In this document: positions 1 through 18,188 of the stretch, one piece after another
Layout of the letters: each line of letters starts with the position of its first letter
Numbering within the stretch: position 1 is the stretch's first letter
Translations under genes and position numbers: made by a program
Virus record (IMG/VR): IMGVR_UViG_2671181094_000006
Reading direction: 5' to 3' (one strand)
Length of the DNA: 18,188 bases
From: a virus
Lineage: Duplodnaviria; Heunggongvirae; Uroviricota; Caudoviricetes
The notes under the pieces: model-generated
Database searches by the model: none
What the model was told of the DNA's origin: nothing
What the model saw: only the letters and a program-made list of their open reading frames with translations

Positions 1-537
1 TTACTCGTCCAGCAGAATCACTTTGCCGATATACGGCAGATGACGGTAACGCTGTGCGTAATCAATGCCGTAACCCACCACAAACTCATCCGGGATCGAG
101 AAACCGATAAATTCTACCGGGACGTTCACTTCACGACGGGACGGTTTATCCAGCAGCGTACAAATCGCCAGCGACTTCGGTTCGCGCAGGCTTAAGATCT
201 CACGCACTTTCGACAGTGTATTCCCCGAGTCGATGATATCTTCAACAATCAGCACGTCCTTGCCACGGATATCTTCATCCAGATCTTTGAGGATTTTCAC
301 ATCACGGGTGGTGGACATGCCGCTACCGTAGCTGGAGGCGGTCATAAAGTCGACTTCATGAGATACCTGAACTTCACGGCACAGGTCCGCCATAAACATA
401 AATGAGCCACGCAGCAGACCAACCAGCACCATATCGCTGCCGCTGTCTTTGTAACGCTCAGTAATCTGACGACCCAGTTCGGCGATACGCGCTTTAATCT
501 CCGCTTCGGGGATCATTACTTCTACAATATGTTTCAT
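1..537 (-). CDS. hpt: Hypoxanthine phosphoribosyltransferase
   Basis: Full-length 178-aa ORF. From memory it is essentially identical to E. coli Hpt ([30 protein letters not shown] ... GKVILLDE). It carries the PRPP-binding loop [13 protein letters not shown]. Confidence 0.97.
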
Positions 538-716
538 AATCTATATATCTCACTGATTTTAATCAGTTAAATTCAATCTCACACTATGCAATTCAGTAAA
601 TATTGATACACCGATTGATATACGGATTATCGCACAGAGCCGAAATCACGCATAAGCATGAGCACATTCCAAAGAGCTGGGGATTATAGCAAGGAAATAT
701 TGTAGGGGTAATGAAT

Positions 717-746
717 ACCATGCCTGCTTACGATTGCAGGCATGGT
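717..746 (-). terminator. Hairpin 8 nt downstream of the 755-1294 gene; possible intrinsic terminator
   Basis: Perfect 11-bp stem ACCATGCCTGC (717-727) / GCAGGCATGGT (736-746) with an 8-nt loop. The minus-strand trailing sequence AUUCAUUA is only weakly U-rich. Confidence 0.45.
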
Positions 747-754
747 GCAGACAT

Positions 755-1294
755 TTAATCCATGAGGCTGTTCAGTGCTTGCTCAACACTTTCATACTTC
801 TGCGTAGTTGGTTTACCTGTTGCGTTTTTAACCATTGAGAACAAAACCACCTCGCCGCTTAGGTCTGAAACACCAGTTGACTCTAAATACGGCAATAATT
901 CTTTCTCATAGAACTCAATTTCTTTTAGTAGCATTTCATCAGGCCTACCAGCCCAAGAATTACGCTCCGGGGACTTTCCACGTTTTATAGAGTAATTAAG
1001 CGAAAATTCTTTATTTTCATATTTGAACTCAACTGCACCATCACAACCAAAGAAGCTTCCTGTGAGTTTTGAGAAATCAATGAGAGTATCAAGGCCGCCG
1101 TTATAAGTGGCTTTCAACTTAGGAGTCTGGCCTGTAATTGTAAATCCTTTAGATTTAAAAAATTCCAAAACATCTTTCTGAATAGCGGTAGCAGCATCAT
1201 TTATTTGTTTATTCAACAACTCGCGCCGAGGAGCGCTGAATTCTTCAATTTTTGCTTTAAGATCTTGTAGTTTCATTTTGTTAGCTAATGACAT
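755..1294 (-). CDS. Hypothetical protein (179 aa), AT-rich orphan at the hpt-proximal island end
   Basis: The ORF in the track is 755-1369. I chose the ATG at 1294 (MSLANKMKLQDLK...) because AAGGA lies 5-6 nt upstream. It is visibly more AT-rich than its neighbours. I recognise no family. Confidence 0.7.
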   Translation of the reverse strand: MSLANKMKLQDLKAKIEEFSAPRRELLNKQINDAATAIQKDVLEFFKSKGFTITGQTPKLKATYNGGLDTLIDFSKLTGSFFGCDGAVEFKYENKEFSLNYSIKRGKSPERNSWAGRPDEMLLKEIEFYEKELLPYLESTGVSDLSGEVVLFSMVKNATGKPTTQKYESVEQALNSLMD

Positions 1295-1547
1295 ATAAAT
1301 TCCTTGTATATCCAGAGTAATAGCTGTGCATAGTCTATGCGATTTCATCCTACTGCTATAAAACATCAAATTCCATAAACATAACCATCAATTAGTTATA
1401 AATGCCTCGATGTTGAATGCGTCCCCCATACTCAACCGGGAATGGGCTGAGCACATTTATCATGACTGTGACCACCAGCCATGACGGCGGATTGTCATGA
1501 ATTACTAATGTATGATAGCACTGTCATACAATAAGGAATCTCCCACT

Positions 1548-1907
1548 ATGAGACTAACCAGCCGCAAAAAGACGATACTCAGCTACTTCGAACCGGATAA
1601 CCGCGACTGGGTGACGGGTGAGATCGGCGCACCTCCCCTTGATGTATCCGGCGTGGCGTACCTGCTGTATGGGACAGGCCTCGAAGACAACCGGCACTGG
1701 CTCGAATCCACCAGACGAACGCTGGAAGCAATGGTGAAAGATGGGTTGCTGGAGAGGTACCGGAGCAGGGAGGCGCGGAGTATCGTTATGGGCGGCGAGA
1801 CGACCGCTACCGTTGTCCGTTACGGCCTGCCGGGTACCGTTTCAGTGGTACGCGATACGGGAGGTGCAGACGGCACGATAGAAGGCGAATATGTGCGGGT
1901 CGTTTAA
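1548..1907 (+). CDS. Winged-helix DNA-binding protein, module A (119 aa); paralog of 5930-6289
   Basis: The ATG at 1548 follows AAGGAA. The layout is H1 KKTILSYF, H2 VSGVAYLL, H3 STRRTLEAMVKDGLLER, wing ATVVRYGLPG. It is roughly 70 percent identical by eye to the 5930-6289 product. Confidence 0.8.
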   Translation: MRLTSRKKTILSYFEPDNRDWVTGEIGAPPLDVSGVAYLLYGTGLEDNRHWLESTRRTLEAMVKDGLLERYRSREARSIVMGGETTATVVRYGLPGTVSVVRDTGGADGTIEGEYVRVV

Positions 1908-2095
1908 CGACGTGGATTATCTGGCCTCTTCCACTGGTAGGCTGGTGCCGTCATCCTCCGGCGGTGCCGTTCTTTAGCAGCGAGCGTTCCCGCAACCCTG
2001 CAACGTAACTCCAGCATATCGGTGGCATTCAGCTCATTCCCCTGCAGGCGGGCCAGCTCTTCAATTACCGCCTCGATTTTCTTCTGTTTTAACAC
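1904..2095 (-). CDS. Small protein (63 aa) with a conserved C-terminal APAYQWK(R/K)P..PRR tail, module A
   Basis: GTG start with AGGAAG 8 nt upstream. The C-terminal 15 residues match the 6945-7130 product. Its stop codon overlaps the stop of the convergent 1548-1907 gene within TTAA (1904-1907). Confidence 0.6.
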   Translation of the reverse strand: MLKQKKIEAVIEELARLQGNELNATDMLELRCRVAGTLAAKERHRRRMTAPAYQWKRPDNPRR

Positions 2096-2201
2096 GCTAT
2101 ATCTTCCTGCTCTATAGGCTCACCGGCTACGCCCTGAGCATCGTTATAAAAAGCCAGCCCCGGAGGGCTGGAATAACAGGAGCCCGCTGGCACACTTTGC
2201 T

Positions 2202-2789
2202 TTAATCGGTATCGTCGGCCAGGGCATACAGCAACGAAGGGATCACTCTCCGCATGGCTGTTTCTTCGGTTTCATCGCTCATGAGAGTCAGGGTGTAATC
2301 CCGGCACTCGTAAATCACATCATATGCAGACAGGCCGAACGCGCCGCCCGCAATGATCTGCCCAATTTCAACATCTGGCGTTTCAACAATCGACAGCCGG
2401 TAGCCGCCGAACGTCACAGGAGGGTTATAAGGCCCTTCGCTTACAAACAGCTCTACGGCCTTTGCAGCAACCTGGGCTCGTTCGTCCGGGTCCACCCCGG
2501 ACACCTTACCGGCACCTGACACCATGATGCGCTTAATCTCCGCAACACTCATTTCCACCAGCGTATACCCCTGCACCTCACCAGCTGGAGCAGGCTTGGT
2601 TTTACCCCTGGCATTCTTCGTACGCGGGTCACTGGCGCTGCGGTATCGTGCCAGATAAGTATCACAGGCCTCCTGGTCAATCTTCCCGTCAACCCGCGCC
2701 GGAAATCCTTCATGACTCTCCCAGTTATACAGTGCCTGCCGGCTCATTCCGGCATGTTTTGCGTACTGGCTGACGCTCATTAGTGACAT
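2202..2789 (-). CDS. Nu1-like (small-terminase-type) HTH protein; candidate packaging-redirection (Rpp-like) or small terminase subunit
   Basis: The ATG at 2789 has AGGAG 7 nt upstream. The N-terminus MSVSQYAKHAGMSRQALYNW...FP resembles the lambda Nu1 N-terminal winged HTH (KKQLADIFGASIRTIQNWQEQGMP). A repeat field lies immediately upstream, as cosB does for Nu1. Confidence 0.7.
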   Translation of the reverse strand: MSLMSVSQYAKHAGMSRQALYNWESHEGFPARVDGKIDQEACDTYLARYRSASDPRTKNARGKTKPAPAGEVQGYTLVEMSVAEIKRIMVSGAGKVSGVDPDERAQVAAKAVELFVSEGPYNPPVTFGGYRLSIVETPDVEIGQIIAGGAFGLSAYDVIYECRDYTLTLMSDETEETAMRRVIPSLLYALADDTD

Positions 2790-2826
2790 AATTTTTCTCC
2801 TGCCTCATTGTCACCGGCTGGCCAGT

Positions 2827-3033
2827 GTGTCAACCCGCCGGCGGGAAACTGTCAATCAAACGTCAAGGGATCAACCGCTTGACACTTTTTTCTGTCAACT
2901 TGACACTTTTCGGGCTGAAAGTGTCAATCAAACTGTCAATCAAAACTTTCACGAATTCCCCTGCATCACGCGCCGCCTCTGGACCTTAACAACCTGACAA
3001 CAAAAAAGTGTCAAGTGTAAAGTGTCAATCAAA
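2827..3033 (-). repeat. Repeat field upstream of the Nu1-like gene; candidate cosB-like binding sites or a promoter cluster
   Basis: Four exact same-orientation copies of TGTCAATCAAA lie at 2850, 2922, 2934 and 3023. Extra TGTCAA copies lie at 2828, 2893 and 3009. Inverted TTGACA copies lie at 2879 and 2900. A TGTCAAcTTGACA palindrome spans 2893-2905. A perfect 12-bp palindrome CCCGCCGGCGGG spans 2834-2845. Confidence 0.55.
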
Positions 3034-3137
3034 TTGAAAACCTGCAGCTACAAAAACACTGCGGCGCGCAATGCCCGTGCCTTACAAAAGTCTCAGGAAG
3101 GACCCATTTTTTCTGAGGGCCATTCCATAGTTATCAC

Positions 3138-3563
3138 TTAATGAACTTCCGGCATCACAGGCCATTCAATATCTGGGGCATCATCAGGGTTAACACGACT
3201 GAGCAGAACGGAGTATTTTTCCCAGTGTTCCAGTCGCGTTTTTTCATCCAAGGTAGCCATTCCGTATTTCACAGCACGCGCTAAAGGGACGATAACGTCC
3301 TCAGCCTTTGTACGTTGCCGCTCTTTTTCAGCCCCAGCCAGCCTGGATAACTGTGCTTTGGTCTGTGGAGGTACATCGACCCACGAGGGCAAGCCATCAG
3401 CCCCTACCCCCCTTTGCTTACCTTCTGGTGGAACCCTGGTGAACTCGTGAAAAACGTTATCACTGACTGCTATAAGGTCCGCTGGTAGAGAATTGTTGTC
3501 CCGATAAGCTGGTAATAATTCATCAGGGTAAAAACACGCCGTTGACGCACTAAAATGATACAT
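3138..3563 (-). CDS. Tail fibre assembly chaperone (Tfa family)
   Basis: The start MYHFSASTACFYP is typical of Tfa proteins. The C-terminus HWEKYSVLLSRVNPDDAPDIEWPVMP matches the conserved Tfa tail (W.KYRVLLNRVD...APDIEWP). The start lies 2 nt after the fibre gene stop. Confidence 0.85.
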   Translation of the reverse strand: MYHFSASTACFYPDELLPAYRDNNSLPADLIAVSDNVFHEFTRVPPEGKQRGVGADGLPSWVDVPPQTKAQLSRLAGAEKERQRTKAEDVIVPLARAVKYGMATLDEKTRLEHWEKYSVLLSRVNPDDAPDIEWPVMPEVH

Positions 3564-3565
3564 GA

Positions 3566-4099
3566 CTATTCCCCTATAGCTAACCATCCAAAATTATCTG
3601 CATTACCCGAACTGCCGCTGATCCAGCCATATGCACGGAAACCGGAATTGGAATCATTGGTTACGGACACGTAACGATTTCCATCTGCGTACTTCGTAGC
3701 AACAATAGCAATAGCCCGCTTAGGAAAAGGTATCGGATACTGAACATTACCTGATGGTGAATTAATAGTGGCAGTTCCCATTTGAACAATAATATTTTTC
3801 TTTTCACCTGATGGTGTTCGGGTAGGAATAATACAGTAACCCTGTGAAGTAAGGGCACCTACGATGGGTTCAGATAGAAGGGCGGTGATCCTCAACTCAT
3901 CAATAACTTCGTTTAACTGACCATCATTTTCAGGCTCAAGCTGGCGGCCAGAACCCTCTACCACGCCCACCATCTCACGCTGCCAGGTATTAAAAATATC
4001 GGCAACAAGAATTGTTGGTGATACCCCATTAGCAACATTACCTTGTGTAAATTCCCCATTACTATCAGCAGTATCAGTGACTGAACTTATCTTACGCAT
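3566..4099 (-). CDS. Short tail fibre / receptor-binding tip protein (177 aa)
   Basis: The N-terminal motif FTQGNVANGVSPTILVADIFNTWQREMVGVVEGSG..L.....QL resembles the conserved tail-fibre motif (T...A.WLN..QEEL.NVI...G). The C-terminal GYCIIP...IIVQMG...VQYPIPFP...FGWLAIGE resembles gp53-like tail-fibre C-terminal domains. A Tfa gene follows directly. Confidence 0.8.
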   Translation of the reverse strand: MRKISSVTDTADSNGEFTQGNVANGVSPTILVADIFNTWQREMVGVVEGSGRQLEPENDGQLNEVIDELRITALLSEPIVGALTSQGYCIIPTRTPSGEKKNIIVQMGTATINSPSGNVQYPIPFPKRAIAIVATKYADGNRYVSVTNDSNSGFRAYGWISGSSGNADNFGWLAIGE

Positions 4100-4127
4100 T
4101 ATGCATATCCTTTAATTGATATCTTCG

Positions 4128-4595
4128 CTATATAGAAAGCGTATCTGCCATACTCACCGGCTCGATATACTTCTCAAGCGCTAACAGAGCGGCGTTAAAA
4201 CCAGCACGATAGCCGTTTGTGTCACCGTTAATCATGCTGTGTTGAAATGCCGCCATGTTCTGGTCTTCGGCATCAAGGAACTCCCAGCCAGGATAAACTT
4301 TCTCCATAGCCCGCCGGGTAAAACGACTGAGCTGGCGAGCGCTGCCTTTTAGTCTGGCAATAGCCTTCTGATGTGGGATCCCTTCCGCGATAAGATGAAA
4401 TGCCTGTATCGGATTTTGTTTTGCCGCTTTGCTCACCGCTATCAGATGCGCATCAGAATGGGGGCATTCAGGGAGTTCCTCTTCTTCAAGCGATTGCTGA
4501 AGCTGGTGCATACGCTGCATACGGCGCCCGGAAAAGCCATATGCATGCGCATCAGGTTGCTGCTTGTTGAGGTGCTGAAAGTTCATAACGCTCAT
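4128..4595 (-). CDS. Hypothetical protein; paralog of the central domain of the 4607-5383 product
   Basis: It shares a ~95-aa domain with the upstream gene: AVS..AK.NP ... F....ME...P.WEF.D.E ... D.NGY.A....AL.AL.K..EP. The start may instead be the ATG at 4586 (MNFQHL), which has better GGAG spacing. Confidence 0.75.
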   Translation of the reverse strand: MSVMNFQHLNKQQPDAHAYGFSGRRMQRMHQLQQSLEEEELPECPHSDAHLIAVSKAAKQNPIQAFHLIAEGIPHQKAIARLKGSARQLSRFTRRAMEKVYPGWEFLDAEDQNMAAFQHSMINGDTNGYRAGFNAALLALEKYIEPVSMADTLSI

Positions 4596-4606
4596 CTCCG
4601 CAGCTC

Positions 4607-5383
4607 TCAGAGAGGAACCTGCGATTTTAGGAGTTCGGCTTCTCGTGCCGGCCCTTCAATCTTGCCATTCACCCGACGGGTATCCCCCGGCAGGCTCACA
4701 CCAGATGCCCGGATACGATCGTTACGGCGTGCAGCAGCCTGCGCGACCTCTTCCCGGTACTCTTCGTCAGCCTTACGGCGAGCATTCACATTCTGAGGTG
4801 ACATAGGGTCATAGTCGTTTTGCATCTTAGATGCCTTGCTGGCTAATGCCTTAATCTCGTCTTCTGTCAGAGGCTCTTCCATCTTCTTCAGCGCCTTCAG
4901 AGCGCTACTCTGGGCAGCAGAGTAACCATTTGCATCACGGTTCTGCGTTGAAAACGTTAGCGCCGAGCGAGCTTTCTCTTCGTCATCCTGAAATTCCCAG
5001 GTCGGGTCATTCTCTTCCATAAACTTTTGGGTAAACACAGAAAGCGCCATCGGCGACGATGCCAGTTGCAGCTTTATTTTCTTCGAAGAAAGTTCCGTTT
5101 CCTTCAGCAAACGAACCGCCAGAACCGGGTTATTTTTTGCCTCCGGGGAAACCGCGACATTGTGGCCGCGACTGTGCTGCTTAGGTCTGGCGATCCGGGC
5201 GTCGTCACTGTCCAGTTTCAGTGGCACATTCCCGTTATCAGACTCGCCTTTCGTTTTGGTTTTGCCTGACAGATGCGAGAAATCAAACATGGATGGGTTT
5301 TCCTCAGATAGTTGGGGCTGTTTTTTCTTATCTTTCGTACCGAACGCTCTTAGCGCCCATGCGGGTAACGTCATTAACGGCAT
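4607..5383 (-). CDS. Hypothetical protein (258 aa), charged and Lys-rich, with a domain paralogous to 4128-4595
   Basis: The ATG at 5383 has GAGGAAA about 7 nt upstream. The alternative ATG at 5290 would remove the overlap with the 66-aa ORF. Confidence 0.75.
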   Translation of the reverse strand: MPLMTLPAWALRAFGTKDKKKQPQLSEENPSMFDFSHLSGKTKTKGESDNGNVPLKLDSDDARIARPKQHSRGHNVAVSPEAKNNPVLAVRLLKETELSSKKIKLQLASSPMALSVFTQKFMEENDPTWEFQDDEEKARSALTFSTQNRDANGYSAAQSSALKALKKMEEPLTEDEIKALASKASKMQNDYDPMSPQNVNARRKADEEYREEVAQAAARRNDRIRASGVSLPGDTRRVNGKIEGPAREAELLKSQVPL

Positions 5384-5528
5384 GGCATGCTTTCCTCTGG
5401 TTGGCGATTATCCGGCGGAGCCACATGAGTTTTTTCTTCTGCTTTCTGAACAGGCGCTCTCTCTTCGCCGCGGCAAACCATTCCGGTAACACCCAGCTTG
5501 TTTTGCTCCTGCACTCCTGGCACGGCAT
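5328..5528 (-). CDS. Small basic protein (66 aa), hypothetical
   Basis: Its ATG overlaps the stop of the upstream RHH-like gene in TAATG (5526-5530), which suggests translational coupling. It is very Arg/Lys-rich. It overlaps the annotated start of the next gene by 56 nt, so one of the two starts is uncertain. Confidence 0.5.
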   Translation of the reverse strand: MPCQECRSKTSWVLPEWFAAAKRERLFRKQKKKLMWLRRIIANQRKACHAVNDVTRMGAKSVRYER

Positions 5529-5704
5529 TACTTTTTATTTGTTTCATGTCTACTAATCCCCTGACGTAAAAGGTGACGCGCCAGCTCCTGAATACTCGGG
5601 GCTGCGCCTACGGTAGAACGTCGGCATTCATCCTCACGGAGGCGCTGTAAACCTTCGAGAATCGGCTGATCAACAAGAATCGGCTTTTTGTTAGTGACTG
5701 CCAT
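5528..5704 (-). CDS. Small ribbon-helix-helix-like protein (58 aa), first gene of the tail-fibre operon; not in the supplied ORF track
   Basis: Hand translation gives MAVTNKKPILVDQPILEGLQRLREDECRRSTVGAAPSIQELARHLLRQGISRHETNKK. A strong SD, AGGAGG, lies 7 nt upstream of the ATG at 5704. The strand-helix-helix pattern is typical of CopG/Arc proteins. Confidence 0.6.
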   Translation of the reverse strand: MAVTNKKPILVDQPILEGLQRLREDECRRSTVGAAPSIQELARHLLRQGISRHETNKK

Positions 5705-5929
5705 TTCCTGACCTCCTGATACTGGTTAAACGTACATACTTCTTCTGTATGGGGTTAACTTATGATCAATAAAATAAATCGTCAAGATAAAATATTTTAA
5801 TTAAAAGGGTTGCGGACTACATGAGGGGGTACTGATTGCGTTACAAAATGGAGGGGAAAGTTAAGTAGCCATTCCTCACCGCTTCTTATTGTATGATAGT
5901 GCTATCCCACAATAAGGAACCTGCCAGCC

Positions 5930-6289
5930 ATGAGAATGACCAGCCGCAAAAAAGAGATACTCAGCTACTTTGAACCGGATAACCGCGATTGGGTAACAGG
6001 TGAGATTGGTGCGCCGCCGTTCGATGTGTCGGGTGTGGCCTACCTGCTTCATGGCATGGGATCATTCGGTAAACGCCACCAGCTCGAATCAACCCGGCGT
6101 ACGCTCGAAAGCATGGTTGCCGGTGGACTGCTTGAGCGAATGACAGTGTATGAATCCCGTCAGGTACGGCGCGGCGGTGAAACCAGCGCAACAGTCGTGC
6201 GCTACGGTTTACCGGGACAGTGTGCCGTTGTGCGAGATAGTGGCGGCGCTGATAACGCAATACCAGGTGAATACATGCGGGTCAGTTAA
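5930..6289 (+). CDS. Winged-helix DNA-binding protein, module B (119 aa); paralog of 1548-1907
   Basis: MRMTSRKKEILSYFEPDNRDWVTGEIGAPPFDVSGVAYLLHG... The ~40-bp leader and operator (TGTATGATAG..CACAATAAGGAA) are conserved with copy A. Confidence 0.8.
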   Translation: MRMTSRKKEILSYFEPDNRDWVTGEIGAPPFDVSGVAYLLHGMGSFGKRHQLESTRRTLESMVAGGLLERMTVYESRQVRRGGETSATVVRYGLPGQCAVVRDSGGADNAIPGEYMRVS

Positions 6290-6824
6290 GAGCCTGCAAT
6301 CTGTCGTTGATGCGGCTCAGGTCGTAAACCCGGCGTTCAATATCCAGCATCAGGAAATTGTGGATCTCGGCCTGCTCAGGATTATCAGACTCTCTGGCCT
6401 GTAATAGCAATTCATTGTATCCATGCAAGCCGCCTGAGTTTTCCGCCGGGGTGGTGCCTTTCCCACGCAGGCAGCTAATGGGCTGATTACTCGTATCGTG
6501 TGTTTGCTTCTCCAGCACAATGACGCAATCCCACCAGTCGCCAAAGTCATACGTGTAAACCAGCTTGTCACCCTCATTCTGGAGCGCTGCCCATAGTGGT
6601 GTGATTGCCGCGTTACCCATGCTTTCACCCTCACCCCATACGCGATACTCGCTACCTAGATCACCTTTACGGCCTTTCTCGAACATATACAGATGTTCGT
6701 CATTCCAGCCAAAAGCCAACTGGATCACCGCGTGAAGTTCACTAAAGGGGATTTGCTCTGGAACCAGCACACGCCGCCATATTGGTGGTTTGCTGTCTCG
6801 GATGGTTATCTTTAGCTGGTACAT
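6282..6824 (-). CDS. Plasmid pRiA4b ORF-3-like (PF07929-type) protein, 180 aa
   Basis: From the ATG at 6824, MYQLKITIRDSKPPIWRRVLVPEQIPFSELHAVIQLAFGWNDEHLYMFE matches the family signature (vyqLkv.L....PpIWRr..Vp....L..LH..Iq.a.GW.d.HL..F). The track ORF starts further upstream, at 6872. The 3' end overlaps the convergent 5930-6289 gene by 8 nt. Confidence 0.8.
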   Translation of the reverse strand: MYQLKITIRDSKPPIWRRVLVPEQIPFSELHAVIQLAFGWNDEHLYMFEKGRKGDLGSEYRVWGEGESMGNAAITPLWAALQNEGDKLVYTYDFGDWWDCVIVLEKQTHDTSNQPISCLRGKGTTPAENSGGLHGYNELLLQARESDNPEQAEIHNFLMLDIERRVYDLSRINDRLQALN

Positions 6825-6944
6825 GCAAATCCTGAATAAATGCGAATCGGAAGGATAACGATACTGACGCACTCACAATTCTGTAAAGGTGAATAAAGGT
6901 AATTTGCTTAATACGCATAAGTTACATGTGGAATAATCCCATAT

Positions 6945-7130
6945 CTACCTGCGCGGCGCTGGCTTCTTCCACTGGTAGGCAGGCGCTCGCATCATCTCCC
7001 CGAACCGTTTACGCCGGACTGTATCAGCTTCAATAATACGTTCCATCTCCCGAACCTCTACCGGGGTAAGCTGGTGGCCTTCATGCTCCATTTTGGCAGC
7101 GGTCAATAAAGCTATTTCGCGTGGTGTCAT
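6945..7130 (-). CDS. Small protein (61 aa) with a conserved C-terminal APAYQWKKPAPRR tail, module B
   Basis: ATG start with AAGGG upstream. The C-terminus is shared with the 1904-2095 product. Confidence 0.65.
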   Translation of the reverse strand: MTPREIALLTAAKMEHEGHQLTPVEVREMERIIEADTVRRKRFGEMMRAPAYQWKKPAPRR

Positions 7131-7337
7131 ACGCCATACCCTTTGGAAGGATGAAACACGCCCGGATTAAATTTTATTTTTCGCGGGTATAAACATTCGA
7201 TGAGGCGGGCAGTGCTTAAGGCTCAGGATTGCAGAGATTTGGCCTCCCCCTCCCGGTGATAGTTTATTGCTTGATGTGGACGGCTTGCTATATTGGCGGA
7301 GAATGCAAATTGTCGCAGAAGTCTATCCCGCTCCCTG

Positions 7338-7363
7338 ACGCCCCGTGCGGGCGTTTTGCTTTT
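7338..7363 (+). terminator. Plus-strand-oriented intrinsic terminator
   Basis: The stem is ACGCCC (7338-7343) / GGGCGT (7349-7354) with a 5-nt loop, followed by TTTTGCTTTT. The U-tract is present only on the plus strand, although the adjacent coding genes are on the minus strand. Confidence 0.45.
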
Positions 7364-7973
7364 ACAAAGTCAGGCCAATGCCTCTGGCTGCTTTCCCCGT
7401 CTTACGCTCAATCACGCCCGTGATTCTATCTACTACCGGACTGAATGCCTGCCAGTAAGCCATCTCCATTGCTGACAACTCTGCCCGCTTCCTGTCAAAC
7501 GTAGCCCAGCGCATCCCCTTTGGTTTTGGGAACATGCGAATATCATTAAACAGGTTATTGGTAAGGTCATTGTTGCCCCATATCGCGCATCGCTGCTGGC
7601 GTATCTTCATTCGCATCCTGTCCAGTCTGTCGGCGCTCTGGCTTTTATAGTGGAGTTTCCAGCATCCCCGGCAGCCAATATCTTTTTTGCCGATATACAG
7701 CTTCGCTACCCGCTTTATGCAGTGGGGACAGACGTACCATTCCCGCACACCATACCCGGCTTGTGTGGTCGTGGTTCTGATTGCCCGTGTAACGCCGTTG
7801 ATTGTCATGGCGTAGCTGTCGGCTTGCCGGAAGGTATAAAACGTTCCGCTTTCGGTCTGGGTATAAAGCTGCGTCCCCGGTTCGGCGTCCGCCAGCCTGC
7901 TACGCATGTGCGCAAGGAATGGCAACCCTATGCGGGGCAGGTCGGTGGTATAGCTGCGTGTTCTGCCTCTCAC
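7362..7973 (-). CDS. Zinc-ribbon protein (203 aa), hypothetical
   Basis: The GTG start at 7973 has AGGAGG 7 nt upstream. The motif is CPHC-X15-CRGC (WYVCPHCIKRVAKLYIGKKDIGCRGCW). Confidence 0.8.
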   Translation of the reverse strand: MRGRTRSYTTDLPRIGLPFLAHMRSRLADAEPGTQLYTQTESGTFYTFRQADSYAMTINGVTRAIRTTTTQAGYGVREWYVCPHCIKRVAKLYIGKKDIGCRGCWKLHYKSQSADRLDRMRMKIRQQRCAIWGNNDLTNNLFNDIRMFPKPKGMRWATFDRKRAELSAMEMAYWQAFSPVVDRITGVIERKTGKAARGIGLTL

Positions 7974-7993
7974 TGGCTGGCCTCCTGTGAATT

Positions 7994-8405
7994 ACTGCGA
8001 ATCAAACTGCGAATGCGCAAAAATGAATACGAAATAATATGCGTATTTTACTGTAAATTGCGCACCAGTTTTGCAATTTCACATCAATAAAGCCAGTAAC
8101 CGCGCGGGTTGAGGATGGTTTGCGCATTGGTATCCGTTTCGTTTTGCGCAGATTTTTTGTGAACTGCGCAAATCGCATTGCCGCCGTTAGAATCCGTCAG
8201 ATGGTACGCACGCTGAATGCGCAGTTTTGCCGCGTACCTGACTGCGTACTGCGAACCAGTGGCGCGAACCAGAATATTATGGACAACCTAAATCACGTTC
8301 TGGCTTCCAGCCCGCGACTGGCGCGGTTCTCTCTTCATATCGGCTTTGAGTCTGTCCAGTACAGTCCAGAATTTACAGCCGTTTTAGTGCGAACATTACT
8401 GCGAA
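7994..8405. repeat. Dense array of TGCG(A/C)A motifs filling the perC-like / zinc-ribbon intergenic region
   Basis: Eleven exact copies start at 7996, 8008, 8014, 8059, 8121, 8145, 8165, 8218, 8250, 8388 and 8400. One-mismatch variants start at 8040, 8205, 8243 and 8263. Six copies extend to ACTGCG.A. Paired units 12 bp apart sit at both ends of the array. GCGAACCAG is repeated at 8251 and 8264. Confidence 0.65.
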
Positions 8406-8707
8406 CAGTCGCCCCCGATGGTGGCCTGTCGTTGCTTCTTGCCGCCATTTAACCGGAAGGCGTTACCGTTCGGTTGCGCTATCCCCATGCGGTGTTGCGT
8501 TTCGGTAACAGCTTTATGCAGATCGCCAAAGTCCTCAACCTTCACGGGCGGGCGCTTCACGTTCTCCAGACACGTTTCACGGCGGCGCTTTATCCATTCC
8601 CGATCATCGTCCTCGGTGCATAACAGCATGACTTCCATCCATCGCGCGGCGGCGCGTCGGTACAGCCCTTTTGCTTCCAGATCCTCGGCTTTACTGTCGT
8701 TTACCAT
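8396..8707 (-). CDS. PerC-family-like transcriptional activator (103 aa)
   Basis: From memory, the N-terminus MVNDSKAEDLEAKGLYRRAAARWMEVM resembles PerC/Pch-family prophage proteins. GAGGGGGA SD. The family call was not verified by search. Confidence 0.65.
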   Translation of the reverse strand: MVNDSKAEDLEAKGLYRRAAARWMEVMLLCTEDDDREWIKRRRETCLENVKRPPVKVEDFGDLHKAVTETQHRMGIAQPNGNAFRLNGGKKQRQATIGGDCSQ

Positions 8708-8718
8708 GTGTATCCCCC

Positions 8719-9180
8719 TCAGAATGGATCTTCATCATCAAACGGCGGGCGCTGGTCAAAATCATCAGGGGTGTTATATAGCTCCCATCCCGGCGCGGAT
8801 TGTGTTGCGTGGCCTCTGCTGGCTCCGCTTGCTTTGACTGATTCGGCCCGCTTCCCGCCAGGGCGTACCGTTCTGGCGCTGATTACACTGTCGGCTACTA
8901 CCTGATAACCTTGCTGTATACCGCCATCCTTGCCCGTCCACTGATTGACCTGCATCGCTCCGGCAACACTGACTAAATCGCCTTTAACGTGTCCTGCCAG
9001 TGCGTCGGCCTGTTTGCCGAATGCCACCACGCCCAGCCAGAAAGTAACCTCTCCGCCCTCTGCTGCATGGCATGGCAGTGCCACCGCTAAACGCCCCATT
9101 GCCATGCTTGTACCGTTTGCTGTGGTGCGGGTCTGCGGGTCTGCGACTAAACGCCCGTAGGCTGATATCTGTGCTGTCAT
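8719..9180 (-). CDS. ssb: Single-stranded DNA-binding protein
   Basis: OB-fold-like N-terminus (GRLVADPQTRTTANGTSMAMGRLAV...). Gly/Pro-rich linker. Acidic C-terminal tip FDDEDPF, comparable to DDDIPF of E. coli SSB. Confidence 0.88.
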   Translation of the reverse strand: MTAQISAYGRLVADPQTRTTANGTSMAMGRLAVALPCHAAEGGEVTFWLGVVAFGKQADALAGHVKGDLVSVAGAMQVNQWTGKDGGIQQGYQVVADSVISARTVRPGGKRAESVKASGASRGHATQSAPGWELYNTPDDFDQRPPFDDEDPF

Positions 9181-9284
9181 TTTGCGAATACCTCGAATTA
9201 TTAGTTTTGCTAATGAAGATTACCCGGCTCCGTCTTATTGTGGGACACCTTCGCCAGATTTTTTTGTATATAAACAAAAAAGTT

Positions 9285-9541
9285 GGTGGTTCAGGTGGTT
9301 CAGTGGTTCAGTACCCCTCTAGGCCGCGCCATCTCTGGGTTTTGCTGAACCACCTTTTAAATTTATCTGGTGGTTCAGTCGCCCTTCTTGGTGGTTCACT
9401 GCCAGCCAGTGAAAATAATCCGTTTCTCTCTGGTGGTTCAAAATACCCGTTTGGTGGTTCAGTGGTGGTTCACTTTCTTACAAAAAAACATTATAAATCA
9501 ATAACAATTACTTACTGAACCACTGAACCACCTGAACCACC
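9285..9541. repeat. Iteron-type replication origin of the island
   Basis: There are twelve copies of (T)GGTGGTTCA. A triple tandem at 9285-9311 and its exact 27-bp reverse complement at 9515-9541 bracket five direct copies (9369, 9390, 9432, 9453, 9464) and one inverted copy (9346). An AT-rich tract spans 9476-9514. The field lies between the primase-helicase and ssb genes. Confidence 0.8.
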
Positions 9542-9567
9542 ACAAAAAACCTCGCACGTGAAAAAGA

Positions 9568-12345
9568 TTATTGCTCTGGCTGGCTTTCCTCCCCATCCGG
9601 CAGGAATTGCAAAACGTAAACGTTAATCTGCCTCCCCTGAATGCGCGGGCTTTTCCTCTGAAATTTTTTTCCGTCTGCCGAAGGGGTAAGCATCCCCGAT
9701 TCTTTCAGGACGCGGGCCACCTGCTGCCTGTTAAACCCCTTAGCAATATCCTTATCGAAAGTGTCGGGGAACGTGTAAAACGTTATCGGTGAATCGTCAT
9801 GATTTCCGCGCTGCCTGTATCCAGCCAGATTATGAATCGGCAGGCTGGCGGGGTCGTAAGGCAGCGGCGCGAATCGACTCAGGCCATAGGCATTTAAAAA
9901 TGCCTCCGCCTGCTCGATGATCTGCTGGTGCTCTTTGTTCCCCGTGCCGAACTCTTTTAGCCATGCGTTATAGGCGTGCTGTATCGCATCCCGGCACGTT
10001 TGAGCATCCCAGCCAGTAACCACGCCACCCATCAGTAAAGCGGCCTCCAGAATGGCAAATCTTGCCCCTACACGGTGAACCTGTTCCCCATAGTCGGCAG
10101 GAATTAGACTGCGCCAGCGGGCCTCACACTCACGAACGGCATCAATCGCCTGTTGCTGGTGGTCTGAAAGCCATCTGATCCACTCCCTCCCGGCAGCGCC
10201 ATGATGGTTCTGGTAAGCGTCTTTCAGCGCGTCGGCGTGGTCTCTCCCTGTCTGGTACTCATGAAAGCGCACCGCCTTACTCAGCGGGATATTCAGCAGT
10301 CGCACCAGTTGCCCCGCTTTTGTCTTGCGTCCTGCGGTGGAGATGAACGTTTCTAAATCCATTTCCCCGGTGCTGATTGCCACGGTGCGCCAGCGTTTCA
10401 GATCCCGGTTGCCTCCTTCCTTTGCTCCCTGCAATTTCCCCACGCCGTTAAACAGGGCATAGGCAGACTGAGCAACGCTTATCGGGTCTGCGCCCTGTCC
10501 GACTTCATCCAGTGGCATCAGCCCGTCATTGTGGGCGGCGGCCTCGTTTATCAGCCCCAGCGCCGTTCCGTACCACGTCAGGCGCAAGGCATCAGGGTTG
10601 CCATAAAGACTGCTCGCCACGTTCTGCGTGGTTGTTTTCCCGGCGCTCGATTGCTCGTAAAAATGAATCCCGAAGCCGTCACGCTCCGCCAGCCCGATTA
10701 ACGGTGCTGCAAGTGCGGCGGCAATGCCTGTCATCATCGCGTAGTTACCGTATGCCAGACGCGCAACACTCTTACGCCAGCTCTCTGAGGTTCCCGCCAC
10801 GGTGTACCCGGCAGCGGCAGAACTGCGGCCACTGAATAAAACGGGTTGTGCAGGTGCGCCGATAATCTCCCCGTCCGGCATGATGTATGCCCCGCACTGC
10901 CAGCCAGTAGCGTGAGCAACACGCCACAATTCACGTGAGCCGCTACGCTGTAACCAGTCAGCCAGAATCGCCCGCAAGCTGCTTTTGGTGGTGACGTTAA
11001 CCCCGCCCGCTTTCAGGGTGCGCCAGCCTTCGCGCTCCCCGATATCAGCCAGGGGGATAGCCGCTGTTGTCGGTATGCCTGCGCCAAAGGCCAGCCAGCG
11101 TAATATCAGATACTGATCCTTGTCGTCCCGCCCGGTGCCGATAACGTCCATCGGTGAGGCCAGCCAGCTTTCATTGTTGATAATCTCGCCGCTTTCCTTG
11201 TCCACTTTAGGCGTGATCCAGTAAACGCCATCTTTGCGGCTCTCAATGCGGGGTTTTAGCGGGTCTTTCTCTGGCTGGTCAGTTTTACCGCCCTCAATGG
11301 CCTGTAGTTGTGGTTTCACGCATTCCCCCTGCGGCTGGTACATCGAATCATTAAACGCAGCCGTAGCGACTTCCAGCCCGTGTTGCTGGTGGTAGTCGTT
11401 CCAGTCAGCTTTGCTGTCAGTCGGTGGCAGCGATACCCAGCCAGCCACGGATAAAGCCGCTTTCTCTGCGGCCTCCTTCCCGATGTTGGTGGCTCCGGTT
11501 TCGGAGGCTGCTGTAGGGTGGTCGTTATCTGCGGCGATAATAATTTGCGACTGCGGGTGTTTCCGGCGCATTACTCCGGCAACGTGGATCAGGTTCCCGG
11601 CGTCAATTGCCGCCACTGTGAGCGCGTCAGGCCGCATCTGGTGAACGGACAGGGCGGTAGCCAGCCCCTCGGCAATCACGACGCTTTGAGGCCGTTCCAG
11701 CGCGTTTACGGCGTAATATGCCCCGCGCTTTGCCGATCCCTTAATGAGTCGCTTTTCTCCCTGCGGGGTGATGGTCTGCGCGGCTGTGACTGCGCCGGAT
11801 TCATCCACCAGCTCCAGCAATAACGAACCATCGGGCATAAGCGGGTATTTAAACCCGGTCAGCCCTTTTGATTGCAGGTACTCAGATTCTCCCTGTATGG
11901 ATCTCAGGCGCATTCCGGTATACAGACGGGCAAACGTAGCCCTTCGCTGATCTGCGTCCTCTGCTGCCTGTTTCTGGCGCTCCTGCTCACGCTGCTGGCG
12001 GTCTGCGGCTAACTGCCTCTGTCTCTGGCTGGCAGCGTCTGGTGCTGATTCTGCGGCCCGGTAATCAATACCCAGCACATCAGCGGCAAGCTGTGCCGCC
12101 TCCGTGGTGTCGCAGTTGTTCACCTTCTTAATCAGGTCTAAGCCATCGCCCGCGCCGCACTGGTTGCAGATAAAGCTGCCGCGCCCGTTGTCGTCGAATC
12201 TGAAACGGTCTTTCCCACCACATGCAGGGCAGGGGGCATGGCGGCGCGATGAATCAGGAACGTCGATAGACAATCCGGCCAGCACATAAGGCCATCGCCC
12301 TGCTGCGGCGCTGGTCACTTCGCGGATAAGGTCGATATTACGCAT
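9568..12345 (-). CDS. Primase-helicase replication protein (zinc-binding domain + Toprim + P-loop NTPase), P4-alpha / PICI Pri-Rep type
   Basis: 925 aa. Zinc motif CPACGGKDRFRF...CNQCG. Toprim residues VVIAEGLATALSV and IIIAADNDH. Walker A SSAGKTT and Walker B LMPLDEV. GGGAGGT SD. Confidence 0.95.
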   Translation of the reverse strand: MRNIDLIREVTSAAAGRWPYVLAGLSIDVPDSSRRHAPCPACGGKDRFRFDDNGRGSFICNQCGAGDGLDLIKKVNNCDTTEAAQLAADVLGIDYRAAESAPDAASQRQRQLAADRQQREQERQKQAAEDADQRRATFARLYTGMRLRSIQGESEYLQSKGLTGFKYPLMPDGSLLLELVDESGAVTAAQTITPQGEKRLIKGSAKRGAYYAVNALERPQSVVIAEGLATALSVHQMRPDALTVAAIDAGNLIHVAGVMRRKHPQSQIIIAADNDHPTAASETGATNIGKEAAEKAALSVAGWVSLPPTDSKADWNDYHQQHGLEVATAAFNDSMYQPQGECVKPQLQAIEGGKTDQPEKDPLKPRIESRKDGVYWITPKVDKESGEIINNESWLASPMDVIGTGRDDKDQYLILRWLAFGAGIPTTAAIPLADIGEREGWRTLKAGGVNVTTKSSLRAILADWLQRSGSRELWRVAHATGWQCGAYIMPDGEIIGAPAQPVLFSGRSSAAAGYTVAGTSESWRKSVARLAYGNYAMMTGIAAALAAPLIGLAERDGFGIHFYEQSSAGKTTTQNVASSLYGNPDALRLTWYGTALGLINEAAAHNDGLMPLDEVGQGADPISVAQSAYALFNGVGKLQGAKEGGNRDLKRWRTVAISTGEMDLETFISTAGRKTKAGQLVRLLNIPLSKAVRFHEYQTGRDHADALKDAYQNHHGAAGREWIRWLSDHQQQAIDAVRECEARWRSLIPADYGEQVHRVGARFAILEAALLMGGVVTGWDAQTCRDAIQHAYNAWLKEFGTGNKEHQQIIEQAEAFLNAYGLSRFAPLPYDPASLPIHNLAGYRQRGNHDDSPITFYTFPDTFDKDIAKGFNRQQVARVLKESGMLTPSADGKKFQRKSPRIQGRQINVYVLQFLPDGEESQPEQ

Positions 12346-12359
12346 TCGTGTTACCTCCC

Positions 12360-12986
12360 TCAGTGCGCCGCTGGCATTTCAGGCAAGCCGTTTTCATTCA
12401 GATCGGCAATGAATCCATCGTGTAGCTCTGCCAGCGTTTCACGCCCGAACGGGGTCAATTCCCCGCGCTCCGTGTCGATCATGGCCTGATAAAAAACAAT
12501 GGCGTTCGCTGTTCCCTGCTCAATGCCGTAGCGCTCAATCATTGCGCCCTCCATGTTGTTAGCCATCGCCAGACGTTCCGCGAACGGGTAAACCACAATC
12601 CCCGCCGTGCCATTTGAATAAAACGTCACCAGCGACGATTTGCCGTCATCCTCCGTGATGGTGGTTGTGCCGTTTTCGCGCTTCATCTCAGAAATGAACG
12701 TCGCAGCAATCAGCCAGCGCCACATAGTGACGTTATGCTGCGCGGTAAAGTCGAACCAGCCACGCGCCCCGCCATCAGCAACGGCAAAATGTATGGCGTA
12801 TCCGATATCTGGCTTGTCGTCGTACTCTCCGGCGTCAAGGCCGTTCACGGCGCTCTCGTAGCTGATAAGAGCAACCAGCTCAAATCCCCCGGCATCATTG
12901 CGGGTCATGATATTGACGCCGTGCGGTGTGGCTTCGGCGCGTAATACGTCGTCATTTCCCGGTGTGAATTTCTCTACGTTGCTCAT
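12360..12986 (-). CDS. Hypothetical protein (208 aa) immediately upstream of the primase-helicase
   Basis: Its ATG overlaps the previous stop (ATGA). It sits 14 nt before the primase gene. I recognise no family. Confidence 0.8.
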   Translation of the reverse strand: MSNVEKFTPGNDDVLRAEATPHGVNIMTRNDAGGFELVALISYESAVNGLDAGEYDDKPDIGYAIHFAVADGGARGWFDFTAQHNVTMWRWLIAATFISEMKRENGTTTITEDDGKSSLVTFYSNGTAGIVVYPFAERLAMANNMEGAMIERYGIEQGTANAIVFYQAMIDTERGELTPFGRETLAELHDGFIADLNENGLPEMPAAH

Positions 12987-13195
12987 GCTTTGCCGTCCAG
13001 ACTCAAATCCATATCAACTAACTCGCCTTCTACTGAATCCATCAGCTCGGGGATACCATCCAGAAGGGTAATGACTGCGCCAATAAGATGATCCGTGCCG
13101 CTATCTTTTTTAATCGGTGCTTCAAGCCAAAGAGAAAGAACTTGCTGCGCTTGCTTGATACGGCAGGCTGAATCAATCAGGGATAACTTGCTCAT
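12983..13195 (-). CDS. Small hypothetical protein (70 aa)
   Basis: ATGA start/stop overlaps at both ends. It is preceded by the conserved junction GGAGGGCAGCGCATGA. Confidence 0.65.
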   Translation of the reverse strand: MSKLSLIDSACRIKQAQQVLSLWLEAPIKKDSGTDHLIGAVITLLDGIPELMDSVEGELVDMDLSLDGKA

Positions 13196-13452
13196 GCGCT
13201 GCCCTCCCGATACTCGCGCATCTTCGTTAGTTCATCAGCCAGGCGATTAACTTTGCGCTCGGTTCTAATGGTTGCGCATCTCAATTCGGTGATTAATGTC
13301 GCAAGTCTGGCACCATAAAGCGGATTGGCGGCACGTAATGGCCCGTCCAGATAAAGATTCCATAACTCAAGCAATTCACTGGCATAGCGCACCGCTGCCG
13401 TTGCGTCACCTGTCGGGATTGTTTCTGGTTCAATTACGGCGACTGTATTCAT
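13192..13452 (-). CDS. Small hypothetical protein (86 aa)
   Basis: ATGA overlaps at both ends. It ends in EGSA, like the upstream gene. The conserved junction sequence provides the SD. Confidence 0.65.
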   Translation of the reverse strand: MNTVAVIEPETIPTGDATAAVRYASELLELWNLYLDGPLRAANPLYGARLATLITELRCATIRTERKVNRLADELTKMREYREGSA

Positions 13453-13712
13453 GCGCTGCCCTCCGCATCAATACGGGCTATATCGACAATCGCCAGGACT
13501 TTATCCAGCCAGCAATGCACGATGGCCGCCTGCTCATCGTCGAGGCGTGGTGCCAGCTCAGTCATAACGTAAGCCAGACCATTACGGGCGCGGGTCATGC
13601 GTTCCGCGGTACGCTCTGCCAGCGTAAAATCTTCCGGGTAGGGTTGTTCACGGGATAACATCGCCTCGGCCTGAAGCACTGCAGGATGGAGATAGATAGT
13701 GTGAATGTTCAC
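13449..13712 (-). CDS. Small hypothetical protein (87 aa)
   Basis: The GTG start overlaps the previous stop (GTGA). AGGAGG lies upstream. It ends in EGSA. Confidence 0.62.
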   Translation of the reverse strand: MNIHTIYLHPAVLQAEAMLSREQPYPEDFTLAERTAERMTRARNGLAYVMTELAPRLDDEQAAIVHCWLDKVLAIVDIARIDAEGSA

Positions 13713-13888
13713 GCTGCCACCTCCTGAACACGGGTGATGCGAACGTGTTTATAACCGCCCTGCTGCGCCAATAACTGAGCGGTCGATTTGGCTGTATCCG
13801 GGCTGGCACCGGTCAGGGTGTAGTGAATGCCGACGGTGTTACCGCGCTTATTAACCGCGTATCCGTCAATCTGGAAGGTTTTACGCAT
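13709..13888 (-). CDS. Small hypothetical protein (59 aa)
   Basis: I chose the ATG at 13888 (MRKTFQIDGYAVNKRG...), with GGAGG 6-7 nt upstream. It overlaps the Icd-like stop by 8 nt. The upstream part of the track ORF is Cys/Arg-rich junk. Confidence 0.6.
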   Translation of the reverse strand: MRKTFQIDGYAVNKRGNTVGIHYTLTGASPDTAKSTAQLLAQQGGYKHVRITRVQEVAA

Positions 13889-14084
13889 GACGCACCTCCG
13901 ACACCGGCAGGCGAGCAGCCAGAGAGAGGATAAAGTGCGGCGCCAAAATGCGGCGGGCGTCACGTTCGGTTGCGGCCTCGACGGACAGGCGGCAGGGAGT
14001 GGCCTTTTTGTCGTGACGGTTGAGCGCCAGAAAGCGCCAGATGTAGTTGTTCCGCCCTTGCGGGTGTGTGATATGATCGTTCAT
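13881..14084 (-). CDS. Icd-like (host cell division inhibitor-like) small protein, 67 aa
   Basis: This is the C-terminal segment of the spurious 391-aa ORF. MNDHITHPQGRNNYIWRFLALNRHDKKATPCRLSVEAATERDARRILAPHFILSLAARLPV matches, from memory, the Icd-like family pattern (YIWRF.A......A.PC...VEA..E..AR..LAPHFILS.AARLPV). The ATG at 14084 has a GAGG SD. Confidence 0.72.
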   Translation of the reverse strand: MNDHITHPQGRNNYIWRFLALNRHDKKATPCRLSVEAATERDARRILAPHFILSLAARLPVSEVRHA

Positions 14085-14190
14085 AGCTGCCTCGTTATCT
14101 ACGCTAACGTTGGTGGTTAGAGGCCCGTTGGTGTTGTCGCACCTGCGGGCTTCGCTGTTTTTGTGCCTTACCTGTGCTTTAGCTGTGGAT

Positions 14191-14254
14191 AAGGTGTTTA
14201 AATACCTTATATCAAGGTGTTTAAATACGTCAAGCCAAAAGTATTTAAACACTT
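14191..14254. promoter_or_regulatory. Three near-palindromic operators in the divergent control region
   Basis: AAGGTGTTTAAATAC occurs at 14191-14205 and again at 14214-14228. The exact reverse complement of the 12-mer (GTATTTAAACAC) lies at 14241-14252. Centres are spaced 23 and 24 bp. The sites lie between the icd-like operon (minus strand) and the RHH gene (plus strand). Confidence 0.65.
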
Positions 14255-14316
14255 CACAAATCTGTAGAGATGATTTATTTTCTCTAGTGTTAAAACACCA
14301 ACAGGAATCATCTTCA

Positions 14317-14520
14317 ATGGCTACAGGGCACAGAAACAACAAGTCTGCATACAAGGGAATCAGATTCCCATATGAATTGGTTGAGGAAATTGACGCCAGC
14401 GTAGAGCGAGAGAAAGCCGAAAACTCCGGGGCCAATTTCTCCGCATGGGTGCTGGATGCCTGCGGACGTAAGCTCAAATCAGAGCAGCGCAAAAAATCCA
14501 AAGCTGAGCCAGAGGCATGA
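14317..14520 (+). CDS. YlcI/YnfO-family (DUF3950-like) ribbon-helix-helix protein, 67 aa; candidate island repressor
   Basis: MATGHRNNKSAYKGIRFPYELVEEIDASVEREKAENSGANFSAWVLDACGRKL resembles E. coli YlcI as I recall it (..RNIRFPNQMIEQINIALEQKGSGNFSAWVIEACRRRL). It is the only plus-strand gene in this half and sits next to the operators. Confidence 0.72.
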   Translation: MATGHRNNKSAYKGIRFPYELVEEIDASVEREKAENSGANFSAWVLDACGRKLKSEQRKKSKAEPEA

Positions 14521-14662
14521 GTTATGCCTGACTCAACACGGTGTAAATGGCGAGACGCAATCGCTGTTGTTTTTTTAGTTGCAACTGCGTATTCCTCATA
14601 CTGGATAGTTAAGGCTATCGTGTCGCTAATCAGGTAACTGAGTTGGAAAAGCATAAAGCAGA

Positions 14663-14690
14663 GGGTAGGATTCGGAATCCTGCCCTTTTT
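14663..14690 (+). terminator. Intrinsic terminator, plus strand
   Basis: 10-bp stem GGGTAGGATT / AATCCTGCCC with one G-U pair, followed by TTTTT (14686-14690). Confidence 0.6.
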
Positions 14691-14866
14691 CCTCAAAGTG
14701 AGGACTGGTGGAATAATCAATGACTTAGGCACAAAGCGCCATTTTACGCTTTGCCATAAAAACAATGAGAAATCTACCAGAATGCAAATTTGCACTCTGT
14801 TCAGACTTTGACCATCAGCATTAACCCTGGTATGCTTAATCTGTTTCGGTTTTTCGTAGTGACATT

Positions 14867-14895
14867 GGCAGCTCTGCAAAGCTGCCTTTGTTTTA
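14867..14895 (+). terminator. Second plus-strand intrinsic terminator, abutting the bro stop codon
   Basis: Perfect stem GGCAGCT (14867-14873) / AGCTGCC (14880-14886) with a 6-nt loop, followed by TTTGTTTTA. Confidence 0.5.
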
Positions 14896-15510
14896 TGCAT
14901 CATCTTCAACGCCCTCCAGCAATCCGGGTTGATACTTTCTCCATAATCCAATTTCTTCCATCTCAAGACGGGCTTTCTCTCCTTTGCACGCCTGTAGGTC
15001 GCTACCGCACTTACTGGCTTTCTTTGTGTACTGATCCTTGCGGCGACTGAAGTCATTTAGGAATGAGAACGGGACGCCGTATGAACCGGTTTTACGTATT
15101 GACGGGATTACTTCGCGGAACACCCAGTTTGTAAATCTGTGGGCAAACGAGCCTGTAGTAGAAGCTTTACGACTACGGGCAATCAGTTTATAAAAGCCTG
15201 ATTCTGCGGCCATATTCCAGCTACGTGCTCCACCACGTTTACCCGAATGACCCTCAGTTAAAGTTAGGGTCATTACCTCGTCGCCATCCAGAGAGGCAAC
15301 GGCACTGGTTGGATTGCTGATTTCCAGCGCCTGGCACACATCAGATACAACGAACCACGGCTCACCGAAAACATTCACGATCCTGACCGTGCGGCCTTCA
15401 AATTTAATTACTGAAATATCATTTTCACTTGCCGTGAAATTAGCCTTTTTGCTGGCTTCAGGGTGAGTCTTGCCGCTGCCAGTTAAGGCAGTAAATTTTT
15501 TCTGAGTCAT
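14893..15510 (-). CDS. Bro-N domain protein (antirepressor-like), 205 aa
   Basis: FEGRTVRIVNVFGEPWFVVSDVCQALEISNPTSAVASLDGDE is the classic Bro-N signature. Confidence 0.85.
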   Translation of the reverse strand: MTQKKFTALTGSGKTHPEASKKANFTASENDISVIKFEGRTVRIVNVFGEPWFVVSDVCQALEISNPTSAVASLDGDEVMTLTLTEGHSGKRGGARSWNMAAESGFYKLIARSRKASTTGSFAHRFTNWVFREVIPSIRKTGSYGVPFSFLNDFSRRKDQYTKKASKCGSDLQACKGEKARLEMEEIGLWRKYQPGLLEGVEDDA

Positions 15511-15648
15511 TTCTATCGCTCCAAAAGTTGTTATTCAGAGCTGCCGCGACAGCGTTAGGTATGCTGCAATATTTCTAACGCAACACCACGCAACAAATTT
15601 TCTTTTCGCTGATCAGACGAAGTTGCGTGTGGTTGCATTGGCCTTGTG

Positions 15649-15933
15649 TTAGGCCGATTTACGGCTATATGGGTTATTGACGTTAGGTACAGCAGGGGGA
15701 TTACGAACCCACCAGAGCACATCGGACAAAAGCCAGGCGCAGCTATTGCGGCCAAAGTGGCAGCGCGGAGGAAAGCGGCCCTCTTGCTCCATCTTCCAAC
15801 GACTGGAGCGGGAAAGGCTTGTGATTTCGCCACATTCATCTTCACGAATCCGGCGATCAAACTTGAAGCCGTACTCCTCAAGAAGGTTACGGCGTTGTTC
15901 GGGGTTAGGTGGGGTAAAGATAATATTGTTCAT
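15649..15933 (-). CDS. alpA: AlpA-family transcriptional regulator / excisionase-like HTH protein
   Basis: I chose the ATG at 15933, with GGAGG 5 nt upstream. RRIREDECGEITSLSRSSRWKMEQEGRFPPRCHFGRNSCAWLLSDVLWWV fits the AlpA pattern (LSRST.Y....G.FP.P...G.R...W..S.V..W.). Confidence 0.85.
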   Translation of the reverse strand: MNNIIFTPPNPEQRRNLLEEYGFKFDRRIREDECGEITSLSRSSRWKMEQEGRFPPRCHFGRNSCAWLLSDVLWWVRNPPAVPNVNNPYSRKSA

Positions 15934-16029
15934 ACTGCCTCCACTGTTTCTAGGTTTGTGGAGGTTATTGTTATCAATCAAAAAGAACTTGTCTGAAATA
16001 TTCCGGAAAATTAACGGAATTTCCGCAGA

Positions 16030-16869
16030 TTACTCATCGACAGAGAAAGGGATATCAACATTATCAACCCATCCCTGAACAGCCCTTCCTGAGGGTGCCA
16101 CGATGTTAAGATTTTTAAAATCTTTGCTTATATCACTGTCATTTTTATCAAGAAATCGGCGCGGATTTTCTGCCACCTCGTTTCCATAATGAATGCGCAA
16201 AAGCGACTTTATAAACTGAGCACGTTTATTTATGGTTTTTGCTGAGTGAGCTTCATCGGGATTTTTTGACGGTTCTATCTTTTCTTTTTCACCATTAATA
16301 TAACTTGGAAATTCATCACCATCATTACATTTTTTAATTGAAACAAAATCAGATTTAGAAATATAGAGATCTTCAACCTCGAAATTAAGAAATTCATCCG
16401 TTTCAAAAGAAACAAACATCTTGCTTTCTGCCGAAAACCAAAAATCATCCAAGCTTGGTTGGAAACTGTAAAGTGCGGTCATTCCGTATGCATTTTGCGG
16501 TAAAGCCCATAATCCGCTAAATGAGCAGGGATAAAACCTTTCTTCGCGTGGGAGGTTATCTAAATCTATATCTTCATATCTCATTAATGAGACAACTCTG
16601 GAAAATTTATCGATGGTATATTTTTCTTTAAAAAGTTCATCTCTGAGACGTTGAGCAGATTCAAATTGTTCCTCTGTGAATCTCTTTAAATTCCTTTCTT
16701 CTTTTTCTACACCATCACCAATAAAACGGACATATCCGCGGCCTTCCTCAAAAGAAACATACAACTTGATTGCTCCAATCGAAGCCCAATGAAGCAAATC
16801 TTCAACTTTACATCCGAGCAACTCAGCAGCGCGAACTACTGAGTAATATTCCCGTAATGGCATTCCCAT
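16030..16869 (-). CDS. AT-rich hypothetical protein (279 aa) with an N-terminal MerR/excisionase-like HTH
   Basis: The ATG at 16869 has a GAGGGTG SD. The N-terminus is YYSVVRAAELLGCKVEDLLHWASIGAIKLYV. I do not recognise the rest. It is visibly AT-rich relative to int and alpA on either side. Confidence 0.78.
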   Translation of the reverse strand: MGMPLREYYSVVRAAELLGCKVEDLLHWASIGAIKLYVSFEEGRGYVRFIGDGVEKEERNLKRFTEEQFESAQRLRDELFKEKYTIDKFSRVVSLMRYEDIDLDNLPREERFYPCSFSGLWALPQNAYGMTALYSFQPSLDDFWFSAESKMFVSFETDEFLNFEVEDLYISKSDFVSIKKCNDGDEFPSYINGEKEKIEPSKNPDEAHSAKTINKRAQFIKSLLRIHYGNEVAENPRRFLDKNDSDISKDFKNLNIVAPSGRAVQGWVDNVDIPFSVDE

Positions 16870-16961
16870 ATCGTCACCCTCAACGCCCCTAAATAACTTG
16901 CGGGCCAGGCGGGTAGGGTTTCCCGCTTTTCGGTTGGCCGACCTAGACCCGCAATATCAGT

Positions 16962-18188
16962 TTAATCTCTATTCGCTACAGGTAACAGAACCACATTTTT
17001 ATGATTACCCGCAAGAAGTTCTAAACGTTCATGCCATTTGTTCAGCGCATCCAGCTTCTCCGGCAAGTACAGGCTACGGTTATATATAGCCATGACGCCC
17101 GGTAGAGCATGACCCAGCAGCAACTCTACAATATGCGGTGCTATGCCCATATTGTTTAACCCCGTGGAGAACGTGCGCCGCAGATCGTGAAGTGTCCACG
17201 GCTCGTTATGATGGAAATCTTTAAAAAGCCGTCGCCCTTTCAAAGATACAGCTTGCCGGGTGCGCTCTTCTCCCAGCAGCAGGCCTGTTTTACCCGTCTC
17301 GCGTTTTAACTCTTCCAGCCACGGGCGTATAGCTTCAGGGATTGATCTCACGATTTTCTCGCGGGTTTTGCTGTGCTCTTTCGGGACTGTCCAAATCCAC
17401 GAGGTAAAATCCCACTCCGACCATCGAGAGAGGCGAACTTCCATCGTTCGAGCGCCAAACAGCACCAGCATTTTGAGAAGACGTGAATAATACGGCTGCT
17501 GATCATCGCTGTCTGTGCAGCGCCATACATCGGCCAGCTCGCTATCTGACAATACGCGGTCACGTTGACCGGATGGCTGGCCTACATCCTGAATGGTGAG
17601 AAAGGCTAGAGCATCACTGGCGGCATAGCGGCGAACCTTGCAGAAGCGTAACGCCTGTTTAGAAATCTGGAACATGCGGCCGGCGGTCATGGGTTTGGTC
17701 AGATTTATTTCATCAAAACAGGCCACCCAATGACGGGTTTCACATCTGGTGAGGGGATAACGACCAAGGCGCGGGTAAATATGCTTGCGTAGCTGTGCCC
17801 TTACCAGCTCCTCATCGCTGCGCTTTCTCCTGGCGTAGTTCACCAGCCAGTATTCGAGAGCATCCTGTACTGTCACAGGTTTAAGCGTTTCTTCGGTGCT
17901 CAGTTCAAGCTCTGTTTTTGGATCAAGACCACCAGCCAGCCACTGGCGACACTTTTCCCGCTTTTCTCTCGCCGCTTTTAGCGACAAATCCGGGTAACGG
18001 CCAAGCGTTAAACGTTCGAGTTTGCTACCCCTTCCGCCCAATCGGTAAGCGAACACCCAGCTAACGTTACCTTGCTTCGAAACCTTAATGCTCAGTCCTT
18101 CACCATCGGCAATCATGATCGGTGCTTCACGCTCAGAACCCTGCAGCGCTTTTAGCTTTTTGTCGCTCAGTTTGTTTGTACCAGCCAT
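16962..18188 (-). CDS. P4-type tyrosine integrase (full length; the start codon is the last three bases of the window)
   Basis: N-terminal arm-type domain (LSDKKLKAL...GEGLSIKVSKQGNVSWVFAYRLGG...LGRYPDLSLKAAREK). Catalytic residues ARTMEVRLSRW, HDLRRT, LLGH, and Y in AIYNRS. Confidence 0.95.
   Translation of the reverse strand: MAGTNKLSDKKLKALQGSEREAPIMIADGEGLSIKVSKQGNVSWVFAYRLGGRGSKLERLTLGRYPDLSLKAAREKREKCRQWLAGGLDPKTELELSTEETLKPVTVQDALEYWLVNYARRKRSDEELVRAQLRKHIYPRLGRYPLTRCETRHWVACFDEINLTKPMTAGRMFQISKQALRFCKVRRYAASDALAFLTIQDVGQPSGQRDRVLSDSELADVWRCTDSDDQQPYYSRLLKMLVLFGARTMEVRLSRWSEWDFTSWIWTVPKEHSKTREKIVRSIPEAIRPWLEELKRETGKTGLLLGEERTRQAVSLKGRRLFKDFHHNEPWTLHDLRRTFSTGLNNMGIAPHIVELLLGHALPGVMAIYNRSLYLPEKLDALNKWHERLELLAGNHKNVVLLPVANRD

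What the first reader, a model, noticed from the sequence alone, without database searches (positions are those of the whole stretch)
755..1294. AT-rich orphan gene at the distal island end, a typical slot for satellite accessory or defence cargo
Seen: a 179-aa ORF with a good SD that is visibly much more AT-rich than the flanking island genes. It is the last gene before the chromosomal hpt promoter region. An 11-bp perfect hairpin follows it. It has its own divergent promoter region (1295-1547), which contains the TCATGAC/GTCATGA inverted repeats (1460-1466 and 1494-1500). I recognise no family. Established: PICI and P4-like satellites concentrate variable anti-phage genes at island extremities. 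Inference: it is a candidate single-gene defence, abortive-infection or exclusion factor acquired separately from the island core.
Basis: partly seen in the sequence, partly recalled or inferred. Interest (0 to 1): 0.5.

Follow-up and report, generated by a model that had tools for sequence, protein, structure and literature searches.

The report
Swappable orphan gene cassette ending a phage satellite
The AT-rich 179-codon gene is real and sits in a self-contained ~700-bp cassette that hops between the accessory slots of phage satellites and prophages, which makes it a reasonable but untested candidate for a new anti-phage gene; its protein resembles nothing with a known function.

Summary
The window has a 179-aa ORF (755-1294, minus strand) with an AAGGA Shine-Dalgarno. 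Its GC is 38%, against 44-59% for most island genes. It is the last island gene before the att core (602-620) and hpt, and an 11-bp hairpin follows it. The 7-bp TCATGAC repeat is no more than chance.

The gene sits in a ~700-bp cassette (666-1365). Two cf-PICIs at the same hpt site, 95.6% identical in terL, differ by exactly this cassette. About 460 E. coli genomes carry related islands, but only 3 carry the gene.

Relatives are rare: 41 clusters among 1.84 billion proteins. They occupy other accessory slots:
- after terL in cf-PICIs
- the end of non-capsid satellites
- between gpI and gpJ in lambdoid prophages
- between the lysis and terminase genes
- after zot in a Vibrio filamentous prophage

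In the sampled contexts they are AT-rich relative to the host element, and nearly all carry their own terminator. They diverge much faster than their neighbours.

No Pfam, NCBIfam, PADLOC or PDB match was found. A confident AlphaFold model has no credible structural relative. It is not a Tai homologue.

Cargo status is well supported. An anti-phage function is plausible but unproven.

The parts
602..620 (.). att core of the island (ATTGATACACCGATTGATA), roughly 65-85 nt upstream of the hpt start codon
   Evidence: A 19-bp direct repeat is found on the hpt side and again beside int in the full-length related locus L001.
621..665 (.). att-proximal island flank, shared with an unrelated cf-PICI inserted at the same site
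   Evidence: Window 540-665 matches E. coli QL57EC (L012) at 92.9%, and similarity stops at 665.
666..1365 (-). Mobile cassette of about 700 bp: upstream control block, 179-aa gene and hairpin
   Evidence: cf-PICI L022 carries a 699-nt segment (9930-10628) holding the homologous gene. cf-PICI L012, 95.6% identical over terL, has 275 nt with a 63-aa ORF in its place. The window limits follow from the same breakpoints.
717..746 (-). Hairpin 8 nt after the stop codon; probable transcription terminator insulating hpt from the island
   Evidence: 11-bp perfect arms; -22.1 kcal/mol, z = -5.0. Homologous loci L022 and L016 keep a hairpin with changed, still complementary stems. More distant homologues have textbook stem-plus-T-run terminators. 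The window copy lacks a T-run, so termination is inferred.
755..1294 (-). 179-aa protein-coding gene ('X'): soluble, non-enzymatic-looking alpha/beta protein of an uncharacterised family (PHROG 14564)
   Evidence: Translation. PHROG 14564 E = 4.8e-22, full length, function unknown. No Pfam, NCBIfam or PADLOC match. dN/dS is 0.08-0.23. AlphaFold2 pLDDT 92.7, pTM 0.83.
1301..1305 (-). Shine-Dalgarno AAGGA, 6 nt before the ATG
   Evidence: Read directly from the sequence. The AGG core is invariant in the five aligned cassettes.
1328..1340 (.). Palindrome GCATAGACTATGC (5-bp arms GCATA/TATGC invariant); candidate operator, or stem at the 5' end of the mRNA
   Evidence: It is conserved in five cassettes from different elements, while synonymous sites of the gene are saturated. 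Any function is inferred.
1347..1352 (-). Candidate -10 hexamer TAGGAT (TAnnAT in all five cassettes), with only a weak -35
   Evidence: Alignment A5. The consensus promoter scan did not call it, so it is an inference.
1365..1376 (-). ATGGAATTTGAT motif at the 5' edge of the cassette; in cf-PICIs this is the last codons and stop of terL (..G-I-stop)
   Evidence: In L022 and L016 terL ends ..FNG(I/V)* at exactly this motif. The window, L013 and L024 keep the motif without a terL gene in front of it. This suggests the cassette came from a terL-X junction. A similar ATGGAATTT motif also precedes the distant homologue in L027, so it may be a promoter element instead.
1377..1505 (.).
   Evidence: There is no similarity to related islands lacking the cassette. 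The repeat is at chance level.
1506..1907 (+). Divergent backbone gene: promoter-like TGTATGATAG block (1506-1547) plus a 119-aa ORF (1548-1907). It is not part of the cassette.
   Evidence: A paralogue at 5930-6289 is 74% identical in protein, and the shared upstream sequence starts at 1506. In L021 the 119-aa gene occurs without X. In cf-PICIs X occurs without it.

Best explanation
Window 666-1365 is a self-contained 'moron'-type cassette. It has a conserved ~70-nt control region, a 179-aa gene and a hairpin that probably terminates transcription. It occupies the 3'-terminal accessory slot of a PICI-like phage satellite inserted upstream of hpt.

Shown: it is exchangeable cargo. It is present or absent between otherwise near-identical islands. 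Its relatives sit in other well-known accessory slots of satellites and prophages. It is compositionally foreign, and it diverges much faster than the structural and packaging genes around it. The protein is small, soluble and near-neutral. It has no conserved catalytic-type residue set and no detectable relative of known function.

Inferred: it is transcribed from its own promoter while the element is integrated. It acts as a single-protein factor that binds a target stoichiometrically rather than catalysing a reaction. The most likely role is exclusion of competing phages. It recurs next to the lambdoid tail-tip genes gpI and gpJ, which makes tail-tip assembly one concrete candidate target.

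My confidence is about 0.9 for 'mobile accessory cassette', about 0.4-0.45 for 'anti-phage factor', and about 0.15 for 'tail-tip target'.
For: Cassette swap: L022 and L012 are 95.6% identical over 2.7 kb of terL and 87.5% identical from att to hpt. They differ by 699 nt (gene X) versus 275 nt (a 63-aa ORF).

Slot variability: a KilA-N gene fills the slot in L020 and nothing fills it in L021. Of 5426 E. coli genomes, 462 have the backbone 119-aa relative but only 3 have X.

Same protein, different islands: the identical protein is terminal in islands with four different primase types and in different chromosomal backgrounds.

Other contexts of the family:
- last gene of cf-PICIs beside rpoD and in an IMG/VR cf-PICI
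- last gene of non-capsid satellites in Yersinia and Morganella
- between gpI and gpJ in two lambdoid prophages, and directly after gpI on a third, partial contig
- between the lysis and terminase genes
- after zot in a Vibrio filamentous prophage

Moron hallmarks: the gene is 34-41% GC against 47-58% in the flanks, and most sampled contexts have their own terminator.

Control region: it is about 80% identical across five cassettes although synonymous sites are saturated.

Fast divergence: X is 30-40% identical where flanking gpI, K, L and the J N-terminus are 70-84%. X is 38-77% identical where TerL is 80-95%.

Literature: He et al. 2024 (PMC11364771) state that PICIs encode immune systems at their 5' or 3' ends, and that phage moron loci upstream of the packaging module carry the Tai defence. 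Rousset et al. 2022 (PMC9122126) report antiviral hotspots in phages and satellites (abstract seen).

Against: Accessory slots also carry counter-defence, virulence and regulatory genes. No strong sigma-70 consensus was found upstream, so expression in the integrated state is not shown. Overall dN/dS is low. The fast divergence could therefore be allele replacement rather than an arms race. The gpI adjacency in cf-PICIs may simply reflect that both genes lie in the 3' accessory region.
Confidence: 0.42

Rival explanations
1. Counter-defence protein. X inhibits a host immune system, as an Acr, an anti-restriction protein or the anti-Tai protein Ati does. This would help the satellite or prophage establish itself or spread.
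For: It is small, soluble, shows no enzymatic motif and diverges fast. It is carried by elements that must enter new hosts. A palindrome lies at the predicted transcription start, as in Aca-controlled acr promoters. An HTH gene lies next to X in the Xenorhabdus locus, and a possible winged-helix gene lies beside it in the window. The anti-Tai gene sits in the same kind of phage hotspot.
Against: Most cassettes (L013, L016, L022) have no adjacent regulator gene. X is not acidic enough for a DNA mimic, with pI 4.7-7.0 across the family. In lambdoid prophages it sits deep in the late tail operon, which is poorly timed for an entry function unless its own promoter is constitutive.
Confidence: 0.15
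2. Tail-module accessory serving the element's own transfer. X would be a chaperone or modifier of the tail tip (gpI/gpJ), or a host-range factor that satellites use on stolen helper tails.
For: X lies between gpI and gpJ in two lambdoid prophages, and directly after gpI on a third, partial contig. Two cf-PICIs carry a gpI homologue, 65-87% identical to the phage ones, plus a 116-aa ORF just before X. The J C-termini differ between the phages whose X alleles differ. The window island itself carries tail-fibre and tail-fibre-assembly genes.
Against: An intrinsic terminator separates X from J, and X is compositionally foreign. X also occurs in a filamentous prophage with no tail, in a lysis-terminase slot, and in cf-PICIs and satellites without any tail gene. 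It is absent from most related elements.
Confidence: 0.12
3. Lysogenic-conversion or host-physiology factor unrelated to phage conflict, for example a regulator-binding or stress-related protein that benefits the carrier cell.
For: It has classic moron architecture and sits after zot, the position where CTXphi carries ctxAB (own knowledge). The weak fold resemblances are to adaptor or chaperone-like proteins such as frataxin/CyaY, SycT and YbjN.
Against: There is no signal peptide-like or membrane segment (read; GRAVY values). No toxin, effector or regulator domain was found. The family is very rare and patchy, which fits conflict genes better than a general fitness trait.
Confidence: 0.15
4. 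Core satellite function at the island end, such as excision or integration control, or packaging-site recognition.
For: In every satellite context examined X is the last gene, reads towards att, and would lie just upstream of int in the circular form.
Against: It is absent from a 95.6% identical sister cf-PICI and from about 459 of 462 E. coli genomes with the related backbone. It is present in prophages at sites far from att.
Confidence: 0.03

Closest known systems
Accessory ('immune') regions at the 5' and 3' ends of PICIs and cf-PICIs (Fillol-Salom et al. 2022, as summarised in He et al. 2024, PMC11364771)
   Same: It lies at the 3' end opposite int. The content varies between otherwise similar islands. 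It is a single small gene with its own control region and hairpin.
   Different: No anti-phage activity has been shown, and the gene is not in PADLOC v2. The window island itself has no capsid module. It carries a TerS-like gene and tail-fibre genes.
Tai (tail assembly inhibition) single-gene defence, e.g. TaiEcA = phi80 orf63 (He et al. 2024, PMC11364771)
   Same: It is a small single gene spread over PICIs, other satellites and prophage moron loci, and it is very divergent between alleles. The X family is also found in the lysis-to-terminase slot and next to the gene for the Tai target, gpJ.
   Different: There is no sequence or profile similarity: hhalign probability 0.9%. The TaiEcA sequence looks compositionally unlike X by eye (no structure was predicted for it), whereas X is modelled as an alpha/beta sandwich. 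The mechanism of X is untested.
Classical lambdoid morons (lom, bor, cor, HK97 gp15; Hendrix-type definition, own knowledge)
   Same: AT-rich composition, its own terminator inside or beside late operons, and presence or absence between related genomes.
   Different: Those examples are envelope proteins. X has no signal peptide or membrane segment (read).
P2/P4 antiviral hotspots (Rousset et al. 2022, PMC9122126)
   Same: The concept of a fixed genomic slot in phages and satellites that holds interchangeable conflict genes.
   Different: The window island shows no P4 hallmark domain (Psu, Sid, Ogr/Delta) in Pfam scans. The slot here is at the att end rather than beside cos.
Frataxin/CyaY-like and type III chaperone/YbjN-like alpha/beta sandwiches
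   Different: Only half of X aligns, at 5-12% identity, and no sequence-profile signal appears. This is a generic fold resemblance, not evidence of homology or function.

Membership tests
Moron (autonomous extra gene in a phage or satellite genome) | Nucleotide composition differs from the surrounding element | tested here: met
   38% GC against 44-59% in the window. 34-41% against 47-58% in nine other contexts.
Moron (autonomous extra gene in a phage or satellite genome) | Present or absent between otherwise closely related genomes, with sharp breakpoints | tested here: met
   L022 versus L012: 699 nt replaced by 275 nt between terL and the att flank.
Moron (autonomous extra gene in a phage or satellite genome) | Own transcription terminator | tested here: met
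   Stable hairpin with z = -5.0, kept with compensatory changes. Canonical stem-plus-T-run terminators follow the distant homologues. In the window copy the T-run is weak.
Moron (autonomous extra gene in a phage or satellite genome) | Own promoter, active in the integrated state | tested here: inconclusive
   The upstream block is about 80% conserved with a TAnnAT hexamer and a palindrome. No consensus sigma-70 site was called, and there are no expression data.
PICI/cf-PICI terminal immune region | Location at the island end opposite the integrase, with variable content among related islands | tested here: met
PICI/cf-PICI terminal immune region | Gene confers resistance to phages | not testable with these tools
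   This needs plaque and burst assays.
Known anti-phage defence families (PADLOC-DB v2.0.0) | Significant match to a defence-system HMM | tested here: not met
   Zero families at E up to 10 for X and at E up to 0.01 for the distant member P0027.
Tai (tail assembly inhibition) | Homology to Tai proteins (TaiEcA, phi80 orf63) | tested here: not met
   hhalign of family alignment A3 against TaiEcA gives probability 0.9%, E = 0.061. tblastn of X against all phage records, including phi80, finds nothing.
Tai (tail assembly inhibition) | Blocks tail assembly; escape mutations map to the central tail fibre J | not testable with these tools
   The only evidence is circumstantial: adjacency to gpI and gpJ.
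P4-like satellite (host element) | Psu, Sid and Delta/Ogr hallmark genes | tested here: not met
   Pfam scans of 20 island ORFs found none of these domains. They found int, Bro-N, a Zn-ribbon/Toprim/DUF927 primase, SSB, PerC, PRiA4_ORF3, a tail-fibre C-terminus and a tail-fibre assembly protein.
Frataxin/CyaY fold family | Significant structural and sequence similarity over the whole domain | tested here: not met

The most novel reading that the evidence does not exclude
X founds a previously unrecognised single-protein anti-phage family with a fold that has no known relative. It would act by binding the tail-tip assembly proteins (gpI/gpJ) of competing or helper siphophages. That would make it a functional analogue of Tai that arose independently, traded as a 700-bp cassette between cf-PICIs, non-capsid satellites, lambdoid prophages and even filamentous prophages.
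Probability: 0.15. Interest if true: 0.65.

Novelty: new member of a known kind. Interest (0 to 1): 0.42.

Why it matters
Accessory slots of satellites and prophages have repeatedly yielded new immune systems. This family has the profile of such a find. It is absent from Pfam, NCBIfam and PADLOC and has no structural relative. It is rare and confined to mobile elements of Enterobacterales and Vibrionales. It diverges two to three times faster than its neighbours.

It also has precisely defined cassette limits and a conserved control region, so it can be cloned and tested directly.

If it is a defence or counter-defence gene, it adds a new protein family. It would also be an example of one cassette shared by tailed-phage, filamentous-phage and satellite genomes. 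If it has no phage phenotype, it is an ordinary orphan moron.

Tried and rejected
Sequence families. Pfam, NCBIfam and PADLOC gave nothing. Pfam on 34 family members gave only scattered noise. A PDB profile search gave nothing below E = 0.5.

Sequenced phages. tblastn of X and of two distant members found no phage isolate carrying the family. Plasmids hold only two distant copies, in Photobacterium and Vibrio.

GTDB species representatives. The pattern scan found no copy. Alignments A3 and A4 were too divergent to scan with.

Rfam. There are no RNA families in 500-2200.

Literature. The accession WP_053289900 appears in no paper, and searches on satellites gave nothing specific.

Hypotheses rejected:
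- Tai homologue.
- DNA-mimic anti-restriction protein, because pI is near neutral.
- Secreted or membrane exclusion protein, because no hydrophobic segment is visible in the sequence and the family is hydrophilic overall.
- The TCATGAC repeats as an operator, because they are at chance level and outside the cassette.
- The 119-aa divergent gene as an obligatory partner, because each occurs without the other.
- A conserved neighbouring partner gene, because none is shared across contexts.
- Covariation within the upstream palindrome, because the variable positions fall in its centre and are uninformative.

Full report
**1. Observation**

The window starts at the stop codon of hpt (1-537, minus strand; Pfam Pribosyltran). 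It ends at the start codon of a tyrosine integrase (16962-18188, minus). In a closely related full-length locus (E. coli 1368KP, L001) the same element lies between hpt and gcd. A 19-bp direct repeat, ATTGATACACCGATTGATA, occurs on the hpt side (window 602-620) and again beside int. The island's right boundary is therefore at about 602-620.

The reported ORF is real.
- The ATG is at 1294-1292, the TAA at 757-755, and AAGGA lies six nt upstream.
- The mechanical ORF list extends it to a TTG at 1369. All 18 close homologues nevertheless begin with the same MSL... residues.
- Pairwise dN/dS against four homologous cassettes is 0.08-0.23, with synonymous differences of 56-77%. It is a coding gene under purifying selection.
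- It is 38.1% GC, against 44-59% for the other island genes and 50% for hpt. The single exception is another AT-rich ORF next to int.

The 11-bp perfect hairpin (717-727 and 736-746) is confirmed. It is far beyond chance, at about 3 in 10,000 shuffles. It is stable as RNA, at -22.1 kcal/mol with z = -5.0. The simple terminator scan does not call it because the T-run is weak.

The 7-bp TCATGAC/GTCATGA repeats exist. At least one such pair is expected in half of shuffled sequences. They also lie in a spacer with no counterpart in related islands.

**2. What the thing is: a cassette with defined limits**

The decisive comparison is between two capsid-forming PICIs inserted at the same hpt att site. 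One is L022, an IMG/VR contig. The other is L012, from E. coli QL57EC.
- They are 95.6% identical across 2.7 kb up to the terL stop codon.
- They are 87.5% identical from the att flank into hpt.
- Between those points, L022 has 699 nt carrying a 77%-identical homologue of the gene. L012 has 275 nt carrying an unrelated 63-aa ORF.

Transferred to the window, the same breakpoints give a cassette at 666-1365. Similarity of the window to L012 indeed stops at 665.

Within the cassette, the ~70 nt upstream of the ATG are about 80% identical in five cassettes from E. coli-type, Citrobacter, Edwardsiella and metagenomic elements. The synonymous sites of the gene are saturated over the same comparisons. 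The upstream block is therefore constrained. It contains the following elements:
- an invariant AGG Shine-Dalgarno core
- a palindrome, GCATA-N3-TATGC (window 1328-1340)
- a TAnnAT hexamer (1347-1352) placed so that transcription would start at the palindrome
- the motif ATGG(A/T)ATTT(G/A)AT at the far edge (1365-1376)

In cf-PICIs L022 and L016 this last motif is the final codons and stop of terL (..FNG(I/V)*). The window, L013 and L024 keep it although no terL precedes it. The simplest reading is that the cassette spread from a terL-X junction and took the last bases of terL with it. This is an inference. A similar ATGGAATTT also precedes a very distant homologue in a lambdoid prophage, so it may be a promoter element instead.

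The hairpin downstream is retained in L022 and L016 with different, still complementary stems. In distant homologues canonical stem-plus-T-run terminators replace it. hpt lies in the same orientation about 180 nt further on. The hairpin would therefore also shield hpt from island transcription (inference).

**3. Is it variable cargo?**

Yes.
- The identical 179-aa protein is the last gene next to hpt in islands whose interiors differ. Four primase types occur: DUF927; D5_N/Pox_D5; Zn-ribbon-Toprim-D5_N; AAA_25.
- A second variable slot in these islands holds tail-fibre genes, an SLT-domain protein or small ORFs.
- The chromosomal backgrounds also differ. The source name is 'MULTISPECIES ... 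Enterobacteriaceae'.

Close relatives of the island backbone lack it.
- In E. coli 2022CK-00450 (L020) the same 195-aa/63-aa block, 95% identical, is followed by a KilA-N gene next to dinD.
- In ET479 (L021) the island ends with the 119-aa gene.
- Among 5426 complete E. coli genomes, 462 have a relative of the backbone 119-aa gene, but only 3 have the cassette.

**4. The wider family**

A word-indexed search of 5.8 billion proteins found 19 clusters, all about 179 aa and all from Enterobacterales. A full HMM scan of 1.84 billion representatives with the family profile found 41 hits. Apart from short fragments and one repetitive 927-aa protein, these are single-domain proteins of 170-198 aa. 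Named sources are Morganella, Xenorhabdus, Photobacterium, Vibrio fluvialis and Leclercia. Two distant copies are on Photobacterium and Vibrio plasmids.

PHROG 14564 (function unknown) matches over the full length. No sequenced phage isolate carries the family. No GTDB species-representative genome was found to carry it either.

Genomic contexts:
- last gene after terL in cf-PICIs beside rpoD/mug in Citrobacter, Edwardsiella and Morganella, and in a metagenomic cf-PICI
- last gene of non-capsid satellites like the window's in Yersinia and Morganella
- between tail genes gpI and gpJ in two lambdoid prophages, and directly after gpI on a third, partial contig
- between the lysis genes and the terminase in another lambdoid prophage
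- after zot in a Vibrio fluvialis filamentous prophage
- next to an integrase fragment in Xenorhabdus

In every context whose DNA was examined the gene is 34-41% GC inside elements of 47-58% GC. In all but one (L013) its own hairpin or terminator follows directly. This is the classical moron pattern.

**5. Evolutionary behaviour**

At the gpI-gpJ slot the flanking tail proteins are 70-84% identical between the prophages. The X alleles are only 30-40% identical. Among cf-PICIs, TerL is 80-95% identical while X is 38-77% identical. Either the slot is repeatedly refilled with distant alleles or X evolves much faster than its neighbours. Both patterns are typical of genes involved in conflict, but neither proves it.

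No neighbouring gene is shared across all contexts, so X behaves as a single-gene unit. One association does recur. Two cf-PICIs (L024, L034) carry a lambda gpI homologue (PHROG 32, PF06805) plus a 116-aa ORF directly before X. That homologue is 65-87% identical to the prophage gpI proteins. X therefore lies next to gpI in five independent elements.

**6. The protein**

AlphaFold2 with the 18-sequence alignment gives a confident model, with pLDDT 92.7 and pTM 0.83. In order, it has:
- a 46-residue N-terminal helix
- a five-stranded antiparallel sheet
- a second helix (118-140)
- two more strands
- a short C-terminal helix

Across 34 divergent members the nearly invariant positions are M1, L9, L12, R23, Y129, P135, L137 and G147. 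The motifs 'FYE' and 'SDLxGxY' are conserved. No His/Cys/Asp/Glu constellation suggests catalysis. The proteins are hydrophilic, with pI 4.7-7.0, and have no hydrophobic segment. I infer a binding protein rather than an enzyme, membrane protein or DNA mimic.

**7. Mechanism: best guess and rivals**

Shown: a mobile, compositionally foreign, fast-diverging single-gene cassette confined to accessory slots of satellites and prophages.

Established background: PICIs carry immune systems at their 5' or 3' ends. Phage moron loci upstream of the packaging module, and P4 hotspots, carry defence genes such as Tai (He et al. 2024, PMC11364771; Rousset et al. 2022, PMC9122126, abstract).

Inferred: X is expressed from its own promoter in the integrated state. 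It excludes competing phages by binding a phage or host protein (about 0.4-0.45). The repeated gpI/gpJ neighbourhood makes tail-tip assembly a concrete candidate target (about 0.15).

I tested the obvious family assignment. TaiEcA (phi80 orf63) shows no relationship to the X family, with hhalign probability 0.9%. X may work like Tai but is not a Tai.

Rivals:
- counter-defence (0.15)
- a tail accessory serving the element's own transfer (0.12)
- a host-physiology conversion factor (0.15)
- a core satellite function (0.03; contradicted by the presence/absence data)

**8. Comparison and novelty**

The kind of object is well known: a moron or accessory cassette in a satellite or prophage hotspot. 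The protein family is uncharacterised. It is absent from Pfam, NCBIfam and PADLOC and has no structural relative. I rate it a new member of a known kind.

Interest is moderate. It is a well-delimited, directly testable candidate, but nothing in the evidence is surprising for the field and no function is shown.

**9. Limits**

- There are no expression or phenotype data.
- AFDB-wide structure search and current DefenseFinder/HHpred libraries were not available.
- Contexts of many metagenomic family members sit on contigs too short to read.
- The promoter assignment is by eye on an alignment.

Noticed in passing
window 16030-16869 (minus strand): A second AT-rich orphan ORF (279 aa, 37% GC) sits directly next to the integrase, at the opposite (5') accessory end of the island. 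It has no Pfam, PHROG or PADLOC match. It is a second candidate cargo gene.
   Followed up: partly
window 3138-4099 (minus strand); compare L002-L011: The satellite has no capsid genes but carries a tail-fibre C-terminal domain protein (Gp53-like_C, 177 aa) and a tail-fibre assembly protein (Caudo_TAP, 149 aa). These lie in an internal variable slot between the 155-aa and 195-aa genes. In sister islands this slot holds a 608-aa SLT-domain protein or small ORFs. The tail-fibre genes might retarget helper particles.
   Followed up: partly
window 1506-1907 and 5887-6289 (plus strand): Two paralogous 119-aa genes are 74% identical in protein. They share the same promoter-like block (TTGTATGATAG...AATAAGGAA), and each is divergent from a leftward gene set. 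They have no Pfam or PHROG match. The sequence looks like a possible winged-helix regulator by eye only.
   Followed up: partly
window 2202-2789 (minus strand): The N-terminus of a 195-aa protein resembles small terminase subunits (PHROG 57, E = 8e-8). It is 70% conserved in Yersinia and Morganella satellites. It is probably the island's packaging-redirection protein.
   Followed up: partly
L024 8943-9889 and L034 8857-9827: Two capsid-forming PICIs, supposedly tail-less, carry a lambda gpI-type tail assembly protein (PHROG 32, PF06805) plus a 116-aa ORF with a faint tail-chaperone signal after terL. The gpI-type protein is 65-87% identical to prophage gpI.
   Followed up: partly
L027 8875-9273 and L036 4863-5285: In the lambdoid prophages that carry X between gpI and gpJ, an extra ORF also sits between gpK and gpI. 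In L027 it is an AT-rich 132-aa lipoprotein gene (PHROG 890). In L036 it is an uncharacterised 140-aa ORF. The tail-tip operon therefore holds two extra slots.
   Followed up: no
L012 (E. coli QL57EC) and window 540-665: The hpt-gcd intergenic att site is used by at least two structurally different satellite types: the non-capsid island of the window and a cf-PICI. They share the att-proximal 45 nt.
   Followed up: partly
window 9568-12345 (minus strand): A 925-aa replication protein combines a primase zinc ribbon, Toprim and DUF927. Sister islands with the same terminal block use three other primase/helicase architectures, which shows modular exchange of the replication module.
   Followed up: no
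L025 10731-11596: In the Vibrio fluvialis filamentous prophage the X homologue is followed by a 164-aa orphan and a YafO-family toxin gene. This is a small accessory cluster after zot.
   Followed up: no

Follow-up and report, generated by a model that had tools for sequence, protein, structure and literature searches.

A probable distal accessory-gene hotspot, present as two slots in an enterobacterial PICI-type phage satellite

The window, i.e. the whole 18,188-nt stretch of DNA analysed here, carries a PICI-type phage satellite inserted beside hpt. The island genes found comprise an integrase, AlpA, a Bro-N antirepressor, a Zn-ribbon/Toprim/DUF927 primase, SSB and PerC, with Pfam matches to Phage_integrase, Phage_AlpA and Zn_Ribbon_Prim/Toprim_3/DUF927. 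Integrase, AlpA and primase/replication genes follow the conserved PICI order and are accompanied by att repeats, capsid and lysis genes are absent, and the int-alpA RNA was detected (62.6 bits); the exception to the PICI gene set is a tail-fibre fragment with a tail-fibre assembly gene at 3138-4099. The att core ATTGATACACCGATTGATA (602-620, + strand) marks the left island end next to hpt. This 19-mer has one exact match in the window and is identical at both island junctions of E. coli EC09 (L002, positions 2102 and 18144), and relatives of the island are located between hpt and gcd.

Two convergent gene pairs, modules A and B, are the subject of this analysis. In module A, wA (1548-1907, + strand), which encodes a 119-residue predicted winged-helix (wHTH) protein of clade A, is terminal and faces inward, towards sA (1904-2095, - strand), which encodes 63 residues with the basic tail ...RMTAPAYQWKRPDNPRR. 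Their stop codons overlap within TTAA at 1904-1907, as the initial annotation had it, and this 4-nt stop-stop overlap is preserved in 8/8 empty clade-A sites. sA matches phrog_7271 (7e-25) and ends the arm running from p58 to p195. Upstream of it lies p195 (2202-2789, - strand), whose N-terminus resembles a small-terminase HTH (residues 1-65 match the phrog_57 terminase small subunit, 8e-8) and which has no PDB sequence match; between p195 and sA, a terminator-like hairpin CCAGCCCTCCGGGGCTGG followed by CTTTTTAT (2154-2171, - strand) was recognised by consensus match only.

Module B consists of wB (5930-6289, + strand), coding for a 119-residue predicted winged helix of clade B, and sB (6945-7130, - strand), coding for 61 residues with the tail ...MMRAPAYQWKKPAPRR. 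A cargo gene had been placed exactly between the two: the 543-nt pRiA4_ORF3/MM3350-like gene (6282-6824, - strand) and a 120-nt spacer (6825-6944, - strand) are indeed there, but the cargo gene and the end of wB share 8 nt. The spacer, preserved along with the cargo wherever the gap measures 655 nt, holds a promoter-like site for the cargo, TTTACA-18-TATCGT (6887 to 6858), identified by a 9/12 match to consensus. Over its full length the cargo protein resembles the MM3350/pRiA4b ORF-3 family (PF07929, 1.6e-42; PDB 2I1S, 6e-22), and it has no PADLOC match; the literature found names PF07929 in annotation lists only, and 2I1S was deposited as a "hypothetical protein". The protein is 74% identical to the copies at A-type sites in L001 and L003, paralleling the divergence of the wHTH proteins. 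This parallel divergence (about 74% each) and the same 8-nt overlap fit a long-standing two-gene partnership equally well. Module B occurs in its filled state in 347 of 5426 complete E. coli genomes (about 6%). p203 (7362-7973, - strand), a four-cysteine protein with no Pfam or PDB match, usually lies next upstream of B-type small genes and accompanies sB in L004-L007, L011 and others.

The paralogy of the two wHTH proteins, put at about 70 percent by eye, is borne out by 74% identity over 118 residues (E 3e-63), and identities between clades A and B range from 72 to 74%. In the predicted fold, a beta-hairpin wing comes after the helix-turn-helix. Searches of Pfam, NCBIfam and PDB sequences gave no match, so that, by contrast with the MarR, ArsR and Fur DNA-binding domains, these proteins lack sequence-level membership in a curated wHTH family (Pfam, NCBIfam); the lone family hint is that one distant relative matches PF25212 below threshold. 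The wHTH family is itself narrow (95 representatives in 1.84 billion proteins) and is under purifying selection, with a dN/dS of 0.13, empty sites included. Across some 125 related loci the wHTH gene is usually terminal and inward-facing, and chromosomal genes adjoin its far side in L003, L005, L012, L016 and L018. A second variable zone lies 5' of the wHTH gene. Here p179 (755-1294, - strand, no Pfam or PADLOC match) fills it, flanked by the att core and the leader of wA; the equivalent position is vacant in L003 and is taken elsewhere by Fic (L007), a GmrSD-like gene (L017), PD-T7-4 (L009) or a type II REase (L006).

The leaders of both wHTH genes are distinctive. That of wA (1505-1547, + strand) contains the imperfect palindrome TGTATGAtagcactgTCATACA (1509-1530), a -10-like TATGAT and the Shine-Dalgarno sequence AAGGAA, and that of wB (5886-5929, + strand) the palindrome TTATTGTATGATAGtgCTATCCCACAATAA (5890-5911) followed by a Shine-Dalgarno sequence. 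About 45 nt before the ATG are kept in 23/23 loci compared, across genera, while all sequence further upstream differs and is unrelated. Scanning the whole window for the palindrome pattern (16 specified bases, up to 3 mismatches) returned four strand-hits, in both wHTH leaders only, against 0.09 expected; the inverted repeats noticed by the initial annotation are thus present and, within the window, unique to these leaders. They had further been read as an operator over promoter-like hexamers, of which the -10-like TATGAT does lie in the left arm, but a -35 element was not found: 19 distinct upstream sequences gave no match above chance, and the consensus promoter scan reported no match at the wHTH leader. 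The wHTH protein would most likely bind the leader palindrome as a dimer and control its own expression; since no canonical wHTH promoter was found, this model of DNA binding and autoregulation is framed without a defined promoter.

As for the small genes, sA and sB are 35% identical over 46 residues and do share the M.APAYQWK.P..PRR tail ascribed to them. RefSeq annotates these small ORFs as genes, and a dN/dS of about 0.27 overall and 0.19 in the tail motif, whose residues are preserved via synonymous codon changes, indicates that they are coding. Among the related loci, the small gene comes last in a late or packaging operon, with TerL directly upstream of it in L003 and in capsid-forming PICIs, and it would be expressed with the helper-induced late/packaging transcription unit that it closes.

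The space between the two anchors varies widely. Both genes were found at 48 of 65 wHTH sites, with gaps from -4 to 3826 nt: -4 nt at 8 sites, 16-111 nt at 5 sites, 652-655 nt with pRiA4 at about 20 sites, and 575-3826 nt with other content. Slots hold pRiA4, an RHH-like gene, AbiD (PADLOC 2e-55), ShosTA (ShosT/ShosA 4e-49 / 2e-100), a Panacea toxin-antitoxin (SocA-Panacea 6e-18), a MazF toxin-antitoxin or nothing, and further contents include Fic, M78 peptidase, CHAD, PemK/MazF and IS elements. Most contain pRiA4 or the RHH-like gene alone, neither of which has a PADLOC match. Content varies inside a single wHTH clade, which is the turnover expected of a hotspot: clade-A slots are empty or hold pRiA4 (as in E. 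coli VG1046-3E9), clade-B slots (84-92% wHTH identity) are empty or hold pRiA4, pRiA4 with a Panacea toxin-antitoxin, or MazF, and group 13 slots are empty or hold the RHH-like gene, alone, with IS3 or with a three-gene set. Cargo type nevertheless largely tracks the wHTH clade, so part of the pattern reflects vertical inheritance and not rapid exchange. Among homologous pairs elsewhere, the genes lying between the 3' ends do vary, and the empty state occurs too; this variability and the coding signal of the small ORFs both run against the outcomes that the initial annotation had named as counting against it, namely invariable pairs and small ORFs without conservation or coding signal.

A local duplication, as first proposed for the two modules, does not account for them. 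The wHTH clades of the two copies differ, and each clade is found singly elsewhere (L001 has module A only, L004-L011 module B only), and the segment 5886-12998 matches PICIs inserted at another chromosomal site, dinD, at 90.6%, matches H5-H15 starting at 5886, the left edge of this shared segment. This points to a mosaic island, in which the two modules appear, from these sequence comparisons, to be two lineage alleles united by mosaic recombination. As the two-module layout recurs at a second chromosomal site (L094), the double layout may reflect a stable architecture instead of a mosaic formed by chance.

Taken together, we consider it probable that the region is a distal accessory-gene hotspot of an enterobacterial PICI-type satellite, with two such slots in this island. 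Each is bounded by two anchors, the small basic-tailed gene and the inward-facing winged-helix gene, between which self-contained cassettes reside (pRiA4_ORF3, RHH-like, abortive-infection, toxin-antitoxin and other defence genes), and related satellites recombining via the conserved flanks would gain, lose and swap them. Two slots would then result from a central clade-B-type block (5886-12998), its own terminal module included, lying within a clade-A island; the terminal module native to that island (wA/sA) is empty. An anti-phage role of pRiA4 may be envisaged. The fuller proposal, that pRiA4_ORF3 is an anti-phage or helper-interference effector and that the wHTH protein acts as gatekeeper of cargo and slot until infection, via autoregulated convergent transcription, is rather doubtful.

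A different delimitation, to which we assign a low probability, makes wHTH and pRiA4_ORF3 the real unit, a regulator or partner and its effector tail-to-tail, with the small gene a mere neighbour and "empty" sites being deletion derivatives that retain an orphan regulator. The agreement in identity between A- and B-site pRiA4 (74%) and between the wHTH clades, the 8-nt gene-end overlap preserved in both clades, the residence of pRiA4 at about 20 of 25 clade-B sites and its occurrence only beside clade A or B wHTH genes all argue for such a unit. Yet at least 35 wHTH loci lack pRiA4 with the leader unchanged, the wHTH gene is under equal purifying selection at empty sites, the 4-nt overlap with the small gene is conserved in 8 of 10 clade-A loci, and MazF (L046) or a Panacea toxin-antitoxin (L048) replaces pRiA4 within clade B.

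Even less probable is that the wHTH and small proteins form a two-gene switch or addiction module acting via convergent antisense interference, with the cargo merely spacing them. The genes are convergent, with overlapping stops and, in clade A, without an intervening terminator, they occur together at the 48 sites mentioned above and both are under purifying selection. Treating the pair as a single functional unit is, however, at odds with their separate occurrence: the wHTH gene is missing from 20 of the 44 small-gene loci that could be assessed, and a search within 3.5 kb or up to the locus end detected no small gene at 17 of the 65 wHTH sites, several of which lie in truncated or decayed loci. 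Since each anchor occurs without the other, they are not an obligate pair. Moreover, the small gene is terminal in capsid-forming PICIs, a KilA-N gene stands in the place of wA next to sA in L094, and antisense coupling would be lost across intervening cargo of up to 3.8 kb that has promoters of its own. A type II toxin-antitoxin module of the two was rejected, the genes being convergent and non-obligate and neither protein having a toxin-like domain.

That the 3'-3' junction is an integron-like docking site, at which a recombinase inserts cassettes, is very improbable: cassettes do have promoter-like sequences of their own and empty/filled homology breaks at or very near both stop codons (within about 20 nt), but no direct or inverted repeats bound the cargo, the 50 nt past either stop codon share no motif among cargo types, no recombinase is associated with the slot besides sporadic IS elements and one integrase, and the last small-gene codons differ between empty and filled alleles, as expected if recombination occurs inside the flanks. 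Docking is therefore not supported, and recombination between conserved flanks accounts for the data equally well.

The distal hotspot proposed here has close counterparts. A hotspot as defined for P2 and P4 (PMC9122126) is a small locus (about 1-5 kb) that two conserved genes flank and whose content has a high turnover; the present slots (0-3.8 kb) share this arrangement, the abortive-infection and toxin-antitoxin-type content, with DprA-type ShosTA relatives in both, and the cassettes' own expression signals. In contrast to P4, the element here is PICI-type, and the anchors differ from those of P2/P4, being the winged-helix gene and the gene of a small basic-tailed protein, both of uncharacterised families. 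Whereas P2/P4 hotspots adjoin cos (PMC9122126), no lambda-type cosN was found in the window. Neither pRiA4_ORF3 nor the RHH-like gene, the residents encountered most often here, is a known defence gene, and the island has a pair of slots. Two reports (bioRxiv 10.1101/2025.02.11.637232; PMC10085698) have already described variable regions on either side of the PICI packaging module, and their available text leaves the flanking genes unnamed. In keeping with the variable regions of PICIs and capsid-forming PICIs (de Sousa et al. 2023, PMC10085698; bioRxiv 10.1101/2025.02.11.637232), the slot here lies directly after the last late gene. What the present analysis contributes is a PICI slot delimited gene by gene and catalogued over about 65 sites. 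Satellite slots in which anti-phage and toxin-antitoxin genes are exchanged were already known, and this one constitutes a well-documented further example.

The window is a phage satellite of the PICI (phage-inducible chromosomal island) type, with an integrase gene (16962-18188) and further genes for AlpA, a Bro-N antirepressor, a Zn-ribbon/Toprim/DUF927 primase, SSB and PerC. An int-alpA RNA (16886-16953, minus strand; Rfam RF02996, 62.6 bits vs. a gathering score of 35.8) is placed between the integrase and a 279-aa gene, and a 19-nt att core at 602-620 has a second copy at the other island junction in E. coli EC09, relatives of the island being flanked in E. coli by hpt and gcd. Nearly all island genes lie on the minus strand, the main exceptions being both predicted winged-helix (wHTH) genes. 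The satellite also carries, at 3138-4099 (minus strand), a gene for tail-fibre assembly (Caudo_TAP, 1.3e-30) and a 177-aa fragment of a tail-fibre C-terminus (PF21882 Gp53-like_C), and has otherwise no capsid or other tail genes; this set, which may represent host-range cargo, is absent from EC09, and E. coli VG1046-3E9 has a different, partly decayed one. Next to it, p155 (4128-4595, minus) and p258 (4607-5383, minus) share a domain of ~104 aa with 42% identity, lack any family match except a sub-threshold ART-PolyVal hit, and head, with a 58-aa gene (5528-5704), a second late-type arm. A lambda-type cos near the modules, suggested by the pair of cos sites in EcCICFT073, was discarded, as the sole near-match is no better than chance and lies within the primase gene.

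Two convergent modules, each formed by a wHTH gene and a small basic-tailed gene, had been described in the initial annotation, and all of their coordinates proved correct. Module A comprises wA (1548-1907, plus strand, 119 aa) and sA (1904-2095, minus strand, 63 aa), which indeed meet stop-to-stop inside TTAA at 1904-1907, and module B comprises wB (5930-6289, plus strand, 119 aa) and sB (6945-7130, minus strand, 61 aa). The wHTH proteins are 74% identical, and the small proteins display 35% identity over 46 aa, with the common tail M.APAYQWK.P..PRR. Site B is filled by a 543-nt cargo gene (6282-6824, minus strand; PF07929 PRiA4_ORF3, 1.6e-42), here referred to as pRiA4; this gene and its 120-nt spacer are present as reported, except that the gene does not sit exactly between the pair, its end overlapping that of wB by 8 nt. 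Terminator-like hairpins are found at 2154-2171 (minus strand), between sA and the gene p195 (2202-2789, minus), and at 7337-7355 (plus strand), between sB and the gene p203 (7362-7973, minus). Located upstream of the small genes, they suggest that these may be transcribed from their own starts rather than by mere read-through.

In all loci, which span Escherichia, Serratia, Pantoea and Erwinia, the ~45 nt preceding the wHTH ATG are conserved, with the consensus TTATTGTATGATAG-NN-CTATC(CC/AT)ACAATAAGGAA..CCATG, and the sequence further upstream is unrelated between loci. The palindromes noted in both leaders are real (4 strand-hits vs. 0.09 expected in the window), and no other copy occurs in the window. 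Among viral contigs, all 22 matching stretches are at wHTH leaders except two identical phage matches, and two of these leaders precede disrupted genes. In the related loci L088 (3931-4000) and L078, both from IMG/VR, the leader is intact and unrelated sequence begins after wHTH codon four (MRMT); the gene is apparently disrupted by insertion or rearrangement. We infer that the wHTH protein regulates its own gene through this palindrome. As for the promoter-like hexamers proposed to overlap it, a -10-like TATGAT is present in the left arm and no -35 rises above chance, so that no canonical wHTH promoter is recognised. Should TATGAT serve as the -10 element, the left arm would remain outside the transcript; the leader RNA has no clear advantage in folding energy over shuffled sequences (z of -1.3 and -2.1), and an RNA hairpin is not favoured.

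The wHTH family is narrow: a search of 1.84 billion proteins yielded 95 representatives (E of 1e-3 or better), and sequence comparison with Pfam, NCBIfam and the PDB gave no match. One relative carries a fused T5orf172/MUG113 domain. An AF2 model from a more diverse alignment reached a pLDDT of 77.9 with an H-H-b-H-H-hairpin topology, a first run on a shallow alignment (pLDDT 57.6) having been set aside, and Foldseek retrieved only weak PDB matches (E 5e-3 or worse). More generally, p195, p203, p179 (755-1294, minus), the wHTH and the small protein are all named "hypothetical protein" in databases and have no Pfam, NCBIfam, PADLOC or PDB match at or above curated thresholds; p195 resembles the N-terminus of small terminases (PHROGs).

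To describe the slot between the two anchor genes across genomes, 23 loci from species-representative genomes and 42 from IMG/VR were collected through the wHTH family and 63 more through the small-protein family, with annotated E. coli examples added. The wHTH gene is usually terminal, at the island end opposite the integrase: it lies 220 nt from hpt in L003, is directly followed by chromosomal genes in L005, L012, L016 and L018, and stands at the contig end in many IMG/VR contigs. The small gene closes a late or packaging unit, directly after TerL in L003, in many similar contigs and in "Escherichia phage vB_KppS-Ant", a packaged 16.5-kb capsid-forming PICI, and elsewhere after p203, p195 or a ~200-aa protein, which may resemble the lambda tail-assembly protein gpI.

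The survey bears out that variable genes occupy the space between the 3' ends of homologous anchors. There is no content at stop-to-stop distances of -4 nt (8 sites, all clade A) or 16-111 nt (5 sites); pRiA4 is found at 652-655 nt (about 20 sites), and other content at 575-3826 nt (remaining sites). The latter includes an RHH-like gene of 141-184 aa, found at about 15 loci and co-directional with the wHTH gene, a SocA-Panacea antitoxin alongside a partner gene, PemK/MazF, Fic, an M78 peptidase with a membrane protein, CHAD, AbiD (2e-55), ShosT/ShosA (4e-49 / 2e-100), IS256, IS3 and an integrase. The slot of L063 (659-2935, minus strand) holds three genes of 278, 213 and 264 aa, a candidate new defence system in which the middle gene alone has a match (weak HTH). 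In L020 (5001-6906, Cedecea davisae) a Fic gene lies within a decayed module, the wHTH being cut after residue 61 and the small gene showing an in-frame stop. The 5' side of the wHTH gene is variable too, with p179 in the window and GmrSD-like, PD-T7-4, type II REase or Fic genes elsewhere. Since an A-type site is filled with pRiA4 in VG1046-3E9 and a B-type site is empty in Shimwellia L006, empty and filled states exist for both alleles.

Concerning how cargo and anchors are related, a less probable alternative is that pRiA4 and the wHTH gene constitute a two-gene system rather than cargo and frame: pRiA4 copies at the two site types, A and B, have diverged by about 26%, in parallel with the wHTH clades, which indicates a long-standing linkage. 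Site-specific docking at the 3'-3' junction, as initially put forward, fares worse, since no repeats bound the cargo and no motif within 50 nt beyond either stop codon is common to different cargo types. Comparing empty and filled alleles, homology runs up to the wHTH stop on one side and, on the other, breaks off within the last few codons of the small gene. Cargo would thus be exchanged by recombination within the conserved flanks, the same mechanism that has been proposed for P2/P4 hotspots (PMC9122126). In one clade, usually carrying the RHH-like gene, three TATGCGT(T/G)-type motif copies lie <=50 nt downstream of the wHTH stop (L049, L050, L062 and L063), or copies lie on the small-gene side (L054), and may form a binding array.

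Both anchor families are under purifying selection. The wHTH dN/dS is 0.13, empty sites included, and a coding signal is also clear for the small gene (about 0.27, with 0.19 for the tail motif). Tail residues stay the same across synonymous codon variants (TAC/TAT, CAG/CAA, four Pro codons, CGN/AGR), which, with the dN/dS of 0.19, rules out the APAYQWK stretch as a DNA site and marks the conserved tail as a peptide feature. The two genes do not form an obligate pair, as each occurs without the other: a downstream wHTH gene is missing at 20 of the 44 assessable small-gene loci, and no small gene was detected at 17 of 65 wHTH sites when 3.5 kb or up to the locus end was searched, several of these loci being truncated or decayed. 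In L094 (E. coli 2022CK-00450, 2486-3675), an island at dinD with the two-arm layout of the window, a KilA-N domain gene replaces wA beside sA. In L070 (E. coli O157:H7 F6667, 8487-10166), an O157 island at dinD, PerC genes flank a 128-aa wHTH homologue whose 5' part shows about 70% DNA identity, and neither small gene nor cargo is annotated.

With respect to the origin of the two copies, local duplication of one module is contradicted by mosaic matches and by the assignment of wA and wB to different clades, each normally single per island. The stretch 5886-12998, from wB to beyond the primase, matches dinD-site PICIs of many E. coli genomes at 90.6%, and its flanks match hpt-site islands; the left breakpoint, 5886, is where the conserved wHTH leader starts. 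Two satellites retained in tandem are dismissed as an explanation because no att core is found between wB and p58, and none lies between the modules. Distinct clades, a dinD-type block in hpt-type flanks and the lack of an internal att core together indicate that the island is, judging from its sequence matches, a recombinant with a clade-B satellite's terminal module in its interior. The double layout is a propagating architecture, since it is found again at the dinD site.

Hence, the variable slot of the original interpretation stands; docking, obligate pairing and local duplication do not. A passage of PMC10085698 notes accessory genes "after the terS homolog" in PICIs, and the locus is a well-delimited further example of already known satellite cargo slots. 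It has the structure of a satellite diversity hotspot and the defence character only in part, because its commonest residents are functionally uncharacterised. In a widespread enterobacterial satellite group, the slot is marked by two short, readily recognisable anchors, one a winged-helix gene of 119 aa preceded by a 30-nt palindromic leader, the other a gene of 61-63 aa with the ending YQWKKP.PRR; as for P2/P4 hotspots, they allow candidate defence genes to be collected even from short contigs. Candidates nominated here are p179, the L063 three-gene set, the RHH-like gene (141-184 aa) and pRiA4_ORF3, which 347 of 5426 complete E. coli genomes carry in this slot context. Finally, one island can hold two slots, and hence two cargo loads.

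Follow-up and report, generated by a model that had tools for sequence, protein, structure and literature searches.

A predicted cos region in a PICI-type satellite island combines a helper-type cohesive-end site with an island-specific repeat field and a candidate small-terminase-like reader protein

Introduction

In the stretch of DNA analysed here (18 188 nucleotides; hereafter, the window), a field of short ordered repeats lies directly in front of the gene for a 195-residue protein. The question raised by this locus is whether the region is a packaging site and, if so, where the DNA would be cut and which protein would recognize it. To our knowledge, Rpp, with lambda and phi80 as helpers, is the only protein family for which the takeover of cos-type packaging by a satellite has been worked out in detail. 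A first-pass annotation had proposed an island packaging site at 2790–3060. All of the strings that it listed (four 11-mers, several TGTCAA/TTGACA half-sites, two palindromes and the ATG at 2789) are present at the positions given there, and the assignment holds insofar as the interval falls in the predicted cos region of a helper-dependent island; the cut site, however, had been misplaced.

Island setting

The window is bordered by hpt (1–537) on one side and by the tyrosine integrase gene on the other, with a small island between them. In the ORF list of the window nearly all island genes lie on the − strand, which also carries the gene for the 195-residue protein and is referred to below as the gene strand. 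In addition to the features collected in Table 1, the island encodes a Bro-N protein, an SSB and PerC. Genes for TerL, portal and capsid are absent from the window ORFs, the primase being the only ORF of more than 408 residues, and no helper phage is visible within the 18 188 nucleotides themselves. The gene for the 195-residue protein is followed by a 63-residue ORF and then by island or flanking genes, with no terL immediately downstream.

Gram-negative PICIs have been defined by int, alpA and pri genes in one direction, an origin downstream of pri, a length of 10–20 kb and an incomplete set of virion genes (bioRxiv 10.1101/2022.07.18.500453). The window contains int, alpA and pri, all on the − strand, with iterons downstream of pri and no full virion set. 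Judged by this layout, the element is a predicted Gram-negative PICI-type, helper-dependent satellite island. In Serratia and Pectobacterium, too, a homologue of the 195-residue protein is encoded at the end of a small island with a primase gene and no virion genes.

Table 1. Features of the island and of its predicted cos region (window coordinates; +n is counted from the first base of the cohesive end)
Feature	Position	Strand	Remarks
Tyrosine integrase	16962–18188	−	
AlpA	15649–15981	−	
Primase	9568–12345	−	925 residues; Zn-ribbon/Toprim/DUF927
Iteron field, putative ori	9284–9542		GGTGGTTCAG, seven direct and four inverted copies; directly downstream of the primase gene
Tail-fibre-like protein	3566–4099		177 residues
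Caudo_TAP assembly chaperone	3138–3587		After the tail-fibre-like gene
cos core shared with helper-type phages	3030–3112	−	cosQ, cosN and a spacer of ~30 nt; TAGCT...TTTTCAATTTG
cosQ-like GGGTCCT	3099–3105	−	Starts 31 nt before the start of cosN
cosN, 12-nt cohesive-end sequence GCATTGCGCGCC	3063–3074	−	Predicted flanking nicks giving a 5' overhang; identical to BZS1 cosL
Putative island-specific cosB	2827–3036	−	Ordered TTGACA(C) sites
cosB hexamers, gene strand	3023–3028, 3009–3014, 2934–2939, 2922–2927, 2893–2898, 2850–2855, 2828–2833		+47, +61, +136, +148, +177, +220, +242
cosB hexamers, inverted	2900–2905, 2879–2884		+170, +191
Variable spacer inside cosB	2948–3004	.	Holds GAGGCGGCGCGT and a 10/12 near-copy of the cohesive end; no conserved element
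Winged-HTH DNA-binding domain, small-terminase type	2565–2789	−	N-terminal 75 residues of the 195-residue protein
Orphan domain	2202–2564	−	C-terminal ~120 residues and stop codon

The cohesive-end site

The candidate cut site was located by comparison with other genomes. In a megablast search of complete E. coli genomes, the segment 3030–3112 was matched with ~90% identity at an unannotated spot in 54 genomes, apart from four genomes carrying relatives of the island, and these 54 genomes match the window in this segment only. In the prophage at locus L001, the matched spot precedes a lambda-type head module (terS, terL, gpW, portal and S49 protease) and is 150–233 nt upstream of terS. In all, the core is counted in lambda-type prophages of 54–59 E. 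coli genomes, ahead of terS–terL–W–portal. A blastn search of the whole region against the phage collection gave zero matches, because cos phages are linearized at this site and the match is thereby split; a search with the L001 intergenic region at a looser threshold recovered Serratia phage vB_SspM_BZS1 and Citrobacter phage phiNP.

The linear record of BZS1 starts with GCATTGCGCGCC (annotated as 'cosL; left cohesive end') and ends with ...ATGGGTCCTTCCCTGCACTTTTGTAAAGCACGG. According to the BZS1 paper (PMC7556043), PhageTerm analysis of virion reads gave the 5' overhang GCATTGCGCGCC, and PCR across the prophage cos served as a check. When the two BZS1 ends are joined, their 12-mer and their cosQ–cosN spacing are identical to those of the island, in which the gene strand across the predicted cut reads ATGGGTCCTTCCTGAGACTTTTGTAAGGCACGG/GCATTGCGCGCC/GCAGTG..., i.e. 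GGGTCCT-N24-GCATTGCGCGCC. The heptamer GGGTCCT recurs at the same spacing at the right end of BZS1, in phiNP, in the E. coli prophages L001 and L026 and in 17 of 17 island loci; in the lambda-type cos1 of EcCICFT073 it precedes GGGCGGCGACCT by 30 nt. The identity with the mapped BZS1 end, together with the shared flanks, therefore places cosN at 3063–3074 on the − strand, where the window holds its single exact copy of GCATTGCGCGCC, and cleavage of the island at this cohesive-end site is predicted on the strength of that homology. The site lies 274–285 nt upstream of the ATG, which is thus at +286 from the cohesive end. The lambda-like spacing of ~190 nt invoked by the first-pass annotation applies to the helper-type prophages, whose ATG is at +193 to +196, and does not hold for the island.

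The element previously put forward as cosN, GAGGCGGCGCGT, does exist on the gene strand at 2969–2980, 180–191 nt before the ATG. It was ruled out for this role, as it occupies the most variable spacer and the least conserved columns of the nine-island alignment and is not conserved in relatives; the cohesive end identified here lies outside the interval then noted and is not lambda-like in sequence. An inverted near-copy of the cohesive end (10 of 12 positions; 2963–2974, + strand) was likewise set aside as chance-level, with 3.4 two-mismatch matches expected in the window. Inspection of the conserved spacer and of the variable spacer by eye gave no convincing match to the IHF consensus.

The repeat field

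The hexamer TGTCAA/TTGACA occurs nine times in the region, seven times in gene orientation and twice inverted. The field is well beyond chance: the 11-mer TGTCAATCAAA has four exact copies, all on the + strand (2850, 2922, 2934 and 3023), against 0.01 expected, and 0 of 200 shuffles reach four. All six copies of GTGTCAA in the 18 188-nt window fall within 2827–3028 (four direct, two inverted), and the long form TTTGATTGACA is found at four sites. Next to cosN stand three tandem heptamers with a 7-nt period (TTGACAC-TTTACAC-TTGACAC), where the phages have two at the same period. A palindrome, TGTCAAcTTGACA, is formed at 2893–2905; the 12-bp palindrome CCCGCCGGCGGG at 2834–2845 is a real string but lacks conservation in relatives. 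In an alignment of nine islands (A5) from at least seven genera, including Raoultella, Morganella, Edaphovirga, Rahnella, Brenneria, Hafnia and others, no repeat site changes, while the spacers vary.

The position of the field matches that of the repeats bound by phage small terminases. The first hexamer is at +47/48 in the nine island loci (TTGACA in one class, TTCACA in another), at +48 in L001 (GTAACA), at +47 in L026 (GTCCCA), at +49 in BZS1 and phiNP (GTAACA) and at +48 in L024 (TTTACA). The R3 site spans +50 to +65 in lambda, +48 to +60 in N15 and +48 to +65 in a proposed PICI site (PMC9026076). The DNA similarity between island and phages comprises cosQ, cosN and the conserved spacer and stops exactly at the first repeat; beyond this point the layout remains parallel, with tandem copies by cosN, a spacer and then direct and inverted copies toward the gene, the last of which reaches to 44 nt upstream of the ATG. 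On these positional grounds, the repeats are a putative cosB, the equivalent of the phage TerS-binding repeats, to which the cognate protein would bind. They could also regulate the adjacent gene.

The 195-residue protein

The gene starts with an ATG at 2787–2789 (− strand), preceded by AGGAG, and its product consists of two parts. Residues 1–65 match phrog_57 (terminase small subunit) with an E value of 7.9e-8, covering only profile positions 10–76 of 199, and the island-family profile can be aligned with a phage TerS profile over residues 2–75 only, with 99.6% probability and an E value of 1.8e-23. The helper TerS proteins, in contrast, match phrog_57 end to end. An apparent TerS homology over the whole protein was dropped: it arose because P0118 (locus L024), a true phage TerS, sat in the island alignment, and upon its removal the alignment ends at residue 75. 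P0118 has a full TerS-type C-terminal half, and over its first 97 residues it shares 56% identity with the island protein. Since the profile–profile alignment ends at residue 75, the oligomerization and TerL-binding regions of TerS are absent from the 195-residue protein, which therefore cannot act as an ordinary TerS. The predicted recognition helix comprises residues 17–24 (S16-R-Q-A-L-Y-N-W23).

The C-terminal domain is strongly conserved within the family, with the invariant motifs PPVTFGGYRL and AGGAF-L, and has no relative outside its own family among 1.84 billion representative proteins; no recognizable partner-binding feature was found in it. The AlphaFold2 model is of moderate confidence (pLDDT 67.7) and displays short helices and strands with no long terminal helix. 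Residues 116–150 are the most conserved C-terminal stretch, yet they are modeled with a pLDDT below 50.

The family has 118 detected members, all in Enterobacterales, with hosts that include Escherichia, Klebsiella, Raoultella, Yersinia, Serratia, Pectobacterium, Morganella, Providencia and Salmonella. All members but one are unnamed, hypothetical or uncharacterized, the exception (P0015) being called a MerR regulator by one source. Four apparent fusions to other domains (P0101, P0106, P0108 and P0112; ~190 residues, partial coverage) were rejected as frameshifted or read-through gene calls. The 195-residue protein is assigned to a previously undescribed family, with a predicted TerS-type DNA-binding domain joined to an orphan domain.

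Covariation of the recognition helix and the repeats

The recognition-helix motif predicts the adjacent repeat in 18 of 18 loci: SRQALY is found with TTGACAC (nine loci), SRR(A/S)FY with TTCACAC (eight) and SRTAFY with TTTACAC (one). The varying residues, 18 and 20, fall inside the predicted helix, and the class-specific base is present in every copy of a given repeat field. Among the 106 family proteins with a readable helix, 78 are of the QAL class, 26 of the R(A/S)F class, one is QAI and one TAF. Proteins of the two main classes can have almost the same C-terminal part, as in Raoultella and Yersinia, and helix and repeats therefore appear to move as a cassette. The association is partly one of co-inheritance, because the domain and the repeats adjoin and form one recombination block. 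The independent specificity switches are few; that all copies in a field change in concert is a stronger argument than the association itself.

Links to a helper phage

Three independent links connect the island with a helper lineage, namely the cos core, the tail fibre and a gene neighboring the cos at IMG/VR locus L031. In the phage collection, the island tail-fibre protein is matched over its full length only by the tail protein of BZS1 (39% identity); next comes the phiNP tail collar fibre, over the N-terminus (51%). At L031, an island-type cos and the gene that goes with it stand beside a tail sheath gene that is 68% identical to the one in BZS1 and 66% identical to the one in phiNP. Of the four complete E. 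coli genomes with the island, three contain a prophage of the matching terminase family (two of the three are perhaps clonal), compared with 59 of 5426 overall; the fourth has none at the megablast level. The helper is thus a probable member of the temperate BZS1/phiNP-like phages, with a lambda-type terminase and a contractile tail.

The prophages that are co-resident with an island carry GTCCCA or GTAACA repeats. In E. coli 2022CK-00450, the prophage and the island share the same cosQ–cosN, with GTCCCA in the cosB of the prophage and TTGACA in that of the island. In this genome (NZ_CP104681) the island occupies about 69.7–80 kb, and the prophage terS is at 2 737 335. A pattern scan of IMG/VR for phages with a TTGACAC-type cosB returned island-type loci only, and a phage-type TerS with a QAL helix was found neither among the 118 homologues nor among the IMG/VR pattern hits.

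Proposed mechanism and alternatives

We consider it probable that the island combines a helper-type cosN with a private cosB, that this cosB is read by the TerS-type domain of the 195-residue protein and that the orphan C-terminal domain recruits the helper terminase; the binding, the cutting and the partner are deduced from the comparisons above. The cutting module (GGGTCCT, GCATTGCGCGCC and ~30 nt) would have been copied from BZS1/phiNP-type phages, and since it is near-unchanged, we propose that the helper large terminase can nick the island site. From +47 onward, nine or more TTGACA(C) sites over ~200 bp would replace the helper GTAACA or GTCCCA repeats. The 195-residue protein would coat this cosB through a helix matched to TTGACAC, and its C-terminal domain would capture the helper terminase and so place TerL on the island cosN. 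Island concatemers would then be packaged starting toward the gene for the 195-residue protein, and the helper's own cosB would go unread.

For the partner of the C-terminal domain, we give about an even chance to the helper TerS, in an Rpp-like hetero-oligomer; the absence of a TerL-binding TerS region favors such an adaptor role. Direct capture of TerL is a possibility that we take seriously without adopting it: the C-terminal domain is highly conserved across hosts whose helper TerS proteins differ in their DNA-binding domains, which fits equally well with a conserved target such as TerL. Some other partner seems rather doubtful. A bolder and distinctly tentative extension, which we think unlikely to hold in full, is that the family constitutes a second, independently evolved class of satellite packaging specificity. 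Here, a TerS DNA-binding domain would have been grafted onto a new domain that seizes TerL directly, making a minimal non-homologous TerS substitute; the helix and the multi-copy cosB would be exchanged between islands as a unit, with the target switched by Q18/L20, R18/F20 or T18/F20 paired with TTGACAC, TTCACAC or TTTACAC, respectively; and a helper-compatible tail fibre encoded by this island would re-target the hijacked virions.

The repeats might instead be operators or −35 boxes, with the 195-residue protein a MerR/Xis-type factor that regulates its own or late genes and has no part in packaging. The winged-HTH fold class is indeed common to MerR regulators and excisionases, the name given to one homologue points the same way, the repeats extend to the vicinity of the ATG and TTGACA is the σ70 −35 consensus; the first-pass annotation had itself cautioned that the signal could be stacked −35 elements. 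That caution is not borne out, as no gene-strand TTGACA has a −10 partner at 16–18 nt, and the sole promoter-like match is on the other strand, in a number equal to the shuffle expectation. Moreover, the spacing between the mapped cohesive end and the start of the field equals that of the TerS-binding repeats in related phages, and by both structure and sequence the domain is closest to small terminases, not to regulators. A purely regulatory function is accordingly judged improbable, whereas a dual role, in packaging and in regulation, is possible. Ordered direct and inverted short intergenic repeats are also typical of iteron origins, and the field could in principle be a replication origin bound by an initiator. 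The window, however, has separate iterons in the place where the origins of Gram-negative PICIs are reported (bioRxiv 10.1101/2022.07.18.500453), and 6.5 kb separate the TGTCAA field, which abuts the cohesive-end site, from the primase gene, so that this reading is very improbable indeed.

A further alternative leaves the field as cosB but assigns its reading to a helper TerS of TTGACAC specificity, the 195-residue protein being an interference decoy that titrates or poisons the terminase and is dispensable for packaging. Interference is indeed a second function of the known Rpp proteins (PMC6739421), and phages with closely related specificities must exist given P0118, a phage-type TerS with a DNA-binding domain 56% identical to that of the island protein, TTTACAC repeats and the same layout. 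The searches for a QAL-helix phage-type TerS described above nevertheless came back empty, the co-resident prophages read GTCCCA or GTAACA, and the island helix tracks the island repeats at every one of the 18 loci. We regard a decoy as having little likelihood, and the comparisons that follow take the 195-residue protein as the probable reader of the island cosB.

Comparison with known packaging systems

Among the closest known systems is that of the Rpp proteins (RppA, RppB and RppC; Fillol-Salom et al. 2019, PMC6739421). In the E. coli PICI EcCICFT073, cosQ and cosN are lambda-like, cosB is different and RppA forms a complex with the helper TerS, which as a complex reads the island cosB (PMC6739421). 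In CFT073, a match to RppC (5.3e-31) identified rppA; immediately in front of this gene is cos1, with the order GGGTCCT, GGGCGGCGACCT, ~90 nt and then the ATG. Both islands have thus kept the cosQ and cosN of a helper and changed cosB, and both have a gene for a TerS-like winged-HTH protein directly downstream of cosB, in the order cosQ–cosN–cosB–reader, within an int–alpA–pri–ori...cos island layout. The Rpp parallel drawn by the first-pass annotation therefore extends to gene and site order but not to protein homology. Both phmmer and a profile search of the PDB, which contains RppC (6HLK/6HN7), gave no match of the 195-residue protein to Rpp at E values up to 10; a BLASTP comparison with RppA returned nothing, and hhalign gave 33% over 27 HTH columns. 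Against the features of the Rpp family, the protein has a TerS-type winged HTH and a differing adjacent cosB, and lacks detectable sequence homology and a coiled-coil C-terminus. Rpp proteins are 139–144 residues long with a coiled-coil dimerization helix, whereas the present protein has 195 residues and an orphan globular C-terminal domain. The helper lineages also differ (lambda/phi80 with GGGCGGCGACCT for EcCICFT073, BZS1/phiNP-type with GCATTGCGCGCC here), as do the cosB regions (~90 nt with one proposed R3 compared with a 200-bp field of nine or more sites), and natural specificity alleles are present in the 195-residue family, which again sets it apart from Rpp.

The order of cosQ, a 12-nt 5' cohesive end, repeats from about +48 and the gene for the binding protein is shared with lambda, including GGGTCCT itself and the mixture of direct and inverted R sites. 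The lambda cos differs in its cohesive-end sequence, in having three R sites, compared with many more in the island, in the position of the ATG (about +190 compared with +286) and in the terL gene, which does not follow in the island; gpNu1 contains the self-assembly and gpA-binding parts that are absent from the 195-residue protein. Compared with BZS1, phiNP and the related E. coli prophages, the island has an identical 12-nt end, cosQ heptamer and spacing, and the spacer is conserved to +45. The differences begin with the repeats, which are GTAACA in BZS1 and phiNP (three copies; ATG at +75) and in L001 (eight copies) and GTCCCA in L026, and continue with the genes, as these phages and prophages encode a full-length TerS (phrog_57 end to end) followed by TerL.

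In the SaPIs, a recognition subunit supplied by the satellite (TerS) lets the helper TerL package satellite DNA, as is proposed here. The SaPI TerS is homologous to phage TerS over its full length and acts in a headful (pac) system, whereas the island protein has only a TerS-like DNA-binding domain in a cos-type setting. Taken against these systems, the island appears to follow the known Rpp/cos strategy with a new protein family and a new helper lineage: the helper cut site would be kept, the recognition site changed and a matching reader supplied, with different parts from those of Rpp.

The reading of cosB by the lambda TerS is hard to study in vitro. The three natural alleles, each pairing a helix change with a single-base change in every copy of the repeat, offer a ready-made system for studying how a TerS-type winged HTH would read cosB. 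For islands of this kind, a probable helper family can now be named, and their cos regions can be annotated by a simple rule: GGGTCC, N25, the 12-mer and repeats from +47.

Tail-fibre genes and the cohesive end

The cos region of the island is directly adjoined by genes for a tail-fibre-like protein with a Gp53-like C-terminal domain and for a tail-fibre assembly chaperone (see table), a pair that is absent from the E. coli island relatives. The best matches of the fibre protein in the phage database are the tail proteins of Serratia phage vB_SspM_BZS1 (39% identity over the full length) and Citrobacter phage phiNP (51% identity over the N-terminus), which are the same phages that have the cos core in common with the island. 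The fibre protein may serve as a receptor-binding protein that is supplied by the satellite and matches the tail of the helper.

The Brenneria corticis relative (L021) retains GGGTCCT (cosQ) and the TTGACAC repeats of cosB, with another sequence, CTGGGCGACGCC, at the cohesive-end position, which is also variable in three further related loci (L024, L012 and L015). The cut site appears to follow the helpers present locally, with cosB staying with the island's own protein. An inverted near-copy of the cohesive-end sequence (10 of 12 positions) is located in the variable spacer and overlaps the GC-rich 12-mer (2969–2980), a rejected cosN candidate of the first-pass annotation. The near-copy is within chance expectation, and its conservation ends at close relatives; it differs from the true second, inverted cos of the E. 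coli island EcCICFT073.

An island relative adjoining myovirus genes

The island relative in L031 is located next to a tail sheath gene (68% identity to that of BZS1), a DNA-circulation protein gene and a weak, below-threshold match to PhageMin_Tail (minor tail protein). This relative could be a satellite that resides within the prophage of its helper.

Other features of the island

Features of the island and its relatives (window coordinates unless a locus is named)
Feature	Position	Strand	Remarks
Paralogous ORFs, 131 and 119 aa	1512–1907; 5930–6289	+	82% DNA identity over 125 nt
63-aa ORF, conserved	1904–2095	-	phrog_7271 (no function assigned); follows 195-aa gene
Cohesive-end near-copy	2963–2974	+	GCATCACGCGCC
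Fibre-like protein (177 aa) and Caudo_TAP chaperone	3138–4099	-	Directly adjoin cos
Neighbouring ORFs	4128–4595; 4607–5383	-	No family match for either
PRiA4_ORF3 gene	6282–6872		Adjoins one paralogous ORF
Iteron field GGTGGTTCAG	9284–9542		7 direct, 4 inverted copies; immediately downstream of primase gene
B. corticis cos region	L021, about 2675–3003		
81-aa fragment	L030, 10653–10898		
Island relative	L031, 6019–9600		IMG/VR UViG_2597490017_000006; same cos, QAL-class gene; adjoins myovirus tail genes

The iteron field is probably the replication origin of the island. In Pectobacterium (L030), the place of the 63-aa ORF after the 195-aa-family gene is taken by a fragment that weakly matches a nuclease domain from the large subunit of another type of terminase. 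The two paralogous ORFs, for which no family match was found, run opposite to the remainder of the island. The two neighbouring ORFs apparently have a C-terminal motif in common, W-EF-D ... NGY ... AL-AL-K (judged by eye), and are candidate genes for further functions that manipulate the helper. In the Serratia and Yersinia-type relatives (L028 and L031), cos is likewise preceded by ORFs of about this size.

Follow-up and report, generated by a model that had tools for sequence, protein, structure and literature searches.

A tail fibre and chaperone cassette in the variable cargo slot of a PICI-like Escherichia coli satellite, and its possible use in helper tails

The DNA analysed here, referred to as the window, is a stretch of 18,188 nucleotides (IMG/VR record IMGVR_UViG_2671181094_000006), which carries a PICI-like phage satellite of Escherichia coli, integrated beside hpt. 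The flanking DNA identifies the host as E. coli, whereas protein names would have suggested K. pneumoniae. One end of the island is occupied by a tyrosine integrase (16962-18188), which has Arm-DNA-bind_3 and Phage_integrase domains. The other genes include an AlpA-type regulator (Phage_AlpA, 4e-10), a 925-residue primase-helicase with Zn_Ribbon_Prim, Toprim_3 and DUF927 domains (phrog_1139, 9e-180), an SSB, a Bro-N protein and a TerS/Rpp-like wHTH protein whose gene adjoins a group of iterons. Pfam and PHROGs searches of the window gave no genes for capsid, terminase, portal or lysis, and the gene content of the island suggests a satellite without capsids. Baseplate genes are also absent from the window, and the tail fibre described below is not part of a tail or baseplate operon. 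The original prediction, that the fibre and its assembly chaperone Tfa are the only virion structural genes, was borne out by the same searches of the window.

The locus of interest consists of six minus-strand open reading frames (ORFs) running from 5704 to 3138. All are present as predicted, with a TAATG junction at 5528 and gaps of 11 nt (4596-4606), 28 nt (4100-4127) and 2 nt (3564-3565). Upstream, on the same strand, reading of the sequence reveals a putative promoter at 5757-5785, composed of TTGACG (5785-5780), a 17-nt spacer and TAAGTT (5762-5757), which falls below the threshold of a consensus scan. This is followed by a Shine-Dalgarno sequence, AGGAGG (5717-5712, minus strand), and by the first gene (5528-5704, minus strand), which encodes a conserved, 58-residue protein. 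The module also starts with a homolog of this protein in Klebsiella, Raoultella, Pectobacterium, Edaphovirga, Xenorhabdus and Serratia, and the dN/dS of the gene is 0.04-0.18. The protein is possibly DNA-binding. It had been described as RHH-like, and read by eye, its sequence could fit a strand-helix-helix arrangement. The RHH assignment itself found no support in three approaches: Pfam gave no match for 8 homologs even at E<=5; a PDB profile search returned nothing RHH-like, its single, marginal hit being a designed helical repeat protein; and in hhalign the probability for an Arc-family protein was 0.2%.

The second gene of the operon was predicted to be a 66-residue basic ORF that starts at the TAATG junction (5328-5528, minus strand). 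This ORF is real, but it is probably the wrong frame, and the second gene is probably a 57-residue ORF instead (5374-5547, minus strand), which overlaps the 58-residue gene by 20 nt and the 258-residue gene by 10 nt. The 57-residue frame is chosen by RefSeq/PGAP and by the collection gene calls in nearly all relatives, and it is the only frame to keep a weak peptide match in a divergent relative (L048, E=0.004). The 66-residue ORF, by contrast, has no TAATG start in L001, and divergent relatives have nothing that matches it. Codon-position counts do not discriminate between the two frames, and the 57-residue gene is missing from several relatives (L002 and L018-L020).

Next are two genes encoding a 258-residue protein (4607-5383, minus strand), which is composed of a disordered N-terminal region of ~70 residues and a helical domain, and a 155-residue protein (4128-4595, minus strand). 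The common domain that had been noticed in them is confirmed by BLASTP, with 42% identity over 104 residues (E=3e-21), making the two proteins paralogs. In relatives, the 155-residue gene always comes after the 258-residue gene. No known fold, chaperone or defence protein was matched by either paralog, a profile search against 1.84 billion representatives recovered only their own family, and a PDB sequence search with the 258-residue protein produced nothing useful. ART-PolyVal was considered for the latter and rejected, as the Pfam match (E=0.017) was below the cut-off and structure gave it no backing. The suggestion that the paralogs serve as fibre adaptors is unlikely, since they occur in relatives where a tape-measure gene or nothing at all takes the place of the fibre. 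Instead, they are core genes of the satellites. Conversely, one relative (L014) has a fibre and Tfa without the paralogs.

The fifth ORF (3566-4099, minus strand) encodes a 177-residue tail fibre, in which an N-terminal module (residues 1-66) is joined to a Gp53-like_C tip. Its identity as a fibre was upheld by Pfam (Gp53-like_C, 1.7e-10), and its N-terminus matches those of several PHROG tail-fibre families. The sixth (3138-3563, minus strand) encodes a 141-residue Tfa, the identity of which is equally well supported (Caudo_TAP, 1e-30; phrog_188, 6e-39). The tip and the Tfa encoded 2 nt downstream form a pair that is also present in prophages of Serratia. In Serratia marcescens prophages, a fibre 79% identical to that of the island is located directly after Phage_Mu_Gp48, and the Tfa following it is 71% identical to the island Tfa. 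More distant are the fibres of an E. coli prophage (45% identical) and of phage BZS1 (162 residues, 39% identical); in BZS1 and in E. coli DY612, the fibres at this location have 162-170 residues.

The protein had been taken for a mini fibre having neither a long shaft nor a baseplate-anchor region. It is not truncated or abnormal in form, and the point on the anchor was wrong. Directly after Mu-gp48/YmfQ, phage BZS1 and prophages of Serratia and E. coli have fibres of 162-177 residues, and this is therefore the normal, full length for this phage class. As these resident fibres of the same size follow gp48, the 177-residue protein is a complete fibre for the Mu-gp48 tail type. Residues 1-66 correspond to the conserved module of fibres encoded after Mu-gp48/YmfQ: an alignment of satellite and prophage fibres contains 14 invariant and 12 near-invariant positions, and the similarity stops at the module junction, near residue 66. 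Over residues 1-72, the identity of the island fibre to gp48-following fibres is 33-68%. Residues ~1-66 are probably the baseplate anchor.

A search for this N-terminus in other fibres had been proposed; the module is shared with prophage fibres, and phage records contain no close homolog of the island fibre, the best matches being 39% identical over the full length and 51% for the N-terminus. A scan of IMG/VR with the fibre gave 6 loci, none of them close except for one Serratia-type copy, and did not identify a Klebsiella helper. A PDB sequence search with the fibre returned nothing useful. The possibility that the segment is a near-identical fragment of a resident prophage did not hold where it could be tested, as in the contexts that were read the exact protein was found in satellites only. 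Here, complete E. coli genomes contain no similar DNA except for the first 119 nt of the fibre gene, which is present in another satellite, and a nucleotide search of the operon DNA against 50,697 phage records produced no match.

Downstream of Tfa are the iterons, TTGACA[CG]TTT in both orientations (2824-3028), which separate it from a gene for a conserved, 195-residue protein (2202-2789, minus strand). With one mismatch allowed, there are 14 iterons in the window; 8 are within these 205 nt, 7 of the 8 being exact, and the stretch is conserved in relatives. The cluster is a candidate packaging or binding site. The 195-residue protein has an N-terminal winged-HTH resembling TerS/Rpp; a PDB sequence search with it gave nothing useful. 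After this gene there is a terminator-like hairpin of 7 pairs (6 G-C) followed by a T-run (2154-2171, minus strand), which is the first convincing hairpin of this kind downstream of the operon start.

Alignment with relatives shows that the fibre and Tfa occupy a variable cargo slot (3112-4155). In one relative the slot is empty (L002) and in another it holds a tape-measure gene (L018); the alignment of each with the window breaks off after 3111 and resumes at 4156. The GC content of the slot is 0.44-0.49, as against about 0.52 for the island. Across Enterobacterales, the core order is the 58-residue gene, the 57-residue gene where present, the 258- and 155-residue genes, the slot, and then genes of 195 and 63 residues. 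The slot contains a fibre with Tfa, a different fibre, a tape-measure protein (TMP) or nothing, and since it is empty in many members, the cargo is dispensable for the satellite family. Slot fibres with the same N-terminus and a Gly_rich_2 tip are present in E. coli (L001) and Hafnia (L027). The TMPs are 609-635 residues in length with a transglycosylase domain, and that of Raoultella is 86% identical over 624 residues to the TMP of a prophage with a Mu-type baseplate. In addition, a fibre with Tfa is found in related satellites with other arrangements (L014 and L029). The 58-residue gene, the two orphan paralogs, the TerS/Rpp-like protein and the iterons constitute a conserved satellite module that extends from Escherichia to Xenorhabdus.

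The exact 177-residue protein is present in 169 collection blocks. The 24 contigs that were read comprise 8 distinct contexts, all of them satellites and using two attachment sites, and these satellites differ in their primases and defence cargo. Over the family of relatives, the attachment sites are hpt, mug/rpoD and yicG/dinD. The operon DNA is 98% identical between the E. coli island and K. pneumoniae satellites, and the presence of a near-identical module in the two species suggests movement between genera. Between satellite copies, the fibre has a dN/dS of 0.06-0.12 and Tfa one of 0.12-0.16. Core satellite genes have values in the same range, and both fibre and Tfa are under purifying selection. 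One copy of the fibre cassette, in K. quasipneumoniae, is frameshifted.

A selected, complete cassette, of the type that belongs to Mu-type baseplates, in what looks like a capsid-less satellite makes the supply of a fibre by the satellite itself the best reading. This keeps, by comparison, the central part of the original prediction, that the island may supply its own receptor-binding tip, and leaves the adaptor proteins and the RHH control without support. We consider the chances to be about even that the complete fibre and Tfa, which derive from the likely helper class, are a tail part provided by the satellite for incorporation into helper tails. The likely helpers would be temperate myoviruses with a Mu-type (gp44-gp48/YmfQ) baseplate. 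Upon induction, the tightly packed operon would be transcribed and Tfa would fold the Gp53-like, trimeric tip. The 66-residue N-terminal module would then dock on the gp47/gp48 wedge of the helper, either replacing the helper's fibre or sitting beside it, so that particles containing satellite DNA would adsorb via a receptor of the satellite's choice.

The satellite could plausibly gain entry into cells that are closed to the helper's own fibre. Such cells could be helper lysogens, the surface of which may be altered by the O-antigen acyltransferases that are encoded beside the fibre in Mu-baseplate prophages. A second possible gain is spread across genera. As tails are diffusible, the satellite fibre would also decorate helper virions, and the advantage in adsorption would not be exclusive to the satellite. 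Docking compatibility is unproven, because in the co-resident Mu-baseplate prophage that was inspected, in the genome of one relative, the N-terminus of the fibre is only 35% identical. Prophages of this type occur in 3 of 7 E. coli genomes with sibling satellites, against a base rate of 66/5,426, a co-occurrence that carries little weight because the strains look clonal and their satellites are without the fibre. With less confidence, and as a tentative extension, there may be a widespread enterobacterial family of PICI-like satellites with a dedicated and precisely bounded slot for helper tail parts, in which a fibre with its chaperone, or a TMP, leads to chimeric tails and to a host range or entry route chosen by the satellite, and which satellite finders would miss or reject.

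Several other explanations were weighed against a fibre supplied for helper tails. In one, a satellite factor, possibly the 258- and 155-residue paralogs, blocks a tail part of the helper and the copy in the slot is a resistant substitute, leaving chimeric tails as the only ones to form, as PLE11 does with Rta and its own TMP (PMC12987554). The alternation of the slot between two tail parts, fibre or TMP, would fit this, and so would the orphan paralogs directly upstream, where phages have their tail chaperones. However, the TMP of PLE is about 20% identical to that of ICP1, whereas the satellite TMP, being 86% identical to its prophage counterpart, is hardly what one would expect of a resistant variant. 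Furthermore, the paralogs are found with empty slots, L014 dispenses with them while retaining fibre and Tfa, and they resemble no known fold, chaperone or defence protein, all of which renders this explanation unlikely. A less probable one still is that the fibre poisons the baseplates of incoming or induced phages, or acts as a decoy, to the protection of the host population. Inhibitors of tail assembly (Tai) and defence hotspots do occur in PICIs, and in relatives there is defence cargo nearby, but the known defence cargo of relatives is in another hotspot, which has the primase/SSB genes on one side and the operon on the other, and PADLOC, run on all of the operon proteins, gave no defence match. 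A full, conserved fibre with its chaperone is neither a truncated nor a divergent inhibitor, relatives can have a full TMP in its place, and blocking tails would also keep the satellite from being transferred; we rate a role in defence or exclusion as the least probable of the alternatives.

It is also conceivable, albeit improbable, that the cassette is passive cargo, acquired by recombination with a co-replicating helper and either useless to the satellite or serving as a reservoir for fibre exchange. This would account for a slot that is variable and often empty, for the GC content below that of the flanks, for the frameshifted copy and for contents that mirror prophage gene pairs. Against it, purifying selection at the level of core genes holds across lineages of satellites whose dS reaches about 1.5, and the exact protein is retained in many satellites that have otherwise different modules. 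Capture was independent and recurrent, at precise, common boundaries, and the operon couples its genes tightly.

In the usual description, satellites accept the tails of the helper unchanged and consequently, their host range is assumed to be that of the helper. The PLEs (2025-26) provided an example of a satellite exchanging internal parts of the tail. If the proposal made here is true, a satellite bringing its receptor-binding fibre would control adsorption itself, which bears on how islands with defence and virulence genes cross between strains and genera. It would also bear on detection, where the presence of tail genes excludes an element from the PICIs, creating a blind spot for such islands. 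In SatelliteFinder, the PICI model lists tail genes as "forbidden", with a tail set of 80 profiles, and the island, having a tail fibre and Tfa, is at odds with this rule, at least if those profiles cover the two families. In addition, the comparison defines a conserved, uncharacterised satellite module, and compact natural cassettes (about 1 kb) of fibre and chaperone, with docking modules that are defined, could be of use in retargeting transducing particles.

The layout of integrase, AlpA and primase is that of Gram-negative PICIs such as EcCICFT073 with Rpp (PMC6739421, PMC6092414), which are described as being without tail genes. As in those elements, a small wHTH protein structurally like TerS/RppC is encoded beside a repeat-rich site; unlike Rpp (144-153 residues), the island protein has 195 residues and the two do not match in sequence. 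The N-terminal module of the fibre and the pairing with Tfa are shared with myoviruses having a Mu-type baseplate (Serratia phage BZS1, Citrobacter phage phiNP and SfV-like phages), as are the use of Gp53-like or Gly_rich_2 tips and their modular exchange at about residue 66. The phage gene follows gp48 in the tail operon, whereas the island gene follows two orphan genes. The cassettes of these phages include invertible fibre segments. Tai differs in being a single gene, next to pri, that blocks the tail assembly of other phages; it lies in the hotspot by pri and the island fibre lies elsewhere.

In engineered P2/P4 pseudotyping, a swapped fibre provided in trans retargets satellite or cosmid particles with helper tails (PMC9942202, PMC9594776); that is a laboratory construct, of which the island would be the natural equivalent. 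The cf-PICIs make their own tail-less capsids, which join the tails of different phages (bioRxiv 10.1101/2025.02.11.637232). Theirs is likewise a strategy that changes which cells the particle enters, as is proposed here, but they borrow whole tails, whereas the island, with no capsid genes, would alter a borrowed one. Closest in logic are the PLE satellites of Vibrio cholerae, in which TMP, TAC and BhuB of the satellite combine with helper parts into chimeric tails (Nature 2026, PMC12987554). Both are satellites without capsids that bring their own forms of helper tail parts, which in PLE are built into otherwise helper-made tails and here would be; in relatives of the island, the slot can hold a tape-measure gene. 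The differences are that the island has no TMP, TAC or baseplate hub and no homology to PLE proteins, its relatives having the TMP only, and that satellite family, host and helper class are unrelated to those of PLE. Finally, the PLE parts are internal or hub proteins, about 20-41% identical to those of the helper, and PLE hijacks the helper's fibres; what the island carries is a receptor-binding fibre, 79% identical to the prophage version, together with the chaperone for it, and the sibling TMP is at 86%.

Searches with Pfam and PHROGs confirmed that the 177-aa protein (3566-4099, minus strand) is a fibre with a gp53-like tip, giving a match to Gp53-like_C (1.7e-10), and that its N-terminal part matches the corresponding part of fibres in several PHROG families. 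The fibre gene is followed after 2 nt by that for Tfa (3138-3563), a Caudo_TAP chaperone (1e-30). The original prediction also held that the fibre lacks an anchor region. This proved incorrect, as phage and prophage fibres of the same class are similarly short and have the N-terminal module in common with it. Judged by its sequence, the 177-aa protein is whole and of a kind normal for one class of phages, not an anchor-less stub. The phage protein that matches it best is a 162-aa tail fibre encoded by Serratia phage vB_SspM_BZS1 (39% identity, with 99% of the length aligned), the gene for which lies directly 3' of a Mup48 homolog. Serratia marcescens prophages encode a fibre of the same length, 177 aa, with 79% identity to that of the window, and after it a 140-aa Tfa; the run of genes directly before the fibre is DNA_circ_N, gp44, gp45, gp46, Baseplate_J and Phage_Mu_Gp48. 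In E. coli DY612, a 170-aa gp53-like fibre with 45% identity to the window fibre comes directly after YmfQ.

The fibres of this class are modular. Only the first ~66 residues are common to the window fibre and the Gly_rich_2-tip fibres of Raoultella-type prophages (L013, L050), and the likeness to the fibre of Citrobacter phage phiNP is confined to the same residues. When 12 fibre N-termini were aligned, 14 positions were invariant and 12 near-invariant, with similarity stopping at about residue 66-70. As conservation ends here, the N-terminal module is the leading candidate for docking to the baseplate, a role proposed from synteny and modularity. A Mu-baseplate prophage of E. coli 1368KP (L053), co-resident with a sibling satellite, has a fibre N-terminus with 35% identity to that of the window and an invertible fibre segment (10785-13561) in the order fibre, Tfa, inverted Tfa plus gp53-like tip, and recombinase.

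The six minus-strand ORFs of the predicted operon (5704 to 3138) are present, with the junctions that had been described. The head of the module was thought to be an RHH-like protein, an assignment that no tool supported; the 58-aa product is a conserved small protein heading the module. The second gene was proposed to be a 66-aa basic ORF, which exists but is probably not the gene, the coding frame more probably being an overlapping one of 57 aa (5374-5547). PGAP and the gene calls of the assembly collection take the 57-aa frame, which overlaps the neighbouring genes by 20 and 10 nt and is the only one that has any peptide match, albeit weak, in the divergent relative L048. A codon-position test did not discriminate between the frames, and the small gene is absent from several relatives. 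Since spacing within the operon is tight (28 nt before the fibre, 2 nt before Tfa) and no convincing terminator was found in it ahead of 2171-2154, the cargo appears to lie in one transcription unit with the upstream genes.

Mapping of the window proteins onto about 40 related loci revealed a conserved order: the 58-aa gene, (57), 258, 155, a variable position, 195 and 63. Alignment of the window with two relatives, L002 with an empty slot and L018 with other cargo, breaks off after 3111 in each case and resumes at 4156, which defines the slot as 3112-4155. In this window, K. pneumoniae, Raoultella scottii and Logan contig L048, the slot contains a Gp53-like fibre and Tfa. In E. coli L001 and Hafnia L027 it contains a fibre with the same N-terminus, a Gly_rich_2 tip and no Tfa, an arrangement likewise found in the corresponding prophages. 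In sibling satellites of Raoultella, Pectobacterium and Acerihabitans (L018-L020, L022, L024/L025), the slot after the 155-aa homolog encodes a full tape-measure protein (TMP) of 609-635 aa that includes a transglycosylase domain (phrog_2276, 5e-75 to 7e-119); the Raoultella TMP and that of Mu-baseplate prophage L013 share 86% identity across the full 624 residues. E. coli L002, Edaphovirga, Rahnella, Morganella and the uncultured Enterobacterales MAG L026 have nothing or a small ORF. Both kinds of cargo, fibre and TMP, come from one class of temperate myoviruses, which makes these phages the natural candidates for the helper. The slot can take more than a tail part: in Raoultella scottii L017 the 155-aa homolog and the fibre are separated by an extra 154-aa gene (9295-9759), which has a weak PHROG match to an anti-repressor (Ant). 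In Xenorhabdus L029, fibre and Tfa are upstream of the module. Between Tfa and the 195-aa gene (2202-2789), eight TTGACA[CG]TTT iterons in both orientations occupy 205 nt (2824-3028); the stretch is kept in relatives from other genera and may serve as a packaging (cosB-like) or operator site.

The 258-aa (4607-5383) and 155-aa (4128-4595) proteins are indeed paralogs (42% identity over 104 aa, E=3e-21). Homologs of the 258-aa protein number 64, all lacking annotation, and range from Klebsiella to Xenorhabdus, Photorhabdus and Providencia; the 195-aa protein has 118. The paralogs had been suggested as fibre adaptors. They occur with a fibre, with a TMP and with an empty slot, and in Serratia liquefaciens L014 fibre and Tfa directly follow the 58-aa homolog with the paralogs absent, so they are core satellite genes and not fibre-specific adaptors.

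The window starts with hpt (1-537) and ends with a tyrosine integrase gene (16962-18188); between them it encodes AlpA, a Bro-N protein, SSB, PerC, a pRiA4b-ORF3 protein, several small unknowns and a 925-aa Zn-ribbon/Toprim/DUF927 primase-helicase; no capsid, portal, terminase, tail-tube or lysis genes were found in the window with Pfam and PHROGs. The flanking DNA is that of E. coli: two E. coli chromosomes match bases 1-2200 at 99.9% identity, and 5,425 of the 5,426 complete E. coli genomes contain a match to the hpt end (1-665), 4,392 of them at 99% identity or above. A K. pneumoniae island shares 98.0% identity with bases 3146-5868, and other E. coli islands share 98-99.5% with further segments. 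This makes the element a mosaic with an operon common to different genera, a pattern that, read from these identities, implies that satellites of different genera exchanged DNA recently. The mosaic segments are 1-2200, 3146-5868, 5556-8074 and 13449-13890, with 98-99.9% identity to E. coli in the hpt flank and some segments. A low-GC (about 0.38-0.40) 204-aa gene at the hpt end (755-1369, minus strand; phrog_14564) encodes a protein that recurs unchanged (100% identity) in E. coli L001 and at 45% identity in the divergent satellite L048. A divergent gene pair occurs twice, as 131 aa(+)/63 aa(-) at 1512-2095, its 63-aa gene belonging to the conserved module, and as 119 aa(+)/61 aa(-) at 5930-7130, where a pRiA4b ORF-3 family gene (6282-6872) separates the partners.

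The exact 177-aa protein is present in 169 blocks of the assembly collection, and the 8 distinct contexts shown (24 contigs read) are all satellites, with two attachment sites and DUF927 or D5_N primases. The locus does not look like the remnant of a resident prophage where this was testable, as complete E. coli genomes hold no DNA like the fibre gene except 119 nt (its 5' end) in another satellite, and the operon DNA has no match among phage records. That fibre and Tfa are passive cargo is improbable in our estimate; this is to be set beside dN/dS values between satellite copies of 0.06-0.12 for the fibre and 0.12-0.16 for Tfa (core satellite genes, 0.04-0.18, with dS up to about 1.5), and beside the only decayed copy seen, in K. 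quasipneumoniae AP022014.1 (L049 10001-10533), where a frameshift splits the fibre into 145- and 55-aa ORFs. A role of the pair in defence or as a decoy seems to us less probable still. The 8 contexts differ in the defence cargo that separates the replication genes from the operon (PP2C phosphatase plus kinase, AAA_15/21, TIR-SEFIR, M78 peptidase/HTH). In K. pneumoniae relatives (L005-L012, L049), differing defence-like cargo of these kinds lies between primase/SSB and the 58-aa gene, a position in keeping with the hotspot by pri that has been described for Tai in PICIs.

The favored reading, proposed from sequence and in our view about evenly balanced between right and wrong, is that upon induction the operon would yield fibre and Tfa, the N-terminal module of the fibre would dock on the gp47/gp48 wedge of the helper, and transducing particles would gain the receptor specificity of the satellite. 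In the prophages of this class, O-antigen or LPS acyltransferase genes lie directly beside the fibre, which suggests a surface modification that would exclude particles with the phage's own fibre. Those by the fibre genes of Mu-baseplate prophages and phages L013, L050, L052, L003 and L004 are of the Acyl_transf_3, OafA-type and serine acetyltransferase kinds. Helper-encoded acyltransferases would bar own-fibre particles from helper lysogens, a block that particles with a different fibre would escape; entry into such lysogens is the benefit proposed from this gene arrangement. A pair such as that of PLE11, in which an inhibitor is combined with a resistant replacement, is the least unlikely of the alternatives and is nevertheless doubtful.

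In open-access papers and preprints, no report was found of a satellite that encodes a receptor-binding fibre together with its chaperone. The Vibrio cholerae PLEs assemble chimeric tails from their own TMP, TAC and BhuB and hijack the fibres of ICP1 (Seed laboratory, PMC12987554); the same laboratory remarked on putative tmp genes in the capsid-forming cf-PICIs, and mycobacterial EPIPs likewise encode a TMP. In cf-PICIs, host range is altered by the joining of whole foreign tails (bioRxiv 10.1101/2025.02.11.637232).

Follow-up and report, generated by a model that had tools for sequence, protein, structure and literature searches.

Phage satellites have been reported in the literature to carry defence cargo, and the classical Gram-negative PICI is described there as an island with int, alpA and pri genes and no structural genes. 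We analyzed a stretch of 18,188 nt (IMG/VR virus record IMGVR_UViG_2671181094_000006), hereafter called the window. Like a classical PICI, it brings together an integrase, an AlpA-type regulator and a primase in one island, and no capsid, portal or large terminase gene was found among its ORFs when these were scanned with Pfam and PHROGs. An initial annotation of this DNA had placed it within a satellite, and the gene content bears this out: the element is a PICI-type satellite. The integrase is encoded at the right end, together with AlpA (PF05930, E 4.3e-10), a Bro-N anti-repressor, a 925-aa primase-helicase (domains Zn_Ribbon_Prim, Toprim_3 and DUF927; phrog_1139 match at 8.8e-180), SSB and PerC. 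The syntenic integrase is annotated as a tyrosine recombinase. Atypically for a classical PICI, the island also encodes the C-terminal fragment of a tail fibre and a tail-fibre assembly protein.

In E. coli 2022CK-00450, a copy of the satellite with 98% identity is flanked by dinD and yicC, and satellite copies are called viral in IMG/VR. The circularised form of the satellite family is represented by a 22,859-bp record from K. pneumoniae 4743 ('plasmid unnamed1', NZ_CP033626.1; L024), which was deposited as a non-mobilizable plasmid. It carries int, an AlpA-like HTH gene, AntA/B, Icd, primase, SSB, PerC, sie, a tape measure gene, the cargo gene studied here (PRiA4) and the gene for a 119-aa protein. 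On the circular map, the operon runs through primase, SSB, PerC, a set of variable genes, a 203-aa gene and a 61-aa gene to PRiA4, which comes last and stands against the convergent 119-aa gene. In the circular form, the 119-aa gene adjoins attP and int, and faces the integrase across the attachment region. The relevant features of the window are as follows.

1512..2095: paralogous empty slot, in which a 131-aa gene (1512..1907, plus strand) overlaps a 63-aa gene (1904..2095, minus strand) by 4 nt
5887..5926, plus strand: conserved, partly palindromic sequence just 5' of the 119-aa gene, candidate promoter or operator (80% identical to 1506-1545)
5930..6289, plus strand: convergent backbone gene for a 119-aa, putative winged-helix protein at the att-proximal satellite end (ORF)
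6282..6824, minus strand: PRiA4 cargo gene, encoding a 180-aa PF07929 (pRiA4b ORF-3 / MM3350-like) protein (ORF and Pfam)
6825..6944, minus strand: lower-GC, 120-nt spacer 5' of PRiA4 with a promoter-like site and an AGGA ribosome-binding site
6945..7130, minus strand: gene for a 61-aa basic protein (pI 10.1), last backbone gene of the long operon
7362..7973, minus strand: gene for a 203-aa zinc-ribbon-like protein, very basic (pI 10.3, +20), upstream backbone neighbour (ORF, CxxC...CxxC)
16886-16953, minus strand: int-alpA RNA motif between the integrase gene and the next gene (Rfam RF02996, 62.6 bits, gathering 35.8)

The tail genes of the window lie at 3138-4099 on the minus strand. One product, of 177 aa, is a tail-fibre C-terminal protein (Gp53-like_C, 1.7e-10; phrog_1396), and the other, of 149 aa, is a protein for tail-fibre assembly (Caudo_TAP, 1.3e-30). 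Enterobacter and Klebsiella relatives (L002-L008 and L024) encode a tape-measure-like gene of about 1000 aa. Tail parts encoded by the satellite could alter the host range of hijacked particles. A 195-aa protein encoded within 2202-3036 has a small-terminase/Nu1-like N-terminal HTH (phrog_57, 7.9e-8), and directly 5' of its gene are four direct repeats of AAAGTGTCAATCAAAC (2846-3036) that are found again in a related locus (L001). These repeats are a candidate packaging-recognition or operator site. The tail genes and the 195-aa gene belong to a second, partial satellite 'right end' that sits in tandem at 755-5704, next to hpt, where genes for 58-aa, 258-aa, 155-aa, tail fibre, Tfa, 195-aa and 63-aa proteins converge on the 131-aa paralogue of the 119-aa gene. 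In L141 and L150 the 119-aa homologue is followed by these genes in the same order, and the arrangement points to tandem or nested integration. A search for att repeats at the two satellite ends found none above 16 nt, either inside the window or in L001.

The initial annotation had recognised a PF07929-type signature at 6282-6824, and the residues it quoted are those of the translated ORF. The 180-aa protein begins with MYQLKITIRDSKPPIWRRVLVP, ends in ...LQALN, and matches Pfam PF07929 (PRiA4_ORF3) with E=1.8e-42 and 145.4 bits (cut-off 26.6) over residues 2-170, corresponding to model positions 3-167 of 173. The solved family member 2I1S also matches by sequence (E=6e-22), far beyond chance. 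The ORF starts at the ATG at 6824 and stops at the TGA at 6282-6284. All PRiA4 homologues begin with MYQLKI and an AGGA lies about 8 nt 5' of this ATG, so that it, and not the upstream GTG at 6872, is the correct start. The intact gene is under purifying selection (dN/dS 0.08-0.12 against copies with 76-95% identity). PRiA4 is a bona fide PF07929/MM3350-like member, and is already so annotated in RefSeq; the protein has no match in NCBIfam or PHROGs. Two E. coli loci carry disrupted versions of the region. In strain S43 (L152, 3398-3610), PRiA4 is missing the region for its N-terminus and stands in the annotation as a pseudogene ('IS1096 element passenger TnpR family protein'), and strain MB46 (L010, 9001-9419) has a deletion that takes away PRiA4 and shortens the 119-aa gene.

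PRiA4 is co-oriented with and downstream of the 61-aa gene, as had been described; both are on the minus strand. The 61-aa protein retains a C-terminal P..WK.P.PRR motif across satellites. The spacer between the two genes has a GC content of 0.445-0.46 (0.51-0.59 in the flanks) and holds a sigma-70-like sequence at 6887..6858 (TTTACA-18-TATCGT, 9/12) that is only a weak match to the consensus. On the other side, the 3' ends of PRiA4 and the 119-aa gene share 8 nt (6282-6289), and the identical overlap is present in every PRiA4-bearing relative examined. The convergent overlap thus stands as first described. The winged-helix label given to the 119-aa protein is less certain: the protein has no match in Pfam, NCBIfam, PHROG or PDB sequences, and its low-confidence AlphaFold model (two sequences, pLDDT 52) shows a helix and then a beta-hairpin, an order that would fit a winged helix but no more than that. 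The 119-aa gene is itself under purifying selection (dN/dS 0.09-0.17), and its product is 73% identical to the paralogue encoded at 1512..1907. Both gene copies are preceded by the palindromic sequence TTGTATGATAG..CTATC..ACAATAAGGAA (5887-5926 and 1506-1545), a possible autoregulatory operator. No family match was found for the 61-aa protein (Pfam, PADLOC, NCBIfam and PHROG), and no family or PDB match for the 203-aa protein (Pfam, PADLOC, NCBIfam, PHROG and PDB).

PRiA4 had been interpreted as inserted cargo in a satellite slot, and comparison across related elements supported this. We mapped the content up to the 61/63-aa gene at 47 IMG/VR loci encoding relatives of the 119-aa protein, and found the gap between the 119-aa and 61/63-aa genes to be variable among these satellite ends. 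Its contents were as follows.

PRiA4: 10 of the 47 loci
Empty (gap of 130 nt or less): 9 of the 47 loci
141-aa ORF on the plus strand: about 7 of the 47 loci
PemK/MazF-like toxin (Pfam, 1.2e-9)
SocA/Panacea antitoxin with a 145-aa partner (Pfam, 1.6e-18)
AbiD (PADLOC, 2e-55; Pfam Abi_2, 7e-50)
IS3
Three-gene cluster
DUF2280

Occupants can also be combined: a Dabb-domain gene accompanies PRiA4 in K. variicola, and the Atlantibacter slot holds the Panacea pair together with PRiA4 and has no 61-aa gene. Two IMG/VR loci with more distant 119-aa relatives at 64-68% identity (L128 and L137) continue into an ORF of more than 1300 aa in place of the 61-aa gene. This ORF runs off the locus end and looks by eye like a methyltransferase-helicase fusion; these loci may be plasmid- or phage-like elements rather than satellites.

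The window itself contains both a filled and an empty slot. DNA homology between its two satellite ends spans the 119/131-aa gene and the palindromic region upstream, breaks exactly at the 119/131-aa stop codon, and is found again at the 3' end of the 61/63-aa gene. The extra DNA, about 655 nt, therefore consists of PRiA4 and the 120-nt spacer. No inverted or direct repeats were seen at the slot boundaries. Alleles of the 119-aa gene at 85-92% identity are paired with PRiA4, PemK or AbiD, and at greater distance the gene is found beside an empty slot. PRiA4 is nucleotide-identical in the window and in 2022CK-00450, whereas the abutting 119-aa gene differs between them (dS 0.18). Of the 375 carriers among complete E. 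coli genomes, 342 have PRiA4 at 95-99% identity, whereas the 119-aa gene falls at 90-95% in 360. This mismatch in divergence, together with the range of occupants, indicates that the slot is a real exchange site and that PRiA4 behaves as a cassette. Within the PRiA4-carrying lineage, the block of 203-aa, 61-aa, PRiA4 and 119-aa genes is stable, and variability is greatest between PerC and the 203-aa gene. PRiA4 is therefore cargo that has been kept for a long time and does not turn over constantly.

The slot resembles P4-like hotspots and PICI-encoded immune systems in its fixed position between backbone genes of an integrase-bearing satellite, and in the swapping of unrelated genes that include a recognised Abi gene and toxin-antitoxin modules. 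It differs from satellite defence hotspots in that its occupant PRiA4 matches no defence family. A search of PADLOC-DB v2 (5027 models, E<=0.01) gave no match for PRiA4 or for the 61-aa, 119-aa or 203-aa proteins, so that the candidate anti-phage effector of the initial annotation does not belong to a defence family in that collection. To our knowledge, a slot defined by a 61/63-aa gene convergent with a 119-aa gene in an island of the int-alpA-primase-PerC type has not previously been described as a hotspot. The definition of the slot and of its occupants is new, as is the recognition of PF07929 as one of them.

It had also been suggested that PRiA4 acts with the 61-aa protein. The 61/63-aa gene is found as well beside empty slots and slots holding AbiD, PemK or Panacea, and PRiA4 occurs without it in Atlantibacter; we rejected the 61-aa protein as a dedicated partner on this co-occurrence. 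Nor does the pair look like a type II toxin-antitoxin module: Pfam and PADLOC gave neither toxin nor antitoxin family matches, and the 61-aa gene is independent of PRiA4. The 203-aa gene is kept upstream of the slot whether PRiA4 is present or absent. Our comparison assigns the 61-aa, 203-aa and 119-aa genes to the satellite backbone; they are not partners of PRiA4.

At the level of the family, a profile search with PF07929 recovered 27,767 clusters at 50% identity (E<=1e-3), and the PRiA4 satellite alone brings the family into 6.9% of complete E. coli genomes. Phage records rarely contain a relative (4 of 50,697), and a BFVD search with PRiA4 returned nothing significant. The only solved member, 2I1S, is Methanosarcina mazei MM3350 and carries the PDB label 'hypothetical protein'. 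Full-text literature searches found no functional study of PF07929, of MM3350 or of the IS1096 passenger members. The Pfam name, the PDB label, and the plasmid and IS contexts all agree with the earlier description of a family without assigned function that recurs on plasmids and near IS elements. Since no member has an assigned function, membership of PF07929 explains nothing about mechanism.

Many members are multidomain proteins, with tandem copies or fusions to DUF7309 and DUF6930, to HEAT repeats or to unmatched helical regions; no catalytic or otherwise informative fusion was present in the ten multidomain relatives examined. The gene neighbourhoods of individual members are mixed and range from housekeeping to mobile or defence-like. 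All-against-all ORF clustering around 84 phylogenetically diverse homologues, drawn from many phyla with archaea among them, revealed no recurrent neighbour. This, together with the housekeeping contexts, means that a generic defence role for the family is not indicated by context. In the same 84 loci there was no steady link to transposition functions, which had been named as one observation that would speak against an effector role, though such associations do exist.

The AlphaFold model of PRiA4 (48-sequence alignment) is confident, with pLDDT 90.8 and pTM 0.88. Its core is a beta-grasp with a helix at residues 27-38 and strands at 2-8, 16-21, 46-50, 61-64, 87-92, 98-107 and 117-122; three more helices (132-179) come after it. 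The predicted fold is that of 2I1S. The model resembles only 2I1S, SNAPC3 and protein-binding ubiquitin-fold domains, and Foldseek concurs. PRiA4 shares about 9-12% identity with the SUMO-E1 UFD, UBL domains and the SNAPC3 core, which is not evidence of homology, and it lacks the zinc fingers of SNAPC3. Structure comparison found no nuclease, NTPase or other enzyme fold. The C-terminal half, which had been raised as a possible nuclease or NTPase, is instead modelled as part of a single ubiquitin-fold domain plus helices. This structural argument against an enzymatic effector is new for PRiA4, though a protein may be catalytic without having a known catalytic fold. We also considered PRiA4 as a conjugatable ubiquitin-like modifier of the Bil/Bub type, and rejected this because the protein has no C-terminal glycine and no E1, E2 or JAB domain was found in the neighbouring 61-aa, 203-aa and 119-aa proteins.

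Conservation within the family centres on a set of invariant residues (P13, W16, R17, R18, H31, W40 and H44) and near-invariant residues (Y90, Y92, D93, F94, G95, D96, W98, E105, C118, G121, P126, G131, G132 and G135), which together appear to point to a pocket or interface. W16, R17, R18, H31, W40, H44, D93, D96, E105 and C118 could mark a ligand pocket or even an active site. PRiA4 belongs to a divergent enterobacterial satellite clade that is about 37% identical to the rest of PF07929. It retains 28 positions at which 90% or more of the distant alignment members agree, and is substituted at 13 positions conserved in at least 80% of them, including H100C and C125T; H100 is invariant in 39/39 distant members. 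The substitutions of the satellite clade at positions that are 80-100% conserved elsewhere include H46Y, H100C, C125T, D129N, P116I, P127A and W157F. As both His and Cys can bind metal, a metal site may have been remodelled in this clade. The family is acidic (median pI 4.85, net charge -13), and PRiA4 has a pI of 5.0 and a charge of -9, while its backbone neighbours are strongly basic.

We tentatively favour the reading that PRiA4 is an exchangeable satellite cargo gene whose product may be a non-enzymatic binding protein in conflicts between phage, satellite and host. The gene occupies the last position of the long operon, between the backbone 61-aa and convergent 119-aa genes, and probably also has a weak promoter of its own. 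Its predicted product is acidic and forms one compact unit, a ubiquitin-like core with three helices at the C-terminus. In view of the fold class, the charge and fusion partners that are not enzymes, we infer that it may act stoichiometrically, binding and blocking or diverting another protein. The most likely target would be a basic protein that handles nucleic acids and comes from the helper or from an infecting or competing phage. Acidity at the level of PRiA4 is not unusual for cytosolic proteins, however, and this counts against the binding argument. A conflict role, whether in defence or in interference, is suggested by the AbiD and toxin-antitoxin genes that hold the slot elsewhere, while the IS3, DUF2280 and Dabb-domain occupants count against it. 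It is by its location, and by that alone, that PRiA4 is a reasonable candidate for a role in phage conflict.

A somewhat unlikely alternative is that PRiA4 serves host physiology or another phage-unrelated function, for example in small-molecule binding or stress, and travels as neutral or mildly useful baggage. The many homologues among housekeeping genes would fit such a function, as would the invariant aromatic, acidic and basic residues, which suggest a ligand pocket. PICIs also carry non-defence cargo such as PerC, and in K. variicola the gene beside PRiA4 is the Dabb (stress-responsive) gene. Neutral baggage is harder to reconcile with strong purifying selection combined with mosaic spread among satellites, or with a site that otherwise collects Abi and toxin-antitoxin genes. 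In addition, the satellite clade has replaced pocket residues (H46Y, H100C, C125T and D129N), which suggests a change of function.

We consider it unlikely, more so than the physiological reading, that PRiA4 is a counter-defence or establishment factor, an acidic protein that would neutralise a host defence or DNA-binding protein (restriction or nucleoid-type) and so let the satellite, or plasmids and IS elements with relatives, establish in a new cell. The family is acidic, stand-alone and of a protein-binding fold class, and it abounds on plasmids (2796 records, 1896 of them conjugative). Some plasmid copies lie between RelE/ParE toxin-antitoxin modules or beside the partition gene parC. Most, however, are one identical, distantly related copy found with serine recombinase genes, ISKpn19 and qnrS1, and since this copy hitch-hikes with the qnrS1/ISKpn19 module, the plasmid count overstates the independent association. 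The other occupants of the satellite slot are defence or toxin genes and not anti-defence genes, and the charge of PRiA4 is far less extreme than that of classic DNA mimics.

A role in regulating the satellite life cycle, for instance as an anti-repressor or a partner of the 119-aa protein with the 8-nt overlap providing transcriptional coupling, seems improbable. PRiA4 always abuts the 119-aa gene with that conserved overlap, no terminator was found between the convergent genes, and the neighbouring proteins are basic and putatively DNA-binding. Against this, 119-aa alleles at 85-92% identity can have PemK or AbiD beside them instead, and distant alleles no cargo. The overlap is a backbone property, since in the empty slot the 63-aa gene overlaps the 131-aa gene too, and the family is found overwhelmingly outside satellites.

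The idea that PRiA4 is an accessory of recombination or transposition that helps its carrier DNA segment move draws on the RefSeq name of some members ('IS1096 element passenger TnpR family protein'), on the widespread plasmid copy beside serine recombinase genes and ISKpn19 and on a mycobacteriophage copy annotated as 'resolvase', but is very improbable given an acidic protein for which Pfam finds PF07929 and no resolvase or DNA-binding domain, an NCBI name that itself says passenger, the lack of a recurrent recombinase or transposase neighbour in the 84 diverse loci, and slot boundaries without inverted or direct repeats. PRiA4 was separately rejected as a serine resolvase ('TnpR') proper: Pfam finds in it neither the catalytic domain nor an HTH, and its fold is a beta-grasp.

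The preferred reading of PRiA4 as a binding protein in phage conflict can be extended to the whole family, such that PF07929 proteins would be stand-alone, non-enzymatic immunity or interference factors offering a ubiquitin-fold decoy for a conserved protein of phages or mobile elements. We regard this extension as unlikely. If it is true, the satellite copy would protect the host or sabotage the helper, and a first function would be gained for a family of about 28,000 clusters across bacteria and archaea.

PF07929 is among the larger families that have a solved structure and no function, and the satellite slot offers it a defined biological setting with natural controls, namely sister islands whose slots are empty or otherwise filled. 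If PRiA4 acts on phage, a non-enzymatic, single-gene mechanism would be added to satellite-borne immunity, and thousands of genes would be annotated. If it does not, the slot would still give searches for defence cargo in PICI-type islands a new and useful target.

Follow-up and report, generated by a model that had tools for sequence, protein, structure and literature searches.

A repeated-word array and a cassette-junction element upstream of a zinc-ribbon gene in a PICI-type phage satellite island

We read the 422-bp intergenic gap that separates a PerC-family gene from the gene of a 203-aa zinc-ribbon protein (7974..8395, minus strand) as a composite cis-regulatory region, in which operator sites for a DNA-binding regulator would be clustered around a promoter without a -35 element, and we assign this reading a probability of about 0.5. 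The gap belongs to an 18,188-bp stretch of DNA, analysed as a whole and hereafter called the window, which is a phage satellite island of the PICI type. Fourteen copies of the hexamer T-N-CGCA lie between 7996 and 8405, and this short word is most likely bound by a protein. The gap also marks the site where islands of this family swap cargo genes.

The island and the three parts of the gap

The window carries int (16962-18188, its sole integrase, ~9 kb from the gap), a putative alpA-type regulator, and pri-rep followed by an iteron ori (at least 12 copies of GGTGGTTCAG, 9284-9542), whereas the full virion/lysis gene set is absent, as expected of a PICI. Its gene content further includes an int-alpA RNA (16886-16953; Rfam 15, 62.6 bits), a primase with Zn_Ribbon_Prim, Toprim and DUF927 domains, SSB and PerC genes, a tail-fibre gene with a tail-fibre assembly gene, a 279-aa ORF whose N-terminus appears HTH-like by eye, and a TerS-like gene (2202-2789) that is separate from the gap and has its own, different repeat array. 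The E. coli relatives of the island sit between yicC and dinD.

As the preliminary description had placed it, the gap is bounded by the PerC-family gene (8396-8707, minus strand; Pfam PF06069, E 2e-29) on one side and by the zinc-ribbon gene (7362-7973, minus strand) on the other. It is built of three parts: a junction element, a spacer and the promoter region of the zinc-ribbon gene. The ~150-bp core of the junction element (8243..8395, minus strand) reads AAATTCTGGACTGTACTGGAC ... CGCGCCAGTCGCGGGCTGGAAGCCAG ... GTGATTTAGGTTGTCCATAATATTCTGGTTCGCGCCACTGGTTCGCAGTACGCAG in the sense direction, and its 5' edge is a hexamer doublet, TTCGCAGTAATGTTCGCA on the sense strand (8388..8405, minus), which has a 12-bp spacing and overlaps the PerC stop codon. 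This doublet is kept at the PerC 3' end in relatives; in two loci (L014 and L015) a single TTCGCA stands at the 3' end of a 116-aa gene that replaces PerC and is unrelated to it. A distal extension (8195..8242, minus strand) contains a GGTACGC ... GCGTACC inverted repeat around AAAACTGCGCATTCAG together with hexamers at 8205 and 8218, and the nhmmer match to the window covers 8195-8400. The spacer carries the conserved block TGCGCAAAACGAAACGG (sense strand; 8134..8150, minus), which is kept in the Serratia locus L028 and reads GCGCGAAAAACGAAACGG in L137, where it precedes a distant homologue.

The remainder, 7975-8065, is read from its sequence as a candidate promoter and leader of the 203-aa gene without a recognisable -35. 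It is organised around a 16-mer, TATTATTTCGTATTCA on the sense strand (8024..8039, minus), which comprises a putative -10-like TATTAT and the start region, includes the near-hexamer TTCGTA and is flanked by TACGCA (8040-8045). The best hexamer upstream of TATTAT is a TGCGCA 19 nt away (8059..8064, minus strand). Downstream lies a leader array, TGCGCA-TTCGCAGTTTGA-TTCGCAGTAA in the sense direction (7996..8019, minus strand), whose copy number varies among relatives, followed by the Shine-Dalgarno sequence AGGAGG (7981-7986, minus strand) serving the GTG start codon of the 203-aa gene (7971-7973, minus strand). The G+C content of 8000-8100 is 33%. The preliminary description had overlooked the promoter-like 16-mer core, the junction element, which takes up about one third of the region, and the cargo-insertion hotspot that relatives have here.

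A repeated oriented word and an invariant 16-mer

The region 7975-8405 holds 11 exact copies of TGCG[AC]A, as had been counted before (7996, 8008, 8014, 8059, 8121, 8145, 8165, 8218, 8250, 8388 and 8400), out of 20 in the full window. Dinucleotide-preserving shuffles of the region (5000) yielded 1.11 ± 1.01 copies with a maximum of 5, so that the very large excess stands, although the earlier expectation of well under one copy by chance was too low. The doublets spaced 12 bp (7996/8008 and 8388/8400), the ATTACTGCGAA repeat preceding them (exactly two occurrences, 7991 and 8395) and the duplication of GCGAACCAG at 8251 and 8264 were likewise confirmed; the doublet copy at 8400 and part of ATTACTGCGAA fall within the last codons and stop codon of PerC. 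The extended form ACTGCG[AC]A occurs five times in the window, always within the region, with one further copy on the other strand at 8218, in agreement with the six copies described. TTCGCA, named as a third motif string, has no occurrence on the plus strand of the region. The motif TGCG(A/C)A is thus real and too narrow, as T-N-CGCA with N = T, G or A accounts for the 14 copies.

In its fuller form the word is T-N-CGCA(GT), oriented and mostly on the gene-sense (minus) strand, with 105 CGCAGT against 18 ACTGCG. The window contains eight copies of TNCGCAGT, a count reached by none of 200 shuffles; seven lie in the region, six of them on the minus strand. Spacings between words peak at 7 and 12-13 bp, with 63 pairs at 12-13 bp as the commonest class and 49 at 7-8 bp as the second.

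A hexamer cluster accompanies the 16-mer or the zinc-ribbon gene in eight of ten lineages (Poisson p < 1e-3). It is significant in Serratia (8 observed versus 0.12 expected) and in the IMG/VR lineages L058 and L102, and the word is enriched even where the surroundings have diverged beyond alignment (Serratia, L058, L102 and L137). In two lineages, L007/L009 and L012, hardly any hexamers accompany the retained 16-mer, and the number of hexamers within 226 bp around the 16-mer ranges from 1 to 11 by lineage. The expectation that hexamer positions would be conserved above the spacer did not hold: conservation among close relatives is 0.879 in hexamer columns and 0.878 in other columns, and between the window and Serratia 34 of 66 hexamer columns and 112 of 227 other columns are conserved. 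What persists is the cluster alone, as individual hexamer positions do not stand out.

The 16-mer is identical in 17 loci from six genera (Kluyvera, E. coli, Enterobacter, Buttiauxella, Serratia and Rosenbergiella) and in three more lineages, and it is invariant across these genera while the 203-aa protein is only 51-70% identical. At the locus of a distant homologue (E 2e-39), 14 of the 16 core bases, a ACGAAACGG block and GCGCAA-type words are kept. The 16-mer has 108 matches in IMG/VR, and among the 80 listed, hexamers are also present only on satellite-like contigs. A consensus scan for -35/-10 pairs 16-18 bp apart found no sigma-70 site in 7300-8800, which is consistent with a factor-dependent promoter. 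In most lineages a hexamer stands 7-21 nt upstream of TATTAT; so variable a distance argues against a fixed activator geometry, and we rejected a role of the hexamer as a constant -35 or a class II activator site. Tandem leader copies number 0 (L007, L009), 1 (L027), 3 (window), 4 (L004) or 6 (L003), and the copy number of a 21-bp unit, TTCGCAGTTAATGCGCAGTAA, differs between close relatives; E. coli L015 has a minimal version of only 250 bp. We also discarded a promoter shared with a helper phage, because neither the region nor its core plus leader had a BLAST match among 50,697 phage records, even at E <= 10.

The earlier view of the region as non-coding was borne out. Its sole same-strand ORF (8002-8178, minus strand, 58 aa) is not conserved, the equivalent ATG being absent in the close relative L004, and a 110-aa plus-strand ORF was rejected as antisense to PerC.

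The junction element and the cargo hotspot

Searching 29 loci and the window with nhmmer recovered 30 copies of the junction element (28 distinct), with one or two per locus, and both copies in L001 were matched by BLAST. The element follows every late/accessory cassette in related islands, where the adjoining cargo comprises a 125-aa gene, a 999-aa tape-measure-like gene, a 595-aa SLT gene and a GmrSD-like gene, and it is present in 1-4 copies per E. coli genome (median 2). The window copy is an A/B/A mosaic of the two L001 copy types, with the cassette missing.

In Gram-negative PICIs, AlpA switches the island on and cargo sits in a hotspot downstream of pri; we know of no description of how PICI genes beyond the replication module are controlled or of how cargo is exchanged. 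The gap likewise comes after pri, ori, ssb and perC, and GmrSD-like, tape-measure-like, SLT and other cargo occupies this place in relatives of the window. Term searches of the papers describing the accessory/immune hotspot downstream of pri (PMC11364771) and the general PICI layout (PMC6092414) found no mention of the 16-mer, of the T-N-CGCA arrays or of a repeated junction element, and a string search of the indexed literature returned none of these sequences.

We tentatively suggest that the junction element and the T-N-CGCA array could form a portable 'plug-in' control cassette, such that each hotspot gene would receive its own copy, arbitrary cargo would be wired to one island regulator, possibly the 203-aa protein, and capture or loss would proceed by recombination without an integrase. 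If so, defence, tail or lysis-related cargo would come under a single island regulator. The arrangement resembles the PeSL (promoter plus stem-loop) units of T4-type phages, mobile regulatory cassettes that drive gene shuffling: in both, the genes of a plastic region are separated by repeats of a short, conserved non-coding unit, and recombination between copies alters the gene content. The element described here differs in being ~150 bp long and in lacking a conserved stem-loop or consensus promoter.

Operator reading, rival explanations and candidate regulators

Under the operator reading, a sequence-specific DNA-binding protein would occupy the words cooperatively, as their spacings of 7 and 12-13 bp and shared orientation suggest. 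Copies of the word flank the -10-like element, with one ~19 nt ahead of it and others throughout the leader as far as the ribosome-binding site, and in the distal third (8243-8405) they mark both ends of the junction element, which is repeated at every hotspot cassette boundary downstream of pri. Once bound, the protein would control when the zinc-ribbon gene and an inserted cargo cassette are transcribed, in the simplest form by occluding a weak promoter until island induction, and cassettes would be gained and lost through recombination between junction-element copies. The multi-site landing pad of the preliminary description is compatible with the recurrence of the cluster, its strand bias and its spacing; the stronger conservation of positions than of spacer that the description itself called for was not seen.

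Operator arrays of short phased repeats include the P2 Cox boxes (Pe/Pc and P4 PLL), the pSM19035 omega heptads and the MetJ boxes. As in the gap, a word of 6-9 bp is present many times and mainly in the same direction, its copies are set 7 bp or roughly a helical turn apart and cover the promoter and its flanks, and their number varies between promoters; none matches the word T-N-CGCA(GT), and the main spacing here is 12-13 bp, as against 7-8 or 10-11 bp. The P4 Psid/PLL and P2 late promoters, which are activated by the zinc-finger proteins Ogr/Delta at TGT-N12-ACA, provide a second comparison: a satellite promoter with a -10 and no usable -35 stands beside late/virion-related cargo, and the system encodes a small zinc-binding protein. 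However, the gap lacks a TGT-N12-ACA dyad, Ogr has C-X2-C-X22-C-X4-C in ~72 aa whereas the 203-aa protein has C-X2-C-X15-C-X2-C, and we detected no homology of the latter to Ogr/Delta.

Known pac and cosB sites also consist of repeated short words, as in the P1 pac hexamers (TGATCA/G) and the lambda R sites, and we consider it unlikely, yet worth weighing, that the gap is a pac-like packaging site: a protein resembling a small terminase or redirecting the terminase, either the 203-aa protein or the 125-aa one encoded in relatives, would wrap the phased hexamers and so direct the helper terminase to satellite DNA. The likeness extends to hexamer clusters, doublets at both ends, a length of a few hundred bp and a position beside a candidate specificity gene, which arrays directly adjoin. 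Some packaging signal must exist on the island, which lacks a lambda-type cosN: the cosN-like GGGCGGCGACCT has no match in 7975-8405 with up to three mismatches, and the 17 such matches in the full window equal the chance expectation of 15.9. EcCICFT073, by contrast, plainly has cosN, with cos sites and no array. A lambda-like cosN at the PerC 3' end (GGGGGCGAC) was rejected, as it has four mismatches to cosN. The 125-aa gene that follows an array in relatives carries GAPxGNxNAxKHG and a weak match to the NCBIfam TerS model NF040601 (E 6.6e-4, 19 bits), which is far under the 120-bit family cut-off and spans only 25 residues; the 203-aa protein shows no sequence or fold match to TerS/Rpp, and the window has its separate TerS-like gene. 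P1 pac has hexamer clusters to either side of a cleavage region and Dam sites inside its hexamers, whereas the region, with its clusters, contains no GATC. The hexamers here are centred on a promoter-like core, crowd it and the ribosome-binding site, and vary from 1 to 11 in number. The cosB elements that Rpp-TerS recognises in PICIs are still undefined (PMC6739421). Somewhat more doubtful is a main role in recombination, with the junction element and hexamers as cassette exchange sites and a secondary effect on transcription. Different cargo genes are bracketed by the element in different islands, it recurs within E. coli genomes, the window copy is a clean mosaic that has lost its cassette, and the L002 and L016 deletions end in or beside element copies. 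Given 150 bp of homology, however, general recombination needs no dedicated site, and this reading leaves unexplained the hexamers around the 16-mer and in the leader, which in Serratia and Rosenbergiella are present without an nhmmer match to the element. Integron attC sites and the T4 promoter-stem-loop cassettes are the natural comparison cases; the element shows no conserved attC-type stem, and no integron-type integrase is nearby, the island int being the only one in the window.

That the word excess has no dedicated function and arose by slippage or duplication of short units in a tolerant gap seems improbable to us: the variable copy number of the 21-bp unit and the unremarkable conservation of hexamer positions would fit, but the word is enriched in lineages diverged beyond alignment, its orientation bias is strong, and hexamers occur in several unrelated contexts rather than in one duplicated unit. 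Control at the RNA level, by leader UGCG/CGCA hairpins that would mask the ribosome-binding site or terminate transcription, or by an encoded small RNA, is very improbable. It draws on the last leader hexamer, which adjoins the Shine-Dalgarno sequence in most relatives (TTCGCAGGAGG), on two terminator-like hairpins found by scanning (a weak one formed by two hexamers on the minus strand, 8020-8007, and one on the plus strand, 8312-8326, within the junction element), and on two stem substitutions that by eye are compatible with G-U pairs. Yet hexamers occur in both orientations and are found upstream of the -10-like element as well; the int-alpA RNA was the only match in the whole window to Rfam 15 at the gathering threshold, and a permissive scan of 7800-8600 gave one chance-level match (E 9.6). 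Folds of six leaders were no better than shuffles (z-scores -0.75 to +0.69), and RNAalifold consensus folds of the two strands (~150 nt) reached -12.2 and -11.7 kcal/mol with scattered pairs. A C4/CI-type antisense RNA was rejected for want of an Rfam match, as was a small RNA ending at the plus-strand hairpin, since the T-run is missing in most copies; our checks thus found neither a conserved small ORF nor a structured RNA that explains the region. A second cis-acting replication or partition site, crr-like or centromere-like, had been proposed earlier and is scarcely probable. The doublets at both ends and the AT-rich stretch at 8000-8100 recall such a site, and in L136, a distant element, the gap that precedes the homologous gene looks origin-like, with doublets spaced 12 bp and inverted on either side of an AT-rich centre. 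Against this, P4 crr repeats the ori iterons, whereas T-N-CGCA is unrelated to GGTGGTTCAG, as had been noted from the start, and remains unchanged in Serratia, where the iterons become GTTGGTTCA. Moreover, the two doublets of the window are direct rather than inverted, its AT-rich stretch is the conserved promoter-like core, and no partition protein was found among the window ORFs scanned against Pfam.

Returning to the operator reading, each island-encoded candidate binder (PerC, the 119-aa, the 58-aa and the zinc-ribbon protein) is missing from some array-bearing island. The zinc-ribbon protein, acting on its own promoter, would be the best candidate by association. It has the zinc ribbon CPHC-X15-CRGC and a conserved N-terminus (RxRTRSYTxxLP) and belongs to a large unannotated family with >8,000 cluster representatives; we recognised no DNA-binding fold in its structure model, and its gene is absent from the array-bearing L002, L005, L016 and L017, in a manner that resembles deletion in L002 and L016. 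PerC, proposed earlier, is disfavoured because arrays occur without its gene in E. coli (L013-L015 and L017) and in L028/L029. AlpA was rejected, as the same array occurs with different AlpA types and EcCICFT073 has AlpA and no array. So was a winged-helix-like 119-aa protein, which has a different palindrome and no hexamers upstream and is missing in Serratia.

The gap offers three mutable handles, namely the invariant 16-mer, the oriented 6-8-bp word and the 150-bp junction element, all tied to a conserved gene of this very large family. A protein reading the word would be a regulator of satellite late/accessory genes, and its identity would tell whether cargo, defence genes included, is constitutive or dependent on helper infection. 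The ribbon-helix-helix-like 58-aa protein (5528-5704) was rejected as binder, since it has no hexamers upstream and is absent from most islands, array-bearing ones included; genes of this type, judged by eye, occur in the window, L001, L027 and L028 only.

Repeated word and promoter-like core

The region at 7975-8405, between the PerC-family gene (8396-8707; PF06069, E 2e-29) and the 203-aa zinc-ribbon gene (7362-7973; no family match), both on the minus strand, has the anatomy expected of a group of similar sites recognised by a sequence-specific DNA-binding protein, which we infer to lie around and over a -10-only promoter. The counts and coordinates of the TGCG(A/C)A hexamer in the preliminary description were correct on recheck: 11 exact copies occur in 431 bp, against 1.11 ± 1.01 expected and a maximum of 5 in 5000 dinucleotide shuffles. 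The word is wider than the hexamer and asymmetric, reading T-N-CGCA on the gene-sense strand (N = T, G or A, mostly followed by GT(A/T)A), with 14 copies from 7996 to 8405. The region holds seven of the window's eight TNCGCAGT octamers, of which six are on the minus strand. In arrays at related loci, whose kinship makes the counts non-independent, CGCAGT outnumbers ACTGCG by 105 to 18, and start-to-start spacings peak at 12-13 bp (63 pairs), followed by 7-8 bp (49 pairs).

Set against its relatives, the gap falls into three parts: a junction element of ~150 bp that recurs elsewhere (8243-8395, reaching about 8195 and 8405), a spacer (8065-8242) and the stretch upstream of the 203-aa gene (7975-8064). 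The spacer holds five exact hexamers, or six counting the TACGCA variant at 8205, and a block, TGCGCAAAACGAAACGG (8134-8150), that is kept in Serratia and alongside the downstream gene's distant homologue. The upstream region contains a promoter-like 16-mer, TATTATTTCGTATTCA (8024-8039), identical in 17 loci (Kluyvera, E. coli, Enterobacter, Shimwellia, Buttiauxella, Serratia and Rosenbergiella) and likewise in three more lineages from IMG/VR, a range over which the 203-aa protein falls to 51-70% identity and the flanks of the 16-mer diverge beyond alignment. Upstream hexamers lie 7-21 nt from TATTAT (19 nt in the window), one hexamer lies 3-4 nt downstream of the 16-mer, and the stretch down to the Shine-Dalgarno sequence is taken up by 0 to 6 tandem units that recur every 9-12 bp. 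A consensus scan of 7300-8800 returned no sigma-70 promoter. Within 226 bp around the 16-mer, the cluster exceeds its own background in 8 of 10 lineages (Poisson p < 1e-3). Hexamer columns are no more conserved than other columns, which points either to site turnover within a maintained cluster or to an excess that is partly mutational.

Judged from anatomy, the simplest working model would be occlusion, with putative sites on both sides of the -10 (TACGCA / TATTAT / TTCGTA), at the -35 position and over the leader's first 45 nt. The same sites would mark the junction element ahead of each cargo cassette. Activation in place of occlusion is possible.

Junction element and island layout

An nhmmer search recovered 30 copies of the junction element (28 distinct), one or two per locus in 29 loci and the window, and those E. 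coli genomes that match the region do so at a median of two places each. Copies sit after PerC, or after an unrelated 116-aa gene that replaces it, and also after every cargo gene that has been inserted, namely one of 125 aa in E. coli, a tape-measure-like gene of 999 aa and an SLT-domain gene of 595 aa. In Dickeya, where no copy of the element occurs, the corresponding position has a hexamer cluster ahead of a GmrSD-like cassette. The 125-aa cassette is missing from the window, whose only element combines the two E. coli copy types in a clean mosaic (A, 16 consecutive B-specific positions, A); we take this pattern as direct sequence evidence that element copies have recombined with each other. 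The interval matches the accessory hotspot reported downstream of the primase gene pri in PICIs (phage-inducible chromosomal islands; PMC11364771). In the E. coli locus L001, two junction elements bracket the 125-aa gene (9929-10306, minus strand; homologues in L002, L014, L016 and L017), and its product has a weak match to the phage terminase small-subunit family NF040601 of NCBIfam at residues 9-33, around GAPLGNTNAVKHG (E 6.6e-4; 19 bits against a cut-off of 120).

By gene content, the window is a Gram-negative PICI-type satellite, with every long ORF on the minus strand. That strand encodes an integrase (16962-18188), a 925-aa primase with Zn_Ribbon_Prim, Toprim and DUF927 domains (9568-12345) and an SSB (8719-9180), and the origin, with at least 12 GGTGGTTCAG iterons, occupies 9284-9542. 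The int-alpA RNA (Rfam RF02996; 16886-16953, minus strand; 62.6 bits, E 3.6e-11) has the integrase gene on one side and, on the other, a 279-aa ORF with an N-terminus that resembles an AlpA/excisionase-type helix-turn-helix. Downstream of the 203-aa gene come a gene of 61 aa, a PRiA4_ORF3 gene, a 119-aa gene in the opposite orientation, and then tail-fibre, tail-fibre-assembly and TerS-like genes. The tail-fibre (Gp53-like_C, E 1.7e-10) and assembly (Caudo_TAP, E 1.3e-30) genes lie at 3138-4099 on the minus strand, and the late region of relatives holds tape-measure-like and SLT-domain cargo. Just past the stop codon of the 203-aa gene, a terminator-like hairpin followed by TTTTGCTTTT (7337-7355, plus strand) is oriented so that it would stop plus-strand (antisense) transcription. 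The nearest relatives are islands of Kluyvera intermedia (PerC 100% identical), Enterobacter, Shimwellia and Atlantibacter; E. coli islands sited between yicC and dinD are also related.

Candidate binding proteins and alternative readings

Every island-encoded candidate failed somewhere in a co-occurrence test. PerC, proposed initially as a binder, is disfavoured by the absence of its gene from array-carrying E. coli (L013-L015, L017) and Serratia. The winged-helix-like 119-aa protein is missing from Serratia, and its gene's own promoter contains a different palindrome; most islands are without the ribbon-helix-helix-like 58-aa protein (both likenesses by eye), and AlpA types vary among islands with a common array. 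The initial proposal of the 203-aa zinc-ribbon protein held in its association with the array and fell short in four islands that are missing the gene; by association, it is the best candidate. The array lies upstream of this gene wherever the gene is present, with almost no hexamers in two lineages, and in two of the four islands without it the loss looks like a deletion ending in or next to a junction element or in the neighbouring gene. A distant homologue (E 2e-39) is still accompanied by both the core and the ACGAAACGG block, along with GCGCAA-type words. In the protein's model (pLDDT 82), a beta-rich domain and a C4 ribbon are followed by a long C-terminal helix. The protein had no informative match in the PDB and belongs to a very large, unannotated family (8,754 cluster representatives). 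A helper-phage or host protein is another possible binder.

Among alternatives, a pac-like packaging site is unlikely. In its favour, the island is without a cos site, a TerS-motif gene adjoins an array in relatives (19 bits only) and known packaging sites have a repeated architecture; against it, the layout is promoter-centred, copy number varies and the separate TerS-like gene has an array of its own. A lambda-type cos site was ruled out for the region; EcCICFT073, a studied island, carries cos sites without any such array. Less likely than packaging is a dedicated recombination site, which accounts for the junction element but leaves the promoter-proximal arrays unexplained. Three further readings each fit less of the evidence. 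We consider a functionless slippage product improbable and RNA-level control more so. The region matched no known RNA family in Rfam and gave no sign of a novel structured RNA: on either strand, 22 copies of the element share only a weak consensus fold, and the folds of six leaders are not better than those of shuffles. Least credible is a second origin or partition site; a second copy of the origin is unlikely because the region's word differs from the iterons. Nor does an ORF account for the region; the sole same-strand one is not conserved.

The region is better read as a putative module in one lineage of PICIs that combines cis-regulatory and cassette-junction roles, probably a new version of a known design. 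P2 Cox boxes and omega heptads are phased operator arrays, and P4 promoters activated by Ogr/Delta are factor-dependent late satellite promoters. The module would resemble the former in phased operator-array design and the latter in factor-dependent late-promoter design, but its word, core and protein match none of those known from these systems. Neither the 16-mer nor the repeat unit occurs in any indexed paper, and term searches in PICI papers found no mention of the element or array. Its chief interest is that it makes PICI accessory-gene control, and the role of a large uncharacterised protein family, testable.

Other arrays and small genes

Two paralogous genes of 119 and 131 aa (5930-6289 and 1512-1907, plus strand), opposite in strand to all others, match one same gene in relatives (~90% and 70% identity), appear winged-helix-like by eye and belong to a family of >500 members, all annotated 'hypothetical'. 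The TGTATGATAG motif precedes each, extending upstream of 5930 to the palindrome ATTGTATGATAGTGCTAT..ACAAT; at locus L021, the homologue is transcribed divergently from some six arrayed (T)GCGTAC(C) repeats, the majority of which follow a T-run. The 58-aa ORF (5528-5704, minus strand) shows by eye a ribbon-helix-helix-like pattern, KKPILVDQPILEGLQRL...SIQELARHLLRQG. Its Serratia homologue (L028 7020-7193) directly follows the 203-aa gene, and in Rosenbergiella a different ribbon-helix-helix-like 70-aa gene (L027 5603-5815) lies immediately upstream of the 203-aa promoter.

At 2790-3060, another repeat array, unrelated to the first, is a candidate pac site or operator. It comprises five direct AAA(G/C)TGTCAA(TCAAA) copies, with pairs at 12 and 14 bp, and two inverted CTTGACACTTTT copies, and lies upstream of a 195-aa gene (2202-2789, minus strand) whose product matches phrog_57 'terminase small subunit' over its first 65 residues (E 8e-8). 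In a distant integrative element (L136 3526-3736), an origin-like gap between a DnaB-like helicase gene and a 203-aa gene homologue contains, in order, two TGTCACCACT copies 12 bp apart, a ~165-bp AT-rich centre and an inverted doublet of TGGTGACACT, also 12 bp apart.

Follow-up and report, generated by a model that had tools for sequence, protein, structure and literature searches.

The repeat field at positions 9284-9542 of the window (the whole 18,188-nt stretch of DNA analyzed here) is very probably the replication origin of a Gram-negative phage-inducible chromosomal island (PICI), on which the adjacent 925-aa Pri-Rep protein would act. A first-pass annotation of the same DNA had already proposed that the field is the cognate origin of the neighboring primase-helicase. 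This proposal is supported by the position of the field, by its AT-rich tract, by a layout kept in about 45 relatives, and by the strict co-variation of the iteron sequence with the predicted winged-helix domain of the protein.

The Repeat Field and Its Genetic Context

The field is 259 nt long, and all the features that the first-pass annotation had described in it were recovered at the same coordinates (table 1). The octamer GTGGTTCA occurs in 12 exact copies in the window, eight on the plus strand and four on the minus strand, all of them confined to a 255-nt segment (9286-9540). By chance, 0.48 copies are expected in the window; among 200 dinucleotide-preserving shuffles the maximum was three, and none (0/200) reached 12. 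The iteron can be read as a 9-nt unit, GGTGGTTCA. Each of the two end arms consists of three abutting copies, and together they form a perfect inverted repeat (100% complementary, 199 nt between the arms). This repeat had been reported as exact over 27 nt; it is indeed exact and extends 3 nt further, to 30 nt. The five direct inner copies, the single inverted copy (9346-9353), and an AT-rich tract abutting the right arm are also present as described. The five direct copies start at 9368, 9389, 9431, 9452, and 9463, and their start-to-start distances of 21, 42, 21, and 11 nt are near whole helical turns. The AT-rich tract (9476-9514) has a GC content of 27-33%, and by nearest-neighbor free energy only one 39-mer of the window is less stable (99.95th percentile). 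It is located off-center, adjoining the primase-proximal arm and approximately 160 nt from the distal arm. Gene callers put a spurious ORF over the putative origin.

Table 1. Positions of the Putative Origin Elements and of Neighboring Genes in the Window
Feature	Position	Strand	Description
Primase-proximal arm	9513-9542	-	Three abutting iterons, cores 9516-9523, 9524-9531, and 9533-9540
AT-rich tract, probable DNA-unwinding element	9476-9512 (37 nt)	.	Low GC, low stability, kept in relatives
Iteron trio opposing the proximal arm over the AT tract	9431-9472	+	9463-9472, 9452-9461, and 9431-9440; spacings of 11 and 21 nt
Two more direct iterons	9368-9398	+	9368-9377 and 9389-9398; 21 nt apart, 42 nt from the trio
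Conserved block CTGGCTGGCAG	9399-9411		Adjoining the direct iteron pair 9368-9398
Single inner iteron, opposite orientation	9345-9354	-	
Distal arm	9284-9313	+	Three abutting iterons, exact reverse complement of the proximal arm
AT-rich palindrome TTTTTTGTATATAAACAAAAAA	9259-9282	.	Inverted repeat just outside the distal arm, upstream of ssb
pri-rep	9568-12345	-	925-aa fusion of Zn-ribbon + TOPRIM primase, DUF927 (SaPI Rep/Cch-type) helicase, and predicted C-terminal DNA-binding domain
Predicted winged-helix origin-binding domain of Pri-Rep	9571-9834 (aa 838-925)	-	Recognition helix ~aa 873-883, wing ~aa 886-914
ssb	8719-9180	-	Pfam SSB; directly downstream of the putative origin
perC	8396-8707	-	Next after ssb
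Bro-N protein	14893-15510	-	
AlpA-domain ORF	15649-15981	-	
Integrase (tyrosine)	16962-18188	-	Runs off the window end

The gene positions confirm that the field lies between the stop codon of pri-rep (9568-9570) and ssb, the first iteron being located 26 nt past the stop codon. The published layout of Gram-negative PICIs comprises int, alpA, pri-rep, and ori, with PerC alleles as typical cargo (PMC6092414). The window shows the order int-alpA-...-pri-rep-ori-ssb-perC, with all these genes on the minus strand, and the island is, as judged by this gene layout, a Gram-negative PICI. An E. coli relative, inserted between dinD and yicC, shows this gene order too. Whole related islands are also present in circular "plasmid" records of 17-22 kb, which correspond to excised circles and not to replication as such. 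Hints of packaging-related genes are a weak TerS-like N-terminus (2202-2789) together with tail-fiber and assembly genes, in a window that does not contain both island ends.

The field might alternatively be an operator array only, for example for autoregulation at the pri-rep/ssb junction, the origin lying elsewhere, such as at 7994-8405, a site raised in the first-pass annotation. Short repeated sites in both orientations are also encountered in operator regions, and a second repeat field does exist at 7996-8405. However, this second field contains about a dozen TGCG(C/A)A hexamers and zero copies of the iteron, and it travels with perC and not with pri-rep. Conversely, the 9284-9542 field obeys the position, copy-number, and AT-tract rules of the tested PICI and SaPI origins, and its sequence co-varies with the C-terminal domain of the helicase itself. 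We consider an operator array with an origin elsewhere to be very improbable.

The perfect 30-nt terminal inverted repeats, 199 nt apart, are also reminiscent of a MITE, and the transcript strand folds with its arms paired (MFE -109 kcal/mol, z -7.8), as might be expected of a structured RNA or an RNase III site in the pri-rep-ssb transcript. Such a strong fold is trivially produced by an inverted repeat, and in an Rfam search no family came close to its gathering score, the best match being to a plant miRNA family (E 0.031). As for a MITE, the 9-nt unit of which the arms are built is present in six further copies inside the field, all copies in the window are at one site, and no target-site duplication abuts the arms. 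Among E. coli genomes having the segment, the median is one copy per genome, chromosomal, and in the one E. coli match inspected (H1) the segment is located between ssb and the primase gene. Moreover, the complementarity of the arms is not conserved, and many relatives have no distal arm. The likelihood that the 259-nt unit is either of these appears to be minimal, and the origin of the adjacent Pri-Rep is by far the reading that we favor.

Layouts of the Putative Origin among Relatives

The DNA past the primase stop codon was read at 72 loci carrying this primase in Enterobacterales genomes. The family is large: of the 8,000 candidates examined in the first protein search, 1,966 were relatives at E <= 1e-20. 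Hundreds of Klebsiella contigs carry individual variants, and for other variants the annotated source is Enterobacter, Citrobacter, Salmonella, or E. coli. About 25 loci share the same 12-copy order, with offsets from the stop codon that agree within a few nucleotides. Three tandem iterons at approximately +26 are followed by the AT-rich gap and by iterons on the opposite strand at approximately +97, +108, +129, +172, and +193. At the distal end, one forward copy at approximately +215, equivalent to the single reversed copy of the window and conserved at this offset in the 12-copy relatives, precedes three opposite copies at approximately +259 to +277. A third layout, also of 12 copies, consists of two tandem copies, the AT tract, four opposite copies, one opposite, two forward, and three opposite. 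Finally, about 20 loci keep the primase-proximal unit only, with three copies in tandem, the AT tract, and an opposed set of three, after which the DNA is unrelated; locus L014 has a shortened form.

Several parts of the field are constant across these layouts. A proximal arm of 2-7 copies is present in every iteron-bearing relative, the largest number being the seven tandem copies of locus L064. In most relatives scored the first iteron is at an offset of approximately 23-31 nt, with a few outliers. The AT-rich gap, found in relatives of every iteron class, is 43-57 nt long with an AT content of 73-84% and a conserved TGATTTATAA core. The opposed trio is retained at the same offsets in 6-copy and 12-copy relatives, and an equivalent of the direct pair 9368-9398 is found only in 12-copy layouts. 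As about 20 loci keep the proximal unit alone, the conserved core of the putative origin is, on this comparison, the proximal arm with the AT tract and the trio at 9431-9472, and not the outer pair of arms.

At least ten different iteron sequences are carried on the same scaffold. The classes are GTTGGTTCA, which is the commonest, TGTTGTCTC, GTCGGTTCA, TCGGTTCA, GTCGGGTA, ACGGGTTA, GTGGGTTA, ACTTATCCCA, and CGGTCACA. The iteron of the window, GGTGGTTCA, departs from the commonest class, GTTGGTTCA, by one base, and it does so in 12 of the 12 copies. The GGTGGTTCA class was not found among the 72 loci. In a literature search, the iteron strings were matched only by unrelated primers or sequences.

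In the first-pass annotation, the two arms were viewed as helicase-loading sites facing each other over the unwinding element. The two 30-nt mirror arms would then be a functional pair with one helicase-loading assembly each, and the symmetry itself would be selected. This is in line with the perfection of the inverted repeat in the window and with the recurrence of long mirrors in several lineages. Among the 18 scored 12-copy loci, nine (L001, L003, L006-8, L010, L023, L024, and L047) show an exact arm-to-arm mirror of 26-34 nt, in which degenerate arm positions are copied in both arms, as illustrated by TCTCTGTTGTCTT in L003 versus TCTCAGTTGTCTT in L007. This duplication of degenerate positions suggests a concerted evolution of the two arms. 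However, the arms share only 14-18 nt exactly in the nine other scored loci. In the four nearest relatives, from Citrobacter and Enterobacter (L076, L077, L079, and L080), the origin region is otherwise the same, with one extra G in the proximal arm. As the arms of these nearest relatives differ by a 1-nt indel, the perfection of the arms is a local detail and not a conserved requirement. The AT tract adjoins one arm and is remote from the other, and the loci reduced to the proximal unit, like the shortened L014, argue against a need for the distal arm. The facing-arms proposal is therefore not supported, and we regard a selected pair of loading arms as improbable.

Another possibility concerns the distal half of the field (9284-9398), whose iterons might be regulatory, either by titration or "handcuffing" of Pri-Rep for copy number, or through control of ssb-perC transcription from the palindrome at 9259-9282. 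Extra iterons are known to limit copy number in P1 (incA) and RK2. The distal half varies among relatives, the proximal unit being constant, and the distal arm adjoins a palindrome whose TTTT..TATATA..AAAA pattern is invariant in six iteron classes, about 100 nt upstream of ssb. A promoter region is one possible role for this palindrome, and a second site of easy melting is another. Because the distal half is optional in evolution and adjoins this invariant AT-rich sequence, it may act in copy control or in the regulation of ssb-perC. However, a scan of 9100-9700 for the sigma-70 consensus on both strands found no promoter-like site. Furthermore, in relatives lacking the distal half, ssb or other genes come straight after the core, so that read-through from pri-rep may suffice. 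A regulatory distal half, which is compatible with the origin reading that we prefer, is thus possible but rather unlikely. A terminator was also considered; the one terminator-like match in 9100-9700 is inside an iteron, shuffles gave as many, and this candidate was discarded.

Iteron Sequence and C-Terminal Domain Are Inherited Together

The 925-aa protein contains the Pfam domains Zn_Ribbon_Prim, Toprim_3, and DUF927. Among PDB sequences it matches SaPIbov1 Rep (8tch, E 5.8e-9) over aa 423-819. A Foldseek search with the full AF2 model, which is of moderate quality (mean pLDDT 68.5), retrieved SCCmec Cch (5dgk, E 4e-14) and SaPIbov1 Rep (8tch, E 7e-12) for the helicase part, and the N-terminal part of the model retrieved the T7 gp4 and DnaG primases. 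In a separate model of aa 781-925, the core of which has a pLDDT of 71-84, two strands and two helices are followed by a beta-hairpin wing. A profile of the C-terminal domain gave nothing significant against PDB sequences, and the winged-helix assignment came from the fold search. Pri-Rep is thus a Rep-type helicase with a C-terminal winged-helix domain, as predicted from these models.

This C-terminal domain varies with the iteron. Up to about aa 800, the protein of the window exceeds 90% identity with its best relatives; over aa 820-925, its identity with proteins of every other iteron class is only 50-70%. When pairs with a middle-domain identity of at least 85% are compared, the C-terminal identity is on average 0.83 if both proteins belong to one iteron class and 0.64 if they belong to different classes. 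In an alignment of the whole 925 residues, 13 columns fully separate GGTGGTTCA (n=5) from GTTGGTTCA (n=30) proteins, including S889, D891, K893, and K894, and all are located in aa 838-925. Seven columns separate TGTTGTCTC (n=6) from GTTGGTTCA proteins, all in aa 845-916 and five of them at 897-902. All class-discriminating columns are therefore within aa 838-925, and in the model the diagnostic residues map to the wing (889-902) and to the beginning of the second of the two paired helices (873-876). The stretch following the GML motif is class specific: PPxSGRGYQRKSPRI in GTTGGTTCA proteins, ...GRGYQGRV-RE in TGTTGTCTC proteins, and PSADGKKFQRKSPRI in the protein of the window. The C-terminal residues predict the iteron class without exception, a co-variation that is partly confounded by common ancestry, each class possibly deriving from one or few switching events.

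We also examined this relationship in the forward direction. Four database proteins were picked solely for the wing motif of the window, DGKKFQ, and their contigs were then retrieved. All the loci obtained for these proteins (5/5) carry 12 copies of GGTGGTTCA. The iteron sequence and the C-terminal domain are inherited together as a cassette. In the helicase region, the DNA is 93-99% identical to that of E. coli L003. The C-terminal domain and the greater part of the origin region reach only 58-65%, and the rest of the origin region, ssb, and perC are again at 82-97%. With L076, the match is complete (100%) from nt 2250 through ssb, and identity upstream is 81-90%. These mosaic identity patterns show recombination around the cassette. 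Taken as a whole, the comparative data suggest that the initiator would bind its own iterons specifically.

On this basis, the following scenario can be proposed. After induction of the island, Pri-Rep would be made and its C-terminal winged-helix domain would read the 9-nt iteron. Protomers bound to the proximal arm and to the opposed trio would bracket the 37-nt AT tract. The DUF927 (SaPI Rep/Cch-type) helicase rings would then self-load, probably one per side, and melt the tract. The Zn-ribbon/TOPRIM primase of the same polypeptide would make the first primers, and the SSB encoded next door on the island would coat the single strands. The distal half, with its two direct copies, one inverted copy, and distal arm, would be an accessory iteron set outside the conserved core, which may add affinity or serve copy control. 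We infer the binding, the melting of the AT tract, the loading of two rings, and what the distal half does, and the iteron sets likely to load the helicase were deduced from the parts that are conserved.

More tentatively, the members of the Pri-Rep family may form a naturally occurring set of initiator/origin pairs that are mutually orthogonal and share one scaffold, with the specificity set by a few winged-helix residues in the recognition helix and the wing. If this is the case, wing swaps should switch the specificity. The C-terminal domain and the origin would move by recombination as a cassette, and co-resident islands would avoid competing for an initiator. The optional distal half, often exactly mirrored, would be a separate copy-control or ssb-perC regulatory module, matched to the proximal arm by gene conversion. 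As specificity seems, from the comparative data, to be determined by a short stretch of the wing, the family could offer compact orthogonal replicons. The analysis fixes the putative origin and the likely origin-binding domain for a very common island family. It should help to annotate islands, in which an ORF is wrongly called over the origin and excised forms are deposited as "plasmids," and to predict which co-resident islands share an initiator.

Comparison with Known Replication Origins

Phage P4 alpha combines a primase, a helicase, and a C-terminal origin-binding domain in one polypeptide and acts on short iterons in a satellite, and Pri-Rep of the window follows the same single-polypeptide plan. 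To our knowledge, the P4 alpha primase is not of the TOPRIM/DUF927 type. P4, whose iteron is TGTTCACC, needs a second cis site, crr, with the same iterons several kb away. No P4-style crr was found in the 18-kb window examined, as 12 of the 12 iteron cores lie inside 9286-9540. A likeness in the mode of working, but not in membership, is provided by the core origins of SV40/polyomavirus and papillomavirus, where inverted short elements are located by an AT-rich tract and the initiator helicase (large T antigen or E1) assembles as two rings. Hosts and proteins are unrelated to those of the window, the elements are four pentanucleotides versus 12 nonamers, and no fused primase is known for these initiators.

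Iteron plasmids (pPS10, F, R6K, RK2, and P1) also have iterons by an AT-rich unwinding element, a specificity of the initiator for its iterons, and extra iterons for copy control. Their iterons are direct repeats of 17-22 nt in one orientation, and their Rep proteins depend on DnaA, DnaB, and DnaC; we know of no helicase or primase in these Rep proteins. An origin of this Rep/pi/TrfA type was rejected for the window, where the unit is of 9 nt, both orientations are present, and the initiator carries TOPRIM and helicase domains.

The closest correspondence is with SaPI and PICI origins. SaPI origins have 6-12 iterons immediately 3' of rep, at least two on each side of an AT-rich tract and in opposite directions (PMC9371898). 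In SaPI Rep, the iterons are recognized by the C-terminal winged helix, and the loading of two hexamers has been proposed (PMC9371898). The window conforms to this plan: the field is 3' of pri-rep, it contains 12 iterons (6 or 12 in relatives, and 6-12 in the published origins), and opposed iterons are present on both sides of the AT tract. The first-pass annotation had found this design tidier than usual; opposed iterons flanking an AT tract 3' of rep are, however, the published hallmark of SaPIs and PICIs (PMC9371898; PMC6092414). Compared with the origins of SaPIbov1, SaPI1, and SaPI5, the window has an iteron of 9 nt versus 5-6 nt, a Gram-negative host, and an off-center AT tract with three copies on one side and nine on the other. 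Its primase part is of the Zn-ribbon/TOPRIM (DnaG/T7 gp4) type, and the identity of the protein to SaPIbov1 Rep is low (10-15% in structural alignments).

The E. coli PICIs have the same origin plan, and pri-rep-ori of EcCICFT073 drives plasmid replication (PMC6092414). EcCICFT073 is an island of the same type as the window, with the order DUF4222, pri-rep, ori, ssb, perC. Its origin has tandem iterons just past the stop codon, an AT-rich tract, and copies in both orientations, and at its end an inverted pair, separated from the first pair by 190 nt, is 89% complementary to it. Unlike the window, EcCICFT073 encodes as its initiator a 584-aa "DNA primase family protein," in which no similarity to the 925-aa protein can be detected (BLASTP E 1.3); its iteron is TCTACC based, and each end arm has two copies instead of three. 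A 10-nt sequence, GCCGCGCCAT, common to the two origin regions was considered as a sign of common ancestry. It was set aside because its orientation to the primase gene is opposite and because a 10-nt match between regions of about 300 nt is not significant, according to a rough estimate. The design of the putative origin is thus the published PICI/SaPI origin plan and involves no new principle. Its modest additional interest comes from the many naturally switched iteron/winged-helix pairs that are found on one scaffold.

Conserved origin elements and iteron variants

Three pieces of the origin lying outside the iterons are kept across the iteron classes (table below), and these may be sites for host factors or promoters. 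The iterons themselves vary among relatives. In four loci (L061, L066, L070 and L071), the class ACTTATCCCA, found ~20–300 nt past the stop codon of pri-rep, the primase-helicase gene, is similar to the E. coli DnaA box TTATCCACA. Another relative, L064, carries seven tandem iterons in an expanded primase-proximal arm, ~29–90 nt past the pri-rep stop, and is devoid of the distal half of the origin.

In L076 (8829–9134), L077 (4814–5119) and L079 (4817–5095), gene callers annotate an ORF of 92–101 aa that spans the origin and is read in antisense to pri-rep; the window has a longer one. As this ORF consists mostly of iterons and overlaps ssb in antisense, it is probably spurious.

Features of the window and of the E. 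coli island used for comparison
Feature	Location	Strand	Remarks
ORF with weak terminase-small-subunit N-terminal match	2202-2789		
Tail-fibre assembly protein	3138-3587		
Tail-fibre C-terminal domain protein	3566-4099		
Second repeat field	7996-8405		Between perC stop and start of 203-aa ORF
148-aa ORF over origin	9072-9518	+	
AT-rich palindrome TTTT..TATATA..AAAA	9259-9282		Outside distal arm; conserved across iteron classes
CTGGCTGGCAG	9399-9411		Centre of origin; conserved across iteron classes
TGATTTATAA	9494-9503		Within AT-rich tract; conserved across iteron classes
EcCICFT073	L083 17931-28655		E. coli CFT073, NC_004431.1 1377930-1388654

Second repeat field and tail-fibre genes

The second repeat field contains 11–12 TGCG(C/A)A hexamers, six of which are the palindrome TGCGCA, together with longer ACTGCGAA units and no copy of the GTGGTTCA iteron. 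L003 and L077 have the same field 3' of perC; it is missing from the remaining relatives checked, including the perC-bearing L078. It may be a cluster of sites that regulate the operon downstream. The window also encodes two tail-fibre proteins; such genes on a PICI could affect either helper or host range.

Database records of related islands

The pri-rep region has matches in three circular records of 17–22 kb, L001 (CP031371.2), L002 (NZ_CP146545.1) and CP031370.2, deposited as non-mobilizable "plasmids" of Klebsiella or Raoultella. Of these, L001 and L002 were examined and seem to be excised PICIs that were assembled into circles, since the entire island gene set is present (int, pri-rep, ssb, perC and PRiA4_ORF3); Bro-N is encoded by L001 only. 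Several genes of these two records are seemingly frameshifted. Separately, an assembly labelled Chryseobacterium sp. 18061 harbors two pri-rep loci of Enterobacterales type, L004 and L072 (CACSKA010000004.1 and CACSKA010000009.1), 73–84% identical to the window protein. This assembly is probably contaminated or wrongly labelled.

Comparison with EcCICFT073

EcCICFT073, an E. coli PICI, shares with the window the order pri-rep, origin, ssb and perC, and the outline of its origin resembles that of the window. However, its initiator has no detectable similarity to the window Pri-Rep. The origin plan and the neighboring genes therefore seem to be common to islands with different initiators.
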